DNA of 64,000 bases from an uncultured Chthonomonadaceae bacterium. GTDB taxonomy: Bacteria > Armatimonadota > Chthonomonadetes > Chthonomonadales > Chthonomonadaceae. The DNA lies in contig CAWFQB010000001.1 in NCBI GenBank assembly GCA_963817895.1, positions 1,472,001 to 1,536,000 of the forward strand, read 5' to 3'. Each line of letters starts with the position of its first letter. Positions within the stretch are counted from its first letter, which is position 1. The notes under the pieces are model-generated. The model made no database searches, was not told the DNA's origin, and saw nothing but the letters and a program-made list of their open reading frames with translations. Below, piece by piece: positions 1 through 64,000 of this stretch. A program made the translations under genes and the position numbers.

Positions 1-211
1 TCAGCGGACGCCGCCCCACTCTGTCCGACATGCGCCCCCATATCGGCGAAAAGATAAACTGCGCGGTGGAAAAGGTCGCCAGCAACGCGCCGCCCACCCA
101 GGGCTGCCCGCCATAGTGGGTAATATAAACGGGCAGCAGCGGCAGAATCAGGCCGAAGCCGAGCAGGTCGAGAAACAGCGTTAAAGCTAAAATAGCGAGT
201 GGACGTTTCAT
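1..211 (-). CDS. MFS transporter (TetA/DHA1-like), N-terminal part; runs off window start
   Basis: Manual translation from ATG at 211: MKRPLAILALTLFLDLLGFGLILPLLP...PIWGRMSDRVGRRPL, containing MFS motif A. Confidence 0.85.
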   Translation of the reverse strand, partial: MKRPLAILALTLFLDLLGFGLILPLLPVYITHYGGQPWVGGALLATFSTAQFIFSPIWGRMSDRVGRRPL

Positions 212-212
212 G

Positions 213-460
213 GGTTAGGTTGTTAGTTGTTAGGTTGTTAGTTGTCAGGCTGGCTGCCTGATTTAGTTGACAAATAGGGCTATGCCTCTCTATTTACGCT
301 TAAAAAGCGTCAAAGATACACAAAGCCGCTATGAGAATACCGCGTGAGCGCCCGAAATCTCATAACCGCTCTGAATCTGAGGTTTCGCTTCGCGGCTGCA
401 AATCAGGTAAAATACATCAACAACCTTACAACTAACAACCTAACAACTAACAACCTAACC
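213..460. repeat. Inverted pair of GTTGTTA(G) tandem arrays
   Basis: 213-249 and 424-460 are 37-bp reverse complements with 1 mismatch. Confidence 0.9.
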
Positions 461-464
461 TACC

Positions 465-1379
465 ATGCACATTCAAGACATTTTCGCCAACTGGCGCACC
501 ACGTTCAGTTTTGAGTTTATGCCGCCGAAAAACGACGTGGCGGCGGAGCAGTTGTTCGGCACGATTGCCGAACTGGAAACGCTGCGTCCCTCCTTTGTGT
601 CCGTCACGTATGGCGCGGGCGGTTCCACGCGCAAGTACACGCATGACCTTGTGGTGCGCCTGAAAAACACGACGAGTTGCGATCCCATTCCGCATCTGAC
701 GTGCGTATGCCATTCAGAAGAGGAAATCTGCAACATTCTGGAACGCTACGCCGAGCATGGCATCTCGAATGTGCTGGCGTTGAGCGGCGATGTGCCTCGA
801 AATCGCGGGGGGCATGACCGGGGCGGGGACGCTTTCCGCCGCGCGGCCGATCTGGTTGCCTATATCAAGCAGTTCAATGCGGAGGGCAAGCACACCGACC
901 CGCGCGGCTTTGGCATCGGCGTGGCCGGTTTTCCCGAAGGCCATCCCGCCACTCCGAATCGTCTGGAAGAGATAGATTATTTAAAAGCCAAAGTGGACGC
1001 GGGCGCGGATTACATCGTGACGCAGTTGTTTTTCGACAACCGCGACTTTTACGATTTCCGCGAACGCTGCGAACTGGCGGGCATCACGGTTCCCATTCTG
1101 GCGGGCGTCATGCCGATTACATCTGTGGGCGGCATGAAAAAAATGGCGGAACTGGCGCTGGGCGCGCGTATTCCCGCCCGCCTGCAAAAATCTGTGCTGC
1201 GCTGCGCCGGGGATGAGGATTACGTCCGCAAGGTGGGCGTCCACTGGGCAACGGAGCAGTGCCGCGACCTGCTGGACTGTTCCGTAAGGGGCATCCACTT
1301 CTACACGCTCAACAAGTCCACCGCTACACGGGAAATTTACGCCAACCTCGGCAGCAAAGATTCCTATGGTCTGGAATAG
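465..1379 (+). CDS. metF: 5,10-methylenetetrahydrofolate reductase
   Basis: SFEFMPPK, FVSVTYGAGG, PHLTC, GFPEGHP, KVDAGADYIVTQLFFD, GIHFYTLN motifs. Confidence 0.97.
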   Translation: MHIQDIFANWRTTFSFEFMPPKNDVAAEQLFGTIAELETLRPSFVSVTYGAGGSTRKYTHDLVVRLKNTTSCDPIPHLTCVCHSEEEICNILERYAEHGISNVLALSGDVPRNRGGHDRGGDAFRRAADLVAYIKQFNAEGKHTDPRGFGIGVAGFPEGHPATPNRLEEIDYLKAKVDAGADYIVTQLFFDNRDFYDFRERCELAGITVPILAGVMPITSVGGMKKMAELALGARIPARLQKSVLRCAGDEDYVRKVGVHWATEQCRDLLDCSVRGIHFYTLNKSTATREIYANLGSKDSYGLE

Positions 1380-1413
1380 TTGAGAATTAGCCAGAACTTA
1401 AAAACCCGAAACG

Positions 1414-1938
1414 ATGCAAAACCCACTCGAAGCCTACCGCCGTTCACAACGCGAGTTGCGCCGTCAATTTGAAACGTTCACGCGCGCGAATTGTCCGACG
1501 TGTCCGACGCCGTGCTGCCGCCGTCCCGCCCGCATCGCGCCAACGGATATTCTGCTGGCCGAAGCGACCGGCTGGCGGTCCAATCTTCCTGACGCTGCCA
1601 CCCCGAATAAGAATACAAATGTCACACTAAACAGCACAGATGTAATCTTGACGACGGACATGGTTGCCGCCACTGCCGCCCGCTATATGGATGAATTAAG
1701 CGCAGGCGACAGTGACGCGGCAGAGGAACCCGCAGACGACTTGCCATGCGAGTATCTTGGCGGAAACGGCTGTACGTTCCCTACCGACCTCCGCCCCTTC
1801 GGCTGTACTGCGTACATATGCAAGCATATGTACGCCCGTTTGGATCGCCCCACCCTGACCCGCATCAAGCGACTCGTCCGAGATTTGGAAGACAAGCACA
1901 CAATTTTACTGCGCACTTTAGCAAAGGATGAAGGATGA
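1414..1938 (+). CDS. Cys-rich putative metal/Fe-S-binding protein (YkgJ-like)
   Basis: CPTCPTPCC and CEYLGGNGC...RPFGCTAYIC cysteine clusters. Confidence 0.6.
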   Translation: MQNPLEAYRRSQRELRRQFETFTRANCPTCPTPCCRRPARIAPTDILLAEATGWRSNLPDAATPNKNTNVTLNSTDVILTTDMVAATAARYMDELSAGDSDAAEEPADDLPCEYLGGNGCTFPTDLRPFGCTAYICKHMYARLDRPTLTRIKRLVRDLEDKHTILLRTLAKDEG

Positions 1939-2042
1939 AGGATGAAGGATGAAAACCTGCTGTATAAGCCCTTGCGTCATCGAAAGAAGAAAATGGCTTG
2001 CGCGCTGCTTTTTCATCCTTCATCCTTCATCCTTCATCCTTT
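1923..2042. repeat. Inverted (GGATGAA)4 / (TTCATCC)4 arrays
   Basis: 1923-1955 and 2010-2042 form a perfect 33-bp inverted repeat. Confidence 0.92.
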
Positions 2043-2780
2043 GTCTGTCCATGCCCGGAGTTCGTCTGCCGTATTGTCTGTCAGGGGCAGGCCATGCCCG
2101 GATAGCAGCAGGCGCGGGGACAGCGTGACCAGTTTTTGCGCGCTTGCCTGTACCTGTTGCCAGTTATCGCAAAACAGGCGCGGCGGCAGGCATAGGGCTG
2201 TTTTGCGCAGGGCGGGAATGAGGTTGGGAACGATGTTCAGAATGGCGTCGCCGCTGAACAAGACGCCGTCCGCTTTGCGATAAAACGAAATGTGACCGGG
2301 CGCGTGTCCCGGCGAATATGCCACTTGCAGCCTGCCGCCCGGCGCGTGGATAAACTCGCCGTCCGTCACGGTTTGCCCGACTTTGCACCGCTCTACCGGA
2401 TGCGTGTATTCGCCAATCGCGAACGTCAGACTGGTAAATGGGCGGCGCAGCGCGTTCATGCCTGAATACGCATAGGAGCGGCGCGGGAGTTGGAGAAAGC
2501 AGGCTTCTCGTTCATGCGTCACGATGGTCGCGCCCAATCCGGCAAAATACGCCGCGTTGCCCGCATGATCGCAGTGCGCGTGTGTCAGCAAAACGGTTTG
2601 TATGTCGGCAGGTTCAAGGCCGAGCGCGCGTAATCCTGCGAGCAATGCCGGGCGATCCGTTTGCAGCCCGCAGTCAATCAGCGCGGCGTTTTTGCTGCTG
2701 TCTGTGTCATACAAAACATAGGCATTGCCCCACGCCAGCGAAATCCGCGCAATGTTGGAATTTATTTTCTGGACGCTCAT
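2034..2780 (-). CDS. MBL-fold metallo-hydrolase
   Basis: [26 protein letters not shown] motifs. Confidence 0.92.
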
Positions 2781-2864
2781 AGCCGGAACTCCTCAATCCT
2801 CTCAATCCTCTATCAACTACGAACTATCCACCTTCAACTACTCAGATACAGGGAGAAAACAATT

Positions 2865-3326
2865 ATGCGGGCCGTAGTACAGCGCGTTTTGGAAGCGAAC
2901 GTTCTGGTTGTAGAGGGCGAACACCTGCGGGTAGTGGGTAGCATCGGGGCGGGGTTTCTCGTGCTTGTCGGCGTTCGTGAGGACGACACGGAAGAGGATG
3001 CCCGCGCCCTTGCCGACAAAATCGCCAACCTGCGCGTTCTGGAGGATGCGGACGGCAAACTGAACTTGTCCCTGCTCGACAAATCGCAGCCTGCCCTCGT
3101 CGTCAGCAATTTCACCGTGTATGGCGACTGCCGCAAGGGACGCCGCCCCAGTTTTGTGGAAGCCGCGCGAGGCGAACAGGCCGAGCGTTTGTACCAGTCG
3201 TTCGGCGCGTTTCTGGCCGGGTTCGGCGTCGAAGTGCAATGGGGCGAGTTCAGGGCCGAAATGCGGGTTTCTCTCGTAAACGACGGCCCGGTTACGCTGC
3301 TGCTGGACAGCCGGAAGAAATTTTAG
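2865..3326 (+). CDS. dtd: D-aminoacyl-tRNA deacylase
   Basis: MRAVVQRV start after GGGAG RBS; VSNFT, KGRRPSF, NDGPVT. Confidence 0.95.
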
Positions 3327-3336
3327 GGGTAGGTCA

Positions 3337-3747
3337 CTAGCTGTGCGTAAATAAGGCAGCAATATCTTCCCATAGTTCGGGGGCTTCCAGCGCATCGGCA
3401 AAATCACGTACCCACATTTCTACTCGCTTCACATCAAGTTTCGGGTGTGTCTCAACCAAAGACTGAATATCCAGCATATCTTTAGGGCGGTGCGCAATTG
3501 CTTTGAGGATAATCAGGTCTTCGACAGAAGGCAGGCGAATAGAAAACGCCTCTGTCTCATACAGATTCGCGCGCTCTACCGCTTCCTCCTCAAAAGGAAG
3601 CACACCAAGAGAAATATCAACGTTAATCCCACTGCGTTCATGCACCAATGGCACGACGCGAGTTTGCTGCGCGAAGGCAACAGGATCGCTTGTACGCGGT
3701 TTGATGCCCTCTACCGCAGCCTGTATATCAGCGGAGGGATTGCTCAT
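3337..3747 (-). CDS. Nucleotidyltransferase-like protein, apparently N-terminally shortened
   Basis: VDISLG...EDLIILKAIAHRPKDMLDI resembles the NTase C-terminal signature; the usual N-terminal GG motif is not seen. Confidence 0.6.
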   Translation of the reverse strand: MSNPSADIQAAVEGIKPRTSDPVAFAQQTRVVPLVHERSGINVDISLGVLPFEEEAVERANLYETEAFSIRLPSVEDLIILKAIAHRPKDMLDIQSLVETHPKLDVKRVEMWVRDFADALEAPELWEDIAALFTHS

Positions 3748-3961
3748 ATTTCTCTTTCAATTTACGCCACCGCGCAGCAATAATATCCGTTTCCTGAGTT
3801 TCTCGTAGAAGGTCGGGCGCAGCGACATACGAGCCGAAACGTACAAGAGACTGAAACTGCTGCCAGCGTTGCGCAACGGTTGCTTTTTGCTGTTCTTCGT
3901 GTTCCAATTCTGCGACGGCTTGCCACCGCTGCCGATATGCGACTGCGACATTCCTATCCAT
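3728..3961 (-). CDS. Small helical protein, probable partner of the nucleotidyltransferase
   Basis: ATG at 3961 after GGAGG; overlaps the downstream gene. Confidence 0.5.
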   Translation of the reverse strand: MDRNVAVAYRQRWQAVAELEHEEQQKATVAQRWQQFQSLVRFGSYVAAPDLLRETQETDIIAARWRKLKEKYEQSLR

Positions 3962-4010
3962 TGCTGCCTCCCCTTCCACACCAATACGCCTATTATAGCG
4001 CAAATTCCCT

Positions 4011-5767
4011 CTACCCTGATTGCCGTGCCAGCAGAAGCGCATACGTTTCTTGAAGTTCCGGCTTTGCGGCTAAAAAGGCTCCCGCATCCTCCATGCGTTC
4101 CTGATTGATGAGAAACCTCAGAAAATTGCCCAATACGGTAAGCGTACTCGGATGACGCGCTCCCAAACTGACGACAAAAATGTCCAATGCCTGCGTGTAG
4201 AGCGGTTCGGCTTCCGCGTACCGACCTTGCGACCTGTACAAAAACGCCAGATTGTTCAGACTGGTGGCAATGTAAGGATGGCTGGCTGGCAAGGTTTTCT
4301 GACGCGCTTGCAGAGACCGCGCGTACAGGAACGTTCCCTCCGCCCACAGCGCCTGCCGATGCACGAAATGGATCAGCCAGTCCGCGATGTTGCCACTAGA
4401 CTCGGCATCTCCAAGTTCCGCCGCAACATCGGCGGCGGATACGGCATGACGCCAGGACGCTTCCAACGTTGCCCGTTTCTCCCTGTCCTCTGTGTTTGCG
4501 TTGCCGCCGTTTTCCTGCGCCAACTGCCAGTAGTAAGCGATGAAATGACGTTGTTGGATTTGCTCTGCATCTATTTTATGCAGACGCTTGCGGGTGTATT
4601 CGCGGGTTGGGTGCAGCAGGGAATACAGGCTGTGTTCGTTTGATGTTGTGTACATTAGCAGGGAGGCTTCCTGTAGCGCATCAAGATATTCCCGCCTGAC
4701 ATCTGGGAAGCAAGCCGTGATTTGTTCCGGGGCGCAGTCATTGGCGAACAGAGTGCATAGCGCGAACGCGGTTTTCTCTGCTGCGTTCAGCAGGTTCCAC
4801 GATCAGTCGTAGCACTTTTCCAGCGTGTCGTGCCGCCATTCCGGGTCGTTGGCGTCCCGCTCTTCTTTTGCTTCGGTCATTTCGCCCAAGACCGCTTTGG
4901 AGATGCCCACAGCGATTTCCGGCAGGGTTCTGTTTTTGATACCCGCCGCCGCCAGTTCCAGCGCAAGCGGAATGGTTTCGGTCACGCGCAGGATGGTTGC
5001 TATCGCTACGTTTTCCGCTTCCAAAGGCGTCCATTCAAAATCGGCTTTGCGCTCACGGATGCGGGCTATCAGCAGGTCACGCCCCTCTTCGGCTTCCAAT
5101 CCCCGCACATCTTTCGACAACTCCGCGCGGTCTGCTTCCACAGACCCGCGCCCGGTGACAAGGATATGCAGCAGGGGATTTGCCGTCAGCAGTTTTTCCA
5201 CAAACCGCTTTGTTGGTCCGCACTTCACCGTCTCGTAGTTGTCCAATAGCAGCAGAATGGAAACATCTTCTTCCATTCCTGCCAGTTCCAACGCATGGCT
5301 TCGCACTGCTTATGCCCGTTTCCAGACAACACGATTTGCCCGCCATGCGCCACGCTCATAATCCGCGCCGCATAAATCACGTCCGGGTGGTTCAGGTACT
5401 CGCCCTGTTTGTTCGGCATGACCTGCATTTCCGAGGTATGGACGCCGATACGCGCTGCTAATGTCCATTCCTTGCCATTTGTATCTTTGTGCGTGATCGT
5501 GGGCAGGATGTTTTGGATAGCAATCGCGCAATCCAGCGCATCGTTGACATTGGCAAACGCCGCCATGATGCTGTCCCCGCAGGCGTACCGGAAATGCGTC
5601 CTTTGTGTTCCTCCACAAGCCTTTTGATTTCGGCAAACTGCGGCTGTAGCAGTTGCAGGCTGTAATGCTGATACGGCAGGGCGCGAGCGGCCTGAGTTCG
5701 AGCCGACAATATCCGTAAACAGGAACGTGACAATGCCTTGCGGATAAGAAACAGGATTATCAGGCAT
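4011..5767 (-). pseudogene. Fragmented class III nucleotide cyclase / STAND-type ATPase / TPR gene
   Basis: VTFLFTDIVGS, GDSIMAAF, RIGVH, AARIMSVAHGGQI (cyclase); LLLLDNYE, IPLALELAAA (STAND); ATSLNNLA..YRSQGRYAEAEPLY (TPR), spread over several frames; no Walker A visible. Confidence 0.8.
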
Positions 5768-5784
5768 GGGATGACTTCCTTTAA

Positions 5785-6597
5785 TCAGGGTTTTTTCTGC
5801 CCGCGAAGCAGTTCTGTGAGCGTTTTGACTTCCGCGCGAAGTTGCTTGATTTCTTCCGGCGACGATTGGACTTTCTCCAGAACAAGGTCGTTACGGTCGT
5901 TGGCATCTTCCTCGTCGCGCTGCTGTTTCGCCAAAACCAGCATCGTCATCATCAGCGCTTCAATGGTCGCGAACAATCCCAAAAAACTGAACTCGCGGCT
6001 GTCCCAGGGCGGATGATGCCATTCATTAGCGATGACCCACCATGTAAACACAATCAGATTCCCCAACAAAAACGGCAGCGCGCCAAACTGCCGCACAACC
6101 CACTCGATGCGCTTTTCTGTCTTGCTGCGTTTCACTTCCAGCGTCTTTTTCGTGCTTGGCGTAATCATGTCCGCCATCATGTCCGCGTTATCTTTCAGCC
6201 ATTGCGTTGTTTCTCGCAGCATTACAATCGCCATTTCGGGGTGCGCCCGCATAAACGCATCGAAGTTATCGCGATGAAGCGCCAGCGCAAACACCGGTCC
6301 CTTTGCCTTTGCTGTCGCCGAGCGCGGTGTTCCGTTCAAGAGGGCGATTTCACCGAAAAACTTGCCCGGCCCCAGAGTGCGCAACGGCTTTGCATTTCCG
6401 CCCGCTTCTTTCGCGAAGAACTCCACCTCGCCTCTTTCAATAAAATACATGGTGTCGCCGTCTTCACCCTGTTCGCAAATCACATTACCTGCATAGAAGT
6501 GTTTATCTTCCAACAGGGGCGCGAGTTTGATGCGCTGCTCCGGCTGTAGTCTGCTAAAAGTAGGGGCTTCTTCCAAAAGGCGCAGGTTGACCGGCAT
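5785..6597 (-). CDS. Cyclic-nucleotide-binding domain protein with C-terminal membrane (DUF1003-like) domain
   Basis: QGEDGDTMYFIERGEV, FFGEIALL..PRSATA; two hydrophobic helices and a coiled-coil tail. Confidence 0.88.
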   Translation of the reverse strand: MPVNLRLLEEAPTFSRLQPEQRIKLAPLLEDKHFYAGNVICEQGEDGDTMYFIERGEVEFFAKEAGGNAKPLRTLGPGKFFGEIALLNGTPRSATAKAKGPVFALALHRDNFDAFMRAHPEMAIVMLRETTQWLKDNADMMADMITPSTKKTLEVKRSKTEKRIEWVVRQFGALPFLLGNLIVFTWWVIANEWHHPPWDSREFSFLGLFATIEALMMTMLVLAKQQRDEEDANDRNDLVLEKVQSSPEEIKQLRAEVKTLTELLRGQKKP

Positions 6598-6822
6598 GAG
6601 GGCATCTCCTCGTCCTTGCGTCAGGCATGAAAAACAGATGTACATCTTGTGTTTACGTAACGACAAATTCAAGAAAGCGAACTAAGTTTCCTGCCCGTTC
6701 TGAAGAGGCAGCGCATAATGTAGCTATTCACCACCAGAACACAAAGGACACCAGGAAAAATGAGAGGGAAGACGTTGCAAAACAAACAGGAGTACGCAGC
6801 AACCGTGTCGAAATACAGGCGC

Positions 6823-8466
6823 ATGAAGCCAACCCCTTTTCAGAATTGGAAAACCCGTGGCGTATTGCTGTGCTGCCTGCTGTGTGGCACAACCGCCACC
6901 GGCCAGCCGCCCCGCGCCGCCCTCATTGCTGCTCGTCGAGACGACGCAAGCGCGAAACTGACGGCCGCCATTGACGCCGTGCTGGATGCGCCCGATTTGC
7001 AGACCGGCTTTGTGGGGGCGTGCGTTGTTCGCGTTCGGGACAATCAGGTTTTATATGCGCGTAATGCGGACCGCGTGTTCCTGCCCGCTTCCAACAACAA
7101 ACTGCTCACTTCGTTTGCCGCGCTGGAAACCCTGCCGCTCGATTTCGCCTATCACACGCAGGCGCGCGCCATGGGAACGGTTGGCGAGGATGGCGTTCTG
7201 CGCGGAAACCTCATGCTTGTCGGGGGCGGCGACCCGCTGCTTTCCCTTGCCGATTTAGATGATATGGCGCAGCAGATTGCCCGAATGGGCCTGCGCGAAG
7301 TGTCGGGCAAACTGATTTACGACGACACGCGCTACGATGCGCAGTGGCTTGGGGATGGCTGGACGTGGGACGATGAGGCCGCATCCTATTCCGCGCAGAT
7401 CAGCGCGCTGAATGTCAACGGCAATTGCATTGATGTACAGGTTTTACCCGGTAAGAAAATTGGGCAGCGCGTTCGCGCGCAAACAGTTCCCGCCACCGGT
7501 TACATTCGGGTGGAAAACACGGCGATTACGGGCGCAAGCGGCAGCCGTTCCACCCTTGTTGTAGACCGCAAGCGAGGCCAGAACGTGATACCCGTTACGG
7601 GCAGACTTCCACTGGCAGCCGCGTCCGCGCAGACTGCTTCCCCCTTTACGGTTGCCGTCACTGTAGAAAATCCCCCGCGTTTTACGGCTACGCTGTTCGG
7701 CGCGGCCCTGCGCAAAGCAGGCGTTCATGTTGATGACGGCGCGATTGTTTCCCTGCGCGACATTCCCCGGTCGCGCGGGAAGAGCAAGACGCAGGAAGCC
7801 GATGCAATCACAACCCCGGACATTCTCCCGGCTTCAGATACGTCGGATGGAACCGTGATTGCCGAACATACCAGCATCCGCCTGCCCGAACTGCTGACGC
7901 GCATGAACAAGCCCAGCGACAACCTCATGGCCGAATGTCTGCTCAAAGCGGTCGGGGCTTATGGCGCATTTCCCAATGACGCGACGGGTTCTGGCCGCGC
8001 GCTTAACTCAGACAGGCGGGTTGGCACGAGCGGCAATAGCGGCACGGGGGCGCAGCTTGCCCGTAAAGCGTTCGGGGCGGCAGGCATGAATCTGGAAGCC
8101 GCGCGGCAGGTGGATGGTTCCGGCCTGTCGCGCGGCAACTACGTTTCGCCGCATAATTTGGTTCGCCTGCTCCTCGCGGCCCATGCCCGCCCGTATTTCC
8201 CCATGTTTTATGCTTCCCTGCCGATTGCGGGCGTGGATGGAACCCTGCGCAACCGCATGAAAAACACGCCTGCCGCCAACAATTGCCACGCCAAGACGGG
8301 TTCGCTTTCCCACGTCAGCAGCCTGAGCGGATACGTCCGAACCAGAGACGGGGAGGAACTGGCGTTTTCCCTTCTGATGAACCATCAGTTGGGGCCATCG
8401 CGCGCCAGTACCCGCGCGCAGGACAGCATCGCGCAGTTGCTTGCCGCCTATCCGGGGATGTATTAA
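6823..8466 (+). CDS. dacB: D-alanyl-D-alanine carboxypeptidase/endopeptidase (peptidase S13, PBP4)
   Basis: PASNNK (SxxK), GGGDP, SDN (SxN), DGSGLSR, AKTG; start uncertain (6760 or 6823). Confidence 0.93.
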   Translation: MKPTPFQNWKTRGVLLCCLLCGTTATGQPPRAALIAARRDDASAKLTAAIDAVLDAPDLQTGFVGACVVRVRDNQVLYARNADRVFLPASNNKLLTSFAALETLPLDFAYHTQARAMGTVGEDGVLRGNLMLVGGGDPLLSLADLDDMAQQIARMGLREVSGKLIYDDTRYDAQWLGDGWTWDDEAASYSAQISALNVNGNCIDVQVLPGKKIGQRVRAQTVPATGYIRVENTAITGASGSRSTLVVDRKRGQNVIPVTGRLPLAAASAQTASPFTVAVTVENPPRFTATLFGAALRKAGVHVDDGAIVSLRDIPRSRGKSKTQEADAITTPDILPASDTSDGTVIAEHTSIRLPELLTRMNKPSDNLMAECLLKAVGAYGAFPNDATGSGRALNSDRRVGTSGNSGTGAQLARKAFGAAGMNLEAARQVDGSGLSRGNYVSPHNLVRLLLAAHARPYFPMFYASLPIAGVDGTLRNRMKNTPAANNCHAKTGSLSHVSSLSGYVRTRDGEELAFSLLMNHQLGPSRASTRAQDSIAQLLAAYPGMY

Positions 8467-8642
8467 ATTCCCGTTAAATTTCAATGCTATGAGCCGTTCC
8501 TCATCAATTTTCTGTCCGCTTCAGGGTTTTCCCCGCTTGACAGGCAGGCCGGAACATGGTTTAATATGCCTGTCGGACTCGCGTTTCGCAATATTTTGAC
8601 GACGCTTCCCGACAGCGATTTCGCGCGTAATACTGCGGCAAT

Positions 8643-9548
8643 TTGCCCGCTTCCATTTTTGAAGAGGTAAGCGCATTGGATTCACAACAACCCTCCTCAC
8701 AACCGGAACCTGAGAAGGTCGCCCCTCCCGATATGGCTTCTGCCGACACCGTGTTCTCGCCCCGGAAGACGCCCGCGTCGCGCAGTCGCGCCCGCAAACA
8801 ACCCGCGTCCGCCGCGCCAACGTCTGCCAACGCGCAGCCTGAAATCGAAAATCGAAAATCGAAAATCGAAAATCCCGATGTGGAAGCGGCCCGCCACAAC
8901 GCAAGGGGAGATGCGCGGGACTGCGCGGGGGATTCGGCGCAGGCGCTTGCCAATTATCAGCGGGCGGTGAAATCCAGTCCCCGCAAAGCCGCGCCGCATT
9001 TCAATCTCGGCGAGTTGTACAAACGCTATGGCCGGCTCCATGCCGCCCTGCTGGAATACCGCAAGGCCGTCGAGTTCGCGCCCGACAACGCTTTTTACCG
9101 CTACAAACTTGGCGACTGCTACGCCGCCATCGGTTTTTATGCCCATGCCGCGACCGAACTGGAAACAGCCCGCGATCTGGTTCCGCAGGACGGCTTTTAT
9201 CATTTCTGGTTAGGGGACATCTACGCCCGAGCCGGACGGTTTCAGGACGCCATTACGGAGATGCAGCAGGCCGCGCTGTTTTCGCCCTACGACTCTTATT
9301 ACAACGCACGGCTCGGCATGTTGTACTTGCAGGCGGGGTATCTGCTGGAAGCCGCGGACGCGTTGCGCCAGGCCGTGAATCTCGACCCGGAAAACGCCTC
9401 CTACCACGCCCTTCTTGGCGACGCCTACGTCCGTTTGGGCTACGAGCGCGAAGCCCTGACCCACTACCGCAGCGCAGGCAAACTCGACCCTTACGATACC
9501 GCTTTCGTAGAACGCCTCCGCCGCCTGATTACCAGCGAAAACGCCTGA
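8643..9548 (+). CDS. Tetratricopeptide repeat protein
   Basis: About six tandem TPR-like units after a low-complexity N-terminus; start uncertain. Confidence 0.85.
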   Translation: MPASIFEEVSALDSQQPSSQPEPEKVAPPDMASADTVFSPRKTPASRSRARKQPASAAPTSANAQPEIENRKSKIENPDVEAARHNARGDARDCAGDSAQALANYQRAVKSSPRKAAPHFNLGELYKRYGRLHAALLEYRKAVEFAPDNAFYRYKLGDCYAAIGFYAHAATELETARDLVPQDGFYHFWLGDIYARAGRFQDAITEMQQAALFSPYDSYYNARLGMLYLQAGYLLEAADALRQAVNLDPENASYHALLGDAYVRLGYEREALTHYRSAGKLDPYDTAFVERLRRLITSENA

Positions 9549-9664
9549 GTTGAGAATACTTCACCACAGAGGCGCAGAGACACAGAGGTTTCACAGAGAT
9601 AACGAAACCGAGGAGAGAGGAAGCGTTTGCAGATTGATCGCTTCCAGAATATAACGCAGTGGTG

Positions 9665-11200
9665 TCAGTTTGCGAGGGGAAAAGAGACGGATACGCGCCC
9701 GCCGCCTGTCGGCAGCGTGTCGAAGGTGACTTCGCCTTGCAGGTCGGTGCGGGTTAGATTCAGAACCAATTCCAGGCCGGTGTTTGCGGATTGGGCCGCG
9801 TTGAAATTGGGGGGGAATCCCGGCCCCGAATCGCTTACGGCCAGTGTACAGCGCGCGCCCTCCACCTTCACCTGAATGTCTACCCACTCTCCGCCGTGCT
9901 TCAGGGCGTTGGCGTAGAGTTCTTGCGTAATCAGGGCGAGGGACGTGCTTTGCCCGGTGCGCAAACTGGCGTCATCCAGGCGATAGGTCAGCTCATGCTC
10001 TCCGAACATCTGGCGCAGTTTGGGTAGCAGCGAGGACAGCATACGGCGCGTGGAAACCCGCTGCGCGTTGTTTTGTTCGCGCGCCGTGCCCGTCAGCACG
10101 TCGTGGACAACCGCAAGGCTCTGTATCTGCGCGCTCAAACGCCGCAGTTCCTCGACCGAAACCGTCACGCCCGCTTCCATGACGCGCATGTCTATGAGGG
10201 CGGAGATCATTTGCAGGTTGTTTTTGACGCGGTGGTGCGTTTCGGTCATGGACGTGCGCAGGCGGTCATTGAGTTTTTCGATGGACGCCTGCTTGTCCAG
10301 CAGGATTTTCTCGGCCTGCTTGCGCTCGGTAATGTCCGTGCAGACGCCCACAACGCGCCATGTTTTGCCGGGTTCCAGCGTTTCCACCCGAATGTCTTCG
10401 TGCAGCCAGCGGATGCTGCCATCGCTGCAATAGCACCGGAACTCCTGATCGTAACTCTCGCCCGCCCGTACCGCAGCGGTTCCCAGCACGTCGCACACGT
10501 CCCGATCTTGCGGGTCGCGATTGCGATACCAGGCATTGGGATAATCTTCACCGCGCAGTCGGTCCAGCGGCAGAAAGCGCTGGGCGGCCTCCATATCGGG
10601 AATGGTCAGGTTCCAATCCAGAATACGGGGATTGCCGGTCTCTTTTACCTGCGCATGCCACAGCAGGCAGCGCGCGCCGGACATTACATACGCCCGCTCC
10701 AGTTCCGTTTCGCGCAGACTGGTCAGCAGGTCGCGCTTTTCCGTAATGTCCTGCACGTAGATCACGCGGTACGCCGCGCCGCCGTTCGCGTCCTGCGCCT
10801 GATGAATGTTCAGCGATACGGGGAACGTGGTTCCGTCCCGGCGGGCGTGAACGGTTTCGTACACCCGATGCGAATTGCCAGGTTCCGAGCCGCGCCGTTC
10901 CGTATTGGCGCGTTGAATATCCCGTTCCATCTGTTCGCGCGCTTCGGGCGCGAACACGTCCTGAACCGGCATTCCGATCATCTCCTCAACGGCGTAGCCA
11001 TAGAGTTGGGCGCAGGCGGGATTGACAAGCAGAATGGTTTGATTGTCCGCTCCGGTGATGGCGACGGGCTGGGGGCTGAAATGAAAGGCATCCTGAAATG
11101 CGCCGAATGGAGAGTCGAACAATTTGGTTACGTCCTGTGACGCCTGTTTTTGAGAGTGGGGAGGAATTAGAGCAGAGTGTATCAAAATGGAGTTTGACAT
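9665..11200 (-). CDS. PAS/PAC sensor histidine kinase (HisKA_2 type)
   Basis: Two PAS/PAC domains ending in DITE; ETHHRVKNNLQ H-box; ELYANALKHG, VSDSGPGFP. Confidence 0.93.
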   Translation of the reverse strand: MSNSILIHSALIPPHSQKQASQDVTKLFDSPFGAFQDAFHFSPQPVAITGADNQTILLVNPACAQLYGYAVEEMIGMPVQDVFAPEAREQMERDIQRANTERRGSEPGNSHRVYETVHARRDGTTFPVSLNIHQAQDANGGAAYRVIYVQDITEKRDLLTSLRETELERAYVMSGARCLLWHAQVKETGNPRILDWNLTIPDMEAAQRFLPLDRLRGEDYPNAWYRNRDPQDRDVCDVLGTAAVRAGESYDQEFRCYCSDGSIRWLHEDIRVETLEPGKTWRVVGVCTDITERKQAEKILLDKQASIEKLNDRLRTSMTETHHRVKNNLQMISALIDMRVMEAGVTVSVEELRRLSAQIQSLAVVHDVLTGTAREQNNAQRVSTRRMLSSLLPKLRQMFGEHELTYRLDDASLRTGQSTSLALITQELYANALKHGGEWVDIQVKVEGARCTLAVSDSGPGFPPNFNAAQSANTGLELVLNLTRTDLQGEVTFDTLPTGGGRVSVSFPLAN

Positions 11201-11337
11201 TGTGGCCTCATTGCAAATACAACATTGATGACGATGAGGCGTCCCGGCTCCAATAGTAATATTGTACCACGACTTTTGGGAATTCAGCCGGTGAATTTTG
11301 TCTGCTGTCTGCTAAACTTCGGAAGGGGGGTGTTCTC

Positions 11338-11760
11338 GTGATTGAAAACGCTTTGCTCAATGACGCGCGATTCGACCCGGTTCAACGCGAACTTCTGGAT
11401 ATTACCTGGCGGATGCTCGAAGCTATCGGCACGGGCGACGCTTCCACGTATGCCGCGCTTTCTTCGCCGGAATTGTCGTGTTTTGAAGATGTGTGCGCGT
11501 ACCGGATTGATGGTTTGGAGTTTCACCTGGCGCTGATCCGGCAGATGGGGCAGAACCCGGACGCGCAGCCGACTCGTTTTGATATTCTTTCGCCCCGCGT
11601 CCAGGTGTACGGCGACCATACGGGCATTGTCACGTACACGCGCCTGATGACTTATGACGAGAACGGGCGACCGAAATGGCGAACTTTCAACGAATCCCGC
11701 GTCTTTATCAAAATTGAAGGAAGTTGGAAAATGGCGCATTTCCACCGTTCGCCAACTTGA
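11338..11760 (+). CDS. NTF2-fold protein similar to the CaMKII association domain
   Basis: LEAIGTGD..TY...LSCFE, GLEFH, ESRVF....WKMAHFHRS. Confidence 0.8.
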   Translation: MIENALLNDARFDPVQRELLDITWRMLEAIGTGDASTYAALSSPELSCFEDVCAYRIDGLEFHLALIRQMGQNPDAQPTRFDILSPRVQVYGDHTGIVTYTRLMTYDENGRPKWRTFNESRVFIKIEGSWKMAHFHRSPT

Positions 11761-11809
11761 TGCCTGTCCTGCATGGCCCTCAATGTATGGCGTTCACTTG
11801 TGGACATAT

Positions 11810-11840
11810 CCCTTCTCCCAAAAAAGCCTGGGAGAAGGGG
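11810..11840. repeat. REP-like palindrome (CCTCTCCC..GGGAGAGGGG family)
   Basis: CCCTTCTCCCA-AAAAAGCC-TGGGAGAAGGG; related copies at 18887, 27635, 28942, 48312. Confidence 0.75.
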
Positions 11841-12307
11841 AACTTGTTGGAAGAGGCTCAAAGCAAAAAGGTATGTAGAGACAGCGTCGAAATAGTGGCA
11901 ATGCAGCGCTTCCAGCCCGATGTCTCGATAGTGTATGTGATTTTACAGTGGAGGCGTCGTGACCTCGGTAGCATCAGGGCGAACGGGAGGGGTGGAACAT
12001 TGTGCTGCGCCTCCTTTGCGTTGCAGTAGACATTTGTACTGCGTAGACAGGTTATGTTGGAGGAAAGTTTCCTGTATTTTGCATTGTCCGATTCTTTTTT
12101 GCTGACTTTTGTGGGATGGCTGCTGTGGGCGTCGCGCAAGGAAGAGGAAAAAACATGTATTGCGCTTAAGTTGGGCAGGAGTCTGATTTCTGGTTTGAGA
12201 ATAGTAGGACAGAGTATAGCAAAGGAGAGGTGGTGAGAAAGCGCAGGGGCCAACCGCATGTTTCGAGTGAATGCCCCACTGTGCCGCGATAAGTTGTTCG
12301 CTTGATT

Positions 12308-12483
12308 GCCGCCAACCCCAAGCGCCGGCGCATGACGGTAGAGGTTCGCGCTGACCGATGAGATTGAGAGTGTTCCGCGCAAAGTTGACTTGTCTGGAGG
12401 ACGCGCCTGATTGCGTCAAATTTGCGGCTTGTTTAGCCCTGTAATGAGATTGAACGTGGTTTCAGAGTGAGTGAGCATTAGTT
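12308..12483 (+). promoter_or_regulatory. Putative CRISPR leader
   Basis: Non-coding region directly 5' of the first repeat; GCCAACCCCAAGCG...GAGGTTCGCG resembles leaders of type I arrays (from recall). Confidence 0.55.
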
Positions 12484-12593
12484 GTTGCACCCGGTCGAAA
12501 GGCCGGGTGAGGATTGAAACAGTGAGTGGTACAATAGGATGGGTTACAAACACTATCTTGCACCCAGTCCTATAAATGGGTGAAGATTGAAAC
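12484..12593 (+). CRISPR. Orphan mini-CRISPR array: 2 repeats (37 bp), 1 spacer (36 bp)
   Basis: R1 12484-12520 GTTGCACCCGGTCGAAAGGCCGGGTGAGGATTGAAAC; R2 12557-12593 CTTGCACCCAGTCCTATAAATGGGTGAAGATTGAAAC; internal palindrome and ATTGAAAC end; no cas genes in window. Confidence 0.85.
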
Positions 12594-12597
12594 TATC

Positions 12598-13065
12598 ATG
12601 ACTAACGTTACCAATACCATACTGCCCACCGATCAAGAGGTTCGACAGGCGCGGGAGTTTCGCGCCCTGCTTGCTCCCCTGGTTGCGCAGGAGGGAACAG
12701 CGCAGATTCATTTCCACGGCAGCAACAACCAACCGGCGGAATTAACGCTTTCCGCTGCCGTAACGCACGTTTTGCTGAATGTTCTGCAAGAAATGGGCAA
12801 GGGCAACGGTGTCAGCATTACCCCGATTAAGAAAGAGTTTACCACGCAGCAGGCCGCCGATCTTCTCATGGTTTCCCGGCCCTATCTGATTGAGGAACTG
12901 CTCGAAAAAAATGTGCTTCCCTATCACAAAGTCGGCAACCGCCGCCACATTCGCGCCGAAGACCTGTTGCGCTACAAAGAGACGGAAGAGAAAGAAATCG
13001 CCCGACGCGCAAAGGTGATGCAGGAGTTGATGGCGGAAACAGAACGGTTGGGCTTGTACAAGTGA
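12598..13065 (+). CDS. Excisionase-like helix-turn-helix DNA-binding protein (putative antitoxin)
   Basis: FTTQQAADLLMVSRPYLI...YHKVGNRRHIRAEDLLRYK; stop overlaps PIN gene start. Confidence 0.88.
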   Translation: MTNVTNTILPTDQEVRQAREFRALLAPLVAQEGTAQIHFHGSNNQPAELTLSAAVTHVLLNVLQEMGKGNGVSITPIKKEFTTQQAADLLMVSRPYLIEELLEKNVLPYHKVGNRRHIRAEDLLRYKETEEKEIARRAKVMQELMAETERLGLYK

Positions 13066-13409
13066 TTGCCCTCCTTGATGCCAATGTATTGTATCCTCCG
13101 GGACTGCGCGACCTGCTTATGTGGCTGGCGGTTGTTCTTGCGTATGAGCCGCGCTGGACGGAAGAGATTCACTCCGAATGGATGCGCAACGTCCTCAAAG
13201 ACCGCCCGGAGGTAACTTCCGCGCAACTGCAACGTACGCGCCGCCTGATGGATCAGGTGAACCCTTGATGTCTGGTGAGTGGCTATGAAGCGCGTGTTCC
13301 TGCCCTGACGCTGTCGGACGAAAACGACCGACATGTTTTAGCCGCCGCTATAGAAGCCGGCGCGGAGATTATCGTCACCTTCAACCTGCGCCACTTCCCC
13401 AAAGAATGA
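13062..13409 (+). pseudogene. PIN-domain toxin with in-frame TGA at 13266-13268
   Basis: ALLDANVLYP..LRDLL; after the stop the same frame reads CLVSGYE...DENDRHVLAAAI..GAEIIVTFNLRHFP. Confidence 0.8.
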
Positions 13410-13424
13410 AGCACTATATGCTTC

Positions 13425-14199
13425 TCAGATATTCTTTGTTCTCCCCCACAAGGGATTATCTTTGTGCTTCACTACGTAATCGGGGCGGGCGTAGATCGGA
13501 TTCTCACGCAATTTGCGCGTTCCTGACGCATTGGTTGACGTGGTACGGGTTCGTCTCTTCAGCAAAGCCTCTTCGACAACTATCTCAGTCGCCACGGGGG
13601 GCAGGGAACTGTCTTCTGCTGCCTGACGAACCTCCTCAATCGCTTGCCGCGCCAATGCCTCCTCCCGCGACGTAACATAATCCCCTTCCGCGCCTTTGCT
13701 GACCGACCAATCGTGAATCGTCAACTCCGCTGCAAGTATCTCCACAACTTCAAATGGAGTCGCCTGCGCATCATCGAGCGTGGTTGTATCGGCAACGAAT
13801 CGAAAAATGAGAAACCAGCCCGCTTCCCGGTTGTGCGCCTGCCATTGGCCTCGGGACCGCGACGCTTTTACCTCAATCCCAATACCGCGTGGCCGCGCAT
13901 CCTCAGCATTGTCGGCGCGTGACAGCAGATCAGGATAACCGTTGTTATACAGGTTGCGTTTTACAGCAGGGCAGGATTTTGCCACAGCGCGTCAAACTCT
14001 CCCCCACAAAATCGCTGAAAGTGGCCTCTCGCATCAGCGTTTCCAGCCTTCCGTATCCACGCCCAATGCTATGCGCGTTAATGTCCGTAAACATCGCATA
14101 AAAATCGTTTACAGCCGCTTCCACCTGTGCAACAGTAATGGAGTAAGGCAGACGGGCCTCATAGGACAGAAAAGACTTATTTAAACAGGGAGTATTCAA
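13425..14199 (-). CDS. Putative PD-(D/E)xK type II restriction endonuclease, frameshifted near 13985
   Basis: ORFs 13945-14199 and 13425-13985 overlap and join; YPDLL...GIEVKAS motif; adjacent to two methyltransferases. Confidence 0.65.
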
Positions 14200-14304
14200 G
14201 TGGCATTTTTCCTACGGGTGACTGCAAGGGTGACTGCTACTTGCTGCAAACGCGAGATTCTGCTATACTGTGCCAACTTTCGTAGAGGCAACAGGGAGCG
14301 GAAC

Positions 14305-15246
14305 GTGGCTTACCAGATTATTCATGCGGATTGTGTAGAGTGGCTGCGGCAGTGTCCGCCCTGTACTTTTCATGCCGTCATCACCGACCCACCCTTTGCG
14401 CTGAAGGAATTTGAAGACCGCGAACTCGAAAAACGCGCTGAAGGTAAGGGCGGCGTCTGGCGTATTCCCCCATCATTCGATGGATGCAAACGCGCGCCCA
14501 TGCCCCGCTTTACCATTCTCACCAGACAAGAACAGCGCGCGCTCAAAACATTCTTTCACGAGTTCGCTTCGGCGCTACTGCCGACACTGGTTCCCGGCGC
14601 GCACATCTTCATTGCCGCTTCGACACAACTATCGCATCTGGTTTTTGACGCGCTCGACAGCGCCGGGTTTGAGCGCCGGGGAGAAATTGTCCGCATGGTG
14701 CGAACCCTGCGCGGCGGCGACCGCCCCAAAAACGCTGAAGAAGAATTCCCAGGCGTGTGCGTGACGCCGCGTTCCTGTTGGGAACCCTGGGGATTGTTCC
14801 GCAAGCCCCTCGAAGGCCGCGTTCAGGATAATTTACGAACATGGAAGACGGGGGGGTTGCGCCGCTGCTCCGAGGCCACGCCGTTTCTGGATGTAATCGC
14901 CAGCGAACGGACACCGGCCCGCGAACGCGCTATTGCCGCGCACCCCTCGCTGAAACCACAATCGTTTCTACGGCAACTGGCATTGGCAGCTCTGCCTTTG
15001 GAAGAGGGTACGATATTAGACCCCTTCTGCGGTTCCGGTTCCACTCTGGCCGCCTGCGAAGCGTTAGGCTATGCCAGCGTAGGCATAGAACGCCGCGAAG
15101 ATTACGCGCAACTGGCGCGAAAGGCTGTTCCCAAACTGGCAAAATTGCCAATGCCCAACACGCCAACCCCATCGGCAAGTACGCGCAGCATAATAAAAGA
15201 CGCGCAAACAACCCTGTTCATGGAAGCCAAAGAGCAATACAAATAG
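14305..15246 (+). CDS. Beta-class N4-cytosine/N6-adenine DNA methyltransferase
   Basis: ITDPPF (motif IV) precedes HPSLKP and ILDPFCGSGST (motif I); GTG start after GGAG. Confidence 0.92.
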   Translation: MAYQIIHADCVEWLRQCPPCTFHAVITDPPFALKEFEDRELEKRAEGKGGVWRIPPSFDGCKRAPMPRFTILTRQEQRALKTFFHEFASALLPTLVPGAHIFIAASTQLSHLVFDALDSAGFERRGEIVRMVRTLRGGDRPKNAEEEFPGVCVTPRSCWEPWGLFRKPLEGRVQDNLRTWKTGGLRRCSEATPFLDVIASERTPARERAIAAHPSLKPQSFLRQLALAALPLEEGTILDPFCGSGSTLAACEALGYASVGIERREDYAQLARKAVPKLAKLPMPNTPTPSASTRSIIKDAQTTLFMEAKEQYK

Positions 15247-15370
15247 CTTCCTATAGTACACGTCAGCGCAAGCAGACTAAAAAATCAAACCAACAGAAAT
15301 TAACAAATTTATCGATTAAAAATTCGCTTGTGTTGCATCCAGCAGAAATGTCGCGTAAGGAGCGAAACTA

Positions 15371-16401
15371 TCATACGGTTCTTGATGCCGAAGCCCTGTA
15401 TCGTACTTTTTCCTGGCACGCGAACCAGCAACGATCTAATTCTAACGCTGAATGTTCCACCGGCGTAGAGGTAAGGCAATCTTTGACGGATTTGGCGATA
15501 TGCCAGGCAAGCACAGGAGGAACCGCGTTGCCTACCTGTCTTTCGGTTTCCCGCAGTTTCGCGTCAAAGATGAAATCGTCTGGAAACCATTGTATCCGCG
15601 CGGCTTCCCGCATAGATATTCTGCGCGGCAGCGAATAGTGAAATTGAATGTTGCCGTGACACTCCGCGCGAATCGTGTAGCCCGGTTTGTTCGCTTTTAA
15701 GCGGCGGTTTCCCTGCTCGTGGCTTTGCTTGGCGACGCTCCAGATATGGTTGATGCTCTCATCCGCTTCCCTGTGTTCCAAATCCCCGATGGCTTCAAAA
15801 GCGTTCATCCAGGCCATTCTTGACCGTTCGGGTTTTGGCGGCGCGAATTTCCTGACCGAGCGCGAGGTCCCGACGATGAAAATACGCTCCCGGCTTTGAG
15901 GCACTCCGTAATCCGCCGCATGGTACAAATTGTAGGACAAATCGTATCCAAGCGAATTGAAGTCTTTTATAATCTGAGAGAAAGACGATTGGTTATGCCG
16001 CATCAGCAAGCCTTTTACATTTTCCGCTACAAACACTTTCGGCGTGGTTATTCTAATGGCTTCCACCATAGCCGTATACAGACTGCTGCGCTTCCCGCTG
16101 ATGCCCGCCCCTTTCCCGTTGATAGATATATCCTGACAGGGAAACCCGCCAATCAGCACATCCACATTTTGCGGCAGTTCATCTATGGAATCCCAGATGT
16201 TTCCACAGCGAATGTTCGCGTCTATGTTGCGGCGGTAGGTTCGGCAAGCCGCTTCATTGATCTCGTTTGCCCAAATTATGTTGAAAGGATGCTTCTCATA
16301 CTCTCTGCCAAAATACGAAAGCCGCCCCGGAATCCTAAATCCATTCCTCCACACCCGGAAAACAGAGAAACCACAGAATACTCTTCTGCATGTGTCGCCA
16401 T
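15371..16401 (-). CDS. C5-cytosine DNA methyltransferase, frameshifted near 16320
   Basis: ATG at 16401 gives VVSLFSGCGGMDLGF; next frame has GGFPCQD, ENVKGL, QSRERIF, REAARIQWFPD, QVGNAVPP. Confidence 0.92.
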
Positions 16402-16516
16402 TTCTGATACCTGCCTTTAACTTTATGTGTGAACTGTGTCTGCTTGTTTGGGTGTGATTGTAGCACAGGATAGGGAGGGCGTCAACAGGCGCATTTTCCG
16501 TTTTCGTTACTTTTCC

Positions 16517-18133
16517 CTACTCCCTATTTTGCGGCAATCTTAGTCCGCGCGGGATGAGCAGGCGATCCAGAAGCTCGAAACCGGCCTGTACCAGAAGCGC
16601 GAGAACGGCGGCAGGGATGGCTCCCTGCAAAATCAGGTTGTTGTTGTTGATGCTCAGGCCGCTCTGGATGGGTTCGCCCAATCCACCCGACCCGATGAAG
16701 GCCGCGAGGGTTGCCGTGCCGACGTTGATAATCGCGCTGGTTTTGATGCCCGCCAGAATCGAGCGCGCCGCGAGGGGCAGAAACACTTTGCGTAGTTGCG
16801 CGAACGGTTCCAGACCGAGCGCGGCGGCGGACTCGCGGATTGCGGGCGCAATGTCCTGCAAACCCGTCGCGGTGTTGCGGACGATGGGCAGCAGGCTGTA
16901 CAAAAACAGCGCGACAATGGCCGTCGTCGCGCCCTTGCCGAGTATGGGGATAGGAATCAGAAACGCGAGGAGGGCAAGCGAGGGAATCGTCTGCACAACG
17001 CCCGTAATGCCCAAAATCAGCGTACTCAGCGAACCCGGACGGCTTGCCACAATGCCGAGCGGGACGCCGACCAGAATAGCAAGAAAGAGGGAAATGCCCA
17101 CCAGTTTGAGATGTACGCCCGTCAGCCGCAGAATGTAATGCGGCACCGTTTCCGCATCCCGCCTTGCCTGCTGAACCGCGTCTTTGCTGAAGAAACCTGC
17201 CGCCACAATCGCGTAGTCGGATGTTTTCTTAATGTTCTTCGCCTGCGCGTTCAGGCGGATCATGGTTTCCTGATTGATTTTGTCTTCCAGACCGTTCAGG
17301 GCCGCAATCGCGTTTGCAGGCAGGTCCAAGCGATACACGTACAAGGCTTTGTAGCGGGGAAAAAAGTGGAGGTCGTCTTCCAGCACGAGCAGATTGTACG
17401 CGGCGATTTCGGCATCCGTCGTGTAGCACTCCATCAAATCTATCTGGTTGTCCCGTAGTTTGTCGTAACCGATGGAGTGTTCCAGCGCGCTCACTTCGGG
17501 GAAATTCATGCCGTAGCGGGCGCATAAGGCTTTGAAACCGTCCTTGCGATTTAGAAACTCCGCGCTTGGGCCAACCCGCAAATCTTCATGCGCTTTCAAG
17601 TCGCTGATTTTCGTGATACCAAGCTGCTGCGCCCGTTCTTTGCGCATGACAAGGGCGTAGTTATCATCGAATCCCAGGTCGCCCGTCATGCCGATGCCTT
17701 CGGCTTTCAGCGCGGTTCGTAATTGCTCCTCCGTCACCTGCCCTTTGAGTTTGAGGATTTCTTCGCTGATGGTCGCGCTGTATTCCGGGTACGCGCCGAT
17801 CTCGCCGCTTTTCAGTTTGCTCCACACAATGCCCGTCGAGCCAAGCCCTAACTGGTGATGCACATCCTTGAAGCCCGCGTTCTGTAGTTGCCGTTTGGCG
17901 ATTTCGGCCAGCACATACGACTCAGGAAACTTCTTCGACCCCACCGTAATTGTCTGCGCCCCGCCACGTCCTACCGGCAATAGCAGAAACATCGCAATGT
18001 ACAGGATATACAGAGATTTACCACGGATGAAACGGATAGAACGGATGAACACGGATAAGGCTGATACAATTTTGTTGCTATCCGCGTATATCCGATTCAT
18101 CCGTTTCATCCGTGGTACGCATTGGGTTGTCAC
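16517..18133 (-). CDS. Osmoprotectant ABC transporter, fused substrate-binding protein and permease
   Basis: VGSKKFPESYVLAE, YPEYSAT, QTIPSLALL, EAA-like loop, GGLGEPI; GTG start at 18133 after GGAG. Confidence 0.9.
   Translation of the reverse strand: MTTQCVPRMKRMNRIYADSNKIVSALSVFIRSIRFIRGKSLYILYIAMFLLLPVGRGGAQTITVGSKKFPESYVLAEIAKRQLQNAGFKDVHHQLGLGSTGIVWSKLKSGEIGAYPEYSATISEEILKLKGQVTEEQLRTALKAEGIGMTGDLGFDDNYALVMRKERAQQLGITKISDLKAHEDLRVGPSAEFLNRKDGFKALCARYGMNFPEVSALEHSIGYDKLRDNQIDLMECYTTDAEIAAYNLLVLEDDLHFFPRYKALYVYRLDLPANAIAALNGLEDKINQETMIRLNAQAKNIKKTSDYAIVAAGFFSKDAVQQARRDAETVPHYILRLTGVHLKLVGISLFLAILVGVPLGIVASRPGSLSTLILGITGVVQTIPSLALLAFLIPIPILGKGATTAIVALFLYSLLPIVRNTATGLQDIAPAIRESAAALGLEPFAQLRKVFLPLAARSILAGIKTSAIINVGTATLAAFIGSGGLGEPIQSGLSINNNNLILQGAIPAAVLALLVQAGFELLDRLLIPRGLRLPQNRE
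18019..18117. repeat. 99-bp palindromic element of ACGGATGAA-type 9-mers inside the CDS 5' end
   Basis: TACCACGGATGAAACGGAT (18019-18037) is the reverse complement of 18099-18117. Confidence 0.85.
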
Positions 18134-18152
18134 CAGATATTCTCCATAGCTT

Positions 18153-18887
18153 TTATAGCTGTACCAGGCTGCGCTGGGCGGACAGGAACTCGGCAACGAA
18201 GGGCGTGGCGGGACGGTCGCGCAGGTCTTCCAGTCGGCCCTGCTGCACAATCGCGCCTTCCGAAAGCAGCACCAGATGATCGGCCAGATAGCCCGCTTCA
18301 GCCATGTCGTGCGTAACCAGCACGATGGTCTGCTCACCCGTTTGGAAAATTGTTTTCAGGTCAGTCTGTAGTCCGGCGCGGACAAGCGGATCGAGCGCGC
18401 CCATTGGCTCGTCCAGCAGCAGAACATCGGGTTTGAGCATCAGCGCGCGCATCAGGCTGACGCGCTGCCGCTGTCCGCCCGACAGTTCGGCAGGATAGCG
18501 GTTCAGGCCGTCGAGCGGGAAACGGGTCAGGTCGCACAGTTCGCGGGTACGATTCTGAATTTCAGAGGGGGATTGCTGAAGATGCGTGGCAAGCAGGGCG
18601 ACGTTTTGCCCCGCAGTCAGGTGGGGAAACAAACCGCCATCCTGAATCACATACCCAACGCGACGGCGCAGGGCGATCAAATTTTGCGGCGTGACGGGCG
18701 TGTTCTCTATAATAACCGTGCCTGCCGAGGGTTCAATCAGGCCGATAATCAGGCGCAGCAGGGTGGATTTGCCGCAGCCGCTCGGCCCGATAAGCGCGGT
18801 CACGCGCCTGCTTTCCAAACGCAGGTCGGTTGGCTGCACGGCAAAAGCCTGCCCGTATTTTTTGCTCACGCCTTTAAGTTCAATCAC
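18153..18887 (-). CDS. Osmoprotectant ABC transporter ATP-binding protein
   Basis: GPSGCGKST, LSGGQRQRV, LLLDEPMGALD, VTHD. Confidence 0.95.
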   Translation of the reverse strand: MIELKGVSKKYGQAFAVQPTDLRLESRRVTALIGPSGCGKSTLLRLIIGLIEPSAGTVIIENTPVTPQNLIALRRRVGYVIQDGGLFPHLTAGQNVALLATHLQQSPSEIQNRTRELCDLTRFPLDGLNRYPAELSGGQRQRVSLMRALMLKPDVLLLDEPMGALDPLVRAGLQTDLKTIFQTGEQTIVLVTHDMAEAGYLADHLVLLSEGAIVQQGRLEDLRDRPATPFVAEFLSAQRSLVQL

Positions 18888-18936
18888 CTCACCCCAACCC
18901 CTCTCCTGGCCGCTCGTTCCTCGCTAGGAGAGGGGC
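18887..18936. repeat. REP-like palindrome (CCTCACCCC..CCTCTCC..GGAGAGGGG)
   Basis: Intergenic hairpin of the recurring family. Confidence 0.75.
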
Positions 18937-18960
18937 TTTTCATGCTTTAAGGCAAATTAT

Positions 18961-21282
18961 TTACGCGCAAGGGTTGCTGTGCCGGATTGAGACACGGGCG
19001 ATTGCGCCAGCAGGCGTTTGCGATTCTTCGAGCAGAAAACGGGCGTCCATGAACGGCTCGAAGCGTATGTCCTGCCAGCGCGTCATGCCTTTGCCGTCAA
19101 TCAGGAAGGCGCCGTGCAGGGGCATGGACTCGAAATCATCGTACACCCGGAACGCTTTGAACGTTTTCGCGCTTTTGTCTGACAGTAGCGGGAACGGGTA
19201 CTGTTCGTTGAGTTTCTGGCTGGTATACGCCTGTTTCAGAAAGTCGGGCGCGTCCGTGCTGATGGCGACGAGGGAGATGCCCGCCTGCGCGAACTCTTTT
19301 TGCAGGGGCGCGAAGGCGTTGAGCTGTTCGCGGCACTTCACGCAGGCCGTGCCAAGATAGAAAATCACGACAACGGGCTTGCCCTGCCGGGTATAATCGG
19401 CGAGGGATGCTTTGCCGCCCGTCGCGTCAGGCAGGTTAAAGGCGGGGGCGGGCATGGGACTCCAGCGGAACGGGCCAAGCGTGTCCAGCGAGGGGCGCGG
19501 GCCGATGTCGGAAGGGGAGGGCGTGACGATGCGCCAGTCGGAAGCAGTAACGTTCGCGCTCTGCGCAATTCCGCTCAAACCTGCCAGCAGGGGCGTGTCC
19601 AGATCGGCGTGAACGGCGAGGCTTTGCAGGGTTTTGAACTGTTTCAGGGCGTCGTCGCGTTTGCCGTTTGCCGCCAGAACGGTTGCGAATGTGGCAAGGG
19701 GGGCGACCTGATTGGGGTTCTGCTGCGCGGCCTGCTTTGCCAGTTCTTCCGCTTTTGCCGCTTGCCCGCATTGCAGACGCAAGCGGGCCGCCCGCGCGGA
19801 TGGTAGTTGGGTAGCAAGGTCAAGCTGACGACCGGCTTCCGTTCTGTCGCCACCGCCAAGAGCCGCGTACGCCCGAACTTCGGCAAGGCGCGAGGTCAGC
19901 AATTTGGGATCGAAATTGCTGGTGTTCGCTTCCTGTTTAACGGGCTTGCCGTCCCTGTCCTTTTCAGGTTCATGCGCGGCCTGCATTGCCAGAAGCGCGT
20001 CCAGATATTTATGCCCACCCGTTAAATCGTTGGTGGCGAAACCGGCGTCGGCCAGCAACGTCAGGCGTTCCATCTGTTTGTTGGGGTTGTCCGTCGCTTC
20101 GATATAGCCCTGTTTGTCCAATTGCAGCGCGTCGTTCCACAGGTCGTAACAGAACAGGGTTTCTATCAGGCGATTCCGGCCCTGCGCCGCGCTGCCGTTT
20201 TCCAGCGTGTTGAAGCGGGGATGGCGGGGCAGTTCGATCATGTTTTTCGCCAGATCGAGCGCGTCGTGGACCCGGCCCAGATACTCCAGATTCTCCACAA
20301 GCCACTGGTTGTTGTGCGCGTAGTTGTGGATTTCGTCCGGCAAAACATGGTCGCGCATCATATAGGCGTGATCCACGCGCGCGGACGCCTCCTGCGAGTA
20401 CGCGGCATCCGCGTAACGCTTTAGTCCCGTGTACGTATGCCCCTGCATGTGCCACAGGTGCGCGATTCCCGGCCCGGACACGCCGCACTGCGCGGCGGCA
20501 TTGAGCGCGTTCTGCTCCGTCCCCTCCTGATCCCACAGATGGATGCGATAATGGTGCAGGGGGTGCTGCGGATTGGCGGCGAGAACCTGTTTCATCAGCG
20601 CGTCAATCTGTTCCCGGCTCCGTTTCGGGTCGAGATACTGATTGGTCAGATACTCGTGGGCGAGGAACGCTTTGGCTTCGATGTCGTCCGGGTAGCGGCT
20701 GACGATGTTCTGCCACGCCGCTATCAGCGCGAGTTTGCGGGTTTTATTCCAATCGCTGCCCTTGTGGGCGGCGTTGATGTAGGCGGCAAGCGAGCGTATC
20801 CACAGCAGTTCGCGTTCTCCGGCGCGGGCTTCGCGTTCGACGGATTTGGCAATGAACTGTTTGGATTTATCCGCGTTGTCAATGTATGCGAGGGCGAGTC
20901 CCCAGTAGCCCATCGGGTTGGCGGGATCGAGTTCCACCACTTTGCGGAACGAGCGGGCGGCTTCCAGATACCAGTAGCCGTGCATCTGCCCGATGCCCTG
21001 ATTGAAAAACTTTTGCGTGTCGCGAACTTTCGTGGTGATGGGGAAATCTACCCTCGGCATCCCTTTCATCAGATACGCGCGCTGTCGCGGCACATCGTTG
21101 AAGGCGTCGCCAAGCATGGAGTGTCCGAAGGCGGCTTTCCGGTCGGTGGGAGTGGTATCCTGCGTTTGGGCGGCAGGCGCAGGTTCCTGCGCGCGGGCGA
21201 GTGATACCAGCCCGACCGTCAGGTTCAGCGCGAGACCGGCAAGCAGCAGCGTTTGTGGACAACGTTGAAAGCGGGTAGGCAT
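18961..21282 (-). CDS. Secreted TPR-like protein with C-terminal thioredoxin-fold redoxin (AhpC/TSA) domain
   Basis: Signal peptide; helical repeats; APAFNLPD, VVIFYLGTACVKC, AISTD, FPLLSD, HGAFLIDG. Confidence 0.85.
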   Translation of the reverse strand: MPTRFQRCPQTLLLAGLALNLTVGLVSLARAQEPAPAAQTQDTTPTDRKAAFGHSMLGDAFNDVPRQRAYLMKGMPRVDFPITTKVRDTQKFFNQGIGQMHGYWYLEAARSFRKVVELDPANPMGYWGLALAYIDNADKSKQFIAKSVEREARAGERELLWIRSLAAYINAAHKGSDWNKTRKLALIAAWQNIVSRYPDDIEAKAFLAHEYLTNQYLDPKRSREQIDALMKQVLAANPQHPLHHYRIHLWDQEGTEQNALNAAAQCGVSGPGIAHLWHMQGHTYTGLKRYADAAYSQEASARVDHAYMMRDHVLPDEIHNYAHNNQWLVENLEYLGRVHDALDLAKNMIELPRHPRFNTLENGSAAQGRNRLIETLFCYDLWNDALQLDKQGYIEATDNPNKQMERLTLLADAGFATNDLTGGHKYLDALLAMQAAHEPEKDRDGKPVKQEANTSNFDPKLLTSRLAEVRAYAALGGGDRTEAGRQLDLATQLPSARAARLRLQCGQAAKAEELAKQAAQQNPNQVAPLATFATVLAANGKRDDALKQFKTLQSLAVHADLDTPLLAGLSGIAQSANVTASDWRIVTPSPSDIGPRPSLDTLGPFRWSPMPAPAFNLPDATGGKASLADYTRQGKPVVVIFYLGTACVKCREQLNAFAPLQKEFAQAGISLVAISTDAPDFLKQAYTSQKLNEQYPFPLLSDKSAKTFKAFRVYDDFESMPLHGAFLIDGKGMTRWQDIRFEPFMDARFLLEESQTPAGAIARVSIRHSNPCA

Positions 21283-21424
21283 GAGAACATTCCTTCACGA
21301 AAGAAGCGCCAAATGGGTTACTGACGAGCCGTAAAGCAACAACGAACAGCGTTAGCGCGTACAGGCAGGATAACAGAATACTGCCGTTTTTGTCAAGCCG
21401 AATATCAGGAATCAGTCATCCTTT

Positions 21425-22712
21425 ATGGACATAGAGCAACTTCATTTTTTAACTTCGGAAGCGGGAGAACAGGCAGTGGCGAAAGCCATGCTGCTGCCTC
21501 CCGACCGCCTGACGCGCCTGACGCGCCTGCGCCGGGAACACGCGCCCCCTCTTGCCGCAGGAATCGTGGAACTGCTGGAACTGCGGCAACGGGCGCGCGT
21601 TAAATTTGCTCATGCGGATCGCATGTTTTTCACGCCCGAAGGTCTGGAACAATCTACGGGCGAAACCATTGCCCGGTATCGCGCAGGCCGATTTCCCGCC
21701 GGTGTCGCCGTTCTGGACGCCTGCTGCGGAATCGGCGGTGACGCGCTGGCCCTTGTCCGCCGCGCCCCCGTACTGGCTGTAGACAGCAATCCCGTTGCCG
21801 CCGCTTGCGCTCTTGCCAATGCCCGCGTTCTGTCCGAGTTAAAACCAGACGCGGAATTCAATGCAGAACGCGCGCCTGCTCCTGCTATCTATACGCTATG
21901 CGCCGATGTGACGACGCTTGATCTTGCCCGACTGCGTGACCGGGGAATTGGCGCGGCGTTTTTTGATCCGTCCCGACGCATGGATACGCGGGAGGGCCGT
22001 AAACGCGCCCGCAATTCCGAAGATTACCTGCCGCCCCTGTCATGGCTGAACGCGCTCCAGTCGCATTTCTCGTTTGTCGGCGTGAAAGTGTCCCCGGCTA
22101 TTGATGACGCTACCCTGCTGCAATTTACAAATCACGGCGCAATGGTGGAGTTCATCGCGGAGGGAAACGAGTGCAAGGAGGCGGTTTTATGGTGTGGCAG
22201 CGCGGCGGATGCTTTACGAATTTCGGATACGCCTGCATCCGCCGAACCGTACTGCGCAACGATTGTCGGCAAGGATGGAACAGCCAGCACGCTGCGCCAG
22301 CAAACTGTGGATGTCGCGCCGCTTTCTGATCCCCTCAACTGGCTGTTCGAGCCGAACCCCGCCGCAATCCGAGCGCATCTCACGCCGCAAATCGCTTTAG
22401 AGATAAGTGGCGCGCAAATGGACAGGGATATTGCTTATCTGACCGCCGAAGATTACCACGCCACGCCTTTCGTCACCGCTTACCGTATATCTGGATTGGA
22501 TGCCGTTCCACGCCAAAAACCTGCAAGCCTGGCTGCGAACCCACAATCGGCGCGTGGAAGTGGTCAAAAAGCGCGGCGTGGATTTGGAACCGGACGATGT
22601 ACGCAAAAAACTCGCTTCATCCGCTCTTGCCGACAATCCGCCCCTCGTTCTCGTCCTGATGCGCCGGAAAGAGCAGACTCTTACTATTCTGTGCGACATG
22701 CCTGCGTTGTGA
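21425..22712 (+). CDS. Class I SAM-dependent methyltransferase with THUMP-like C-terminus, frameshifted near 22490
   Basis: LEQST, VLDACCGIGGD, FFDPSRR; C-terminus continues in ORF 22500-22712 (VVKKRGVDLEP). Confidence 0.85.
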
Positions 22713-23383
22713 CAACTCCCCATGCGTAAACGCAGGGGCTTCTATGCAGGTATACCTACAACGGTATGTTGCCCCATACCGATTTTGAGGATATTCAAGG
22801 CTGCGTTGGTATCTCTATCCAGCCTTAATCCACAATTCGGGCAGAAGTGAACCCGTTCTTTGAGGGCTTTGGGGACACGCGCACCACACCCGGAACAATC
22901 CTGACTTGTACAGGCCGGGTTGACTTCCGCAAACTTACGACCGGCGCTTTCAGCCTTGTACATAAGCGCGTTGCGGAACAGGAACCAGCCTGCTTCTAAG
23001 ATGCTTTTGTTCAAACCTGACTTCCGGCTTGCGCCATTGGGCAGATACTCTTGTGTTTGCGCGTCCTGTTTTGGTTTAGGACGCTTGACCATGTTTTCTA
23101 CTTGCAATTTCTCAACGGCAATCAGACCGTACTGATTTACGATCTTGCGGCTCTCCTGATGGATGAAGTTATGCCTGCGGTTCCTGATGCGCTCGTGGAT
23201 ACAGCGTACAACTTTCCGCGCCTTACGCTGTTGAGGGGAACCCTTCTGATGCTTCTCGACCTTGCGCTGCGCTTTTGCCAGAGCCTTATGATGCCTACAT
23301 GTTCAACGCGAGAGTTACCGAACCCGCTTCGCGTGTTGCGATTTTGTATCCCATATGCCTGAAGGCGAGGGTCTTAAAATCGC
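22709..23383 (-). mobile_element. Internally deleted IS200/IS605-family element
   Basis: Subterminal hairpins at 22716-22742 and 23338-23383 enclose a 3' tnpB fragment; minus-strand end reads GGGGAGTTGTCAC. Confidence 0.75.
22742..23290 (-). pseudogene. tnpB: TnpB C-terminal fragment
   Basis: KALAKAQRK...IAVEKLQVENM...SGLNKSILEAGW...TSQDCSGCG...CPNCGLRLDRDTNAALNIL; N-terminal half and RuvC-I absent. Confidence 0.9.
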
Positions 23384-23397
23384 GTTTCTGATAATTA

Positions 23398-24426
23398 GGG
23401 CCTTGTGCTAGTTAGGGAAGGCCAGTGCCTTGATCTGCAAGAACTCTGCCTTGCCGAGCAAGCGGTTTAGATAGATGCACACGGTATGGGCGGTCAACTT
23501 GGCGTACAAGCGGGTACACAAGCCCCAAAAACTATGCGCATGATTGGTTTCGACGTTGAACTGTTGCGTGAGTTGCCCATTGACCGTCTCGATTATCTGC
23601 CGCAAACGGTTGAAGCGGTACTTGGTTTCGCGACTAACCTGTTGTTTCTGGTTGGAACGCGGCAGGGTTAGCAGACGGACATTGCGTTGGGCACACTGTT
23701 CCTTCGCTTCCTGACTGATGTAGCCTTTGTCGCCCATGACCAGCAAATTCGCGTGGGCCGACAGGATTTCCTGCCCCACGCTCAGGTCGGTTTCGTTGGC
23801 AGGGGCGAGTTCAAAGTCCAGAATAGTTCCGTTGACAGCTAACAACAAGTGCAGTTTGTAGCCGAAGATTGTCCACTTCTTGGAACTGACTTTGCCGAAG
23901 GTCGCGCCGTGTTCTTTCCAGCCGCTGCCCGCCTGCGGAGCCAGATGAAAGCCGACAACGGGAACCGGCAGGCTGTCAAGCAAGCATTGTCCATCTTGGG
24001 CTAAGTCCAACAAGCCAAGTACACCTTGACGGATCAGGTTCATCGCCTGACACAGGGTACGGCGGCGACGATTGAAGCGCGAACGCTCGGGCAAATGCGG
24101 GAATAAGTGGCGGTACATCCGCCATTCCTGCATCATCTCCGTTTCTTTGTCCCACCCCCGGCACTCGCCCACAAGGGCGAGCGTGAGCAATTCGGCATCA
24201 CTGCACTCGGATTGGGGGCCGGGATGGGTGAACTGACTGCCGATTTCTTGCCAGATACTGTCAATCACATAGTAGACCCACAAGCAGAAGTCGTCAAAAT
24301 GCGTTATCATGGAAGTGCCTTTCGTTACGCGCGGAGTTTGTGTGATGATAAACTCTTGTACGTAACGAAGGCACAAACTGAACAAAGGACAGGCCACACA
24401 ATGACGTGCTAACTAGCACAAGGCCC
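23398..24426 (-). mobile_element. IS982-family insertion sequence, 1029 bp
   Basis: Perfect 18-bp terminal IRs GGGCCTTGTGCTAGTTAG (23398-23415, 24409-24426); AATTA direct repeats on both flanks. Confidence 0.92.
23408..24310 (-). CDS. IS982-family DDE transposase
   Basis: SDAELLT, ERSRFNRRRR, LDSLPVPV, GYKLHL, GDKGYIS, RQIIETVNGQL. Confidence 0.93.
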   Translation of the reverse strand: MITHFDDFCLWVYYVIDSIWQEIGSQFTHPGPQSECSDAELLTLALVGECRGWDKETEMMQEWRMYRHLFPHLPERSRFNRRRRTLCQAMNLIRQGVLGLLDLAQDGQCLLDSLPVPVVGFHLAPQAGSGWKEHGATFGKVSSKKWTIFGYKLHLLLAVNGTILDFELAPANETDLSVGQEILSAHANLLVMGDKGYISQEAKEQCAQRNVRLLTLPRSNQKQQVSRETKYRFNRLRQIIETVNGQLTQQFNVETNHAHSFWGLCTRLYAKLTAHTVCIYLNRLLGKAEFLQIKALAFPN

Positions 24427-24428
24427 AA

Positions 24429-24755
24429 TTAGGATTTTCGCTTGACGGTTGATCTGCGCCGCGTCTTTCCCGGCACTACCTTTGCTTTACAGGCGTGGCC
24501 GTCTCGACACTTTGCCCCGCACTCTGGCCGCTCCGACTTCGGCAACTGCCACACGCCCCGCAAACCGTCAGGCCGCGCCCGGTGACTGCCCCATTCTATC
24601 AGCAGGGCGTTGCGTATGTCCTCGATCCGGCGCTGGCGCTTACGTTCCCGAACCGCCTGCCGTTCGGCGTATCGGGAGATCGTCCGGCCTTCTCTCTCGT
24701 GTTGCTTATGGAAACGGAAGCGGATCGCTGCGTGTTGCTCAAAAATCGTTGCCAT
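24429..24755 (-). pseudogene. Possible truncated HGGxSTG-like Cys-motif protein next to the IS982 end
   Basis: CGAKCRDGHACKAKVVPGKTR resembles the first half of the motif; the CRxHGG half is missing. Confidence 0.45.
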
Positions 24756-25225
24756 TTTGCCCCATTTGTGCCGAAAATTGCAGAGTTTTGCCCGGTTTCA
24801 GGGCTGTTTTGGGCATTTATTTCCATACCCCATATTGCGGGCGCACCCGCGCGTTTTTGCGGCGAAGACTTCCCCTTACTTACATTCAGGAGTGTTTTCG
24901 CCTGTGTCCGCATGATATTCCCATGAAATTAAAATAATGCGGATCGGCCCAGAACAGGCTCAGGTTCGTTTCCGGTCTGACGGCGGCTCTATGCAGTTAG
25001 GCATGTAGTTATACATGGAACGTAATCTGTCAGGCGGGCGTTTCCACACCACGTTCTTCTTTCCACCCCGCCCCCTTGTCAGGTTTGCTCCGCAAGGTTG
25101 CCGGTTCTTTGTGCAACTCGTGTTTTCCACAGCGAGTTCTTTCCATTTTGCGGCCTATAACTTGGGCACGGCACATACAAGTGCTGAACATTTCTCGTTC
25201 TTACTTTCCTCACAAGGAGTTCCTT

Positions 25226-25903
25226 ATGCGCTCTGGCAAACTCGTTTTCGGCATCGCCCTCGCTCTGGTTGCAGTAAACGCCCGCTCGTCTCAGGCTCAG
25301 GTGACAATTACGGTTGCGCCCACCGGCAGCATCGGCAGCTTCGGAACCCCCGCCTCAGGTTCGACGCCCACCTACGGCGAAGTGCTGACCGACCCGGCAG
25401 GCAATCCCTATCTGCAATCCATCACCTACAATATTGATAACCCCAACGCTGCGGTCATTCCGTTTCAGGCGTACGTCTACAACTGGAACGGCTCTTCCAT
25501 CACCGGCTCCGCGCTGTATACGTCCGCCCCCCTGTCCATTGCGCCGAGCGGCAACCTCTTTCTTCCCGTTTCTGTGACCGGGATCAATACCGCCCTGACA
25601 CCGGGCAGTCAGTATTTGGTCTTCTTTTCCACCCTCGGCTTTGCAGGCAACATCGGCGGAGCGCGTTATCAAACCGCTCCTGACTCCGCGTATACAGGCG
25701 GAACGTTCGCGTTTAGCAACGCCGCAACGTTCGCCACCCTTCCGAATTCGTTTACGTCTGGTGTATTCGGTGATCTGGCATTCACAGCAACGTTCACACC
25801 CACATCTACTGCCGTTCCCGAACCCGGCTCCGTCGCCCTGCTCACCGGCCTGAGCCTCACCGGAGCCGCCCTCCTGCGGCGCCGTCGCAAAACACGCGCG
25901 TAA
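25226..25903 (+). CDS. PEP-CTERM sorting domain protein
   Basis: AAGGAG RBS, signal peptide, C-terminal VPEPGSVALLTGLSLTGAALLRRRRK. Confidence 0.93.
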   Translation: MRSGKLVFGIALALVAVNARSSQAQVTITVAPTGSIGSFGTPASGSTPTYGEVLTDPAGNPYLQSITYNIDNPNAAVIPFQAYVYNWNGSSITGSALYTSAPLSIAPSGNLFLPVSVTGINTALTPGSQYLVFFSTLGFAGNIGGARYQTAPDSAYTGGTFAFSNAATFATLPNSFTSGVFGDLAFTATFTPTSTAVPEPGSVALLTGLSLTGAALLRRRRKTRA

Positions 25904-25999
25904 TCGCGTCAGGCGACACGCGCAGGGCGGTTACGCCTCAACATCAGCCACAATCCTAACGATGCGAATTGTGGCTGATGTTGCTTTATTCTTTGCGTT

Positions 26000-27445
26000 C
26001 TAAAAGCAACGCCCTTTTTGACGCAGTTCCGCTTTCGCCTGTTTTTGCGCCGCTTCGATTTCGGCCCAGGGACATTCCCAATGCACAATGCGGTAGCGCC
26101 CGGCATGTTTGCGCAGGAAGAACTCCGCTTCGCCCGCCCAACCCTCGGTTCCTTCCTCCCAGGCTACCTGTAGGTTAACATTCACGCGCAGCAATTTGCG
26201 TTTTTCCACGATCCAATCCCTTCTATCCGAACTGGAACGAACCGGCAGATAGTTTTGCGTATTGGCGGAGGTTACCTGAGAAGTCCATGCGCTCCATAGT
26301 CCGGCCTGCTGTTCCACGCCCTGTTTCCAATCCAGTTCCTGCGGCAGGTGCATTTGAAAATCGAACTTCCATGCCGAACTGAAGGCGCGAACATCGGCCT
26401 GACGCCAGCCTGAATCGGAACGCGCAATGACATCTTGAATGCCCTGACGCTCCTGACTGGAAAGCGCGTCCCACATTTCCGGCGGAGCAGGTATGTCCTC
26501 CCGCATCCGAAGCGGCTTATCGGGCGGCATCTCGAATGTGCCAGCCGGGGCGGGCTGATTGAACGTATAGCGGTCACGGACTTGGAGGCTTGCCAGGCTG
26601 CCTATCAGCAGATTGGTTTCTCGTCGTTCCTGACGCGAAATCCGGCCCGTTTCCGGCTCCGTCCAGATTGTGCGCGTCACCTGAAATTTGGTGGAAATCG
26701 TTTCACGCTGCCAGCGCAGAAGCCGCTGCCCGTCTTGCTCGATCTCTTGCATCCGCCACGTTTTTAATTCTGCTGCCCGCTCTTCCGCGTCCTCTTTGGC
26801 TGAGAAATGCGGAAACAAGGCCTTACTCAGCAAACCGTCAGTGGTGTAAGGATCGGACATGGGAGCAAGCACGCTGTGATTCCTGTCTGAACTTGTATAT
26901 AAATGTCCGCGCGCATCCATTACACTGTGTGTCCAGGAATTATCACACTCGTTGCGATGAGCAAGCGCGGGAGGGTTCAAACTCATCCAATACTGCGTAG
27001 ATTGGGGCTTTACTTCCATATCCCCGCCATATATTGTATCCGTTCGTACCCAGGCTGCGGACGAAATCGCCTGCGCGTCACTGAGGTACGGTTCTCTCGC
27101 GGGCGCGGTTTCGAGAAGTATCTCCGAATCTTCCGGCGCAGGGGCTTGCTGCGGGCTGTCGCGGTTCGGAGAAGCGGCCTGATGCGCGGCCTGTATTTGC
27201 GCGATGTGTTGTTTCAGGCGAGGCCAACTGGCGAAGCCGTATTCCCGCGCGACAATCAACTGCGCGTCGGACAGGCAAAATGCAGACGGGGCAGACGTAA
27301 TCCGGGCGGGAGGGAACGCTGAAGAATAAATATTGGCGCGGGCAACTGAAGCGGGATTGTTGGCGCGTAATTCGGCAAGCAGGTTTTTGGCCTGCTTCCT
27401 GATATGTTCCCAGTGGGGCAGGGCAGGCAGCGAACGCGAGGGCAT
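26000..27445 (-). CDS. Hypothetical protein with a conserved N-terminal helical module (EHIRKQAK...LSDAQLIVAREYGFASWPRLK)
   Basis: AGGAGG RBS; N-terminal module recalled from ankyrin/glyoxalase fusions; rest unassigned. Confidence 0.75.
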   Translation of the reverse strand: MPSRSLPALPHWEHIRKQAKNLLAELRANNPASVARANIYSSAFPPARITSAPSAFCLSDAQLIVAREYGFASWPRLKQHIAQIQAAHQAASPNRDSPQQAPAPEDSEILLETAPAREPYLSDAQAISSAAWVRTDTIYGGDMEVKPQSTQYWMSLNPPALAHRNECDNSWTHSVMDARGHLYTSSDRNHSVLAPMSDPYTTDGLLSKALFPHFSAKEDAEERAAELKTWRMQEIEQDGQRLLRWQRETISTKFQVTRTIWTEPETGRISRQERRETNLLIGSLASLQVRDRYTFNQPAPAGTFEMPPDKPLRMREDIPAPPEMWDALSSQERQGIQDVIARSDSGWRQADVRAFSSAWKFDFQMHLPQELDWKQGVEQQAGLWSAWTSQVTSANTQNYLPVRSSSDRRDWIVEKRKLLRVNVNLQVAWEEGTEGWAGEAEFFLRKHAGRYRIVHWECPWAEIEAAQKQAKAELRQKGRCF

Positions 27446-27572
27446 GACAGACCTCCTTCTGTAAAAGCCTGATGTCCACGCGCGCAGGCAGAAAGAGGGT
27501 GACGATAATTCTAATCTAAAACCAGTTGGGTTCGACCCTTCCCGTGGACAGGGCGCGGCTGGAACGCGCTGG
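27446..27572 (-). ncRNA. Putative structured cis-regulatory 5' leader
   Basis: 8-bp helix 27473-27480/27543-27550; anti-SD 27489-27498 pairs with SD region 27452-27461; hairpin 27528-27538. Confidence 0.65.
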
Positions 27573-27576
27573 CAAC

Positions 27577-27605
27577 AGTATAGCAAATCCACGCGGGCGC
27601 GTCAA
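27577..27605 (-). promoter_or_regulatory. Sigma70-type promoter
   Basis: TTGACG (27605-27600), 17 nt, TATACT (27582-27577) with extended TG. Confidence 0.75.
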
Positions 27606-27634
27606 GAAGAATTTTCCTGAATGATTTAAGAATA

Positions 27635-27700
27635 GCCCCTCTCCCAAGCTTTTTTGGGAGAGGGGTGTCCTTCCCTACGGGTGGACGCCCGGGGTGAGGG
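27635..27700. repeat. REP-like palindrome
   Basis: CCCCTCTCCCAA..TTGGGAGAGGGG...GGGGTGAGGG; largely the reverse complement of 28942-29007. Confidence 0.75.
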
Positions 27701-27705
27701 CATAG

Positions 27706-28362
27706 TTACCCGCTGCGGATAGTGCGCGAGAGTTGCAGAGCGGGAAACAGAAACAGAAACGTGTGCAGGACGGCATCTATATCCGTCGTCAGGGTCACGG
27801 TCTGAACCAGCGCTCCCGTATCCACGGAAAGCGTCAGAACTTCCCACACATGGTCGCGCTCCGCCGGGGTGGGACGCAGGTAGTGACGGTCGCAAGTTCC
27901 CACAATTTGCTCGGACGCATCGGTAAAGGTGTGAACCACTTCGGTCGGCTCGCTTTGCGGCTCGTTTTCCGGGCGAACCGGGCGACGCGCTTTGCCGATT
28001 ACCGCGCCACCCGGCAATTCAAAGTCCGCGCCCCAATTCGCGTCGTACAGCGTTCCGAACAGCGTTCCATCAGGATGATGTATCTGCGCTTTCGCTTCCC
28101 GCTTTGTGCCGCCCCAGTAGGAAGTGGTCGTCAGCAGAAGATTGCCGTCCGCGTCTTTCAACTCCCCGTGCAGGTGGCTGTCGGCATTGAACAGGTGGAA
28201 CAATCCTGTTTTCTTGTAAACCTTCGCGAACCGCGCAAAAACGACGCCCTGCTTGTCCCGGTACTCAATATGCAGGTTACGTATATCTATGTTTTCTTGC
28301 ATCCGCGTTGCCACGCAACTGCGGCATTGTAAAAAAGGCGAACTCATTACAAGTGTTTCCAT
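27706..28362 (-). CDS. Hypothetical protein
   Basis: 218-aa ORF with plausible composition, coupled to the upstream ORF. Confidence 0.55.
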   Translation of the reverse strand: METLVMSSPFLQCRSCVATRMQENIDIRNLHIEYRDKQGVVFARFAKVYKKTGLFHLFNADSHLHGELKDADGNLLLTTTSYWGGTKREAKAQIHHPDGTLFGTLYDANWGADFELPGGAVIGKARRPVRPENEPQSEPTEVVHTFTDASEQIVGTCDRHYLRPTPAERDHVWEVLTLSVDTGALVQTVTLTTDIDAVLHTFLFLFPALQLSRTIRSG

Positions 28363-28844
28363 TATCGGTTCCTCTCCCTGCCTGCCGCCGCAACGTATTG
28401 CCCCAGATTCCTGACTTGCGCAAGGGAAATCGGCGCGTCGTTCAGTTCGACCGTCATAGCTTCGGAGATGCCGGAGGCAAGCGCGTCTTGCAGCACTTGC
28501 AGCAAAATACAGCCTGTCTCAGAGGCGACAATTGTCTGCTCCCCGCTCAACGCGCCCGGTTCCTGAAGATCGCTGACCCAAATATTGGCCTGCAACAGCG
28601 CCTGCTGAATACGAAAGCGATAAACACACTCGCTTACCTGAGCCTTCACCTCTCTGCACCACGTTTGACACTGCGCCAGCGTCAACAAACAGGGTTCGTT
28701 CGGGTTATCTAATGGAACGGTAATCGTTTCGCCGTTTTCCGGGTTCTGTTCGAGCGCGGAAGCGAGGTCAGCCTGTAGCAGGACGCACAGCAGCAGCAGC
28801 GCTTCCGCCTGATTCCTGCTGCGCGAACTTTGCGGGCAGGCCAT
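28362..28844 (-). CDS. Hypothetical protein; true start may lie near 28916 across a frameshift
   Basis: ORF abuts the next gene; no motif recognised. Confidence 0.4.
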   Translation of the reverse strand: MACPQSSRSRNQAEALLLLCVLLQADLASALEQNPENGETITVPLDNPNEPCLLTLAQCQTWCREVKAQVSECVYRFRIQQALLQANIWVSDLQEPGALSGEQTIVASETGCILLQVLQDALASGISEAMTVELNDAPISLAQVRNLGQYVAAAGRERNR

Positions 28845-28941
28845 CGGGATTTAGTTTGGCGATAGCGTTTGCAGAGCGGTGGATATTCTGCATGAGAATC
28901 GTTTCGGATGGCGGCATCTTCTTGTCTCGCTTTCTGCTGTA

Positions 28942-29007
28942 CCTCACCCCGGGCGTCCATTTATGGACACCCTCTCCTGACGGCTCGTTTTTCGTTAGGA
29001 GAGGGGC
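28942..29007. repeat. REP-like palindrome
   Basis: CCTCACCCCGGGCGTCCA...CCCTCTCCT...AGGAGAGGGG. Confidence 0.75.
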
Positions 29008-29018
29008 TAATGGCTGCA

Positions 29019-30113
29019 TCAGGGAACGTTGAAGCCGGTCAGCGGGTTGCCGTAAAAGGCGTCGGTTTTGTAGGTTGTCGGGACAGCCTTCAAATCGGCC
29101 CCCGGCAGGATCTTTACGGGCAGAATCATGCTCCATCCCGCCATGCCGTTGTTGGCGGCAATGCTGTTGTCCACTATTTTGCCGTCCGCGCCGACTGTAA
29201 ACGCGGTTGTTCGCGCCAGTTGGCCTTTCACCAGCACTTTGATCTCGTAACTGCCCGGATTCTTGTCCAACAGGAACATGTTGGGGTGCTGACTCGCGCT
29301 GATCATACGGTTGGTGAGCGCGACGTTGTTGAAGCTGTAGGTATAGGCCATCCAGCGCGGATTGGGCGCGTCGCTCGGCGTAATCAGGGAGAAGTGGGCA
29401 TACGCGCCGCCCTGCTCGGAATTGGCGGTACTGGAAATCGTCTTGCCGTTGTAGAAGAGATAGGCGGCGGTCTGTTCCTGTTTGATGTCGCCGCGCAGCC
29501 ACATCATCGTTTTTAACTGCGGCACATCTTCGTTCGGGTCCGGGTTCCAGAACAGGTAGCCGATGGGCAGCAGCCAGTCATGCTCGACATAGAACTCGTT
29601 CTGCGCCTTGTTCGCGGGCAAATCCGGGCCGACATGGAACTTATTGACCGTGAACTTGCCGTTATACAGCGTTTTGGTCGTGCCGGCGAGGGGGTTCTTC
29701 AGGGTGATTTTGAAAGTGAAGGTTCCTGTCGCCGTCGTGGTGTGGCGTTCCGCGTCGGGCGTGGAATCGTTGGGGTTGGTAACGTTGACCGTTTGCCCGG
29801 CGGGAATTTCTTTGATGGGCAGGGGCATGGACAGCCACGCGCTGCCATCGGGTTTGGCGAACGAGATGCTGAGTTGGCTGCCGTCCGTCAGCGGCCCTGC
29901 CACCTGAAAGCTGAAGCGCGGTCGCCAACTCCAGCTATTGTAAACCGGTTCTTTGGCGGTCGGGGTGGCGAAGTAGCGCAGATAGCGCGTCACCATGATG
30001 TTCAGCGTAGGCTTCACGATGTGGGGTTCGGCGTCTTCGGCAGCATGGGCGCGGGGCGCAAGCGCGGCAAGGGACAGCAGAGCAAAAAGCAATCCAAATG
30101 GTCGAGTTTTCAC
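29019..30113 (-). CDS. Secreted beta-rich hypothetical protein
   Basis: GTG start after GGAGGA; signal peptide ending AHA. Confidence 0.8.
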   Translation of the reverse strand: MKTRPFGLLFALLSLAALAPRAHAAEDAEPHIVKPTLNIMVTRYLRYFATPTAKEPVYNSWSWRPRFSFQVAGPLTDGSQLSISFAKPDGSAWLSMPLPIKEIPAGQTVNVTNPNDSTPDAERHTTTATGTFTFKITLKNPLAGTTKTLYNGKFTVNKFHVGPDLPANKAQNEFYVEHDWLLPIGYLFWNPDPNEDVPQLKTMMWLRGDIKQEQTAAYLFYNGKTISSTANSEQGGAYAHFSLITPSDAPNPRWMAYTYSFNNVALTNRMISASQHPNMFLLDKNPGSYEIKVLVKGQLARTTAFTVGADGKIVDNSIAANNGMAGWSMILPVKILPGADLKAVPTTYKTDAFYGNPLTGFNVP

Positions 30114-30172
30114 GATTTCCTCCAGAGATTTCGCGCCGGTGCAGCGCGTTGACAACAGGAGGATACACTTCT

Positions 30173-30207
30173 ACCGTGACAGCATCGTAATTCTATCGTG
30201 ATATTTT
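30173..30207 (-). promoter_or_regulatory. Triple direct repeat with 11-bp period (putative winged-HTH operator)
   Basis: CGTGA 30175, CGTAA 30186, CGTGA 30197; same pattern at 45797-45831. Confidence 0.6.
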
Positions 30208-30237
30208 ACAGACCGTGGCGGATTTTTCAAAAACGGG

Positions 30238-33200
30238 TTAGTCTGTTAAATCCAGCGCGTGTTCCAAAGTTAGTACCTGCCCCTTCTCCCATGCCTGCCG
30301 GAAACGCTCTTCTCCCAATGTTTCGCGGACGGCGGCAAGTGTCTGCTCGTAATGCGGACGCTGCGAGGGGCGGACAGGATTGGAAATCTCGCGGCGCAGG
30401 GTGTCCGCCGCGCCGAGCATTTGGGCGGCAGCATAAAACTGTTCTTCCGAGCGGGCTAGACCGGCGCAGGCTTCCAGCGACGCGGCGAGGCCGGATTTGT
30501 CGCCCACTTCCCGCAGTATCGCTATGCTTTGCAACACGTAAGCGCGGGCCGCTTTTTCGTCCCCGCGCAGTCGGGCCAGTTCTCCCAAATGCGACAGCGC
30601 TTCCGCCATGCTGCCTTTGTCCCCGATTTCGCCCGCAACGGTCAGGCTCTCCTCGTGCAGGCAACGCGCTTCTTCCCGCTCGCCAAGAAACGCCTTTACG
30701 GTTCCAAGATGATTTAGCGACAGGGCAATGCTCTCTTTGTCGTTGAGTTCGCGCCGCATGGCAAGGCTTTCGGTGTGCAATTCGCAGGCGCGCGCATAGT
30801 CGCCCTGTTCGCGGACAGCCCGCCCCAGATAGTCCAGCGCGGCGGCGATACCGCGCCGGTCGCCCAGTGTCCGCCGCGCTTCCAGACACTCGCCATAATG
30901 AGCGCAGGCAAGGGCGTACTCGCCCTGCGCGTATACGACATTGCCCAGATTTGCCAGCACGACAGACACGCCGGAGGCGTTTTTCAGGGCGCGATACAGG
31001 CTTAAACACTCCTCATAACAGGTTTGCGCCTCGTGGTAGCTTCCCTGTTCCATCAGAATCGCGCCCAATGTGTTCAGCGCCCTTGCCATCCCCGGCCTAT
31101 CTTCCAACTGACGCAGCAATGCCAGAGCTTCGCGCGCCAGTTCCCTGCCCTCATCGTAACTGCCCAGAGATAGTTTCATCAGCGCATGGCAGTTGAGCGC
31201 GTCGGCCCGTATTTGCCTCCTGTCGCCACTGTCTGCCGTTGCGCCTGCGCCCCTATCCGCTTCCAATGCTGCGCCGATGATTGTATCCGATTGCTTCCCG
31301 TCCTTATCCTTCGACAAGGCGCTGTGCAGCCACTCATTGCCCTCTCGCGCCAGCCCCCGCGTCATCCAGAAACCGCACAATCGCGCAGACATTTGCAGGG
31401 CGGTTTCCACATCGTTTTGGAGCGCCCATTCCATTGCCGCCCGGAGATTGTCATATTCCGCTTCCAGCCGGTCGAACCACATTTTTTCGTTCGGAGTACG
31501 CTGTTGGGCCTGCGCTTCGCCGGCAAGCGAGAGAAAGTATTCGGCGTGGGATTGCGACAGCGCAAACTGCTCTTCCTCTTCCAACTGCTCCGCGCCGAAT
31601 TCTCGCAGGGATTCCAGCAGCCGGTAACGCATGGCCGCGCCCCGTTCCTCGGACACAACAAAAGAGCGTTCCTGCAAAACCGCAAGCCCGTCCAGCACAT
31701 CCGAAGGAGAAAGGGGAAAGGAGAAAGGAGAAAGTAACTGCAATCCTGCTTTTTCCTTTTTCCTTTCTCCTTTTTCCTCACAAAACGCTTCTGCCGCTTC
31801 CAGCGTCCAGCCGCCGCGAAATACGGACAGGCGGGCGTACAATCGCTGTAACCGGGGAGGAAGCAGTTGATAACTGCCCTCCAACGCCGCCTGCAGACTC
31901 TGGTGGCGCTGCGGAACATCCTTGCGGCGACTGACCAGCAGATCGAAACGGCGCGATAAACGCTGAAGTATCTGTTCCGGCGCGAGCGTGGCCGCCCATG
32001 CCGCCGCCAGTTCGATGGCAAGCGGCAGTCCTTCCAAACGCTGTCCGAGCAGGGCAACCGCTTCAGCGTTGTCGGGGGTCAGCAGAAAGGAGTAGCGCGC
32101 GGCCTGCGCCCGATCCAGAAACAGTTGGATGCCCGGATAGGCCAGCAACCTTTCCGGCGTTTCCGCCCCCTCCGGTGTTGGGAGTGGCGGAAGCGCGATG
32201 TCGCGTTCCCCATCCACGTTCAGTTTATGGCGCGATGTGACCAGGCAGGATAAGCGGGGCAGGCGTTGACGCAGGGTTTGCACGAGCGGTGTCCCCTCCT
32301 CCTGAAGATGCTCGAAATTATCCAGAATCAGCAGCGCGGCGGGATACGATTGCAAAAATTCTATCGCCTGTTCCAGCGGCGCGGCATGGGCGGAACGGGA
32401 TATGCCGAGCGTTTCCACAAGGGCATCGGCAATCAAATGGGGGTGGGCCACATCCGCAAGGGGCACAAACCACACAGACTGGTTGTATTCCGAACGCAAA
32501 CGCCGCGCCACTTCCAGCGCGAGGCGCGTTTTGCCCGCCCCGCCCGCCCCTGTCAGCGTGACAAGGGGCGGAGGGAGATTGAAGGGTTGTGGGGCGGAAA
32601 CGTCGGCGTAAACTGGCAGGAGGAGGGATAACAAATGCGCGATCTCCTCCTCGCGTCCGAAAAAGCGGGTCAGCGAAATGGGCAGCGGAGGAGCCGGGGC
32701 AAGTGTGGGAGCAGGCGGGAGCGGCGAGATTACAGGGCTGAATGGCGGCGTAACCTGCGTTTGCGAAATTGCCGATGAAATGGGGCGGAGGGCATGTACT
32801 CCCGTTTCTGCCTCCGCTCCTGTTTTCCCTGCTGCTGCCAATTCGCCGGAGCGTACCTGTTCCATCAGGGCTTTCGTCGCATCTGAGGGTTCCGCATCCA
32901 TTTCGACGCGCAGCAGATGTTCCCACTCCTCGTACTGCCGCCGCGCATCCGAGGAACGGCCTGCCTGCGCGAAAACCCGGATAAGGGCGCAGCGCGATTC
33001 TTCCCGCAAGGGATCAGAAGCGACGGCCCTGCGCGCGGTTTCCAGGGCGGCTTCAAACTGGCCGAGGGCGGCATACGCATTGATAAGGCGGCTCATGGCC
33101 TGCCGATGCCGTTCCACAAGGTGTTCGCGCTCGGTCAGTATCCAGTCTTCATAAAAACCCGGCAGAAGTTCGCCCTGATACAAATGAGCGGCCTGTTGGA

Positions 33201-33627
33201 GCAGTTCGATCTGGCGGGCGGGAGTTTGTTCTTTCGCAAGCCGGCAGGAAGTTTCAAATTCGGCAACATCGGTCACAAAGGCAGTGGGTTTCAGGCGGAC
33301 GGTGGAGCGATCCGCCATCAGAACGCTGCCGGAGGAAACACCCTCCGGTTCCAGTTCCCGGCGCAGCATGGACAGGGTTTGCCGAAAGCGTTCACGCAGC
33401 GTATCCGGGGTTTCGTCCGGCCACAACTCTTCCGCCAGCATATCGCGCGGATGGGCGCGGTTGGGAAAGCAGGCGAGACGCGCCAGCAGCAGCGTCATGC
33501 GGCGCGTCTTGAAATGTTCCAGAACGCGATCCTGATGGCGCAGGCAGACGCCGCCCAAAAGTTCGATGCGCCATACGACACTCGATTGTTCCGGTGGTTT
33601 CGCAGATTTTGCCGCGTTCGCTGTCAT
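30238..33627 (-). CDS. AfsR/SARP-type regulator: wHTH + BTAD + STAND ATPase + TPR
   Basis: LAEELWPD, LYQGELLPG, DPLREE, FFGREEE, GAGGAGKTRLA, LILDNFEH, GLPLAIELAAA, C-terminal TPRs. Confidence 0.93.
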   Translation of the reverse strand: MTANAAKSAKPPEQSSVVWRIELLGGVCLRHQDRVLEHFKTRRMTLLLARLACFPNRAHPRDMLAEELWPDETPDTLRERFRQTLSMLRRELEPEGVSSGSVLMADRSTVRLKPTAFVTDVAEFETSCRLAKEQTPARQIELLQQAAHLYQGELLPGFYEDWILTEREHLVERHRQAMSRLINAYAALGQFEAALETARRAVASDPLREESRCALIRVFAQAGRSSDARRQYEEWEHLLRVEMDAEPSDATKALMEQVRSGELAAAGKTGAEAETGVHALRPISSAISQTQVTPPFSPVISPLPPAPTLAPAPPLPISLTRFFGREEEIAHLLSLLLPVYADVSAPQPFNLPPPLVTLTGAGGAGKTRLALEVARRLRSEYNQSVWFVPLADVAHPHLIADALVETLGISRSAHAAPLEQAIEFLQSYPAALLILDNFEHLQEEGTPLVQTLRQRLPRLSCLVTSRHKLNVDGERDIALPPLPTPEGAETPERLLAYPGIQLFLDRAQAARYSFLLTPDNAEAVALLGQRLEGLPLAIELAAAWAATLAPEQILQRLSRRFDLLVSRRKDVPQRHQSLQAALEGSYQLLPPRLQRLYARLSVFRGGWTLEAAEAFCEEKGERKKEKAGLQLLSPFSFPLSPSDVLDGLAVLQERSFVVSEERGAAMRYRLLESLREFGAEQLEEEEQFALSQSHAEYFLSLAGEAQAQQRTPNEKMWFDRLEAEYDNLRAAMEWALQNDVETALQMSARLCGFWMTRGLAREGNEWLHSALSKDKDGKQSDTIIGAALEADRGAGATADSGDRRQIRADALNCHALMKLSLGSYDEGRELAREALALLRQLEDRPGMARALNTLGAILMEQGSYHEAQTCYEECLSLYRALKNASGVSVVLANLGNVVYAQGEYALACAHYGECLEARRTLGDRRGIAAALDYLGRAVREQGDYARACELHTESLAMRRELNDKESIALSLNHLGTVKAFLGEREEARCLHEESLTVAGEIGDKGSMAEALSHLGELARLRGDEKAARAYVLQSIAILREVGDKSGLAASLEACAGLARSEEQFYAAAQMLGAADTLRREISNPVRPSQRPHYEQTLAAVRETLGEERFRQAWEKGQVLTLEHALDLTD

Positions 33628-33795
33628 TGCCTGTCCCTTCAGGATAGGTTAAAAGTTAGAAACATATTACGTTAATTTGACTTACACCTCTGTAAATCCT
33701 TCACGCTTTTTCTGACAAGCGCCTCAACCCCCTCGGCTCAGGATAGAATTTCTCCGAAACGAAACTTTTTCAATGCTGTTGACGGTATACAAACC

Positions 33796-34281
33796 GTGAT
33801 GAGAACGCGATGGATACATAATCGAAGATGGGCGGCGCTGCTGATGACGCTGGCTCTGTTCGCGATGGTTATGCCGTCGCGAGCGGCATGGCTGTGCGCG
33901 AACGGTACGCTCTGTCCGGCAAATTGCCCGATGCTGCGTGACGCTTCCGTGTCTACGCCGCATCATGTAACGTCTGTATCCGCGCGCTGTTCTCATTGCC
34001 TGCCTGCTTTGTCGGCAAGAAGTGGCGTTCTTCGCGCGCCGCAAACCTCCTGCGCTTCATCGGGCTGCGTCTTGCGGGCGGAAACCCATCCGGCAGCGAC
34101 ACTGGCGGGTGACGCGGTTATTTTTCTTCCCCTGCTGGCGCTTCCCCCGCCTATTTCACACCCTTGCGTTGCCTGCATCGAAGAACCCTCGGCGGTTTCC
34201 ATTCCCAACCCTGTTTGCGCGCTTCCACCCTCTTCGGCGCGGCCACACCCCGGTCGCGCCCCACCGTCACGCCTGTCCTGA
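33796..34281 (+). CDS. Small Cys/His-rich exported protein upstream of the efflux operon
   Basis: Signal-like N-terminus, CxxxxxCxxxC and CxxC motifs, C-terminal GRAPP. Confidence 0.6.
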   Translation: MMRTRWIHNRRWAALLMTLALFAMVMPSRAAWLCANGTLCPANCPMLRDASVSTPHHVTSVSARCSHCLPALSARSGVLRAPQTSCASSGCVLRAETHPAATLAGDAVIFLPLLALPPPISHPCVACIEEPSAVSIPNPVCALPPSSARPHPGRAPPSRLS

Positions 34282-34435
34282 CTACAAAAAGCGCTTTCGG
34301 CAGGTGAGCCTTTTTCACCCTCGCCCGATTACGCGCCGTTCCTTTATCATCCCAACCCAAAGATTTTTGCGCACTGAAGCCATGTTCCGTCTTCTGCCGC
34401 GTGGCTGCGCCTGTTCCAACGCCAGATAAAACAGA

Positions 34436-35998
34436 GTGGAAGCAATGATACGTTCAATCAAATTTCGCTGCTGGACACATTCTTGCCAGGGGTTGAAAAC
34501 CCCTGTCTCTATGGCGTTCCGCCAAGCGTCCTACGGACGCAATCCTTTACTTACAGCCTCCCGCGTCCGAAGGACGCTTGGCCGCAGGCCACTCAGACGG
34601 GTGTTTTCAACACCCGGAAACATACGAACCGATGTACTGCCACTTCTCGCGCTTGCAATAGCAGGCTGCATCTTTGTCTCAGGGAATGTGAAAGCGCAAA
34701 CGCTCGGCGGCGACCGGATGCGGCAAAACGGCCCGCTGACGCTGGCGCAGGCCGTGCAAACCGGACTGCGCGAAAACCTGATGATTCGCGCGGCACAGGC
34801 GGATGTTCGGGCGGCGGGCGAAGAAACGCGAATAGCCCGCAGTCAAACACGTCCACAGGTGTCGGCAAACACGACTCTGGCGTTCGGGGATGCCAACAAC
34901 ATTCTGTATACGGCGGGAAACGTCACGCCGCAAAACTATTTGAACGTGCCTTCACAGGGCTATGCGGATCAGAACCTGACGCTGATGGTTCCGATTTATA
35001 CGAGCGGGCGGCTGGAAAGCGGCGCGCGGGCCGCCACGCAGCGGGAACGGGCCGTCACTTTCGATGCGGGGAGTGTTCGGGCGGAAACAGCCTTGCGAAT
35101 CAAAGATGCGTATTACCGCGCCCTGCTTGCGGGAGAAAACGTTGTGGTGGCGCAGTCCCGCGTGACGGCGAGTACGGCTCTGGCGCAGACAACGCAGGCT
35201 CTGTTTACCGCCGGCAAGGGGCTGGAATCGTCCGTGCGCCGGGTGGAAGCGGAACAGGCCGACGCGCAGCGCATAGTGACAACCGCCCGCAACACACAGG
35301 CGAAGGCTCTGCTCGACCTCAAAGCCGCGATGGGCGTCAATCTGGAATCCGAGATTACTTTGAGCGATACGCTCGGGTTTACGCCGCCAACCGGCGATCT
35401 GGCCGCGCAGCTTGCGGACGCGGCGCGGCTTCGACCGGAATTGCAGGCGACGCGGGCGCGATTGGACGCGGCGCAGGCGCAGACGCAATCCACGCGCGGT
35501 TCGCAGGGACCACAGGTGTATGGCATGGCGATGGCGGACGGGTTTACCTCCCACCCACAGGGAACGCGGGAGGGGTATACCGTTGGCGTGGTTCTCAGCC
35601 TGCCCCTGATAGACGGAGGACAACGCCGCGCGGAAACGGCGCAGGCGCGGGCGCGGCAGGAACGGGCAGACGCCGAATTGCGCGACATGGAACTGCGCGT
35701 CGGCGTGGAAATTCGGCAGGCATGGCTGGACGTGGAAACAGCCGCCGCCAACTATCGTACCGCGCAGGCCGCGTTGCAGGCCGCGCAAGCCGCCTACGAT
35801 GTAACCGCCTTGCGCGTTCAGAACCAGAAGGGCTTGTTGGTGGAGCAACTGGACGCCCTTGCCAGCGTCACGCAGGCGCGGGGAAACGTCGCCCAATCGC
35901 TGTATGACCATTCTCTTGCTCTTGCGCGTTTGCAGCGCGCGGTCGGCAGGCCGGAAACAAACCCCGGCGGAACCATGAAGGGCGGGAACGGACAATGA
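34436..35998 (+). CDS. TolC-family outer membrane efflux protein
   Basis: LTLAQAVQ, RPEL, LSLPLIDGG, LARLQRAVG; start uncertain. Confidence 0.9.
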   Translation: MEAMIRSIKFRCWTHSCQGLKTPVSMAFRQASYGRNPLLTASRVRRTLGRRPLRRVFSTPGNIRTDVLPLLALAIAGCIFVSGNVKAQTLGGDRMRQNGPLTLAQAVQTGLRENLMIRAAQADVRAAGEETRIARSQTRPQVSANTTLAFGDANNILYTAGNVTPQNYLNVPSQGYADQNLTLMVPIYTSGRLESGARAATQRERAVTFDAGSVRAETALRIKDAYYRALLAGENVVVAQSRVTASTALAQTTQALFTAGKGLESSVRRVEAEQADAQRIVTTARNTQAKALLDLKAAMGVNLESEITLSDTLGFTPPTGDLAAQLADAARLRPELQATRARLDAAQAQTQSTRGSQGPQVYGMAMADGFTSHPQGTREGYTVGVVLSLPLIDGGQRRAETAQARARQERADAELRDMELRVGVEIRQAWLDVETAAANYRTAQAALQAAQAAYDVTALRVQNQKGLLVEQLDALASVTQARGNVAQSLYDHSLALARLQRAVGRPETNPGGTMKGGNGQ

Positions 35999-37944
35999 AA
36001 ATGATTCCGTTTGTCATTGGGGCCTCGATTGTCGCGTTCGTTCTGTACCGCGTGTGGCGCACGGGGCAGAAACCGAACTGGCAAAGCGTTGCCAATCGTT
36101 CCGTTTTTGGCGGGCTGCTGCTGCTCTTTTTAATACTGGCGGGGGCCATCTATGCAATCAACAAATACCGGCGTCCTGGTTCCATGACGCCCCTCGAAGC
36201 GCAGACCATGCAAATGGAACTGCCCGCTCCTGCCGGAATCGCGCCCGTCGAGCTGGCGACCGCGCATCTTGGGCGTATCGAAAACACGGTTCGCTATACC
36301 GGGCAGGCAGTGGGGTTTGTGGAGCAGGACGTGACGCCGCGTATCACCGGCACGATCATTGAAATGAGCGCGTACGCCGGGGATCGCGTTCGTCGGGGAC
36401 AACTGCTGGCGCGATTGGATACCAGTCAGGCCGCGCCCCTCGTGGCGAATCAGCGGGCGGGAGTGAACATGGCCGCGCAGAGCGTAGGCGTTGCAAGGAA
36501 AGAGTACCAGCAGGCGCTTGCCGCTATCAACGAAGCCCATGCCGAAGTGGGCATGAAAACGGGAGCGGTGACAAGCGCTCGCGCCGATGTGACAGCCGCG
36601 CAGGAGGAGCGCGCCAACGCGCAGGCGCAAGCGGAAGCCGCGCAAAGCATGAGCGGGGATGCCGACGCGCAAGTACAGGCGGCGCAGGCTGACTGGCAAT
36701 ACTGGCAAGATGAGATCAGCCGGGAAGCCACCCTGCTCAAAGCCGGAGCCGTCACGCGGGAGGAGTATCAGCGCGAACGGGCACAGGCGGAAAACGCGGA
36801 CGCCAAAGCGCGGCAGGCGCAGGCGCGTATCACACAGGTACAGGCGCAAATCCGGGCAGCGCAATCGGCAGTCCGCAAGGCCGAGGCCATGATCGCGTCC
36901 GCGAAATCCAAAGTGGAACAGGCCCAGTCCGAACTCAATTCCCACAACGCGCACGTCCTCTCCACACAGGCGGCGGCGGACTCGGCGCGGCAGAAAATCG
37001 TACAGGCCGAAGCGGGGGTTGCGCAGGCGCGGGCAACCCTTGCGGGCGCGTCCGCCGCTCAGGGGTACAGCGAAATCCGGGCGCAGACAGATGGCGTAGT
37101 CACGCAGCGCGTCGTCAGTCCGGGCGTGCTGGTCAATCCGGGTCAGGTAATTTTGCGCGTGGCGCAGATTTCCCCCATTCGGTTGCAGGCCAATGTCACG
37201 GAGGGCGATCTGGCGCGGATTCGCATCGGCAGTCCCGTTCGGGTCATGGGGCAGGGCGGGACAGGAACGCCCCTGTCGGCGAACGTCACGTCCATTGCGC
37301 CCGCTATTGACCCTGCCGCCCGAACCGGAATCGTGGAGGCCGTTGTTCCCAATCCCAACGCCCGCTTTCTGCCGGGGCAGTACGTCACCCTCGACATTGC
37401 TACGGGCAGCAATCCTAACGCGCTTCTCATTCCGACGTGGGCTATTGGCTACCACACGACTCCATCCGGCGGTGTAATCTCTACGCAGGCTACGCCCTTT
37501 GTCTGGATTGCCGAACAGGACGCGGGGCAGGACGGGCAATATCTGGCCCGCGAAGTTCAAATCACGGTCGGCTTGAGCGACGGGCAGAACAGCGAAGTCC
37601 GTTCCGGCTTGAAAGCGGGGCAAAAAGTGATTACAGCGGGGCAGGACTACTTGAAAGATGGGGACGCGGTTGCTTCGACTGAAGCGTTGGCGTCCGCAAC
37701 GGCTACGCCCATTGCGCCGAGAACGAATACCGGCGGAATGGACTCCATGCCCGGTATGAATCATGCCGCTTCCGGCACAGCCGCAACGCCCCAACGTCCG
37801 ATGAACGCGCCTCCCGTTACGGCCATTCCCAACGCGGCGAAAACGCTTTATACCTGCCTGATGCACCCCGACGTGGTTCAGGATCATCCCGGCGACTGTC
37901 CGAAATGCGGCATGAAATTGGTTCCGAAAGGGAGGGCGAGATGA
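35995..37944 (+). CDS. RND periplasmic adaptor with C-terminal heavy-metal-binding domain
   Basis: GDRVRRGQLLARLD, long coiled coil, FLPGQY, YTCLMHPDVVQDHPGDCPKCGMKL. Confidence 0.93.
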   Translation: MKMIPFVIGASIVAFVLYRVWRTGQKPNWQSVANRSVFGGLLLLFLILAGAIYAINKYRRPGSMTPLEAQTMQMELPAPAGIAPVELATAHLGRIENTVRYTGQAVGFVEQDVTPRITGTIIEMSAYAGDRVRRGQLLARLDTSQAAPLVANQRAGVNMAAQSVGVARKEYQQALAAINEAHAEVGMKTGAVTSARADVTAAQEERANAQAQAEAAQSMSGDADAQVQAAQADWQYWQDEISREATLLKAGAVTREEYQRERAQAENADAKARQAQARITQVQAQIRAAQSAVRKAEAMIASAKSKVEQAQSELNSHNAHVLSTQAAADSARQKIVQAEAGVAQARATLAGASAAQGYSEIRAQTDGVVTQRVVSPGVLVNPGQVILRVAQISPIRLQANVTEGDLARIRIGSPVRVMGQGGTGTPLSANVTSIAPAIDPAARTGIVEAVVPNPNARFLPGQYVTLDIATGSNPNALLIPTWAIGYHTTPSGGVISTQATPFVWIAEQDAGQDGQYLAREVQITVGLSDGQNSEVRSGLKAGQKVITAGQDYLKDGDAVASTEALASATATPIAPRTNTGGMDSMPGMNHAASGTAATPQRPMNAPPVTAIPNAAKTLYTCLMHPDVVQDHPGDCPKCGMKLVPKGRAR

Positions 37945-40900
37945 GAATTACCGATACTAATGAGACGCGCCCCGGAAACAATTTGGCCCACAAACAGAAC
38001 GCGCTTCATGCGATTCACAAATGGAGTATCAAGCATCCGTATGCCGTAATCGCGTTTTACGTGGCGATGGTCGGGCTGGCGTGGATGACGGTTACCGGCT
38101 CGATGCCGCGCCGGTTCGCGCCGTATGTGGAAAGCCCGCAGATCGGCGTTGTCACGATGATGCCGGGGCTATCCGCGCAGGAGATGGAACTCTACGTCAG
38201 CAATCCCATTGAGCAGCAGATGGTGAACGTAAAAGGGCTGCGCTATATCCGGTCGAACTCACAAAACGGGTTCAGCATCGTCACGCTGGAATTCCCGTAT
38301 GGCGCGGACATGCAGAAGGCGCTGACCGATGTGCAGGCGTTGATGAATGTCACGCAATCGCTGCTGCCCGCAACCGGGGCGAACATGAAACCCTCGTGGG
38401 TCGTGCCGATTGACCCGCTCAACCTGCCGGTTCTGACACTGAGCGTACAGGGCGATCCCAAACTGGGCTGGGACATGGCGCGGGTTCGGGAGTTTGCGGA
38501 TAACACGGTTATCAACCGATTAAAGGCCGTGCCGAGCGTGTACTCGGTTGTGCCGTTCGGCGGGTATCGGCGGCAGATGCAGGTGATCGTCGACCGGGAA
38601 AAACTGGCGGCGTACAAACTCTCGATTCTGGATGTCCGCAACGCCATTGACCGCTCCAATGTGACGCGGCCCGCCGGAACGCTGACGAACGGCGCTCAGG
38701 AGAGCATCGTTCGCGTGGACACCCGCGCCCGCAAAGCGCAGGACATACTCGATTATCCGATTACATCCGTAGCGTCCGAGCAAATTGCCTCCACAGGTGG
38801 GACAAACGGCGGTAACGGCGGTTCGCAGAGCAGTATGGGGAGTGGCATGAGCGGCGGTTCAGGCGTTGTTACCCCCGCTATTGCGGCCCAATCTGGAACG
38901 TCAGCCCCGTCGCGCTCCCCGCGTGTTGTGTATGTGCGGGACGTGGCGCGTGTGGTGGATACCCAGTGGGAACGGCGCAGCGGCTACCACTACCTGAAAC
39001 ACGATCCGGGCAAGCAGGCCGAAACCCTGCCTTCTATCGAAGTCTCTGTTCTCCAGAACCCCGGCGCGAGTTCCGCGCAGGTCGTGCCGGAAGTCATGCG
39101 GGTTGTTCAGCAGTTAGAGGCGGAGAACCCCGGCCTGCATTTTGAAACCGCTTATGACAACGCGCATTTCGTCAATATCCTGTTTCACAACGTCTGGGAA
39201 GAGCTGGCGATTGCCGTTCTGCTGACGGGCGTTGCCGTGTTGTTCTTTCTGGGCGAGTGGCGCGGCACCTTGATCGCCATGATTACCCTGCCGACAGTCC
39301 TGGCGATTGCCGTGCTGATGATGGTTCCGTTCCGCATGACCTTCAACAGCGGCACGCTGATCGGATTGTTGCTGTCCATCGGGCGGCTGGTGGACGACAG
39401 CATCATCGACATTCACGCCGTCGAGCGGCATCTGCGCATGGGCAAAGATCCCAAAACCGCCACCATTGACGGCATCGCCGAAGTGCGCGTCGCGGTGATC
39501 GCGTCCACTCTGATGATTGTTCTCGCGCTTTCGCCGCTGCTGTTTTCCGGCGGCATCACGCAATTGATGTTCAAGGAGTTGGTGTGGCCGCTGATTTTCG
39601 GCCTGCTCGCCTCCATGCTGGTCTCCTTCACGCTGACCGCGCTGCTGTGCGCCAACCTGCTGCGCCCCGAAAGCGCCCGCGAAGCCGACCGCGAGCATTG
39701 GCCATTGCGCTGGCTGTACGTGCTGCTCGACCCGTTTCAGCGCTGGCTTCGACCGCTTGGAAAGCGGGTACGGACGCGCGATCCGCTGGATGCTCAAGCA
39801 CCGCTTCGCCAACTTCGCCCGCGTCCTGGCGACGCTGATCTTGGGCATGACCTTCTACTATTTCATCGGCAGCGAGATGATGCCGCTTGCCGATGTGGGG
39901 CAGGCGAACGGCTTTCTGGAAATGGCTCCCGGCACGTCGTTTGCCGAAACGGAACGCGCCGTCGAGCCGGCTGGAGCAGATCATGGCGCAGATATCCCGA
40001 ACTGGAAAAGGCGAGCGTGGAAATCGGCGCGGAAAGCATGTTCGAGATCTTACAGCCCTACTACACCGGCTACCAGATGCCGCAGGTGAACGGCGCGTCC
40101 ATGATGCTGACCTTCAGCGACAAGGACAGCGCAAGCGCACGCATCTTGGAGATCATGGACGCCGTGCAGAAGGAGGCGCTGGCGACCATTCCCGGCATCC
40201 GGCGCTTGCAGATCAAGGAGATGGGCAGCGACGTGATGGCGACGGCGGCCGCGCCCGTTCACGTCAACCTGATCGGCCCGGACCTGGCGAACCTGGACCG
40301 GCTTGGGCAGCGAGACGCTTGGCAGTCGCGCAGAAAATGCCGGAAATGTTTCAGCCGGCGACGACCTGGACGATGGGGCTGCCGGATGTATCAGATCAAG
40401 GTGGACCCGCAGCGGGCGCAGGAGGTGGGACTGACGCCGGAAAGCATCTCCGAGCAGGCGTACTATGCCCTGAGCGGCGGGCTGACCAACGAGTTTTATC
40501 GCCTGCCCAACCTGCGGCAGGACACGATTCAGGTGCGCTACGAGGAGAAGGATCGGGCCACCGCGCAGGATCTGGAAAACCTCTATATCTGACGACGCCG
40601 GACGGGCGGCAGATCCCGCTGAAATCCGTCGCGACCGTCGAGCACGACGTGGCTCCCACCGTCATCGAACACGACGGCTTGAAGCGCGTCATCGGCATCA
40701 CGGGCTACTACCGCATCGGCAATCTGCCTTCGATGGATGTGGTGATGAACCTGGTCGCCAACGTCTATCGCGGGCAATCCGACAAACTGAGCGTCGCGCC
40801 GGTCAATTTCCCGCCCGGCTACGGCATGGAGATGCGCGGCGACATGAAGGAGATGATGAACTCGTTCCGCCGCATGATGTGCGGGCCTGACGCTCGCGCT

Positions 40901-41423
40901 CGTCCTGATGTATCTGGTCCTCGTGGTGCAGTTTCGGGGCTTTTTGCAGCCCTTGCAGATGATCGCCAGCCTGCCGCTGGAACTGGCGGGCGTGTTTACG
41001 GCGCTCTGGCTGGCGCATCAGTCGTTTTCGACGGTTTCGCTTCTGGGCATCATCGTGCTGACCGGCATGGACATCACGACCGCCGTTCTGCTGATTGATA
41101 TGATTATGAAATACCGCGACCGGGGCATGCCACGCGACGAAGCGATTGCAACCGCCTGCCCGCAACGCCTGCGCCCCATTCTGATGACGGCGGGCATCAC
41201 TCTCGTCACCATGCTGCCCGTCGCCCTGCGCCCGAAAACGGGTCTGGACGCCTATCAGCCGCTTGCCGTCGCCGTTGTCGGCGGACTGCTCGTCGGCACG
41301 ATCCTGAGCCTGTTCGACATTCCCATCATGCACACCTATGTCGACGACCTGACCCGCTGGCTCAACAAAACCTTCCTGAACCGCGACTACCAATGGCCTG
41401 TGACAGAGGAAGAAAACGAATAG
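37941..41423 (+). CDS. RND efflux permease (AcrB/CusA-like), several frameshifts at 39750-40900
   Basis: PIEQQM, GRLVDDSI, SFTLT, RLRPILMT, PLAVAVVGGL across successive ORFs. Confidence 0.9.
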
Positions 41424-41443
41424 CGGATAGGCTGAAAGTGGAG

Positions 41444-41857
41444 TTACGCGCTTATTTCAATAGACCGTTGCCGTATCCAACCGGTAAACTCTTCAAGAGT
41501 GACCTTGCTATCCGCAGTGGCAAGCGTGAATTCTTCGGCGGCTTCCATATCGCTCAAATCTAATTCATAGCCATTCTGTTCCAGCATTACCGCGCAGGCT
41601 ATTAGCCCTGTGCGTTTGCACCCATCATGGAAAATATGACGGGTCATAATGTGATAGCCAATGGCAGCCGCTTTATCTACGACTGTAGGGTATTGATCAA
41701 CCCCAAAGACTAAACTCTGTACCGCTTCGAGTATGTAATCGAGCGCTACAGAGTTTTCCAAGTTGTCTTTGCCTGTGAATAGTCCACCAGTTGCTTCAAT
41801 CATCTGGCGATTTAAGGCAATAATGTCCGTTCGGGTTATTTGGCTAGTCGTTGCCAT
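41444..41857 (-). CDS. Fic/Doc family toxin
   Basis: HIFHDGCKRTG Fic motif variant; YPTVVDKAAA. Confidence 0.9.
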   Translation of the reverse strand: MATTSQITRTDIIALNRQMIEATGGLFTGKDNLENSVALDYILEAVQSLVFGVDQYPTVVDKAAAIGYHIMTRHIFHDGCKRTGLIACAVMLEQNGYELDLSDMEAAEEFTLATADSKVTLEEFTGWIRQRSIEISA

Positions 41858-42024
41858 AGCGGGCGATATTTGTCTATGTAGCGCTGTCCGATAGCCAGAA
41901 CAGCAGGAGAAGGCTCTTCGACAGGAGACACCATGCCGCCTTTTTCATCATCCATCTTAGGGGATGTTTGCTCATCCTGTCGCGTCACACCTGTATTGAT
42001 GGGTGATTGTGAAATGTTTGCCAT
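41836..42024 (-). CDS. Putative antitoxin of the Doc-like toxin
   Basis: 62 aa, overlaps toxin start, C-terminal KYRPLWQRLAK, AGGAG RBS. Confidence 0.65.
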   Translation of the reverse strand: MANISQSPINTGVTRQDEQTSPKMDDEKGGMVSPVEEPSPAVLAIGQRYIDKYRPLWQRLAK

Positions 42025-42270
42025 TGATTTGTCTCCTTTCGCGTAATTTACCCAACGGGGCTTGTTTAATTACATGGTCATTATACCACTTCCTCTGATA
42101 ATCAAGAGGTGTTTTTCCACACCGCGCAAGAATCAATTATGCTCGCGCCAGACATAATTGTTAGCGGCAGGGCGCGGAAATCGCAATCAGGGTAGGATTC
42201 CGACAAACCTTTCTGGAACTTACAGGGCAGGGACAATACCCAAACGCAAACTGAACTTCACGAGGACAAC

Positions 42271-43341
42271 ATGAACGATACTACTCCTTATCGCTACGCT
42301 ATCATTGGAACAGGCCGCCCGTGGAAAGCAGAGGGCGCGACCGGCTTCGGCATGGCGCACCCGCACTACAAAGGCTTTACCGCCACCAACCGCGTTGATC
42401 TTGTCGCCATCGCCGATCTGGACGATACCCGCGCCCACCAGTTTTTAGAAGACTACAAGGAAGACGCCAAAATCTACCACGATTACCACGAGATGCTGAA
42501 AGAGGAAAAACCGGAGATTGTCAGCATCACGACATGGCCGCATCTTCACGCCGAAATGACGGTTGCCGCGTGTGAAGCGGGCGTCCGGGCTGTCCATTGC
42601 GAAAAGCCGATGGCGACAACGTGGGGCGACGCCAAACGCATGAAAGCCGCAGCGGATGCCAGCGGCACAATCCTGACGTTCAATCATCAGCGGCGGTTTT
42701 TGGAACCGTTTCAAAAGGCCGCGCAGATGATACGGGATGGCGAATTGGGCGATTTGCAGCGGATTGAAGCGCAGTGCGGCGACATGTTCGATTGGGGAAC
42801 GCACTGGCTGGACATGATGCAGTTCTTCAATGAGGAATCGCCGGTCGAGTGGGTGATCGGGCAGATTGACAGCCGGGAAGAGAAACGGGTGTTCGGCGCG
42901 TTTGCCGAAGGGCAAGGATTGGTTCACTACAAGTGGGCGAATGGCGTCCGGGGCCTGCTGATTACCGGGCATGAGGCGAAGTGGGATTGCGCCCTGCGCG
43001 TGACGGGCACAAAAGGAGCGCTGGAAGTGGGTTGGGATATGCCCTGCCTGCGCGTCCGAACGGAAGGAGATTCGGGCTGGCGCATGATTGAGACAAAAGA
43101 GGGCATTCACGGCGAAGTGGCGATTGATCGCGCCTGCGCCGATCTCGTCCGCGCCCTCGACGAACCCGGACACAAGCCCCTCCTTACGGCAGAAAAGGCG
43201 CTGAAGCACACCGAAATTATTTACGCGGCGTACTACAGCAGCCTGTATCGGGGACGGGTAGACTTGCCCCTGACCTACGAAGGAAGCGCATTGCTCGACA
43301 TGGTGGCGCAGGGTTCTATCGGGCCGGACCGCAAAGAATAG
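42271..43341 (+). CDS. Gfo/Idh/MocA family oxidoreductase
   Basis: YAIIGTG, CEKPMA, NHQRRF, DWGTHWLD. Confidence 0.93.
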   Translation: MNDTTPYRYAIIGTGRPWKAEGATGFGMAHPHYKGFTATNRVDLVAIADLDDTRAHQFLEDYKEDAKIYHDYHEMLKEEKPEIVSITTWPHLHAEMTVAACEAGVRAVHCEKPMATTWGDAKRMKAAADASGTILTFNHQRRFLEPFQKAAQMIRDGELGDLQRIEAQCGDMFDWGTHWLDMMQFFNEESPVEWVIGQIDSREEKRVFGAFAEGQGLVHYKWANGVRGLLITGHEAKWDCALRVTGTKGALEVGWDMPCLRVRTEGDSGWRMIETKEGIHGEVAIDRACADLVRALDEPGHKPLLTAEKALKHTEIIYAAYYSSLYRGRVDLPLTYEGSALLDMVAQGSIGPDRKE

Positions 43342-43389
43342 GGAGGTGACGCCGCCACCCTGATATAGCCTCCGAAACTAGAGGACACT

Positions 43390-44910
43390 TCAAACCTCCG
43401 CGTTAGTTGCCGGCGCGTTGTCGTGGGACATGATGCTGTGATGCCTGCCGTACCCGAAATAAATTACCATGCCGATTGCCAGCCACACAAACAGGCGTAT
43501 CCAGTTCTCTACCGGCAGCGAGAACATCAGCAGCAGGCAAGTGGCGATACCCAAAATCGGCACCAGGGGAACCAGCGGGGCGCGGAAAGGACGCGGGGTT
43601 TCCGGGTGGGTGCGGCGCATAATCAGCACGGCGGCGCATACGATCACGAACGCCAGAAGGGTTCCAATGCTGACCAGGTCGGCCAACACGCGCAGGGGCA
43701 GAAAGGCCGACAGCAGCCCGACGAAAACGCCCGTCAGAATGGTTGATTTCCAGGGCGTCTGGAAGCGGGGATGCACCGCGCCGAAGAAACTTTTGGGCAG
43801 CAGGCCGTCGCGCCCCATCGCAAGCAGAATGCGCGGCTGACTGAGCATCGTCACCAGCAGGACGGACGTAATGCCCGCAACCGCGCCCACGGAAATGAGC
43901 AACTCGGCCCAGGGCAACCCGGCCTGCCGGAACGCATCGGATACGGGCGCATCCACATTGATGTGATTGTAGGGAACCATTCCCGTCAGCACCGCCGCGA
44001 CCAGAATGTAGAGTATGGTACACATCACCAGCGAGCCGAGAATGGCAAGCGGAACGTCGCGCTGTGGATTTTTCGCTTCCTCGGCATGGGTCGAAATGGA
44101 GTCGAAGCCGATATACGCGAAGAAGATAATGCCAGCCCCGGCCAACATGCCCAGGGGTTCGCCGCCTTTGCCGGACTGCCCGAACAGCGTCTTGCCGAAA
44201 AAGCTGACGCCCGAATATCCATACGGCGCAAAGGGATGCCAGTTGGCCGGGTGAACATAGAACGCGCCCACGATAATAACGAAAGCCACTATGGCCAGCT
44301 TGACCAGCACCATAACCGAATTAAACTTGACGCTCTCCTTGACGCCCTTGACAAGCACGAGCGTGATGAGGGCCGTAATGAAGATGGCCGGGAGATCAAA
44401 CAGCGCTCCTGTCGGCTGCATACGGCCCTGCGTGGGATCGTAGTCGAAGGGGGCCGTCGCCACCAGATGAGGCAGATGGAGGTGAAAGATGCCTAAGAAA
44501 GCCTGAAAATATTTCGACCAGCCATGCGCCACCGCTGCCGCGGAAACGGCGTATTCGAGAACCAGGTCCCAGCCGATAATCCAGGCGAACATCTCTCCCA
44601 GAGTGGCATAAGCATAGGTGTACGCCGACCCCGCGACCGGAACCATCGCGGCGAACTCCGAGTAGCAGAGCGCGGCAAAGATACAGGCCAGAGCCGCCAC
44701 GATGAACGACAGGATCAGGGCGGGGCCGGTCTTGTCATGGGCGGCCACGCCCGTCAGCACAAAGATGCCCGTCCCGATGATCGCGCCCACGCCCAGACTG
44801 GTCAGGGCAACGGGGGTGAGGACGCGGTTCAGGTGAACTTTGCCGGCCTCCCCTTCCACCTCCTTCAGCAGTATTGCCAGTGGCTTTCTGGCGAACAATG
44901 GGTTGCTCAT
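43390..44910 (-). CDS. APC-family amino acid permease
   Basis: GVGAIIGTGIF, GSAYTY, FFAYIGFD, multiple TM helices. Confidence 0.95.
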   Translation of the reverse strand: MSNPLFARKPLAILLKEVEGEAGKVHLNRVLTPVALTSLGVGAIIGTGIFVLTGVAAHDKTGPALILSFIVAALACIFAALCYSEFAAMVPVAGSAYTYAYATLGEMFAWIIGWDLVLEYAVSAAAVAHGWSKYFQAFLGIFHLHLPHLVATAPFDYDPTQGRMQPTGALFDLPAIFITALITLVLVKGVKESVKFNSVMVLVKLAIVAFVIIVGAFYVHPANWHPFAPYGYSGVSFFGKTLFGQSGKGGEPLGMLAGAGIIFFAYIGFDSISTHAEEAKNPQRDVPLAILGSLVMCTILYILVAAVLTGMVPYNHINVDAPVSDAFRQAGLPWAELLISVGAVAGITSVLLVTMLSQPRILLAMGRDGLLPKSFFGAVHPRFQTPWKSTILTGVFVGLLSAFLPLRVLADLVSIGTLLAFVIVCAAVLIMRRTHPETPRPFRAPLVPLVPILGIATCLLLMFSLPVENWIRLFVWLAIGMVIYFGYGRHHSIMSHDNAPATNAEV

Positions 44911-44923
44911 TCAAAAGTCCCTT

Positions 44924-45643
44924 CTATTTCGCTTTCTCGTACATCTTCTGGTAGGCCTCGGCTTTCGCCAGCAGGTCGCCTCGCCTCTTTTGCAGCGTTT
45001 TGCGCGCGTCGAAGCCGGCAACGCCCGTACCCTCGAAGGTGTCCCTCAATGCCAGCCCGCCGCTTGCGACGCCGGTAAGAAGGGAATTGTCCTGATGCGC
45101 TTTTTCAATCTCGCCGCTGATGACAAAGGCGAGGGTCAGGTAGGTATAGGAGCGTTCCAGGTCTTTGTCGGTCGTGATGTCGGCTTTGGGAAACTCCTTT
45201 TTCCACTGCGCTTTGTCGTAGTAGTAGACTTTCGCCAGCTTCACCATCGCCCAGGGATTGAGGTAGTCGTCTGCGGCGATGGTCATATACTTGATATAGT
45301 TGGCGTAATCATCCTTTTGGATAGCCTTTAAGCCCAGGTAGTAGAAGCCCCAGGAAGCCTCATACAGCGTGACATTTTTGGCGTTCAGGCCGGCCTTGAT
45401 TTCCGGTATGTCGGCTTTTCTGTCGCGCTCGATGATCGCTTTGACCTGCTCGAACTTTCCGACAGGCAGATGAAGTTGATTATAATGGTTGGCGCATAGA
45501 CTGTCAAGGCCACTCGTTTTGGCGGGGCTGTTGCGGACCGGCGCGGCTTCGGCAGTTTTCGAGGAGGCTGTGGCGCATCCAATCAGCGCGACAAGCAGCA
45601 GTGAAAGCGGCAACGGGTTTTGCGTTAGACGGTTCATAATCAC
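44924..45643 (-). CDS. Secreted or lipoprotein hypothetical protein
   Basis: Signal peptide with LIGC; AAGGA RBS. Confidence 0.7.
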   Translation of the reverse strand: MIMNRLTQNPLPLSLLLVALIGCATASSKTAEAAPVRNSPAKTSGLDSLCANHYNQLHLPVGKFEQVKAIIERDRKADIPEIKAGLNAKNVTLYEASWGFYYLGLKAIQKDDYANYIKYMTIAADDYLNPWAMVKLAKVYYYDKAQWKKEFPKADITTDKDLERSYTYLTLAFVISGEIEKAHQDNSLLTGVASGGLALRDTFEGTGVAGFDARKTLQKRRGDLLAKAEAYQKMYEKAK

Positions 45644-45796
45644 GAGTTTCCTTTCAAATCAAAGCCGCGTCAAGCCGCGTCGCGCGGACATGGCAGGCAT
45701 CAACAGGCAGCGCGGTTCAGGCTGTCAACGTCCGGGGCGGGTACGCCGAGACGGTTACGTCGCAACTGCGCGATGCTGAAAGGAATGTACGCGCCA

Positions 45797-45831
45797 ACCG
45801 TGATACTTCCGTAAAACTCTCGTGATATTTT
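45797..45831 (-). promoter_or_regulatory. Triple direct repeat with 11-bp period (second copy)
   Basis: CGTGA 45799, CGTAA 45810, CGTGA 45821. Confidence 0.6.
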
Positions 45832-46037
45832 GAACAGGCAAAGATATTAACGAGCGCAACCTATGGCTCCTTTACCTCCTCCGGTCTGCTAAATTTTCCG
45901 TCAGGGTTCCTGATAAAAACGAATGTTTTTCCGAATTCGAGCAGGAACGTTTCCCGGCGATAGCGTAATACTATCTTGATTGCGCGCCTGTCCATTTCAA
46001 TCGCAGCCGTATGCCTTTTGCAGAGGAGCTTTCCGCC

Positions 46038-47869
46038 GTGAACTTTGTCAAATATGTCTCCGATAACCCGTATCGTCTGCTGCAAGTCGGTTCCGGCGCC
46101 TCGTCCCGCGATCTGCGCAAAGCGGCGGAAAAAGCCGCCCGAACCGTACAGGCCGGACTGCCGCAGGAAGTAGGACTGGAAACCACATTCGGGGCCGAGG
46201 AACTGCCGCGCGCTGCCGACCTTGCGCGAAATCTGGCGAACGATCCGCCGCAGCAGACGATTTACCGCCTGTTCTGGCCGTTCGCGTATGAACGCCCGCC
46301 CCAGGCGGACGGCACAAGCGGCGACCTGCAATGGCTTATCGCGCATCCGCTTTCCCCCTCCGCGTTTTATGTGACGCAACTGCGCTTTTTGCAGGCATGG
46401 TTCGATTATCAGGAAGCCCCGACATCGGAAAATGCCCGCAGAGTCTGACGGCCTTTCACGCGCTAATGTATGATGCGGAATGTGGCTATTACCTGGGCGA
46501 CCTGCTGCGGCAGGAGGGCGCGGACGCTTCCGCGACGCTTCCGATGGTATGGGAGCAGGCTTCGGCGCATCTGCTGGAAACCCTCTGCCAGCAGGCTGCC
46601 GACGCCTGGGAAGCGGGGGATGATGCCCGGTCGCAGGCGCTCGTCGGCGTGGTTTGCGCGTCCGGCTTTTCCGAGGCGACGGTGAACGCCGCGCTGAAAG
46701 TGATGGTGTCGGCGGGCAACCGCGAAGTGGCGCGTCTGCATACCATCAGCGACAGTTTCGACGGCTGGACCCCCGAACGCGGAACGTACAACCTACAGGA
46801 ACTCTCCAAATTGCGCGGGCTTGCCGATTTGATCGCGCCCCGCGTCCCCTCCGCCCGATTGTGGCAGCAGGAGATTGACGATTGCGTGGGCAACGTGGCC
46901 GGACACATGCGCAGCCACGCCATTGACATCGCCAACGAGAAAGAGGATTGGAGCGGCAGCCGCGCCATTTTGCAGCAGATACAAACCCTGCCGCTTTCCG
47001 CCGAATGGCGCGAGCGGCTGACCGGCGATTACGCGCAGCTTGAAAAGAACGAGAAGATGGCGGGGCGGACGCTGAAAGCGGGCGACATTCGCCCCGTAGA
47101 TAAGCCGCCCTCACTGTCAACCATCAACGGCATCGGCACGAAACTGTACGGGCGTTCCATGCTGGATCGGGACACCGGCATTTATATCAGCACCCTGTAT
47201 TTTGTCGTGCTGTTTCTGCCCATTTTCCCGATGGCCCGTTATGTGGTGCGGGACGCGGAGGGCGGCGGCTGGTACTTCATGGGCAAAGCCCCGCTGTCGA
47301 AATTCAATAAGGCCCATCTTGGCGTTTCGCTCGCTATGACCGCGATTTTCGCGCTTTGCATCATGTTCAGCGCGCCTTCGGGCAGTTCGAGCCGCTCTTA
47401 CAATTCCGACAGCAGTTACTCGTCTTCCCCCTCCTCCTCCGTGATGCCCGATGGTTCCGCAACCGGAGATGAGACCGGCAATCCGCCCCCGCCGCCTGCC
47501 AACGAAACGCCGGAACAGCGCAAATCCCGCCTGTACGCGGAAGCCCTGCGCATCAAATTGCGCCTGAAAACGGAAGAGGACACGCTGCCACAGGCCAAAA
47601 CCGGGGTCACGGAGGAGCGAACGCGATTGGAAGCGCAGGAGAAAGAGGTTCTGGACGAGCGCGACAAGCTGGAAAAAGCGCGTAAGGCTGGACACAAACC
47701 GACGGCCAAACAAAAGGCGGATTTCAAAGCAAAGATAGATAAACTGGAAGAGGGATGGACGGCGTTCGATAAAACCGTGCAAGCCTACAACAAGCGCATA
47801 GATAAGGACAAGGCGGATGTGGCGCGCTTGAAGCAGATTGCCGACGTTCTCAAGCAGACGGGGGAATAG
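46038..47869 (+). CDS. Membrane protein with J-domain-like N-terminus and coiled-coil tail, frameshifted near 46440
   Basis: DNPYRLLQVGSGASSRDLRKA without HPD; STINGIGTKLYG...LYFVVLFLPIFPMARY TM region; ORFs 46011-46448 and 46331-47869 join. Confidence 0.7.
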
Positions 47870-47871
47870 GC

Positions 47872-48297
47872 ATGGACGCCAACGATGCCGGACAGGAAGC
47901 ATCTCACGCAACCGACGCGGGGCAGAACGCGGTTGCCTTACCGGATGCGGCGCAGGAGGCGGGCCGCCTTTCGCTGGAACGGGGCGGCATGAGCGACCTG
48001 ATGGTAGACCTATGGCGCATCCAGAAGCGGGCGCAACGCGATCCGGCCACTTCCGAGGGCGTACACATCGCCTGCGAACGCGCTCTGGAACGCGCCCACG
48101 CGCTGGGCTTTGAACTGCAAGAGATGACAGGCGAACCCTACCACGCGAACATGAACCTGCGCGTGGCGCATCGCGACGGCGGGGAGCAGAACCTGCGCAT
48201 CAGCGAGTGCCTGTCGCCCGCCGTATACTTTACCCCGGCGCAATCCAGTCAAAAGCAGTTGATACGCAAGGCCGAAGTAGTTATACAGGGAGAGTAA
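47872..48297 (+). CDS. GrpE-like protein
   Basis: LQEMTGEPYH...ISECLSPAVY...LIRKAEVVI resembles the GrpE beta domain; precedes Hsp70. Confidence 0.6.
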   Translation: MDANDAGQEASHATDAGQNAVALPDAAQEAGRLSLERGGMSDLMVDLWRIQKRAQRDPATSEGVHIACERALERAHALGFELQEMTGEPYHANMNLRVAHRDGGEQNLRISECLSPAVYFTPAQSSQKQLIRKAEVVIQGE

Positions 48298-48311
48298 GAA
48301 GTTGATAGTTG

Positions 48312-48354
48312 CCCTCACCCCCTGCCCCTCTCCCAAAAAAGACTGGGAGAGGGG
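48312..48354. repeat. REP-like palindrome
   Basis: CCCTCACCCCCTGCCCCTCTCCCA..TGGGAGAGGGG. Confidence 0.75.
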
Positions 48355-48393
48355 AGACTTTAACATGGGAATTGGAACGGAGAAAGCGCGAAT

Positions 48394-50802
48394 ATGGAGC
48401 GGCAAACGGTTGACTTCGGCATTGATTTAGGCACGACCAATTCGGTCATCGCCCGAGCCACGCCGCGCGGCGTCAAGATCGTGAAGAACGGACACGAGAC
48501 GGAAATCACGCCCTCGGCTGTCGCTTGCACCCCACAGGGACAAATGCTCATCGGTGAGGACGCATTAGACAAGCCCGATTTGTCGCCTGTCACGCGGTTC
48601 AAGCGGCTGATGGGAACGGCGAGTCGACAGGCGCTTGCGGATGGCCGCGCCCTGCTGCCGGAAGAGTTTTCCGCCGAAGTGCTGAAGGAGCTGAAAGCCT
48701 GCGTGCAATTGCGCTACGATATTCAGCCGGAACACGTTGTGATCACGGTTCCCGCCATGTTTCAGCAGCCGCAATGCGAAGCCACGCACCGGGCGGCGGA
48801 ACTGGCCGGACTGAAAGCCGTCACATTGCTGCAAGAACCGATTGCGGCGGCAACCGCGTGTTTGAATGAAGAGCCGGAAGAGGGCAATTATCTGGTGTAC
48901 GATCTGGGCGGCGGCACGTTCGACGTGTCCATTGTGCGGCTCAGGGATGGCGAAATGAATGTTGTCGCGCACGGCGGCGACAACTATCTGGGCGGCGCGG
49001 ATTTCGACCAGAAGATTTTTGATTGGGCGGTAGACCAACTGGAAATGAAGTTCGTGCCACTGCCCCAATTGCGCAAACCGCCCCTGCGCGACCGCCTGCT
49101 TCAGGAGTGCGAAGAGGCCAAGAAACGCCTGAGCGTCCACGAGTCAACCGCCATTGACCTGAGCGATTTTGCCCTGCCCCTCGCGCAACTGACGTTTACC
49201 CGCGAACGGCTTGAGCGGCTGATGGAAGAGGATGTTGCCCGCACGATGCGCTTTGTCCGCGAACGATTGCAGGCGGCGAACCTGAAACCGCAGGACATAC
49301 GCAGCATTCTGCTTGTCGGCGGGGCCACCAAATCCCCTATTGTGCGGCAGCGTTTGAAATCGGAATTCAACATCCCTTTATCGTTGGATCACGACCCGAT
49401 GACGGTTGTGGCGGTGGGCGCGGCCATTCACGCCAGCGCGTTGCTGAAACCGGATCGGGCCAGCGCAATGCCCCTGACCGGAACACAGGAGTTGAACCTC
49501 GAACTGTATTATGAGCCGGTGGCTCTGGATAAGGAGTGCGCCGTATCGGGCAAAGTAACGTCGCCGCCCGGATTTGCGGGGGAAGTCCGGCTTGCCCGGA
49601 TGAGCGGCGATTGGGATACGGGCTGGATGCCCCTGCGCAACGGCGCGTTTTTAAGCGATGTGCTGCTTGGTCGGGAAGCGGTCACGGACTTTACCCTTGC
49701 CGCGCGCGATCAGACCGGAACCCTGTGGAAAACGCGCCCGGAGGGGCTGACGATTCGCTACGGCGTGGCCGCAGCGCGTCCGGTCACGCCTTACAACTAC
49801 GGCGTCGCCCTTTCCGACGGCAAGTTCGGCCCGATTGTTAGTCAGGGCAAGCCGCTTCCCGCGCAGAATACGGTCATATTCGGCGCGGCGAAAACCGTAT
49901 CGGCAGGCTCGGAAGACTCGCTCGTGATTCATTTCATCGAGGGACACAGCACAATCGCAACGGACAATGTAGAGGTTGGGGAACTGAAAATCAGCGGGGC
50001 GGATTTGTCGCGGACGCTGCGGGCGGGCGAGAAAATCGAAGTGCGTATACAGATGGACGAGTCGCGGCGTCTGGAAGCCCGCGTATCCATCCCCATGCTG
50101 GATTTGGATTTCAAGGCGCGGCTGATTTCAAGTCTGGAAACCCCGCATCTGGACGATCTGGAACACTCGCTGGCGGAAGCCAAAAACACGGTGCAGAAGA
50201 TCGAAGGCGCGGTGACGGAAGAGGATCAGGATGTGGTGCTGCGTTCCAGCCGGGAACTGGAACAACTGGAAGCGCAGGTGGAAAACATTCAGCCGGACGA
50301 CGTTGGCGTGGCGGAGCGCGCGGCCAAGAAACTGGCGGACATCAAGGCACAGGTGCGCGGCCTGAGCGACAAGTACGGCGCGACAGTGGCGTATCGGGAA
50401 GCGAACGAGGCCATTGACCTTGCCGCGCAAATGACCGATCAGTTCCGCGACAGTCTGGGACAGGCGCAGGTGGAGGATATGCGCCGGGACGCCGAAGACT
50501 ATCTCCGCCAAAACGAGACGCGCAGCCTGCAAGCCCTGAAAGTCCGCGCCATGGAGTTGTTCTGGAAGCACTACCCGAAAACAGAAGAGTGCTGGACGGG
50601 ATGGATCGAATTTCTGCGCGAAAACAGGGAGTCGGCTTCGGACGCGCGGGCGTTCCACGAGTATCTGCGGCAGGCGGAGGATTGCTTGCAACGGCATGAT
50701 GTGGAGGGCGTCCGCTGGAACGTAGTGCGCGCCACCGCCTTCCTGCCCAAAAGCGAAGTGCAGACCAACCGCTTCTACAACGCCGGCCTGCGCAGTTTGT
50801 AA
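48394..50802 (+). CDS. Atypical Hsp70-family protein (802 aa)
   Basis: GIDLGTTNS, VITVPA, EPIAAA, YDLGGGTFDVS, LGGADFD, LVGGAT; divergent C-terminal half. Confidence 0.93.
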   Translation: MERQTVDFGIDLGTTNSVIARATPRGVKIVKNGHETEITPSAVACTPQGQMLIGEDALDKPDLSPVTRFKRLMGTASRQALADGRALLPEEFSAEVLKELKACVQLRYDIQPEHVVITVPAMFQQPQCEATHRAAELAGLKAVTLLQEPIAAATACLNEEPEEGNYLVYDLGGGTFDVSIVRLRDGEMNVVAHGGDNYLGGADFDQKIFDWAVDQLEMKFVPLPQLRKPPLRDRLLQECEEAKKRLSVHESTAIDLSDFALPLAQLTFTRERLERLMEEDVARTMRFVRERLQAANLKPQDIRSILLVGGATKSPIVRQRLKSEFNIPLSLDHDPMTVVAVGAAIHASALLKPDRASAMPLTGTQELNLELYYEPVALDKECAVSGKVTSPPGFAGEVRLARMSGDWDTGWMPLRNGAFLSDVLLGREAVTDFTLAARDQTGTLWKTRPEGLTIRYGVAAARPVTPYNYGVALSDGKFGPIVSQGKPLPAQNTVIFGAAKTVSAGSEDSLVIHFIEGHSTIATDNVEVGELKISGADLSRTLRAGEKIEVRIQMDESRRLEARVSIPMLDLDFKARLISSLETPHLDDLEHSLAEAKNTVQKIEGAVTEEDQDVVLRSSRELEQLEAQVENIQPDDVGVAERAAKKLADIKAQVRGLSDKYGATVAYREANEAIDLAAQMTDQFRDSLGQAQVEDMRRDAEDYLRQNETRSLQALKVRAMELFWKHYPKTEECWTGWIEFLRENRESASDARAFHEYLRQAEDCLQRHDVEGVRWNVVRATAFLPKSEVQTNRFYNAGLRSL

Positions 50803-50850
50803 AATCCAAAGCCGTTCAAATAAGGTGGTTGTCACCTCAAAAACACGTTC

Positions 50851-50938
50851 GTAGGGACACAACTTGTTGTGTCCGCATTGACACGGTTGTGTCCGCGTAG
50901 CCGTTATTGGAAGAGGACACAACAAGTTGTGTCCCTAC
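50851..50938. repeat. GTAG-type REP doublet
   Basis: Perfect 24-bp inverted repeat GTAGGGACACAACTTGTTGTGTCC (50851-50874, 50915-50938). Confidence 0.85.
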
Positions 50939-50972
50939 GAGTTGGTATTGCTTCAAGACAGGTGACAATTCT

Positions 50973-52865
50973 ATGTTCACTGCTCTAATGGTATGCCTGA
51001 CATTATGGGGGCAAAACGATGTTCGCGCGGTTCACCTGCCGCCGCGCGTTCGCAGTCTGGCGCAATTGGCGCAGGAGTTGCGGGCGCAGGGCATTGCCGC
51101 GCGGTGCGAGGCGGCAATCGGCAATCGGCTGGCGCTGGTATGCGTTCAAGATCGTAGTTGGGACGATTTGCGCCCCCTTCTGGAACGAGGGTTGGAACTG
51201 CGCTTTGTCCGGCAGCCGGAGGGCGCGTGGACGCTGACGGCGGATGCCGGGGTTGCGGCGCGCGAAACAACCCTGCGCAATGTCTTCGTCAAGCGCTACG
51301 AGAAGAGCGTAGACGACATACTCACGCCCGCGCTGGACGGGGCAGACGCCCTGAACCGTCTGGACGCGCCTGAAAAGGCTGCCAGAGAAAAGGAACTGCG
51401 CGGCATTATCGGTCTTCCGGGCGTTCCCGGCGGTTCGCCCATTCAGCGAGAAATCGCGGATTTAACGCTGAATCTGGCGTATTACAACGGCAAGCGGGCT
51501 GCGCTGTGGCCGTTGCGCCCACTGAATCTGGCCCCCTTGCTGACCTCGCCCGTTTCCCATGCGCAGCGCGTTCTCGACATCGCGCAGGACAACTCGGAAG
51601 CCGCTTTGCGCTTTCGCGCCGGACTGCAGATTTCGCGCCAGAACAACAAATTCGCGGATGCCGCGCAGTTGGATTGGTACAGCAGCCTGCGCTTTCATCC
51701 CCTGACGTTCAGCGTTACGGAGAATATCCGGGGCGTGTTCGAGCCGAACGGCATTGTGAGCGGCAGCGCGGAACTGGTTCCCGGCAGTATCCGGCATCTG
51801 TATTTCGGCCTGCGGGACGTATTTACGGGCGCGGGGCAGGGCGACACTCTGGCAGCCGATGAACAGGCGACGGACGCATGGCTTACGCAAATTAGCAGCG
51901 GCAGCAATGGCGACAAACCTGTGTCTCTGGAGGTGGGCGAACGGTCGTTGTCGGCAATGGTACAAAAATGGAGCGCGAAGAACGGGCGCGAAGTTATCAT
52001 GGAGGTATCAGCGCATCGCGATATATTGCCCGGTTACAAAACGATTTCTTCCAAACTTATCCTCAACATAACGCGGGCGCTGCAAAGTGGGCATCTTCCC
52101 GAAGAGGGCGAACTGGATGAGGGGGCGCGTGTGGGTGAGCTGAATTGCGCGGCGTTACGCTATCTGAACGCCACGCCTGTAGTGGAGAAAACGCCCATAA
52201 ACGTCAACATGCGCGTGTGGACGGTTTCACAGGCCGAGAATGTCGCGCTCATCCACAACCAACTCGCTTTTCTGGACAACATTGCCCCTCGTAACCCCGC
52301 CGCGATGCTGCTGCTGACCGAACGCCGCGCCCTGCATGATGATCATCTGCTGACATTTGACGACCTGCTGGATGCCGCCCGCGCGTTGCCTCCCCGCGAC
52401 AATACCCTTGCTTCCGGCTCGTCCCTGTACGTAGGAATGGGCGATTTTGCCGACGCGTACCCGTTTCTACGGCTGCTGGATACGTATCCGCAACGTGACG
52501 CCTTGCAAAAAGAGCTGATCCAAAACGGCGTCGCGTATCTGGAGTGTCGCCACTGCGCCCTGTCCGCGCTCAATTCTCTGACCGACACGCTGCGTTCGCT
52601 GGCCCTGCTCGCGCCGAACGGCGTTGCCGAATTCGGATGCTTCAAACCCGACTTTCCGCAATGGCTGCGGCAGGGCGTGGTGGAAATCAAAGCCGAACCC
52701 TCCGAGTTCGGCAAGGGCGCGTGGCTGACATTCGCGCTGTACAAATCGGCAGAGCGCCAACCCGACCAGACGTATGCCCTTCCCGAAGCCTTATGGACGG
52801 CAACGGTTGGCCCCCTGAACAGCCCTCTTCCGCCTGCAAGCGCAAAGCCGAGCATCAGTCCATAA
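50973..52865 (+). CDS. Hypothetical exported protein
   Basis: Long ORF with short hydrophobic N-terminus; no family recognised. Confidence 0.65.
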   Translation: MFTALMVCLTLWGQNDVRAVHLPPRVRSLAQLAQELRAQGIAARCEAAIGNRLALVCVQDRSWDDLRPLLERGLELRFVRQPEGAWTLTADAGVAARETTLRNVFVKRYEKSVDDILTPALDGADALNRLDAPEKAAREKELRGIIGLPGVPGGSPIQREIADLTLNLAYYNGKRAALWPLRPLNLAPLLTSPVSHAQRVLDIAQDNSEAALRFRAGLQISRQNNKFADAAQLDWYSSLRFHPLTFSVTENIRGVFEPNGIVSGSAELVPGSIRHLYFGLRDVFTGAGQGDTLAADEQATDAWLTQISSGSNGDKPVSLEVGERSLSAMVQKWSAKNGREVIMEVSAHRDILPGYKTISSKLILNITRALQSGHLPEEGELDEGARVGELNCAALRYLNATPVVEKTPINVNMRVWTVSQAENVALIHNQLAFLDNIAPRNPAAMLLLTERRALHDDHLLTFDDLLDAARALPPRDNTLASGSSLYVGMGDFADAYPFLRLLDTYPQRDALQKELIQNGVAYLECRHCALSALNSLTDTLRSLALLAPNGVAEFGCFKPDFPQWLRQGVVEIKAEPSEFGKGAWLTFALYKSAERQPDQTYALPEALWTATVGPLNSPLPPASAKPSISP

Positions 52866-52916
52866 TCAGGCGCGTGTTGAACCGGGTAACAATCCGCTAT
52901 TTAGCGTTGAATGCTT

Positions 52917-53375
52917 TTATGGAAGAATGTTTTGCCATGTGTCTGCTGAGACATAGCGCGAAATATGCGCTACGTTCGTGGTAGCAACAATAATATCTGT
53001 GGATGGCAAGCCCATCTCAATTACTTGCGCGGCAAGAATAACGTCGCCATCCAGCGCTTGTGGTGTTGCTGTCGCCCACCTGTTGTTCCGCGCCTGCGCC
53101 CACAAGTTGGCGGCATGGCGCATGACGCTTGTTGTCAGCGGCAGGTAGTCGAGCGTCAGCAGTAGGGCATCCAGTCGCGCAAGTCCTGCCACTTGATTGG
53201 CCCGAATCAGTTCCCTGCGCACTTCGTAGTCGGTAATTTCCGGCACATAGACACTACGCCCATTCACCAGCAAAGTTCGTAACCAGAGTTGACACGCATC
53301 TACATCTGCGGACTGCCCCGGCCTTTTCGTCACCAATCCAAGCGGACCGGAGTCAAGAAAAACGGTCTGGATCAT
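52917..53375 (-). CDS. PIN-domain toxin
   Basis: VFLDSGPLG, EITDYEVRREL, LDGDVILAAQ, VATTNVAH. Confidence 0.88.
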   Translation of the reverse strand: MIQTVFLDSGPLGLVTKRPGQSADVDACQLWLRTLLVNGRSVYVPEITDYEVRRELIRANQVAGLARLDALLLTLDYLPLTTSVMRHAANLWAQARNNRWATATPQALDGDVILAAQVIEMGLPSTDIIVATTNVAHISRYVSADTWQNILP

Positions 53376-53663
53376 GGATATACCGGGAGTTTTCCTTCGT
53401 CCGCGCGATTGGCGTTTATGCCAGCTTGAAACTCCGTCAACTCTGCTTCACGGCGGGCGAGTTCCGCCGCGTCGTCGGTTGCATCCTCTTGCCGCCACGA
53501 GTTCCAGCAGGGCGATAGCCGCCTTTTGCTTTGTGGTCAGTGTCGGGGGCGCAAGGCGGTCAATAGCCTCCCGCAGATAAACCTCCAGTGGCTTGCCCTG
53601 TGTCTGCGCCTGCGCTTGCAAACGGGCTTCCTGTTCTGGCGACAGGTCTAAGGTAACTGTCAT
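53372..53663 (-). CDS. Putative antitoxin, frameshifted near 53500
   Basis: MTVTLDLSPEQEARL...; alternate frame continues WRQEDATDD...PVYP and ends in an ATGA overlap with the PIN gene. Confidence 0.7.
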
Positions 53664-53820
53664 GTGTTTTCCCCTTTTCCCTTTTCCCTTTTCCTCTTGC
53701 GAGCAGATTGAAAATGGTGTCTTCTCGCGCGTGTATTAGCATTATACGCCACTCCGGTTTATTCCTGCAATTGGCTGACAGCGAGCAGACGTATGGGGAG
53801 TAGGGGCGTATAATAGGGGT

Positions 53821-55803
53821 ATGAAGGTTTCACATTCTCAAAATACGATTAATACTTCCTCTGAAATGCCGCGCAAACTTGTCGCTCAATTGTCAAAAGA
53901 GTTTTCAGAGAGTACATTACGCGCAGCCTTAATTTACTGTTGGGCAAACGCGAACGGAATCCCGCTAAATCATCTGGAACGGGGGCAGGCAACGGCGGAA
54001 TTCCTGCTTGATGCAGACCGGTTGGAAACGACAAGGGTGGTGACACGCTTGCAACCAAGCCTCAAAACGTTCCCCTTGAAGGCATTGGAAGCGGCTTTTG
54101 AGAGCCTGATGAACGCGGAACAGCGCAAATCGTATGGCGCGGTGTACACGCCCGATTTCATCATTGACAATCTGTTGGAACACGGATTGGCGCTCGGATG
54201 GCGCAATCATGCAAAACTGCCCACAATTTGCGATCCCTGCTGCGGCAGCGCGGGGTTTCTCATTCGCGCTGCGGAACAACTGCGGCGGCAGGGTATCGGG
54301 ATTGAAAAAGCGTTCGCGGAGTGTCTGGTCGGTTTTGATAAAGACGCCTGTATTCTGCGCAGCGCGAAATGCCTGATAGAACTGTATCTTGCTTCCAACG
54401 GCGTATCTTTGCCCGCCCCGGAACTGCGCCTGCATAGCGCGGATATTCTGCTGTCGGAAGCCGCCGCTATCTGGCAGCAGGCGAACGCGCCCAACGGCTT
54501 CAACCTGATCGCCACCAATCCGCCCTACGTGAAACTGCAAAATCTGGAAGCGGACTATCGGACTGAAATCGCCGAACGCTACGCCCGATTTGCGCGGGGC
54601 AGTTTCAGCCTGAGTCCGCTGTTTCTGGTTGCCGGTCACAAACTGCTTGCCGATGAGGGCTGCCTCGCCGTGATTACGCAGAACAATCTTTTTACCTCTT
54701 TATCAGGAATCGAAGTTCGCCGCTATTTACAACAACAGCAGTGTTTGCGCCGCATTGTCACCTTCGGTTCGCAGCAGATTTTCCACAACGCCAGCGCGTA
54801 TACGTGCCTGCTGTTTCTGGGCGCGGAGAAAGCGGAAACGTTCGAGTACGGTTCCGTGACCGAAACGGCAGACGCGAGTAGTCTTGAAAATGTGTCCTTC
54901 AATGTGATTCGCGCGGAGGAACTAAAGCCGGAAAAGTGGCGATTGGCCGACGAAACGCATCTGGCAAACCTCAAAAAAATAGAGTTGGCGGGCAGACCGT
55001 TGGGCGAGTTGACTAACATCCGAGTCGGCTTTGCAACCCTGAAAGACACGGTTTTTCAGGTCAGGCAGCAGGGCGGGGTTTGCGTTACCAATCCAATTGA
55101 TGGCGTGACTTATGAAATCGAATTGGGAATCACAGCCCCGATGGTAAAAATCGCGGAATTAAGCGGACGTGAGGATTTACGACTCAACCACCGGCGCGTG
55201 ATTTTCCCGTATAAGCGCGTGGGGGGGCAATACCGCCTGCTGTCGGAAGAGGAACTACACGCGCTGTTTCCAAAAGCGTATGCCTATCTGACGGCCTGCC
55301 GGGAACTTCTGAGCGGACGGGATAAGGGGAATAAAACGTATGAGGGCTGGTATGCGTGGGGCAGAACGCAGGGGATGGAAGCCCCCGGCCCGAAACTGCT
55401 GACCAAAACCTTCAGCAAGCGTCCCAATTTCATTCTCGACCAGAGCGACCAACTCTTCTGCAACGGCTACGCCATATTTCCGCGCAAGCCCCGTCCTGCA
55501 AACCCCGATTATCCGAGTTATCCAATGGAAGTTTACGAACGCCTGCTGAACAGCTGTTTGATGTATTATTACGCCCGCCTGACCAGTTTTGAGATTGCAG
55601 GCAACTTTCAGTGCTACCAGAAGAACTTCATTGAGCGTTTCGGCATTGTGGATATGCGTGCGGAACAGGTGACAGAATTGCTAAATCTGCCTCCCTGTGA
55701 CATAGACTCTTTTCTCGCTGGCCTCTACGCCCTTCCGCTGGAACAAATCAACAGTCAACTCTGCCCCGTAAATTGTGTTTCGTCTGTGAACTTGGGTGTA
55801 TAA
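53821..55803 (+). CDS. Gamma-class N6-adenine DNA methyltransferase
   Basis: GAVYTP, DPCCGSAGFL, ATNPPYV followed by a TRD-like region. Confidence 0.9.
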   Translation: MKVSHSQNTINTSSEMPRKLVAQLSKEFSESTLRAALIYCWANANGIPLNHLERGQATAEFLLDADRLETTRVVTRLQPSLKTFPLKALEAAFESLMNAEQRKSYGAVYTPDFIIDNLLEHGLALGWRNHAKLPTICDPCCGSAGFLIRAAEQLRRQGIGIEKAFAECLVGFDKDACILRSAKCLIELYLASNGVSLPAPELRLHSADILLSEAAAIWQQANAPNGFNLIATNPPYVKLQNLEADYRTEIAERYARFARGSFSLSPLFLVAGHKLLADEGCLAVITQNNLFTSLSGIEVRRYLQQQQCLRRIVTFGSQQIFHNASAYTCLLFLGAEKAETFEYGSVTETADASSLENVSFNVIRAEELKPEKWRLADETHLANLKKIELAGRPLGELTNIRVGFATLKDTVFQVRQQGGVCVTNPIDGVTYEIELGITAPMVKIAELSGREDLRLNHRRVIFPYKRVGGQYRLLSEEELHALFPKAYAYLTACRELLSGRDKGNKTYEGWYAWGRTQGMEAPGPKLLTKTFSKRPNFILDQSDQLFCNGYAIFPRKPRPANPDYPSYPMEVYERLLNSCLMYYYARLTSFEIAGNFQCYQKNFIERFGIVDMRAEQVTELLNLPPCDIDSFLAGLYALPLEQINSQLCPVNCVSSVNLGV

Positions 55804-55914
55804 TGTAGCAGGAGAAATATAAATGTATGGCATGAACAAAACAACGACTTTCGGCAGGTCGGCTTCCGACCTCAATATACCGGCGGAAAGGTTAGCCGAA
55901 GGGAGAGGCTACTT

Positions 55915-56160
55915 ATGTATCATGGTCAAGTGCCGCTTACTTCCGTTGCAATCAATCCAGAAACTGAAGACGCTGCGCTTCTAAATCTTCTGCATCAGGA
56001 GTTGAAAGACATCAATGAAAGCATGGTTCGCGCGAATACTGCCCTGCTTGAACTCGTCGAAGAGATGAAATCTTTGCGCGCGTCTCAGCAGCGAGATTCT
56101 ACTTCCATCAATCAACAAACTGCCGCCACTCAAACTTATGTCCAAAACTTCCTCCGATAA
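55915..56160 (+). CDS. Small coiled-coil hypothetical protein
   Basis: 81-aa ORF after GAGG, overlapping the next gene. Confidence 0.4.
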   Translation: MYHGQVPLTSVAINPETEDAALLNLLHQELKDINESMVRANTALLELVEEMKSLRASQQRDSTSINQQTAATQTYVQNFLR

Positions 56161-57100
56161 ACAACGTCGCGCTTTACCTGCCGAAATTGGGGTTGCGGTC
56201 GTTTGCCTTATCGTGTTCGTTTATTTCGGCAGTCAGTCGCCCGCGTTCCGGTCGCCGGAAAACATGCGGCTGCTTGCGAAACAGGCGGCGCAACTGGCGC
56301 TGGTCAGCACGGGCATGACGCTGGTGATCGCGACGGGCGGCATTGATATTTCCGTCGGGTCGCTGGTCGCGCTGTGTTCCATGACATTGGGGGCGTTGTG
56401 CGTTCGGTCGGGATGGCCGCTGTTCCCCTCCTGTGTGGCGGCGGTCAGCGTGGGGGGATTATGCGGGCTGTTCAACGGCCTGCTGATTGCCCGCGCCAAA
56501 CTGCCGCCGATTATCGTCACCCTTGCGACGCTGGCGGCTGCGCGGGCGGGGGCCGCCCTGTTCAACGCGGGCAGCAGCATTTCTCCCATTCCCCTCGCGC
56601 TCAATGACGTGTTCGACAAGACGCAGATTATGGGACTGCCGCTTCTGTTCTGGATCGGCGGTCTGTCGCTTGTTGCCGGACACCTGATTTTACGCGTGAC
56701 CACGTTCGGACGCCAACTGCTGGCATTGGGCGGCAACCGCCTGACCGCCCGCCTGTCCGGTATGCCCACTGTTCGGACGGAAACCCTTGTTTACGTGTTA
56801 AGCGGCGCCCTCGCGGGACTGGCGGCGGTAATCAACACGGCCCTGAAAGCGACCGCCACGCCGGACGCGGGCAAATATCTGGAACTCAACGCCATTACCG
56901 CCGTCGTGCTGGGCGGCACAGCTATCGCGGGCGGGCAGGCCACCATGCTGGGAACCGGATTAGGCGTTGTCACGATTGGCGCGTTGCTCAGTGGGGTTCG
57001 TTTGCTGAAGTTCGAGGATCAGGTGGCGTGGTTTCTCGTTGGCGGCGCCCTCCTTTTGGCCGTAGAAGTGCAGAAGTGGCGGCAGCAGAAGCGCAGTTAA
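56138..57100 (+). CDS. Monosaccharide ABC transporter permease (RbsC-like)
   Basis: GMTLVIATGGIDISVGS, PPIIVTL, FGRQLLALGGN, ELNAITAVVLGG. Confidence 0.93.
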   Translation: MSKTSSDKQRRALPAEIGVAVVCLIVFVYFGSQSPAFRSPENMRLLAKQAAQLALVSTGMTLVIATGGIDISVGSLVALCSMTLGALCVRSGWPLFPSCVAAVSVGGLCGLFNGLLIARAKLPPIIVTLATLAAARAGAALFNAGSSISPIPLALNDVFDKTQIMGLPLLFWIGGLSLVAGHLILRVTTFGRQLLALGGNRLTARLSGMPTVRTETLVYVLSGALAGLAAVINTALKATATPDAGKYLELNAITAVVLGGTAIAGGQATMLGTGLGVVTIGALLSGVRLLKFEDQVAWFLVGGALLLAVEVQKWRQQKRS

Positions 57101-57116
57101 GAGTTATCAAAGGACA

Positions 57117-57148
57117 AAACGCCGGGTGTTAAACACCCGGCGCTTTTT
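57117..57148. terminator. Intrinsic terminator between convergent genes
   Basis: CGCCGGGTGTT-A-AACACCCGGCG stem flanked by A and T runs. Confidence 0.8.
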
Positions 57149-57172
57149 GTGGCTTCGTATCGTCTGCCTGAT

Positions 57173-58447
57173 TTACGGCTGAACGAAGGCTTCACCCGGC
57201 AACAGGCGTACTCGAACCGTGACGAATGTGCTGCCGCTCGCGGGACGGGCAATGGCGTTGGATGGGGGCGGCAACACGGGAACTTGCCCTGCCACGTCGG
57301 TTGATTCCTGTATGGTCAGGGCATGTAGATCTTTACGCTGCGCGCCGATTTGTGGCAGGGGTGTGCCTATCTGACTCAAATGCGTTTGCAGGCTGTCGGC
57401 GACGCGGGCGGGAACGCGCATTTCCAGCAGGATTCCGGCGGGAAGCGAAGCGCCATTGGCGTTGACGACGGCAGGCGCGATGCCTTTTTCCGCCATCACG
57501 CGCATTCTCGCGCCTGATGTTTCCGCCCACTGCTGTAATTGCTGACGCGCTTCCGAAACGTTCGCGACGGCAAGCGCGATTTGCGGCGTTGCCAACGGCG
57601 CGATTGCGTTCGCGGGATTGGCATGTGGCTGCGCAGAGGGCGCATGTTTCGCGCTTGCAAGCCTCTGCTGATGCCGCGCGTTCAGCATTTTGCCGATGGC
57701 AAGGGACGCCCGACGCTCGGCCTCGCGGCTCGTTGGGTCGGTATACGCCTCATCCGAAGGAGCCGGAGAAGCGGCATCATTGCCGGATGCGTTCGCTGTT
57801 GTCTCTGGCGTTGCGCTTGTTTCCAATGCGGCGGGACGCGCCAATCCATTTCCCGGCGAACTTGCCGCGCCTGTATCTACCGTTTTTGCCTCGTCAAAAC
57901 TGTGTCTGGGCGCGGTGAATATTCTGACAACGCGCAACGGCCTGTCCGTTGTGGGCGCAAGGGGCGGTTTTGTCTCGTTTACTGCCATCGGAACTGTGTT
58001 TGTCAGCGTGGGCAAATTTGCGGTCGCGTTTGCCGGGGAATGCAGGCGCATTGCGAACGCCCCGCCCATCAGCAGCGCAATCGCGGCCAAACTTCCAAAA
58101 GCCAGCGTAGGACGAAGCGCGGGCGTATAGGAAGTTCGCGGTTTGAGGACGCTCTCCCTATTCGCCAACTGCAAGGGCGTCTCGGCGGGCAGGCAGGCGA
58201 GAATACGGGCGCGGAGTTCCGGGCGCGGCGATAAACCGGGGGCGTTTTCCCATTCGGCAAAATTCCCGTTCATCTGCTTCAGCCAGTTCGCTTCACTCCG
58301 GCACGACGCGCACCGCTGTAAATGCCACGCGGCCACGCGCTGCCGCCACAGCGGCATTTCGCCATCCACATACGCTTTGAGGTCGCCGCGCAGCCAGTGT
58401 CCCGGTTTTGGCGTCTGGTTCATGAGTGTTGTCTTTCTACGATTCAT
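57173..58447 (-). CDS. Zinc-finger (zf-HC2) transmembrane anti-sigma factor
   Basis: AYVDGEM...HLQRCASC, one TM helix, downstream of the ECF sigma. Confidence 0.85.
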   Translation of the reverse strand: MNRRKTTLMNQTPKPGHWLRGDLKAYVDGEMPLWRQRVAAWHLQRCASCRSEANWLKQMNGNFAEWENAPGLSPRPELRARILACLPAETPLQLANRESVLKPRTSYTPALRPTLAFGSLAAIALLMGGAFAMRLHSPANATANLPTLTNTVPMAVNETKPPLAPTTDRPLRVVRIFTAPRHSFDEAKTVDTGAASSPGNGLARPAALETSATPETTANASGNDAASPAPSDEAYTDPTSREAERRASLAIGKMLNARHQQRLASAKHAPSAQPHANPANAIAPLATPQIALAVANVSEARQQLQQWAETSGARMRVMAEKGIAPAVVNANGASLPAGILLEMRVPARVADSLQTHLSQIGTPLPQIGAQRKDLHALTIQESTDVAGQVPVLPPPSNAIARPASGSTFVTVRVRLLPGEAFVQP

Positions 58448-58451
58448 TCTT

Positions 58452-59126
58452 TCACGCTTCGTTCACATAGCCGCCAAGCAGGTCGCGCAAACGCCGGAAG
58501 GCATTGGACAGACGGGATTTCACGGTTCCCACCGGCACATTCAGGGCTGAAGCCACTTCCTGATAGGTCAATCCCTGTAGCTCGTGCAGCACAATCACGT
58601 CCCGATGCTGGGGCGAAAGGTGCTGCAAAGCGGCTTCCACCCGCGCCGACAACTCCGATTTGCCTGCCGACAATTCCGGGTCTTCGCGCCAATCGTGGCT
58701 GGCAAGCGCGAGTTCCTCATTATAAGGGACGCTTTCCAGTTTGCGCTTGCGCCGAAACTCCAGACAGTGGTTCATGGCAACGCGATAAATCCATGTTCCC
58801 AACGCGGCCCCGCCCCGGAATTTGCCGATGCTCTTGTAAATGCCCAGAAAGATTTCCTGCGTCACGTCCTCGGCATCCGAAGCCGTTCCCGTAAACTGCA
58901 ACGCAAGGCGATAAATACGCGCTTCGTAAAGGTCGAGCAGTTGCGCGAACGCTTCCCGATTGCCCGCCTGCAACTGCCGGATAAACCACAGGTCTTCCGG
59001 CGTGGCCTTGTTGACGCCATGCTTGCCCGTCGGGGCAAGGCGCGGCAGTGGCGGCCCGCCCGCGAATTCCGGCGATGGCGCGGCAGTTCTCTCGTTTATC
59101 TGCGCGGTTTCAAGGCAAGTCGCCAT
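58452..59126 (-). CDS. ECF RNA polymerase sigma factor
   Basis: DAEDVTQEIF, TWIYRVAMN, LTYQEVA...GTVKSRL; start 59126 or 59234. Confidence 0.93.
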   Translation of the reverse strand: MATCLETAQINERTAAPSPEFAGGPPLPRLAPTGKHGVNKATPEDLWFIRQLQAGNREAFAQLLDLYEARIYRLALQFTGTASDAEDVTQEIFLGIYKSIGKFRGGAALGTWIYRVAMNHCLEFRRKRKLESVPYNEELALASHDWREDPELSAGKSELSARVEAALQHLSPQHRDVIVLHELQGLTYQEVASALNVPVGTVKSRLSNAFRRLRDLLGGYVNEA

Positions 59127-59378
59127 GCGGTCCCGGTGTTCGCGTTCCGCCGCCACGAGAGGAATTTGTCCACCCGTCGGCTGCAAACGCGCTTTCTTGC
59201 TGCGCCATTCAGAAATCGGTTCGTCAAATAACATTACTGTCCTGTACGTTCCGAAACCGGGCTGCTGTTTCCATGTTTCAGAGCGTCAATAGATTAGTTG
59301 CATACAAAGGGGAAATGGTTCAAAAACACAAACTATCCGTAAACCGTTTGCGTACCAAAGCACAGGAGGATGTCTGCC

Positions 59379-59891
59379 ATGCGAAAAAGTTCCTGGGTGG
59401 TTCTGGCGGTTTGCGCCGCGCTGTCGTTCGTTCTGGGATTTGCGTATCTGCTGTCGCGGACATCCGACGACACGCTGACGCAAGCGCAGGCGAATCAACT
59501 GGTTGGCCGTATGCAGGCGGCGGTAGCCCAAAAAGATGTCAACGCCATCATGGGCGTTATCGACCCCGACCCCGCAACCAAAGTGGCCGGCGTCAACCAG
59601 GATCAACTGCGCTTCATGCTGGCCCGCGCCCTGCGCGCGATGGATCATCCGCGCGCCGAAGTCAACAACATGGCGCTTGCGGGCGGAAGCAAGGGCGACG
59701 CCACCATTGACTTCGACCTTGCCGTGAAAACCGCCGGCCCCGATTACATGTCTATGCCCTATCAGGGCCATATTACCCTGCATTTGAAGCGCGTAGATGT
59801 GCCGCATCTGCTTGGCGTGTACCACACCAACGAATGGCGCATCGTCAGCGGCTCCACAACCGGCCCCCAGCCTGCGGAGATGGGGGAGTAG
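59379..59891 (+). CDS. Membrane-anchored hypothetical protein, possibly NTF2-like
   Basis: GGAGG RBS, N-terminal TM helix, C-terminal WRIV. Confidence 0.65.
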   Translation: MRKSSWVVLAVCAALSFVLGFAYLLSRTSDDTLTQAQANQLVGRMQAAVAQKDVNAIMGVIDPDPATKVAGVNQDQLRFMLARALRAMDHPRAEVNNMALAGGSKGDATIDFDLAVKTAGPDYMSMPYQGHITLHLKRVDVPHLLGVYHTNEWRIVSGSTTGPQPAEMGE

Positions 59892-59897
59892 GGGAGT

Positions 59898-60006
59898 AGG
59901 TTGTTAGTTGTTAGGTTTTTAGGTTGTTAGTTGCGGCTATGGAAGGTAGGTATTGCAAATTTCTGAGTGAACATCAGGAACCTAACAACCTAACAACTAA
60001 CAACCT
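59898..60006. repeat. Inverted GTTGTTA(G) tandem arrays, same family as 213-460
   Basis: AGGTTGTTAGTTGTTAGG... at 59898 and ...CCTAACAACTAACAACCT ending 60006. Confidence 0.85.
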
Positions 60007-60026
60007 GCATTTAGAAAGACGTACCG

Positions 60027-61642
60027 ATGTTCCTGTTTCGTTCTGTTGGGCGCGCGGCAACCGCAGCGCGCCTTTTAATAGCGGTTCTGGCGTTGGGGAT
60101 TGCCGGACTGGGGGCGCAGAAGTCTGATACCCCTGCCATTGAGAACGGGGAGCGGCTGTTCGCGGCGGCAAAGTTCGGCGACGCGCGGGACGTTTATACG
60201 CGCGCCTGAAGCAGATGCCGGACGACGTTGCCCTGCGGAATGGCCTGATTCAAACCTTGATGCGGCTGGATAGCTGGCAGCAGGCGCTGACGCAGGCGCA
60301 GGCAATGGTTCGCGACGCGCCCCAAAACGCGGACGCGCATGGCCTGCTCGCCCTGTCCCTGCTGCGGGCGGGGCAGCCCGTCGGCGCGGAGCGGGAAACG
60401 GTTCGCGCGCTGGAACTGGACCCGAAGAACTACTGGGGACTGGTTGCCGGGGGACGCCTGCGCCTGTGGAACGGGCAAAAGGCGCAGGCGCATGATATGC
60501 TCCGACAGGCCGCTCTGCTTCGCCCGCAAACGCCGGATGCGTGGTTTTATCTGGTAGATTCGTTTGAGGACGATGTTACCGAGGAGTTGCTTCACGACAT
60601 AGATGCCTATGCCGCGCTGAAGCCCAAAGGCCACCCCCACGATCTGGCAATGGAGTCCCTGCCCCCCCTGCGAACCTACCTGAACTATTTCAGCAACGAC
60701 TCGCCGTACCATGCCGACAAACCCGTTTCCGAAGATCAGTTAAAACAGGCGGATGCCGGAAACGCGCCGCCCGTTACCTTCAGCGCGTCCTTTGAGCGGG
60801 GCGGCAATTATGTTGTGCTGCCGGTAGTCATTAACAATCAGCCCATGCGGGTATTGTTCGATACGGGCGGCGGGTTCAGCATCGCCTTCAACAAAAAAGC
60901 CGCCGCGAAACTGAATTTGAAGCCGCTCGGCCAATCATTCGTGCGCGGCGTCAGCGGCAAGGAAGCGTCCACGCAGGCCAAAGCCGACACGATGACCGTA
61001 GGCAATGAGACGTTTCGCGCCATTCCCATTGACGCGCTGACCGGAGATGTGGGCGAAGAGGACGGCGTGTTCGGCGTCGGCAACTTCGACCACTATGCTG
61101 TGACTGTTGATTTCAGCGCAAAAAAACTGACTCTTGCGCGCGGCAAAACCGCTTTCGCTCCCGGCCCGGAACCGGGACGGCGCGTAGTCGTGTTGCCGTT
61201 TCACGATTTAGGCGGCGACATCATTATCCCGATTACCGTGGAGGGCCGGGACGTGTGGGCATTAGTGGATACGGGCGCGGACGCGGAAGTGATTTTATCG
61301 CTCGAACTGGCGCGGGAAGTGGCGGGCAAGCGCAAGCGCAAATCGTGGCTGAACCAATCCGTAAAAGACCGGCTTGGATTGGGCAATACCATCAAAAAAC
61401 AGAACCTACTCGTGTTCCGCGATCCCGTTGATGTTCGGGTTGGTGATCTGGACGGCAAACCGTTCGTGTCGCATATTCAGCCCGCGTTCGGCGCGGACCT
61501 GATAGACACGCAGGTCAACCCCGCTTCGATGTTTCAGGTGAGCGCGATTGTGGGCATCAATTTCATGAACAAAGCCGCCCGTGTCACCTTCGATTATCCC
61601 CATCACCTGCTCACGCTGGAATACCCGCCGGTGAAAAAGTGA
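60027..61642 (+). CDS. Secreted TPR protein with two retropepsin-like aspartic protease domains, frameshifted near 60206
   Basis: Signal peptide, TPRs, LFDTGG..GVFG and LVDTGA..AIVG motifs. Confidence 0.85.
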
Positions 61643-61773
61643 ACCGTATGACTGTTGCGTCCCTGACAAGGACAATCGCCGCGATTTTCAAGTCCATTTC
61701 CAATACTTTAGATGCGTTCGCCCTGCGGAACAGTGTTCGCCGCTTGACAGGGGTGTTATAATGGGTAAACAGT

Positions 61774-63063
61774 ATGCAGCCCGAACATTCCTGTGAGCAA
61801 CGAACCATGCCTGACAACAACAAATCAGCCGACTCAACACCGGACACGCGTACCGGAAACAGGGCAGAGAACCAACCCCAGGACAAACCGGCTTGCGCGG
61901 CGGAAAGCAAGAGATCAAAGTGGTTTCTGTTTAGCGGAGCGGGCAAAGCGACTGAAGCGGAAAAACGTCTACAGCGTTTGGAAGAGTTGCGGCGCGACCT
62001 GTATGGCGAAAACAGCGCGTTGGGCGAGTATGCCGTCAACACGCTGTTTACCATGCTGTGGATAGAAACCGCGAGTGAGCGTCTTGCCGTCGCCTGCGCC
62101 CTGAGCGACTCGCTTCCCCTGCCCGACAAAGGGGATGCGTCTCCGTTCGCGGCCCGTTTGTGCTATCGGGTTCAGGCTCCCGCCGCCGACCCATTAGCCG
62201 TTCCCCCGCTTTCGCCCCTGCTGCCGCCGAAGGGCGCGAAACTGCGGGAGTGGGCCGAACAGACGCTGCTGGCGATTTTTACGGACGCGCTGAACACAAT
62301 CAAACTGATGTTACGGCAAACACCGCCTGCCGCCGCCAACGCGCTGTATGTCGAAACCGATGTTTGCCATGCCGCGCTGCGTTTAGCGCCGCGCTTGAAA
62401 TCGCCCGCTCTCGTAGAAGCGACCCTGCGGCTGCTGCGGATGTTTCCTCCCGATCTCGCGCGTGAAACCGGCCCCTTCGGACGCCAAACGCCGGAACTGC
62501 GCTCCCTCGCGTCCCTCTACCTCGCCGCGCTGTCCCCTGATGATCTGTATCCGTTATGGGTGGGGCTGAACGGCTCTGACGCAAACCTGCGCCAGAGCCT
62601 GCTGCCCGTTCTGGACTATCTCAATGACCCTCGCGTGGTCTCCTATTTAATTAAAATGCTGGAGCGGCACAGCCAGTGGGCGGATGGCGACCTGGCGGCG
62701 TGGGCTGCGGTTCGCGCCCTGCAGCGATTGCGGGACCGCCGCGCCCTGCCGGTTCTGCGCCGCCTGGTCGCCATGTCAGAACGCGCCGCTGCCACTGCCT
62801 CGCCAACGCGCGCCACCTCCGCCCTCAATCCCGCGCTCATTCAGGCCGCCCGCCGCGCCATTGAATCCATCGAGCATCAGCGCCAGCCCAAAGAACACTC
62901 GTTTCTGCTGCGCCCCTCCCAACCCGATACCACGCGCCTGCTGCGCCCCGCCGAATCAATCCCCGACAGCGACGCGAACCACGCGGAACTGCTACGCTCG
63001 GACGGGGAAGAAGAGGAGAAAAGGAGAAGAGGAGAAGAGGAGACAGGAAAACAGGGAAATTGA
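61774..63063 (+). CDS. HEAT-repeat-like protein
   Basis: LNDPRVVSYLIKML, AVRALQRLRDRRALPVLRRL; tail with two LLRP repeats. Confidence 0.7.
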   Translation: MQPEHSCEQRTMPDNNKSADSTPDTRTGNRAENQPQDKPACAAESKRSKWFLFSGAGKATEAEKRLQRLEELRRDLYGENSALGEYAVNTLFTMLWIETASERLAVACALSDSLPLPDKGDASPFAARLCYRVQAPAADPLAVPPLSPLLPPKGAKLREWAEQTLLAIFTDALNTIKLMLRQTPPAAANALYVETDVCHAALRLAPRLKSPALVEATLRLLRMFPPDLARETGPFGRQTPELRSLASLYLAALSPDDLYPLWVGLNGSDANLRQSLLPVLDYLNDPRVVSYLIKMLERHSQWADGDLAAWAAVRALQRLRDRRALPVLRRLVAMSERAAATASPTRATSALNPALIQAARRAIESIEHQRQPKEHSFLLRPSQPDTTRLLRPAESIPDSDANHAELLRSDGEEEEKRRRGEEETGKQGN

Positions 63064-63137
63064 ACAGCAAAGATGCGAAAACGCTTGCAGTTCTTTTTCT
63101 CCTTTTCTCCTTTTCTCCTTATTCTCCTCTTCTTCCC
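63004..63137. repeat. Inverted AGGAGAA(G/A) tandem arrays between convergent genes
   Basis: GGGAAGAAGAGGAGAAAAGGAGAAG... versus ...TTCTCCTTTTCTCC...TTCTCCTCTTCTTCCC. Confidence 0.8.
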
Positions 63138-63138
63138 A

Positions 63139-64000
63139 TTACGCCGCTTTGAGCAGGGGCAGGCCCTCGCGTTCGCCGTTTGCTTCCGCGCAGGCGAGGC
63201 GGGAAAGCGGTTCGGACTGGCGGAAGTCGCGGGGAAAGACCGCGCTGCCGACGCCGAATCTCACAAGTGGTTTTAAGCCCTGCCAGCCCTTTTCCGACAG
63301 CCAACTGCCCAGGTTCTGCTCGATGCGGCGCGTGACGACATCCACGCTTTCCCCGGTAAACGGCAGAATGCAAGCGAATGTCTGCTCGTCGTAGCGGGTG
63401 AGTATGTCCACGCGGCGCATGCTGCGGCGCAGAATGTCCGAGGTTCCCGTCAGCGCCTCATCCCGCTTCAGCGTTCCCTGCGTTCGCGCCAGATTTGCCA
63501 GCCCCTCCAGACGGACGAAGATGACCGACATATCCGTACCCGTGCGACTGGCGCGGCTCACCTCCTCCTGCAAACGGTTGTCGTAGTAGCGGCGATTGTA
63601 CAGGCGCGTCAGATCATCCACAATCGGCGTCTGGTCTATCTGCGCCTGCTGCGTCTCCAATCGCTGCCGCATGTGCGTCAAGTGTAGTTGTGAAGTCCGC
63701 AGTTCGTCCGTATTCAGGATGTTCTTTAGTTTTTTGGTCGCGTTGCGCAGGATATGCGATACATAATTGCAGGAAATGCCCATTTGCCGGGCGATTTCGG
63801 TCTGGTTCAGGTCCTTGAAATAAAAGGCGAACAGGACGTGCTGTTCCAGTTCCTTTAGTTTGAGCATCGCGGTTTCCAGCACGATGCGATCTTCCACCGG
63901 CAACTGGAAACTGGTGGAGGGGTCGCTGCGCTGTTTGCGGTCTATGTCAACCGTGTTGCCGCTGTCCTCCTCGCTGTCCGTGCCGCCGTCAATGCTCGAT
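63139..64000 (-). CDS. SigB/SigF-like sigma factor (regions 3-4) fused to a degenerate GGDEF domain; 5' part outside window
   Basis: YFKDLNQTEIARQMGISCNYVSHIL (region 4), then DDLTRLYNRRYY and RRVDILTRYDEQTF in one frame. Confidence 0.85.
   Translation of the reverse strand, partial: SSIDGGTDSEEDSGNTVDIDRKQRSDPSTSFQLPVEDRIVLETAMLKLKELEQHVLFAFYFKDLNQTEIARQMGISCNYVSHILRNATKKLKNILNTDELRTSQLHLTHMRQRLETQQAQIDQTPIVDDLTRLYNRRYYDNRLQEEVSRASRTGTDMSVIFVRLEGLANLARTQGTLKRDEALTGTSDILRRSMRRVDILTRYDEQTFACILPFTGESVDVVTRRIEQNLGSWLSEKGWQGLKPLVRFGVGSAVFPRDFRQSEPLSRLACAEANGEREGLPLLKAA

Follow-up and report, generated by a model that had tools for sequence, protein, structure and literature searches.

A widespread, uncatalogued leader RNA with two pseudoknots is paired with a portable N-terminal protein module

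Pseudoknotted folds that close the Shine-Dalgarno sequence (SD) are known from the SAM-II and preQ1-II/III riboswitches, and riboswitch classes usually reach several gene families in one pathway. In type III toxin-antitoxin systems, tandem pseudoknot repeats and a terminator precede the toxin gene; type III antitoxin RNAs, like retron ncRNAs, stay protein-bound as cofactor, scaffold or inhibitor. HDV-like ribozymes follow the helix order P1-P2-P3-P3′-P1′-P4-P2′. Escherichia coli rpsO (uS15) and the alpha operon (uS4) carry autogenous pseudoknotted leaders, according to the accessible parts of PMC10931766, and tisB requires a 5′ pseudoknot for S1/30S binding (accessible parts of PMC7708055). 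The available text on COMPASS cluster #630,527 describes an uncharacterized motif directly upstream of glyoxalase, flavin monooxygenase and NmrA-like genes (bioRxiv 10.64898/2026.10.21.760802).

Here we analyze a window of 64,000 nt from an uncultured Chthonomonadaceae bacterium, in which the leader of one gene is a copy of a widespread RNA family of ~130 nt with two pseudoknots, uncatalogued in Rfam 15. Together with the N-terminal module encoded behind it, the RNA forms a real, widespread and uncatalogued RNA-domain pair. Rfam 15, the comparison that the earlier note on this DNA had proposed, gives 0 matches in the window, and relaxing the threshold to E 1 brings up none over the leader locus; multi-phylum RNAs with two covarying pseudoknots outside Rfam are rare. 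A published description of the RNA or the domain was not found in the literature searched, of which motif-survey supplements may list the motif. Ankyrin, glyoxalase and VOC are absent from the main text of PMC11109978, as are ankyrin and glyoxalase from that of PMC5737381 (the supplement of either may hold the motif) and from the readable parts of the supplements of PMC2864571 and PMC8632094.

The gene (26000..27445, minus strand) encodes a 481-aa protein comprising the module, a linker, a beta-rich middle domain and an NTF2/SnoaL-like C-terminal domain (about aa 324-479). At default significance, neither Pfam nor NCBIfam has a family that matches the protein. The cargo behind the module yields a low-confidence model (mean pLDDT 56) with NTF2-like Foldseek matches, so the C-terminal domain is probably NTF2-like; this cargo is rare (9 proteins). 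A sigma70-type promoter lies at 27577..27605 on the same strand, with TTGACG (27605-27600), a 17-nt spacer and TATACT (27582-27577). The near-consensus promoter proposed earlier is thus present, with 10/12 consensus matches and a predicted start near 27570 that gives a leader of 125 nt. Taken alone the site is weak, since it is the sole promoter-like site in 25000-29000 yet shuffles yield 1.6. Across the family, a TANNNT hexamer stands directly upstream of the leader in 75/87 members, versus 5 when a control position 300 nt farther upstream is examined, which places the promoter, and with it the predicted transcription start, on the upstream side of pairing strand A.

The genome carries a single copy of the leader RNA and a single copy of the module, at a site that is variable within the genus. 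One same-genus genome (G806) has other genes there, one for an AAA-type ATPase beside a partner gene (L382, 1-1480), which we take to be a defence-like pair, and no module match was found in a second same-genus genome. Several features surround the cassette. A REP-like palindromic repeat at 27626-27703 has >100 short copies across the genome, and further repeats occur at about 25790-25900 and 28940-29010; a candidate terminator at 27665-27636 was rejected as a cassette part, being this genome-wide repeat. A transposase-like element (23394-24430) has at least three more 100%-identical copies in the genome, and 22742-23107 is presumably a short TnpB-like fragment. Convergent with the cassette gene, 25076-25903 encodes a secreted-looking protein without a Pfam match, whose VPEP...RRRK tail we take to be PEP-CTERM-like.

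The leader of the window belongs to what we call type I and, through the start codon, spans 27443..27571 on the minus strand (84 bits against model R1, whose seed includes this copy). It opens with hairpin P1 (27553..27569), in which 27569-27565 pairs with 27557-27553 and the loop holds the PK1 5′ strand CCAG (27562-27559). The PK1 3′ strand CUGG (27522..27525) pairs with this loop, forming the second pseudoknot; both strands deviate here from the family consensus. Within the same 5′ domain, P2 (27542..27552; CC 27552-27551 with GG 27543-27542) closes the loop bearing strand A (core GUCCAC, 27549-27544), and P3 (27528..27538), preceded by a conserved GAA, is a 4-bp hairpin with a 3-nt loop. 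A variable unstructured linker (27501..27521) leads to the 3′ domain (27452..27498), where P4 stacks on P5 and PK2 is formed. The anti-SD helix P4 pairs 27498-27490 with 27460-27452 and contains the SD GGAGG (27456-27452), while P5 pairs GCCUG (27489-27485) with CAGGC (27471-27467) around a loop that carries A′ (core GUGGAC, 27479-27474). All of these features lie on the minus strand.

The earlier note had read from this one sequence a strand A (27550-27543), a hairpin (27538-27528), and strands B (27498-27489), A′ (27480-27473) and B′ (27461-27452), and all are in place. Its 8-bp A/A′ helix exists, with a conserved core of 6 bp (27549-27544 with 27479-27474) and with G27543 belonging to P2; its 10-bp B/B′ helix exists as well, except that the family assigns G27489 to stem P5. 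The pseudoknot that it drew over the SD is therefore real (PK2/P4) but incomplete, as PK1, P1, P2 and P5 were missed. Among 1500 dinucleotide shuffles with the last 20 nt fixed, 88 contain an 8-bp helix and 15 a 10-bp SD helix, and 0/1500 contain both in crossing order. The nested minimum free energy of the window leader is unremarkable (z -0.38).

Comparison across phyla confirms that the structure upstream of homologues is conserved and covaries, as the earlier note had asked to see. We compared the upstream regions of 30 loci from the phylum of the window and 80 loci from about ten phyla, and these 110 loci share one leader type (109/110, as qualified below). Removing one duplicate, one half copy and two leaders with long inserts from the 109 left 105 candidates; de-replication at 85% identity (mean 59%) reduced them to 87, and dropping three further long ones gave 84 leaders, which were aligned by sequence alone. 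The family order is P1, PK1 (P1 loop to the strand after P3), P2 around strand A, GAA, P3, linker, P4 on P5, and PK2. Over this alignment 90.8% of cells pair across 37 pairs, 30 of which change on both sides, a pairing level reached in 0/500 shuffles and compared with 39-47% in slid controls. By element, pairing reaches 79.5% of cells in P1 (two-sided change at 3/5 pairs), 97% in P3, 90% in P4, 98% in P5 and 93% in PK2. Covariation says little for P2, which is 96% paired but changes on both sides in just 2/84 sequences. The linker is 19-33 nt long in 84/84 sequences, never <19 nt, with a median fold energy of -0.8 kcal/mol, and the unpaired GAAAG and AC nucleotides are highly conserved.

Under a stricter tree-aware null applied to the seed alignment, the threshold of E 0.05 is reached by just three pairs, in P5, P3 (pair 41-45, E 0.03) and P4; the PK1 pairs stand at E 0.55 and 0.95, and the PK2 pairs are too invariant there. 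Both pseudoknots nevertheless covary in held-out copies that were aligned without them. For this stronger comparison, 68 matches (the window and 67 from loci that the seed alignment lacks) were aligned by a model into which neither pseudoknot had been built, and when all unpaired column pairs were scanned blind, PK1 and PK2 pairs took 8 of the top 9 ranks. These 10 pairs are 94% paired and show 102 two-sided changes, versus 26 in shuffles, a control that ignores relatedness; two-sided change occurs at 4/4 pairs of PK1 and at 5/6 pairs of PK2, the latter being 99% paired.

Leader and module are coupled in both directions. The leader lies upstream of 109/110 top-scoring module loci (60 of which were seed members; the missing one lies at a contig edge, another retains just the 3′ half, and one locus is a duplicate) and of 36/41 weak-scoring module genes, where the five exceptions are two genes with a short leader, one half module, one leaderless gene and one with a decayed leader. 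Conversely, a module gene follows 46/47 RNA matches at E below 1e-5 in 150 genomes of the window's phylum and 8/8 strong matches in 61 genomes of another phylum (that of G302), which together make 54/55. The exception is a half-length remnant, an orphan 5′ leader half downstream of a tRNA gene (L183, 1585-1672, minus strand) that has a promoter-like site of its own but lacks a module gene; it is a decayed cassette. None of five weak RNA matches precedes a module, and the weak, module-free matches in G113, G123 and L392 were treated as noise. Co-inheritance alone explains part of this coupling, since RNA and gene are physically linked. Where module genes stand in tandem, each has retained a separate promoter and leader (L114, L143, L091).

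The other two of the five weak matches (E 1e-4 and 7e-4) lie before tig and raised the trigger-factor leader as a module-free relative. We consider them a chance resemblance because, in 11 loci of that genus, these leaders form a long hairpin followed by a U-run. The conserved hairpin and U-run, about 100 nt before tig at these 11 loci of one genus (L195-L206), are attenuator-like in their own right.

The cassette is patchily distributed, occurring in 62/301 genomes of the window's phylum, 23/251 of the class of G303 and 9/201 of the phylum of G301. Cultured carriers include Cellulomonas terrae and Phytoactinopolyspora (L064, L106). Clustering of neighbors at 79 loci recovered just lineage-specific synteny and generic response regulators, and found at these loci no neighbor gene common across phyla that could supply a regulator. 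The viral contigs scanned held no confirmed relative.

The N-terminal helical module (aa 1-85; 27191..27445, minus strand) carries R16, K20, Q62 and W74 and shares homology with the N-terminal portion of PF20066. Of 265 candidates compared with residues 1-88, 135 are relatives; their modules are joined to ankyrin repeats, to Clp N-terminal domains and to several further families, and an NCBIfam search adds ClpX zinc-finger and bleomycin-binding (VOC) cargoes behind the module. The claim that this module occurs fused to unrelated domains thus holds, and with two-way coupling and cargo swapping so does that of a portable RNA-plus-module cassette. At E of 0.001 or lower, a 29-sequence module profile collects 10,255 clusters (50% identity). 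The predicted fold has five helices (pLDDT 87). Against the PDB, by sequence and by fold, nothing rises above background (best Z 4.3, no Foldseek match at E 0.001), solved RNA-binding folds included, and matches in the ESM Atlas are to unnamed clusters alone.

Homology to PF20066 is seen at the profile level alone. Profile-profile comparison with the N-terminal part gives 97% (E 8e-11); PF20066 weakly matches 4/29 module relatives (best E 0.0026), and the window protein falls below the curated cut-off of PF20066 (Glyoxalase_8), with no match. NCBIfam PRK05973 also matches weakly over the module. Among 174 modules linked to a leader, K/R occupies profile positions 17 and 21 (R16 and K20 here) in 99% each. 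Internal module copies keep it in 3/9 at position 17 and in 2/14 at position 21 while retaining core A, G, F and W, on a residue profile built from N-terminal copies and with 18 internal copies that are few and related. Four leaderless first modules also lack K/R at position 17 (L193, L194, L220 and the first gene of L080); two leaderless copies retain the basic residues (remnant L322 and the PF20066-type L372).

Other module subfamilies carry other leaders. The VOC-fused subfamily is preceded by a type II leader of ~75 nt that has the same 5′ arrangement as type I and differs in a closed P2 loop, the lack of PK2 and a different 3′ end. This structure could be parsed in 60/60 distinct copies, all close relatives of one lineage, and more distant copies were seen by eye, three alphaproteobacterial ones being without an obvious SD. 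A type I 5′-domain sequence profile scores 3-9 bits on type II leaders, against a shuffled top of 6.6; L318 alone exceeds the shuffled range, and L192 and the distant leaders give no match. Because the profile fails to separate type II from shuffles, the likeness of the two types rests on hand parsing and a PK1 partner-shuffle test (0/5000 for 12 hand-parsed leaders, biased by the parsing). In type II, the PK1 3′ strand can instead pair over the SD region.

Genes of PF20066 carry a type III leader of ~160 nt that opens with a hairpin whose loop pairs downstream. Its structure was found in 11/11 first loci (0/5000 shuffles) and before 12/13 held-out strong PF20066-like genes (loci L343-L353, L359, L364-L371, L373, L374 and L376). 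This uncatalogued RNA, about 170 nt before PF20066 genes, is multi-pseudoknotted and conserves CCUGCCGCUCGC, GGUGAA and GGCAAYGCGAGC. Type I and type III RNA profiles show no cross-matches, and Rfam gave no match over type II, type III or distant leaders at 18 loci, bar one unrelated sub-threshold match. VOC-type cargo occurs behind both the type II leader, with the present module, and the type III leader, with PF20066 modules (L349, L351); hence RNA class follows module subfamily rather than cargo.

At least three leader classes are well supported, and two more were glimpsed. Another conserved structured leader, seen by eye in two copies, lies some 200 nt upstream of the match at 1500 on the minus strand of L378 and L379, whose genes we read as encoding a weakly related N-terminus and an ATPase-like domain, PRK05973-like. 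Very distant module subfamilies (L321, L323, L324, L377, L315 and L320) keep the P1-loop pseudoknot with differing sequences; two of them, L324 and L377, give weak scores with the type I model.

We lean towards the reading, which we hold to be moderately probable, that the module, by binding the leader of its own mRNA, feeds back on translation of its gene. The locus would then be a self-contained cassette. Its helices are shown by covariation: the first 50 nt of the 125-nt leader predicted from the promoter form a compact pseudoknot (P1/PK1/P2/P3), the 3′ hairpin P4/P5 buries the SD, and the loop-loop helix PK2 (A/A′) ties both domains together, with A′ transcribed ahead of the 3′ strands of P5 and P4. 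As an RNA-binding domain, the module may read the folded leader via the basic face of helix 1 (R16, K20), and it may either lock the closed fold or block ribosome standby on the unstructured linker. Free protein would shut off its own synthesis, and cargo domains swapped behind the module would inherit this control. Repression would probably be released, at a guess, when the cargo engages a partner or ligand.

Folding calculations bear on the direction of such control. In nested-structure calculations with constraints, which are not pseudoknot energies, the median SD pairing probability is 0.98 when free, 0.996 with the pseudoknot strands locked and 0.42 with A/A′ forced as a nested helix (10th-90th percentile 0.11-0.81). 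Computed as a plain helix, A/A′ blocks P4/P5 and opens the SD. A linker of at least 19 nt would be expected if all helices coexist or if the linker is a standby site. In an acidobacterial type II set, PK1 folding drops start-codon pairing from 0.98 to 0.34, the opposite sign to type I, and the sign of control is therefore uncertain.

A covarying 5′ UTR structure that overlaps the ribosome-binding site and is restricted to genes of the presumed binder is what a protein-binding leader should show, and both properties are found here. An orphan riboswitch would instead sense, with the 5′ pseudoknot domain as its aptamer, an ion or small molecule connected with whatever the module itself does, with P4/P5 or the short 3′ end as exchangeable expression platforms. 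The multi-phylum spread, the two pseudoknots and the conserved unpaired GAAAG and AC would suit such an RNA, as would the similar 5′ domain with a different 3′ end in type II, whose PK1 3′ strand has its alternative partner over the SD. Yet riboswitches typically spread to several gene families of a pathway, and no shared pathway or ligand emerges downstream here: the cargoes (ankyrin, Clp N, ClpX zinc finger, VOC, NTF2-like and others) are mutually unrelated enzymes and folds, the same cargo occurs with different RNA classes, the module is the only part common to all genes behind the leader, and only one of the 55 strong matches, the half-length remnant, lacks a module gene. We therefore prefer autoregulation, since RNA class tracks module and not cargo, and regard the riboswitch as unlikely. 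The retention of basic residues in leader-linked modules and their loss from most internal ones further favors module-leader binding with translational feedback.

Strict one-to-one pairing, a distinct and elaborate RNA class for each module subfamily and a cassette site that varies within the genus are also what one might see if the leader, or a processed piece of it, stayed on the module as cofactor, scaffold or inhibitor in a stable RNA-protein particle, SD occlusion merely setting stoichiometry. Such a particle is hard to reconcile with an RNA that ends just a few nucleotides short of the start codon and whose covarying P4 contains the SD, with neither repeats nor a terminator between RNA and gene and no confirmed relative in the viral contigs scanned, and we judge it less likely still. 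The RNA could finally act as a constitutive device whose 5′-terminal pseudoknot and single-stranded standby site let a closed SD be translated at a low fixed rate with a protected 5′ end, the module traveling along without binding. The layout fits this idea: the pseudoknot sits where the 5′ end is predicted, the linker of 19-33 nt is unstructured and the SD hairpin has a median of -18.5 kcal/mol. A precedent is tisB, with its own 5′ pseudoknot (PMC7708055). It leaves unexplained why the leader never precedes module-free genes, why its class changes with module subfamily and why basic residues decay in internal copies, and we give it the least credence.

Building on autoregulation by the module, a broader proposal is possible, though we advance it tentatively and would not call it probable. 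The module may represent an unrecognized superfamily of small RNA-binding domains (>10,000 clusters at 50% identity) whose subfamilies have co-diversified with their own pseudoknotted leader classes. Promoter, leader and module would then be a plug-in unit grafted on arbitrary sensor or effector domains, with cargo state read out as translation of the cassette's own mRNA, an RNA-targeting one-component system. The link to a leader suggests a function for a very large uncharacterized domain family (10,255 clusters) and bears on the name "glyoxalase superfamily" given to PF20066. Should every module subfamily bind its own leader class alone, these would be compact feedback parts (about 80 aa plus 130 nt) and potentially orthogonal.

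Set against known systems, the locus resembles several, and its RNA belongs to no catalogued family among those tested. A type III toxin-antitoxin system was considered and rejected, as there is a single RNA copy and no terminator-like site between promoter and gene; so was an HDV-like ribozyme, as inner stem P5 encloses A′ rather than closing before it and no Rfam ribozyme matches. Like SAM-II and preQ1-II/III, the leader has an SD-closing pseudoknot, but it has no Rfam match, no association with metabolic genes and another helix order. PF20066 (Glyoxalase_8) supplies a homologous helical domain, but its genes carry the different, longer leader. COMPASS #630,527 is likewise an uncharacterized motif before glyoxalase and other enzyme genes; its available text mentions neither an N-terminal module nor ankyrin, and, compared by description, it may equal type II or III. 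As in tisB, a 5′ pseudoknot, a single-stranded region and a sequestered ribosome-binding site make up the leader (PMC7708055, accessible parts). Unlike in that account of tisB, there is no known antisense RNA or processing here, the product is a 481-aa multidomain protein, the standby-like linker of about 25 nt adjoins the SD hairpin, and a second pseudoknot joins both domains. Protein-binding candidate (PBC) motifs are similar in being structured 5′ UTR motifs tied to one gene family and read as autoregulation, but in the main text of PMC11109978 they precede recognized nucleic-acid-binding proteins, an annotation that the module lacks. The closest parallel is with the uS15 and uS4 leaders, where a pseudoknotted 5′ leader including the ribosome-binding site likewise precedes the gene of the binder, here a presumed one, and where for uS15 lineages use different leader structures as module subfamilies do here (PMC10931766, accessible parts). 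Unlike uS15 and uS4, this is a non-ribosomal protein for which no primary RNA target is known that the leader could mimic, and the part presumed to bind is a small domain that occurs on many unrelated cargoes.
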